From Rhynchobatus australiae (lineage: Eukaryota), in NCBI GenBank assembly GCA_034780895.1, contig JAUZTB010000017.1, positions 18,629,968 to 18,693,967 of the forward strand: a DNA stretch of 64,000 nt. The letters are read 5' to 3'. The position numbers and the translations under genes were made by a program. The notes under the pieces were generated by a model. It worked only from the letters and a program-made list of their open reading frames with translations, was not told the DNA's origin and did no database searches. This document shows positions 1-64,000 of this stretch, piece after piece. The stretch's first letter is position 1. Every line of letters starts with the position of its first letter.

Positions 1-876
1 CTACTCTTACCAATACCGTTCAAATCAGAGCTCAAAGTTGAGGCCTGCTGTTGTATTTGGTTGTTTCTAAATACCTGTCCTTCATCTCAACAACAGTTGG
101 GAACCAGTTCATTGGATAGCAAACTAACCGTAGCAGCTTTTCTTCACTTTCTGTCAGTTGGTTCAACATGCTGTAGATTTCAATAATATCATAGTTTGCT
201 TTCTACAGACCTGGGCTGCGTTTCAGGGGTCATTAGTGAGCAGCCTGCTTTTGGTCAACATGAAGTAGCAGATACATCATAGGAAAATATTAGAATGTGC
301 AGGCACTTGGATACTGTCCAGTTGATTTTAAGCTTCAAGAAATTACAATGGCTCATTTAATTAAGTAAATGAGTAATTAAACCACATCAATCAGGAAAAT
401 CACAGCTTTTAATCTACCCACCCAGCAGAAACTGGGTAGACTGGCAGTTGGTTTCTTACCTGATTGAAATGTGACCCTTTGCTGCCATCCCCGATCTGAC
501 AGGTGAGGTTACAGAGGTAGGCAGTGACGCATCAAAAGCATGCAGGCAGTTTGGGAATTTATGTGCACAGGTGACCTCTGTGTTACAGTCATTCAGGTTA
601 CAGGAATTCCCCCTAACAGAATTCACAAATCACTGCCCAAAATAATGAGATATGGAATAAAATTTGCTTTCATGAAATTTATGTGAAAATAAAGTAAATA
701 AATCAACACAAAGTTATTCTTTTTCAGCTCTGGTTTCTTGACATATGCGTAGATGACGTGACTTTGTGTTAAGAAAAATTGTGATATGGACCATTTTCTA
801 GGAAATGCAACCCCCACCCCTCCCAATTTTGTGAGAATCACCTGCAAAGGGTTCCTATTACATCAGTAGGACCCCA

Positions 877-961
877 GTGATTTAAGGCAGAGGATTCATA
901 TGTTCTTGATCGATAAGGGGGTTAAAAGGTTATGGAGAGAAGGCAAGAGAATGAGATTGAA
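877..961 (+). mobile_element. CR1-like LINE 3' fragment running into a gap
   Basis: tttaaggcagag..ttcttgat..aaggggttaaaaggttatggagagaaggca, a typical CR1 3' region. Confidence 0.65.
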
Positions 962-1577
962 NNNNNNNNNNNNNNNNNNNNNNNNNNNNNNNNNNNNNNN
1001 NNNNNNNNNNNNNNNNNNNNNNNNNNNNNNNNNNNNNNNNNNNNNNNNNNNNNNNNNNNNNGTTTGCACGTAAAACATCAGTTGGTCCAACAGAATATTT
1101 TTCTAAATAGCACAGGATGGACAGATGCCTGATGTCAGTTAAGTATTTGTGCTCCTGAACATAACACTATCACAAGACCTATATATGTCTCATTTTTGGT
1201 GTTGGTACCAGTAATGAGATTACAAACCTTAGCTAACTGTGTCATGGAAAATGCTACTTGCTCATGAGTTGGTCCAAACATTAAAGTCATTCATTTACTC
1301 GTTCTGCATTTTGCTTCCTCTTATTGTATTGTTACTGGTAATGGTGCAATGTTCAGAGAGGAAGGCTGAGTGACATCATTTTCTTGTTACCTTCCAACCA
1401 CATCCACACAGATTCTGAGACCACTTTGCTTCAGTTTTAATGTCATCCCAGTGCCCAACATGTTAAAGTATTTCTGCAACATTTCAACCGGACTGCTATG
1501 TTCATGGATTATGAATTTCAGACACTCTCTATCCTTTTCCAGAAGTTCTATAAATTGTTTTATGCTGNNNNNNNNNN

Positions 1578-1660
1578 TCTCCCTCTCCCTCTCCCTCTCT
1601 CTCTCTCTCTTCCTCCTCTCCTTCTTTCCATCTCTCTTTCTCTCCCTCTCCCTCCCAACA
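1578..1660 (+). repeat. (CT)n-rich microsatellite
   Basis: Pyrimidine repeat beside a small gap. Confidence 0.9.
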
Positions 1661-1759
1661 GTTTTTCCCCGACTTCTACCACGTTAGCTATAACTTTTCC
1701 CAACTTACCCTCACTACAAAGATGTTGAAGGGAAGCCCATCCATTTGGTGAAAATTTCC

Positions 1760-2340
1760 AGTATTACAGGGGTGGAAGGGGAAGAGGGTTTTCCGCCCCC
1801 CTCTGACTTCTTCCCAGCTGTGAAGGTTCGAACCTTGGACTTGCACAAACCCTTTCACAAAAGGATGGGAAATTCCTGGCGAGGGAGAAGTAAGCCAGCG
1901 TGTCCACAGGCACAGCAGAGCCTTGTCTCTTTGGCAGTGTACGGTACATTTTGTGCACCAACCCAGGCATGTTTTGCCCATGTAACATGCAGCCAAACAC
2001 TAGATGGGAAGGTGGTGAGGGGTGGAGACAACTACTCTTGGACAACCCATGAGCCTTACTGGGTGTCCCTCTGATCAGCTGAGCAATACCCACAACCGTT
2101 CCAACCAATGGCACATTTCTCTGCAGCCAAGAAGTCCCCATGAACCAGCTGCTGTTGGATTGTGTCTCTGCCAGTGTTGAAGCTATCAACTGATTGACAG
2201 GCACTGCATTCAGACTCCAGTGTAACTGATCTGCAACTCCCCTCCTGAAACACCAGGGTGCCTCTTGGAGCTCAGCACCATGAGCACTCAGTGTGGCCCT
2301 TGACTGTCGGCTCAGACACCGTTATCACCCCCTTCTTTAT
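1760..2340 (-). mobile_element. Possible decayed Tx1/L1-type ORF1 relic
   Basis: GC-richer block with frameshifted Cys-rich knuckle-like pieces (AIGWNGCGYCSADQ; CLGWCTKC; CCACGHAG). Confidence 0.3.
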
Positions 2341-2484
2341 TAATGACCCTGTCTCCAGGTATTTGAAATGGGGTCAAGCAACAAACTAATGTTGCAATAT
2401 TGGTCCAGAACACCTGGGCAGATTTAACCCAGTTCTGTTGGGGTTGTAGTCTGCATCACAAACTGCCCGTCATTCAACAGTACG

Positions 2485-3152
2485 TAAGAACATAGGAAAT
2501 AGGAGCAGGAGGAGGCCATCTGGCCCATCGAGCCTGCTCCACCATTCAATGAGATCAGGGCTGATCTGACTGGACTCAGCTTCACCTACCCGCCTTTTCC
2601 CCATAACCTTTAATTCCCCTACTTAGTTGTATCTTAAATATATTTAGTGAGGTAGCCTCTACTGCTTCCCTGGGCAGACAATTCCACAGATTCACTGCTT
2701 TCCGAGAAAAGCAGTTTCTCCTCATCTCCGTCCTAAATCTATTCCCCCCAATNNNNNNNNNNGCTGATCTGACTGTGGACTCAGCTCCACCTACCCGCCA
2801 TTTCCCCAGAACCCTTAATTCCCCGACTCTGCAAAAATCTATCTCACTGTCTTAAATGTATTTAACGAGGTCGCCTCTACTGCTTCCCTGGGCAGAGGAA
2901 TCCACAGATTCACTACTCTCTGGAAAAGCAGTTCCTCCTCATCTCTGTCCTAGATCTACTCCCCCGAACCTTGACACTATGTCCCCTGGTTCTAGTCTCA
3001 CCTACCAGTGGAAACAATGTTCCTGCTTCTATCTTATTAATCCCTTTCATAATTTTATATGTTTCCATAAGATCCCCTCTCATTCATCTGAATTCCAGCA
3101 AGTATAGTCCCAGGTGACTCAATCTCTCCACGCAGGCTAACCCCCTCATCTC
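2485..3152 (-). mobile_element. CR1-like LINE 3' ends (two related copies either side of a 10-N gap)
   Basis: aagaacataggaaataggagcagg..ggccatctggcccatcgagcctgctcc tail plus RT C-terminal remnant. Confidence 0.85.
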
Positions 3153-3701
3153 TAGTACTGAGTTACTGAAGAATAATCTCTCACTGTTCCACACAGCTAT
3201 TTAACTCTCCCTCCGTTACCTATCCTGCCCCTGTCCTGCTCCGTCCACCACCTCTTCCCAACTGCCTTACTGGCTTTACTGCTCACCCTCCAACATCTGG
3301 ACCTTGGGGCAAACAGGATCAGCTTTAACTATGTTGTACTCCACAGTCAAACACCCCACTGGCTCCCTTCATCATCAGTGTAACTGGTGCTGAATTGTGA
3401 ATCTCACTCAGGCAGCTTGCTTGGAGATCTGCAAGAATAATCCAATTGCAAAGTTTGGTGCCTTGTTAACAATGGGTTTAAAGAATGTTTTGTGAAGAGG
3501 TCACTCTTGTCCTTCTCACATCTGCTATTCCTGAGCATGAATTGAATGCAATAATTGAAAAATAGTTTGTGTCCAGTGTCAATCCTCAAATCGATAAAGC
3601 AATTATTCCCGAACATTCTCAACGAGGGACTTGGTGAATTATATTTGTTAAATACTGATTTGATTTGATGATGAATGCATGTCCTTTTCTTCTATTGACA
3701 G

Positions 3702-3810
3702 GCATCCCTGCTGTGGTGGTGTCTTTGTGTATTGCAGTGAACAAGAACAATTATGGCCAGTATCCTGTCAAAACACAGGAGAATGACAGCACAGGTTCAA
3801 TGGGTTCAAT
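3702..3810 (+). pseudogene. Isolated exon resembling adhesion GPCR (ADGRG/GPR56-like) TM4-ECL2
   Basis: Pyrimidine tract + cag|GC-IPAVVVSLCIAVNKNNYGQYPVKTQENDSTGSMGS-AT|gtaggt; phase 1 to phase 2, no stop; no partner exons found in the window. Confidence 0.65.
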
Positions 3811-4199
3811 GTAGGTCTTGTTAACCATGCCAAGAGCAATAATGTTGGTACTTGACTTTCTTCCACTGTTTAGTCCTGTGACTAGAATTTTAGCTGAACT
3901 TGATGTCCAGAGAGTCACGCAGGCAAGGACGCCCTGTCAGCTGACATCGGGCAGTCCATGGTGACCACATTACCACCCTGATGGTGAGAGGGAAATCTGC
4001 CAGGGACTTGGAGAAACAGGATCAGGTTTAACTATGTTGTCGCAACCGTCAAACATCCCACTGGCATTCCAGCCACCAGAGACACATGGGAGGGTGAGCA
4101 GTAAGCCAGTAAAGCATTTGGGAAGAGGTGGTGGAGGGAGCAGGACTGGAGGGTCAACTGAAGAGTTCTGAGGAACAGTAGGAGATTATTCATTAGTAA

Positions 4200-4396
4200 C
4201 TCAGTATCGAGTATAGGAGTTGGGATGTTATGGTTAGGTTGTATAAGACATTGGTGAGGCCAAATTTGGAGTGTTGTGTGCAGTTCTGGTCACCTAACTA
4301 CAGGAAGGATATCAGTAGGATTGAAAGAGTGCAGGAGATTTACTACAATGTTGCTGGGTCTGCAGGAGCTTAGTTACAGGGAAAGATTTAATAGGT
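4200..4396 (+). mobile_element. CR1-like LINE RT C-terminal fragment
   Basis: Encodes LYKTLVRPNLECCVQFWSPNYRKDI. Confidence 0.85.
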
Positions 4397-4400
4397 TTGT

Positions 4401-4640
4401 AGGGGTGGCACGGTAGCGTAGCAGCTAGCACAACACTATCACAGCACCAGCGATCAGGGTTCGATTCCCGTTGCTGTCTGTAAGGACGTTCTCCCATGTC
4501 TGCGTGTGTTTCCACTGGGTGGTCTGGTTTCCTCCCACATTCTAAATACATACGGGTAGGTTAATTTGGGGTTTAAAATGGGCGGCGCGGACTCGTTGGG
4601 CCAGAAGGGCCTGTTACCAAGCCGTAAATAAAATTTAAAA
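4401..4640 (+). mobile_element. tRNA-derived V-SINE (HE1-like)
   Basis: Pol III A-box-like tggcacggtag, B box ggttcgattccc, V-domain ggtttcctcccaca, CR1-type 3' end gggccagaagggcctgtt. Confidence 0.85.
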
Positions 4641-6350
4641 TGCAAAAGTTGAGAGAGTTCTCAACCTCCCCCTCCCAACCTGAGCCCACTTCCCGATCAT
4701 TTCTGATTAACATCAATCTCCAGATCCTTGAAGTAGCTGATCCCCAATTGGAATCCAATTCCAGAAGAGCCAGTCCAATACATTCACTCTTGCTGTTCAG
4801 TGAGCTGCACCATGTGTGGCTAGGATTTGAAACATATACAGGAAAGAGTGGTAGATAATTGGAGAAAAAAATTTGGGGGCATGGAAAAAGGGTTAGAGGG
4901 AATGGGAGTAACTAGATTGCTCTTCGAAAGACTTGATGCAAATTCAATGGGGTGAATGGCCTCTTTTGGCCCTTTATCATTCTAAGGAGGGGATTAGTCT
5001 TGGCTGTCTTTGATTCAAAGTTAAAATTCAGGCACAATTCAAGATGGTAGATATTTTATGGTTTGAACACAATTAACAAAAGTGATATAATTTTGTGAGA
5101 TGCCACAGGTCCCACTCCTCTTATGTCGTCCTTTGGTACTGCAGAGCGTGAATGCTGATTAGGAATTTTTCCAAAGTGAAAGAAGTAATAAGAAAGCTTG
5201 AAGGAACATTTCATCTAGTCCATTCAATGAGTGTTCTAAAGGAAAACTGACTAACAAGAGGTGCTTTTACTATTTATCCAACTTAATTATTTTTTCCTCT
5301 CTTCCCATAATAGTTGAAATGTTGTTTCGAGATTGGGATTCCTATGCTCAAAACTATCTTAATTAAAATGCTCATGCTGACTTTCAAATTCTTACACAGC
5401 CTTGCATTCCACTAGTTTTTATCTTCCTTTAATTTTAGTCATATATCCAGGCTTGCATCCTTCAGTGTCCTAACTTGGGCAGTTCTTGACATCTTGGTAC
5501 AGAAAACAACCCTTGCCATAGCTGTTTATAACTAGCCAGTTAATAGATCAAAAATGATTTGTGATAGAGAAATCTGAAAAACAATATAAGAAAAAGTGCC
5601 TGTAAATGAGAGGCGAAAGATCATTCAGACTAATTCCAGGTGAAATCATAGATCAGTATGGTCTTGATTCAATAGTCAGTTCATTGCACACTTATCCCTA
5701 CGAGTCTCTTATGTGGTGTTATTATGTGCATTTGTGCTAAAGGCCTTGTATTTTATGTGAAAGCATGTCAAAATGTTTTATGGCAAAGAAAACACTAACT
5801 TTTCTTTTAGGTACTCAGTATGTGTTCGCGTGCCACAAGTCTGTGTGTGTCTGTGTGGGGTAGGGGGTGGGGGAGTTGCTATCCCAATAAACTCAGTGAA
5901 TGTCCACAATGTAGATAGGAAACCTTGAGTACCAGGAGCCAAAACTAGGACAATACCTTCTTTCAGGAAAGAAATTATTTAGCCACCATTTAAGATTTTG
6001 ATGAAATCTATCAAAGACCAGAAGAATCCTTCCTTTGTAACATATTCTACAGATGTGTAGTTTTGAAATGTATGGTTTATGTCTAATACCTTCAGATACA
6101 AATACCTCACACCCAAATAGCACAACTTTTAAGTTCATTTCTGACTTTATGAGTGACCTGGGAAACATTACTGACGATAGAATAAACTAGCTTGAGTTAC
6201 ATTGATTTACATTCAGAAGTGAAAATGTTAATTGTTTTAATCCTGATTTTGTGAGGCCAGTTCTGCAACCCCAATGTTGCAGTAAAGGTCAGCACTTTTG
6301 CACTACTGATGAGGGATCCATAGTGCTACATTTTCCAAGATTATTTGATT

Positions 6351-6630
6351 ATAAGACAAGATATCTTTATCAGTCACACGTACATCGAAACACACAGTGA
6401 AATGCATCTTTGCATAGAATGTTCTGGAGGCAGCCTGCAAGTGTCGCCACACTTCCCATGCCAGCATAGCATGTCCACAACTTCCTAACCCGTATGTCTT
6501 TGGATTGTGGGAGGAAACCAGAGCACCTGGAGGAAACCCATGCAGATAAACTCCTTACAGATAGCAGACGGAATTGAACCCAGGTCACTGGCGCTGTAAT
6601 AGCATTATGCTAACCGCTACCCTACCATGC
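6351..6630 (-). mobile_element. tRNA-derived V-SINE
   Basis: Reverse strand has B box gggttcaattcc and V-domain (plus strand tgtgggaggaaaccagagcacctggaggaaaccc). Confidence 0.85.
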
Positions 6631-7534
6631 CTACACCATATGCTCCCTGCATATTTTAAACATATACAGGGAGTGACAGAACCACAAGTAGGTGACAACA
6701 GTGAGTGCAGCAGTTCAAAAAGATTATTGCTCTTAAAGAACTATGAATTCTTTTGTTTACAGTGATCTGTTGTGCCTGACTAGCTTAAAGATGATGGAGC
6801 CATGGGTCAAATATGAGAACTGCCCCACATGATGAAGAGACTTCAGATATGTTACTTGATGTTGTGTGATGGAGGAGGTTTATTACAATGGGAAAGCTTC
6901 CTCTCAATCCTTAAGTACACAGCCAGTGCACTCTCCCACAGCTATTGGTCAAGTGAGTAACTCTGTGGTACTTAGAAGATTGCCAAAGTAGTTGATGANN
7001 NNATAGTTTGCCAACTTAAATGAGTAAGCCTGGAGTGTATATTCACTGCACATTGGGTCAATACAGTGGTCCAATACAACTTGGAAAGCGCTGGTTCAGT
7101 TCCTCACATTCTCACTCCACTCTATGCCTGCAGAACAGCAACTTGGGTCACAGTGGAAGGGAAAATCTTTCAATGGCTCACAATTGTTTTATGCTTTGGC
7201 AGCAGTTCCACACGGCACCTTGAAGGCTTCAAAAAGGAAATACAGGCTATGTATCATATGAACCCTTGTGTTATATTGATCCTCTTAAAGGATTAGTTTG
7301 TCCAAGAGAAAGGCCTATGGCAATCAAAAGAGAAGCCTCACTGGGGGCAACCAAGACAACACCTAAACAGATACTTACGAAGAAGGCTGCCTAACTAACC
7401 CTGGGGTGGAGGTACGGTTGGAGAGGATTGCCATGGTGTATAAAAAGGCAGAATAGTGGATTCATATTATCTCATTCAAGTGTTTGCTTCAACACCTGGT
7501 TTTTGACTAGTTGCTGGTTTTGCCCAAATTGCTT

Positions 7535-7890
7535 AGATGAAACATTAAATCATAGTCTTCTAGTCTGTCCTCTCAGGACATAAAATAGACAATGGCTCTA
7601 TTGTTATGTACTTTGACACCAGTTCCATAAAGATCCCTGAGGAAGGGTGGAAGAAATCTTGAGTTGGACAGAATACCCACTTTTTGTGGAAAGAAAAAAT
7701 AATCCTGTGCACTTGAGGAAGAATTGGGGCAAGACAGGAAGGGAAGATAGAAACTGAGGTATTTACACCATCAAAGCAGGAAATCTTGTCAATAATCCCA
7801 TTGGCATTCAGAGGACATCAGTTGTGCAAAATGGCTGCAATACAAATGTGACTACCTTTCAAAGATTACTTAAGTGACTTCGAAGTGCTT
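7535..7890 (+). mobile_element. Ancient DeuSINE (AmnSINE/SacSINE-like) remnant
   Basis: gatgaaacattaaat..gtctgtcctctcaggacataaaa..atggctctatt and tgtgcaaaatggctgc..gtgactac..aagtgcttt resemble the Deu domain. Confidence 0.55.
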
Positions 7891-9959
7891 TTATTGTCAT
7901 GAACATACAAATACAATTGTTTAATAGCTCCTTACATTCTCTCATTCAGACAGGTTACAAAAGTTATCAAACAGCAGCATTGCGTCAAGTTGCTACATCA
8001 TGGAGCATCTTTACTGACATGACCCATGCTCAATAGTTATTCCTCTCTCTTTGTGTTGAGGCCACCTGAGCTGATATTTCCCCAGCAGAGGAAGCTGACA
8101 ACAGTATAGCAAGTACTAGCTCACATATATCCACCTCAGGGAATCTGAAAAATTAGGTCAGATGTTTCAGAGTGGGCAACCCACTGTAAGTCAATGTTAG
8201 TTGATACCAAATGGTCATTTGGAGTCATTCAGACCAACTACGATAGTGGTGCTATCTCATGCTACCATGTTGTAACTATATACTTAAGTCATAAGGGCAT
8301 GAATTCAGAATAGTATTTGCCCATATCATTTACTGCACACTGTCTCTTGGAGGGACCTCCTGAGGGATGAAAGATAATTTTGTCTGACAGGTACTCCAGT
8401 TCAGCAATGTGCTGGGAAGTCCAAATTGTTCTGGGAGGGCCCAATGNNNNNNNNNNNNNNNAAAGTACCCTATACTGCTTTCTACCCAAGAACTGCCAAA
8501 GTAAAAAAAAACACTTTAGGGACATGAAAAGGATTTGCATCCAAAAGTGCCCTTTCAAAAATTGGAAGTAATGCTTAATGACCCAGACCATTCATTATCT
8601 TGTTTTACTCAGGGGGAAAGGAATTTTCACTCACATAACACCTTATGTTATGCAAAATGTTATGCTCTTTAATTTCTGGGCAGACACTTTTACATAATTT
8701 AACACTGCAGGACAATTCTATCAGTAAAGGACATTTACATGGTTATGACTTACTTTTCAGCAGCAATACATGTCTAATCATAATATTCTCATTCACCTGA
8801 ATAAATGATGAAGTATGACTGCATTTTACATTCCTACACTGTGCAGATGCAAAGACCATCATTGGGGAATGTAAATAAAACCTTAGAATACAAATGTGAG
8901 ACTTCAAATTGTCTTATGATGATGAAAGATCTTTCTTGTGCAGTGTTTGATTCATCCATGTACTTAGGCAGAAATCTAAATTCCCAAATCAATGTCTTGA
9001 AGTAATCACAGCCCCACACAGATGAGTTAAAATGTTGAATTCCTAAACTCACCCAAGTTTGTTGTAGAGTGTGTGCACCTTTCTCCATATAATAATGGTT
9101 TTGGTCACTCAGCATATAAATATTGTATCTTTACTGGTATCAATGATCACTTTTTGCAGAACTTCAGCAGGACTATTAATGATGGCTCTTCAGTGGTCAA
9201 CAAGTTTCTTCTGTTTGATACCACAGAACAAACTTGTGGAATCAAGATCATGGAAACAAGCCCTTCACTCCACCATATAAGTGTCAATAATTCTAGTTTA
9301 TTACCCATTGATTAATAGAAAGCCATAGATCTCAAAGTGACAGACAAAATTAGGAATTCTTTGCTGTTGGATAACTGATCCAATTAAAGAATGGCTCAAC
9401 TGTAGTTTGTTCAATATCCTGACACCATATACGATTGATAACTTTGTTAAGCTAAGAATTTTTATTCATTTCAGCATCTATTATTGGTCTGTGTATTAAA
9501 TGTAATACTTCAGGCATTATGGATATCTATACACATGCTGGATTATGTAATGGGCCTGTTGAACAACAAACCTATGCATAGGTATAATTACAGCATGTGC
9601 AGTTGAAATTCTTGAATGCAACTATATGCAAGTAGTGATATCATAAAGGTGCTACAAAATAAAGTGTTTATAATCTTTTAGCTGTGCTGATTTTTGTCTT
9701 ATGTCACTGCACTGACTTCTAATATACAATCATCTCTGAACGTTTTGATGTGTCTGTTACCACTACTAGTGTTAAACACATGGTAAATATACAAGAAGAT
9801 ACCTGGAGAGTGGGCTTGCATGTTCCTGTGTTTGAACAAAGTTTGCTTTGAGTTCAACAACACTAATCTGTCAGAGTACAAAAAAATGAGGTTAACACCT
9901 ATATTCAAACAAAGGTGTTATTTATATTCCTAAGTAATTACCCATTTCAAAACACAACA

Positions 9960-12900
9960 GCTGTATGACTGATAGCTAAAGCCTCGATTTATTGTTTCTA
10001 CTGGTGGCAAAATATGGTTCACGCAGAAGCTGACATTTATAGTGGGCTTGGAATATTTTATTGTCTCTCAAATAATCAGCATCAACATTGTGTTGGTCAA
10101 CAATTTTACAGGACGTGTCAGGGAAATAGTAACATTTAAATTAAGAGGGGATGTCCTTTGGCATTTAAAGGAAAATTAAACTAAGTTTTGGTTATATTTT
10201 CTTTTGCTTAATAATGTGTCCAGCAGTATTTAAGAACAAACAGCATAATATAGAAGCAAATCTTTCATATAGACAAATCATTTATAGCCTTAACTAGGCT
10301 TTTAGCTATTTGAAAAACTGTAACAACAAAATAGAACTTTTTTGTAAAAAAAATCAATAAATTAGNNNNNNNNNNNNNNNNNNNNNNNNNNNNNNNNNNN
10401 NNNNNNNNNNNNNNNNNNNNNNNNNNNNNNNNNNNNNNNNNNNNNNNNNNNNNNNNNNNNNNNNNNNNNNNNNNNNNNNNNNNNNNNNNNNNNNNNNNNN
10501 NNNNNNNNNNNNNNNNNNNNNNNNNNNNNNNNNNNNNNNNNNNNNNNNNNNNNNNNNNNNNNNNNNNNNNNNNNNNNNNNNNNNNNNNNNNNNNNNNNNN
10601 NNNNNNNNNNNNNNNNNNNNNNNNNNNNNNNNNNNNNNNNNNNNNNNNNNNNNNNNNNNNNNNNNNNNNNNNNNNNNNNNNNNNNNNNNNNNNNNNNNNN
10701 NNNNNNNNNNNNNNNNNNNNNNNNNNNNNNNNNNNNNNNNNNNNNNNNNNNNNNNNNNNNNNNNNNNNNNNNNNNNNNNNNNNNNNNNNNNNNNNNNNNN
10801 NNNNNNNNNNNNNNNNNNNNNNNNNNNNNNNNNNNNNNNNNNNNNNNNNNNNNNNNNNNNNNNNNNNNNNNNNNNNNNNNNNNNNNNNNNNNNNNNNNNN
10901 NNNNNNNNNNNNNNNNNNNNNNNNNNNNNNNNNNNNNNNNNNNNNNNNNNNNNNNNNNNNNNNNNNNNNNNNNNNNNNNNNNNNNNNNNNNNNNNNNNNN
11001 NNNNNNNNNNNNNNNNNNNNNNNNNNNNNNNNNNNNNNNNNNNNNNNNNNNNNNNNNNNNNNNNNNNNNNNNNNNNNNNNNNNNNNNNNNNNNNNNNNNN
11101 NNNNNNNNNNNNNNNNNNNNNNNNNNNNNNNNNNNNNNCATTCTTATTTCAGGAAGATGTTATTTTACTACAAGATAGTAAGATCAGAAATGAATTTTTT
11201 TGATATTATGATAAGAGTTTGAATAGGATATGTTGCAACTTAGGCCCTAGCACACAGAGAAAGGTATGTTTAGTCTTCTGAGGTCACATAAACTGTGTTC
11301 TGTATAACCTGGCAAAGACCTGTAAAGATATCCTCACTTCACTGGTCATTTTGGCACTGACAGGAAAGCTCACTGCTGGAGGTAATAAAAATGAGAATGC
11401 ACTTCTGACATGATAAAACCAGTGTATGGGAAATTATAACACTGAAAATCAAAGAAAAAAATTGTTCAGGGCACTGAAATGATCCCTTAACATTCATGCA
11501 TATTATACTGCACCTTATTTCATGGAAACACAGTATGAAGATAATTGGCTAACCAGAGCACAATCATGTTCAAAAATATAAGATTAAACTACTGCAAAAT
11601 AATGCCAAAGCAATATCAGCATCAGAAACTAGTCTCACCTGACAGAAAATTTAGACAATTTTAATTTCACAACTAAACACTTATGTCCAGCAGCCATTGA
11701 AATTACTACTTGTAGAGTTTCAGATGGAGTATTAGGCACCGTTTCAGTTAACAAATAGTTAAATTCTTCTGATCACGTGGGTTGGGCAAGCTGGTATCAC
11801 ATCTTCAAAACCAAACCCACATTAACTTTCCATTAACATTCTACATTTTGAGGCATATATAATAGAAATTAATGACTTTGGTGAAAGTTAGATCATCTAT
11901 ATCTATAGAAGGTACTTTGCATGATTAAGTTTACAATCATTTTCTTTTAATTGTGTGGAAAATGTTAATAATTTGTAGCAAATTTACATACTTCTACAGG
12001 GCAGCTTGCAATTGTTGGAAATGAAATATGAACCTTTTTGAGATTAACCTTATCTAATGTGTCTAACAGAATAAGAGCAGGAAGGGACTTCTAGCTCTTT
12101 CAACTCTGTCATAACCCTTAACCCACTTATTACGACCATGGTCCCTTCTAATGCAGCACTGAATCCTGCCAGACCCATTGCCTGCAGAGCAGAGGACTGA
12201 AGCCTGGGGAAGAATCTTGACAGTGCTGCAGCAGGCCATTTATTGCAGCATTCCAGAAGGGGACTGATCAAGCAAGAGAACAGAATAGTTGGGATGAAAG
12301 GAAGATATTCATGAAGTCTTTGGAACAGGAATAGAATCTGAAGGAAGTTTTAGTGGGCCTTCCTCCTCCACTGAAGAATTTTGGCAATTTGCTGTCAATC
12401 CCTCAGGCCTACCACACAAAGATCCCTGGGGAAGGAGGAGAAAGTTAGAGGAAAAAGTGAGTATGGAATCTCACCTGTTCAAATACTCACTCCAGCCAAT
12501 TCACACCCCTACCCCACATAGTATTATGTGAGTGGACAAAGAAAGGGCTGATGAAAAGATCAGATTACACTCAAGAAAGGATGAGGCAGTCAGTCATTCT
12601 GGCCATATTTGTAACCCCCCCCACTCCCATCTTATGTTATCAAGGCTGAGGAAAATCAAGCCATTGTGTCCCAAATCATGCCGTCGCAATAATTTTCTTG
12701 ATGGATCACTACATTTTGCCCATCAGCAAACACTGAATTGTAGTAGATGGCCAGATTTGAGAGCATCAATATGACACATTCTCTCTGTGCAAAACCTTAA
12801 GTGAAAATCTACTTGCTGCTTTATATCATAGGTTTTTTTGTTCTGGATAAACACCCATACTTAGACAGGACTTTTATAATACCCAGTCCAACACACTTTA

Positions 12901-13587
12901 ATTTTCTGTCCATTTCCCATCTAGCAAAAGCCAGACATAATACAAGAAATTCAAAGATTAATTGTTTTAATTGTTACTAAACACCAGTTAAATAAATTAT
13001 TCCCTGAAAAAGAAACTTAGTGTCTTGAAAATGTTGCATAACTGAAGTGCTAGGAATTGCTGCAGAAACAGTTTTCAAGCGCATTTAGTTATTTAACAAA
13101 AATTGCTTTCATTTTCTGGTTGCAAATAGAATCACCTTTTTATCCATACAAAAAATAGTTCACTGTAAATATATATATATAATAATATATATATATAAAA
13201 TATATTTATACATATTTGGGTATATTTACAAATATAGCCAGCACTCTGAAGTTTCATGCTGGATAACTTTTCCAATATTACAAAATTAACAATATAGGCA
13301 GAACTTCCTACTTCGAGTCTTGCCCAAAGTCCAACCAGTCAGCTTTTGATGGAACATAAATTGGCCAGGTCACCAAAAACAAAATTTTGCTCATAATACT
13401 TAATCTGTCTTCTTTGCAACAAAATATATACAGCTGAACATTTCTTCATGAACAGCCTACTGCAATCTTTGCTTTCATTATAACCATGTCCAACCAACAT
13501 TCTATTCTGGTGCCCAAGTTTCTTGAAGATATGTAAAACAGGGAAGACGATGTTTAAATTCAGTTTTGTAACAACTGGCTCTTTCGT
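9960..13587 (-). other. FGFR2: Putative FGFR2 3' UTR (distal end uncertain; contains an N gap at 10366-11138)
   Basis: Repeat-poor AT-rich sequence follows the stop codon. Minus-strand AATAAA occurs at 10057-10062 and 9988-9993, the latter followed by GU-rich CTGTTGTGTTTTG. Confidence 0.45.
9988..9993 (-). promoter_or_regulatory. Candidate distal polyadenylation signal
   Basis: AATAAA with a downstream GU-rich tract; a second AATAAA lies ~70 nt upstream. Confidence 0.4.
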
Positions 13588-62099
<48,512 letters not shown>

Positions 62100-63466
62100 C
62101 TGTTTCAAATAAACACCAATATCATTTTAATACTATTCAATTCAAATCTTCCTGTAGCAAGTAAAACATCATTCAATTAAGGTAGGGATGGGGAGCGGAA
62201 GAGGGAGAAAGGGAACCAAGTAGATCTATAAAAAGAGTCCAATATTGGCAAACACTGTAAGACTAAGGGCAAAACAAGGAATTATAAACACCTTCAGTTG
62301 CAGATATCAAAAGTGTCTGCTGTACCTCAGTCATCTGACCTTTTACTGGTTAAAAGTAGAGTTTGGAAAAAAAAGGCCATGTCTAGGCCACTAGCTTGCG
62401 TGAACAAGGAGGAGCATGAATACCTTGATATAAAAACAGGTCCACTGATTGGTTACTGAAAACTTGAAGTAACTGATTCTACTACGTATGACATGCTTTG
62501 TACATCTGTAGTTGGGAGCATGGTTTGACTGGTTCGGCCAGGAGTGCCAAGTAGCCATTTAAAGGCCTGTTTGGAAACTAAATCAGGTAGGAAAATGATC
62601 TCTGCCAGATTTTCCTGGTTGTCTGTTCTCCTAGTTTTCCCTCCCCTTAACCCACAAAATGTGTCAAAAGCAGCATGCTATGACTTCGGAGTTGGGATGT
62701 TAAAATTTTGTCTGAAAATCAAATTATAAAACTAAAATAGCTGAGTTCCCAATTCTAACTTGTAATTATAATTAGCATTTTGCAATAAAAAATGATGCAG
62801 TGGAGCCAAAGAAAATTAACAGACGTAGTAGTTGGATGTAAACTATGGCCATTTTCCCCTCTCTTAGAAGGGAAACAACAGCTTGTTGCTTGTTTCATGT
62901 TTTGATTTTCCTTCCACATTCGTAGAAATAAAGGGCCGATTAAAAACAAATACTTCAGGTCTTACTAGAAGCAGTAAACCTCATGGTATAGAACTTCTTT
63001 TGGAAGACACTATTTTCCATTGATGTGCACATTTCAAGCTGTTTGGAGTGAGATTCTAGAGATGTGCCAGACTACACAAGATTCAGAGTAATGAAGAAAG
63101 CATTCAAAATACAGACATGGAAACTGGCTTCAAATTCAATACCTCTAAGCATACAAATGAATGAACTCCAATACTAGAAGACTGCACCCAGCTAGATATC
63201 TGTAAAAATAATTCAAGTCACAGTTTACTTTTTAAGCACTCTGTAACTTTATGGGCTCTAGTGATCCTTTTAGTCACAGAATGTACATTGCACAATCAAT
63301 TAATACATTTTATTCAAGAATGGAAGTGGAACCTGCCACCTACAACCCCNNNNNNNNNNNNNNNNNNNNNNNNNNNNNNNNNNNNNNNNNNNNNNNNNNN
63401 NNNNNNNNNNNNNNNNNNNNNNNNNNNNNNNNNNNNNNNNNNNNNNNNNCCAGACAAAACCTCCCC

Positions 63467-63524
63467 AATTGTTGTTCATTTGTAAAACTCTATTAAATTG
63501 TTGTTCATTTGTAAAACTCTATTA
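63467..63524 (+). repeat. Perfect 29-bp tandem duplication
   Basis: aattgttgttcatttgtaaaactctatta x2. Confidence 0.9.
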
Positions 63525-64000
63525 GGCAGAATCAAAAGAGATTTCAAATATGTCCTTACTCTAATAAATGGAAAATCTAGTTTGTTTGCACATTTGTTTT
63601 AATTTATGTGAAATTCCATTTCTAACTGCAACCTAAACTTCCTGAAATAAATCAAACTAATGTGGAATTAAAAAAAATAATTGGCTTAAACTTGACCTTA
63701 TTCCATTTCCTTTTTGGACCTCTTCCTATACTCCCTTACAATAATGAAGGCTTCTATTCTACAGTATTTTCATCATTGGCAATGAATTCAGGCTAGGCAG
63801 TCATTAATGGCCCAAAATTTGACATTTTCTGATTTATATTTTTTGTGGCTTTTGTTCTACTCTGAGGAAACTCAGCAAAAGGCTTATATGCACAGCAATA
63901 ATGCACATCGAAATTACAGATATTTGTCATGAAGAAATATAAATAGCAGCTTCTCCTTTATATTTTTATAATGGTTTGAAGCATAGAAAATCTGACAAAT

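What the first reader, a model, noticed from the sequence alone, without database searches (positions are those of the whole stretch)
3702..3810. Orphan adhesion-GPCR (ADGRG-like) exon downstream of FGFR2 on the opposite strand
Seen: a clean 109-bp exon with a pyrimidine tract, cag acceptor and gtaggt donor, phase 1 to 2, encoding (G)IPAVVVSLCIAVNKNNYGQYPVKTQENDSTGSMGS(M/I). It is absent from the ORF track. Known: ADGRG receptors have GWG-x-P in TM4, then NYG, and ECL2 runs into CW; human ADGRG1 reads GFPIFLVTLVALVDVDNYG...YPSMCW, with NYG at the same offset. The usual mammalian neighbours of FGFR2 are WDR11 and ATE1, not ADGRG genes. I found neither the preceding GWG exon nor the following CW/TM5-7 exon in the window. 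Inference: a transposed or duplicated gene fragment with its intronic flanks (exon shuffling in progress), or part of an unannotated convergent transcript.
Basis: partly seen in the sequence, partly recalled or inferred. Interest (0 to 1): 0.75.

Follow-up and report, generated by a model that had tools for sequence, protein, structure and literature searches.

The report
Stranded receptor exon beside ray FGFR2
One exon of an adhesion-receptor (ADGRG) gene sits alone about 10 kb behind the FGFR2 gene of a ray, inside a 1-kb stretch with inverted ends that related species share; it is likely an old, decaying copy moved from another chromosome, an ordinary kind of genome debris, though an assembly error is not excluded.

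Summary
The exon is real. 3702-3810 encodes TM4-ECL2 of an ADGRG receptor, 70-76% identical to sawfish, stingray and manta ADGRG proteins. It is the only ADGRG piece in the 64-kb window. In 10 of 11 annotated sharks and rays, FGFR2 and this ADGRG cluster lie on different chromosome-scale records. New: the exon lies in a ~1,050-bp unit with 136-nt inverted ends (outer TA) and a 61-nt direct repeat on both sides of the core. The unit is present in four organisms at 93-100% identity, so it is old, not shuffling 'in progress'. No family of further copies and no parent was laid at 80%. Eight of 33 residues never occur in 20 batoid paralogues, and the three listed differences from organism C are all non-synonymous. 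Best reading (0.55): a DNA-level copy from the ADGRG tandem cluster, placed by repair or template switching, now decaying; it works like a single-copy Pack-TIR but membership is not shown. Against: changes avoid TM4 (P=0.02), and the link to FGFR2 crosses three N gaps, so a misplaced real gene remains possible (0.2).

The parts
3702..3810 (+). ADGRG TM4-ECL2 exon, 109 nt, phase 1 to 2, open frame
3678..3701 (+). Pyrimidine tract and AG acceptor
3811..3816 (+). GTAGGT donor
3794..3811 (+). 9-nt tandem duplication at the exon end (adds 3 residues; absent in organism D, whose exon has the 100-nt length implied by the relatives' proteins)
   Evidence: sequence; table 4 (9 letters left out at 3796 in X5)
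3364..4006 (+). Core between the direct repeats: presumed intron-exon-intron copy of about 640 nt (that the flanks come from the parent's introns is inferred)
   Evidence: parent DNA not available
3156..3291 (+). Left arm of the inverted repeat; outer end TA then CTGAG
   Evidence: 105/136 identities, 18 gaps, E 2e-22 in the window; score 110 vs max 35 in 200 controls
4089..4206 (-). Right arm of the inverted repeat; outer end CTCAG then TA
   Evidence: organisms C and D carry letters that make the arms more alike (3215, 3243, 4154, 17 letters put in behind 4146)
3303..3363 (+). Direct repeat, left copy (61 nt)
   Evidence: 53/61; score 74 vs max 29 in 200 controls
4007..4065 (+). Direct repeat, right copy
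2486..3155 (-). High-copy repeat abutting the left arm (two similar pieces either side of a 10-N gap; 'CR1-like LINE' is a recalled label)
   Evidence: summed depth 1e4-1e5; five listed records end at 3152
4207..4400 (+). High-copy repeat abutting the right arm, a different piece in the other orientation ('CR1-like' recalled); a SINE-like repeat follows at about 4407-4640
13591..13752 (-). Last coding exon of FGFR2, 9.8 kb from the orphan exon
   Evidence: 53/54 identical to sawfish FGFR2
10366..11138 (.). 773-N gap; with the gaps at 6999-7002 and 8447-8461 it separates the exon from FGFR2
   Evidence: gap flanks match no other window repeat

Best explanation
The 109-nt ADGRG exon stands alone in the window inside a ~1,050-bp unit with inverted ends, and is likely an old, non-functional DNA copy of one exon with its intron flanks, taken from the ray ADGRG tandem cluster on another chromosome and now decaying. 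Likely mechanism (inferred): a break in or beside an inverted-repeat element was repaired by template switching or gap filling. This pasted in about 640 nt of the ADGRG gene and copied 61 nt on both sides, as in single-copy Pack-TIRs. It predates the split of organisms A-D. Shown: homology, orphan status in the window, repeat anatomy, presence in four organisms, accelerated protein change. Inferred: the parent locus, the repair mechanism, that the arms are transposon ends (about 0.35 within this reading), loss of function, true adjacency to FGFR2.
For: Homology bounded exactly by intact splice sites. No other ADGRG piece in 64 kb, with controls. FGFR2 and the ADGRG cluster on records of different length in 10 of 11 species: M. 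hypostoma 66.7/80.6 Mb, M. birostris 67.3/86.2, Hemitrygon 67.0/91.7, Hypanus 68.4/85.9, Pristis 57.8/54.0, Amblyraja 59.9/51.0, Leucoraja 46.0/43.8, Carcharodon 122.1/193.5, Cetorhinus 97.1/158.6, Chiloscyllium 74.9/85.0. The parent family duplicates by lineage (sawfish copies group together 100/99, manta copies 90/85) and has partial gene models (P0005, P0006). Relaxed constraint: 8 of 33 residues are never seen in 20 sawfish/stingray/manta paralogues, two at columns invariant in all 20; 8 private changes vs 1 in sawfish, P=0.04. Versus organism C the exon differs at 3/109 sites, the flanks at 13/404 (3358-3870), and all 3 exon differences are non-synonymous; two of them are letters where C and D keep the residue of the relatives. 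Likelihood ratio neutral vs uniform omega 0.2 = 21, vs TM4 0.05/ECL2 0.3 = 6. A clean frame with intact AG/GT survives 10% neutral decay in 26% of simulations, so 'clean' is not evidence of function. Inverted and direct repeats are far above chance and of similar age, 11% and 10% mismatch.
Against: Only 1 of the 8 changes against sawfish lies in the first 18 codons (TM4-NYG), P=0.02 under uniform decay with a boundary I chose after seeing the data; this is the pattern of a working receptor. With TM4 fully constrained and ECL2 free, the A-C data favour selection 3 to 1. The 9-nt duplication is in frame, and an intact Hypanus paralogue has a 3-residue insertion in the same loop (P0170). No parent DNA was laid at 80%, so the donor is not identified. 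The exon's protein divergence (11.7% per non-synonymous site) exceeds what the arms' age predicts (P=0.04), so arms and capture may be separate events. No further copies of the arms and no empty site were laid. In Narcine both genes share one 108.75-Mb record. Adjacency to FGFR2 crosses three N gaps. One search hid 153 difference rows, so the organism D comparison is incomplete (5 of 14 differences of its exon-spanning record are listed).
Confidence: 0.55

Rival explanations
1. The exon belongs to a real, divergent ADGRG paralogue in its normal cluster; the short contig (2763-6998) that carries it was scaffolded next to FGFR2 by mistake.
For: Changes avoid TM4 (P=0.02); frame and splice sites are intact; no parent copy was laid, as expected if this is the locus itself; 19 N gaps in the window, three between exon and FGFR2; the 10-N gap at 2753 joins two 81%-alike repeat pieces.
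Against: Flanks of the three gaps match no repeat in the window; all FGFR2 exons are in correct order across many gaps, so the scaffolding is mostly right; 8 residues unseen in 20 paralogues and only non-synonymous recent changes; no database protein closer than 25/33 among those returned, though the word-index search with the exon was insensitive.
Confidence: 0.2
2. The exon is the last piece of a larger, 3'-truncated ADGRG duplicate whose earlier exons lie to the left of the window; the inverted repeat is an unrelated local rearrangement in its introns.
For: A Mobula gene model ends its ADGRG likeness at exactly this exon (P0005); only 3.7 kb with three gaps is visible upstream; the arms are younger than the exon's divergence suggests.
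Against: No upstream exon in 1-3700; the exon sits centrally in a symmetric unit with direct repeats either side of the core.
Confidence: 0.15
3. The displaced exon has been recruited into a working convergent or antisense transcript behind FGFR2 (exon shuffling).
For: Good acceptor and donor; TM4 half conserved; plus-strand AATAAA sites downstream, first at 4627 (common by chance). Tan et al. report that some Pack-TIRs are transcribed as chimeras (PMC8277862, passages).
Against: A lone TM4-ECL2 piece has no plausible receptor function (established 7TM architecture); recent changes look neutral; no CpG-rich promoter-like stretch in 1-14000 (CpG o/e at most 0.35).
Confidence: 0.07

Closest known systems
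Single-copy Pack-TIRs of animals (Tan et al. 2021, PMC8277862; abstract, passages, sections 8 and 14 read; supplements not seen)
   Same: A host gene piece of a few hundred bases, with exon and intron, between inverted ends; single copy; TA at the outer ends; proposed origin by gap filling.
   Different: Their arms belong to an annotated TIR transposon family and the parent is at least 90% identical; neither was found here. Most of theirs lie near the parent (56.9% within 15 kb), whereas this one would be interchromosomal. The 61-nt direct repeat inside the arms is not part of their definition.
Decaying (pseudogenic) duplicated exons (Morais and Harrison 2009, PMC2718932; abstract and outline only)
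   Same: A single duplicated exon with codon changes typical of decay.
   Different: Theirs are defined by stops or frameshifts and lie in or near their own gene; this one has an open frame and lies behind an unrelated gene.
Chondrichthyan ADGRG tandem cluster (NCBI 'ADGRG1/G2/G5-like'; e.g. XP_051883895.1, XP_051884681.1, XP_059849398.1)
   Same: Same exon, same boundaries; 25/33 identical to the sawfish proteins.
   Different: No GAIN/GPS, TM1-3 or TM5-7 exons in the window; apparently another chromosome; 8 private residues.

Membership tests
ADGRG-derived exon | Significant homology to ADGRG 7TM proteins, with matching exon ends | tested here: met
ADGRG gene (complete receptor) | GAIN/GPS plus seven TM segments at the locus | tested here: not met
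   only this exon in 64 kb; sequence left of the window and inside N gaps not seen
ADGRG1/3/5 subgroup | Clusters with ADGRG1/3/5 rather than G2/4/6 | tested here: inconclusive
   parent family scores higher against G6/G2 than G3/G5/G1 chains (similarity only, constructs differ in length); no tree with mammalian members was built
Pack-TIR | Internal host sequence of 100-5,000 bp between inverted terminal arms | tested here: met
   criteria from PMC8277862 section 14
Pack-TIR | Arms belong to a TIR transposon family with other copies | tested here: not met
   at 80% likeness one contig covers the unit in X1 (flat 9.45) and one most of it in X4, against 1e4-1e6 summed depth on flanking repeats; a low-copy or older family could be missed, and no transposon library was available
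Pack-TIR | Identifiable parent copy at >=90% identity | tested here: not met
   no second contig laid over the core in X1; contigs show presence, not absence, and human-like contigs are filtered silently
Pack-TIR | Target-site duplication or empty site in relatives | tested here: inconclusive
   TA at both ends, but TA is its own reverse complement; the flanks are two different repeat pieces; no listed joint skips 3157-4205 (19 joints not shown)
Pseudogenic exon | Disabling stop, frameshift or lost splice site | tested here: not met
   frame open, AG/GT intact
Pseudogenic exon | Neutral substitution pattern | tested here: inconclusive
   for; against: (P=0.02 clustering outside TM4)
Retrocopy | Joined exons without introns, poly(A) tail | tested here: not met
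   homology stops at the splice sites

The most novel reading that the evidence does not exclude
The unit is a Pack-TIR of a cartilaginous fish: a now-extinct TA-targeting DNA transposon carried an ADGRG exon between chromosomes into the gene desert behind FGFR2, where the TM4 half has stayed under constraint in a spliced convergent transcript.
Probability: 0.06. Interest if true: 0.6.

Novelty: new member of a known kind. Interest (0 to 1): 0.27.

Why it matters
If the best reading holds it is a tidy, dated example of an exon moved between chromosomes at the DNA level in a ray, with the repair scars still legible, and a shared derived marker for a group of related rays. It also shows that the shark/ray ADGRG cluster duplicates and sheds pieces. 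This is modest: such fragments are a known class. It would matter more if the arms proved to be transposon ends (the main text of Tan et al. has no occurrence of 'shark'; supplements not seen) or if the exon were spliced into a transcript. For annotators, the practical point is not to call an ADGRG gene here without checking the scaffold.

Tried and rejected
Pfam with the peptide alone: no hit; with 16 local ORFs: nothing above cut-off, no transposase. PDB with the peptide: one chance hit, E 1.4. ESM Atlas: no usable hit. Own-genome search: no genome is held for this window, so no blastn for a parent locus. Word-index search with the exon: 3 candidates, none at E<=10, although relatives exist, so it is uninformative. 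Expression: no RNA holder listed; not evidence either way. In one search, X2 has no cover at about 3760-3837 and X5 little at 3937-4180; these holes are not findings. Rfam over 1062-13600: 0 matches at E<=1. Metagenome scan with a sawfish ADGRG protein: 80 pattern matches, none confirmed. Earlier scan findings: nothing in 4 look-ups. My first idea, an active MITE/Pack-type family, was dropped. The jacalin hit P0002 was dropped as a repeat-driven chance match. My notes call the parent 'ADGRG1/3/5-like'; one search does not support that precision. DNA folding of the unit gives a long stem from the arms (no shuffles at this length), which adds nothing beyond the alignment. Literature searches listed no paper on this locus; only listings were seen except for three papers (PMC8277862; PMC8584163, passages; PMC2718932).

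Full report
Observation. Pfam, PDB and the ESM Atlas do not recognise the 36-residue peptide alone. A full phmmer scan of 1.84 billion representatives returns four batoid ADGRG proteins at 70-76% identity and one chance jacalin hit. Identity begins at the acceptor glycine and ends at the donor, and two Mobula gene models leave the full-length alignment at the same exon end. So this is a genomic ADGRG exon with its own splice sites, not a retrocopy. The subfamily is unresolved: NCBI names mix G1-, G2- and G5-like, and a sawfish member is most similar to ADGRG6 and ADGRG2 among solved structures.

Orphan status. tblastn with seven relatives gives this one strong hit (E 4e-11 for the sawfish protein; the output was cut). 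An HMM of 21 relatives over all 2,825 stop-to-stop pieces finds only it (iE 1.2e-13, next 4.1), while held-out skate pieces for the neighbouring parts score 5e-31 to 9e-6. Sequence left of the window and inside N gaps is not covered. The minus-strand gene is FGFR2, with exons in correct order from 62097 to 13591, closest to the sawfish protein among nine compared. The organism is therefore a batoid. By record length, FGFR2 and the ADGRG cluster are on different chromosome-scale sequences in 10 of 11 annotated sharks and rays, and on the same one in Narcine.

The exon lies in a ~1,050-bp unit. Inverted arms run 3156-3291 and 4089-4206 (105/136 identities), with TA outside CTGAG/CTCAG. A 61-nt direct repeat (3303-3363, 4007-4065; 53/61) brackets a ~640-nt core. 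Both repeats are far beyond 200 Markov controls (110 vs 35; 74 vs 29). Each outer end abuts a different high-copy repeat piece, in opposite orientations (the label CR1-like is recalled, not tested).

Relatives. Four of 15 listed runs were laid at 80% likeness. X1 (possibly the source) covers 3101-4199 in one contig with one difference. X2 (organism B) covers 3246-3759 and 3838-4208 with 1 and 4 differences. X4 (organism C) covers 3103-4125 with 39 differences and 20 gap letters. X5 (organism D) covers 3291-3657 and 3628-3915 at about 93-95%. Leaving X1 out, three studies hold the unit. Depth over the interior is that of one or a few contigs, against 1e4-1e6 on the flanks, so the arms are not a high-copy family at this likeness, and no second copy of the core was laid. 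These are absences in contigs, and the tool filters some records. Organisms C and D carry letters that make the two arms more alike, and D lacks the 9-nt duplication at the exon end, so both the arm divergence and the extra three residues are derived. No contig bridges the flanking repeats, so adjacency to FGFR2, across gaps at 6999, 8447 and 10366-11138, is unverified; the gap flanks at least match no repeat in the window.

Selection. Eight of 33 residues are never seen in 20 sawfish, stingray and manta paralogues, most of which lie 0-3 steps from the majority residue; the relative-rate count is 8 to 1 against sawfish (P=0.04). Against organism C the exon changes as fast as its flanks (3/109 vs 13/404) and all three changes are non-synonymous. 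A clean exon survives 10% neutral decay about one time in four. Against pure decay: only one of the eight changes lies in the first 18 codons (P=0.02, boundary chosen after seeing the data), a model with fixed TM4 and free ECL2 fits the A-C data three times better than neutrality, and a similar 3-residue loop insertion exists in an intact Hypanus paralogue. The simplest reconciliation is that the donor was an already diverged working paralogue and the copy has drifted since; this is inference.

Mechanism. The parent family duplicates by lineage and leaves partial models. I think a break in or next to an inverted-repeat element was repaired by template switching, which inserted the intron-exon-intron piece and repeated 61 nt on each side (0.55 for a displaced decaying copy). 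This works like the single-copy, gap-filled Pack-TIRs of Tan et al. 2021 (PMC8277862; sections 8 and 14 read), but two of their defining tests, a known TIR family and a parent at 90% or more, were not met, so I do not file it as one. Rivals: a real paralogue's exon on a misplaced contig (0.2); the end of a larger truncated duplicate extending left of the window (0.15); a recruited exon in a convergent transcript (0.07). Expression could not be tested.

Verdict. Observation confirmed, interpretation partly supported. It is an old displaced ADGRG exon shared by several related rays, a new member of a known kind of gene fragment, with an unexplained but suggestive inverted-repeat frame. Interest 0.27.

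Noticed in passing
P0003, P0016 (Pristis); P0004, P0011, P0012 (Hemitrygon); P0008, P0010, P0164 (Hypanus); P0005, P0006, P0013-P0015, P0159 (Mobula): Batoids carry several near-identical ADGRG copies on one chromosome-scale record each; sawfish copies group together and manta copies group together, suggesting repeated lineage-specific expansion of a receptor whose ADGRG subfamily is unclear.
   Followed up: partly
window 2560-2968: Two 81%-alike pieces of the same repeat sit either side of the 10-N gap at 2753-2762: a real tandem or a scaffolding join through a repeat.
   Followed up: no
window 38157-39121 (minus): Both alternative FGFR2 Ig-III exons are present (38972-39121 and 38157-38300); their naming as IIIb and IIIc is recalled.
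   Followed up: no
window 4154: All four laid runs read A where the window has T: an assembly error or private allele in the right arm.
   Followed up: no
window 1767-2321 (minus): 185-codon stop-to-stop frame with no Pfam hit; probably chance or a decayed repeat.
   Followed up: partly
Narcine record of 108,750,091 bases: FGFR2 and the ADGRG gene share one record in Narcine alone; a chromosome fusion is the likely reason (inferred), their distance is unknown.
   Followed up: no
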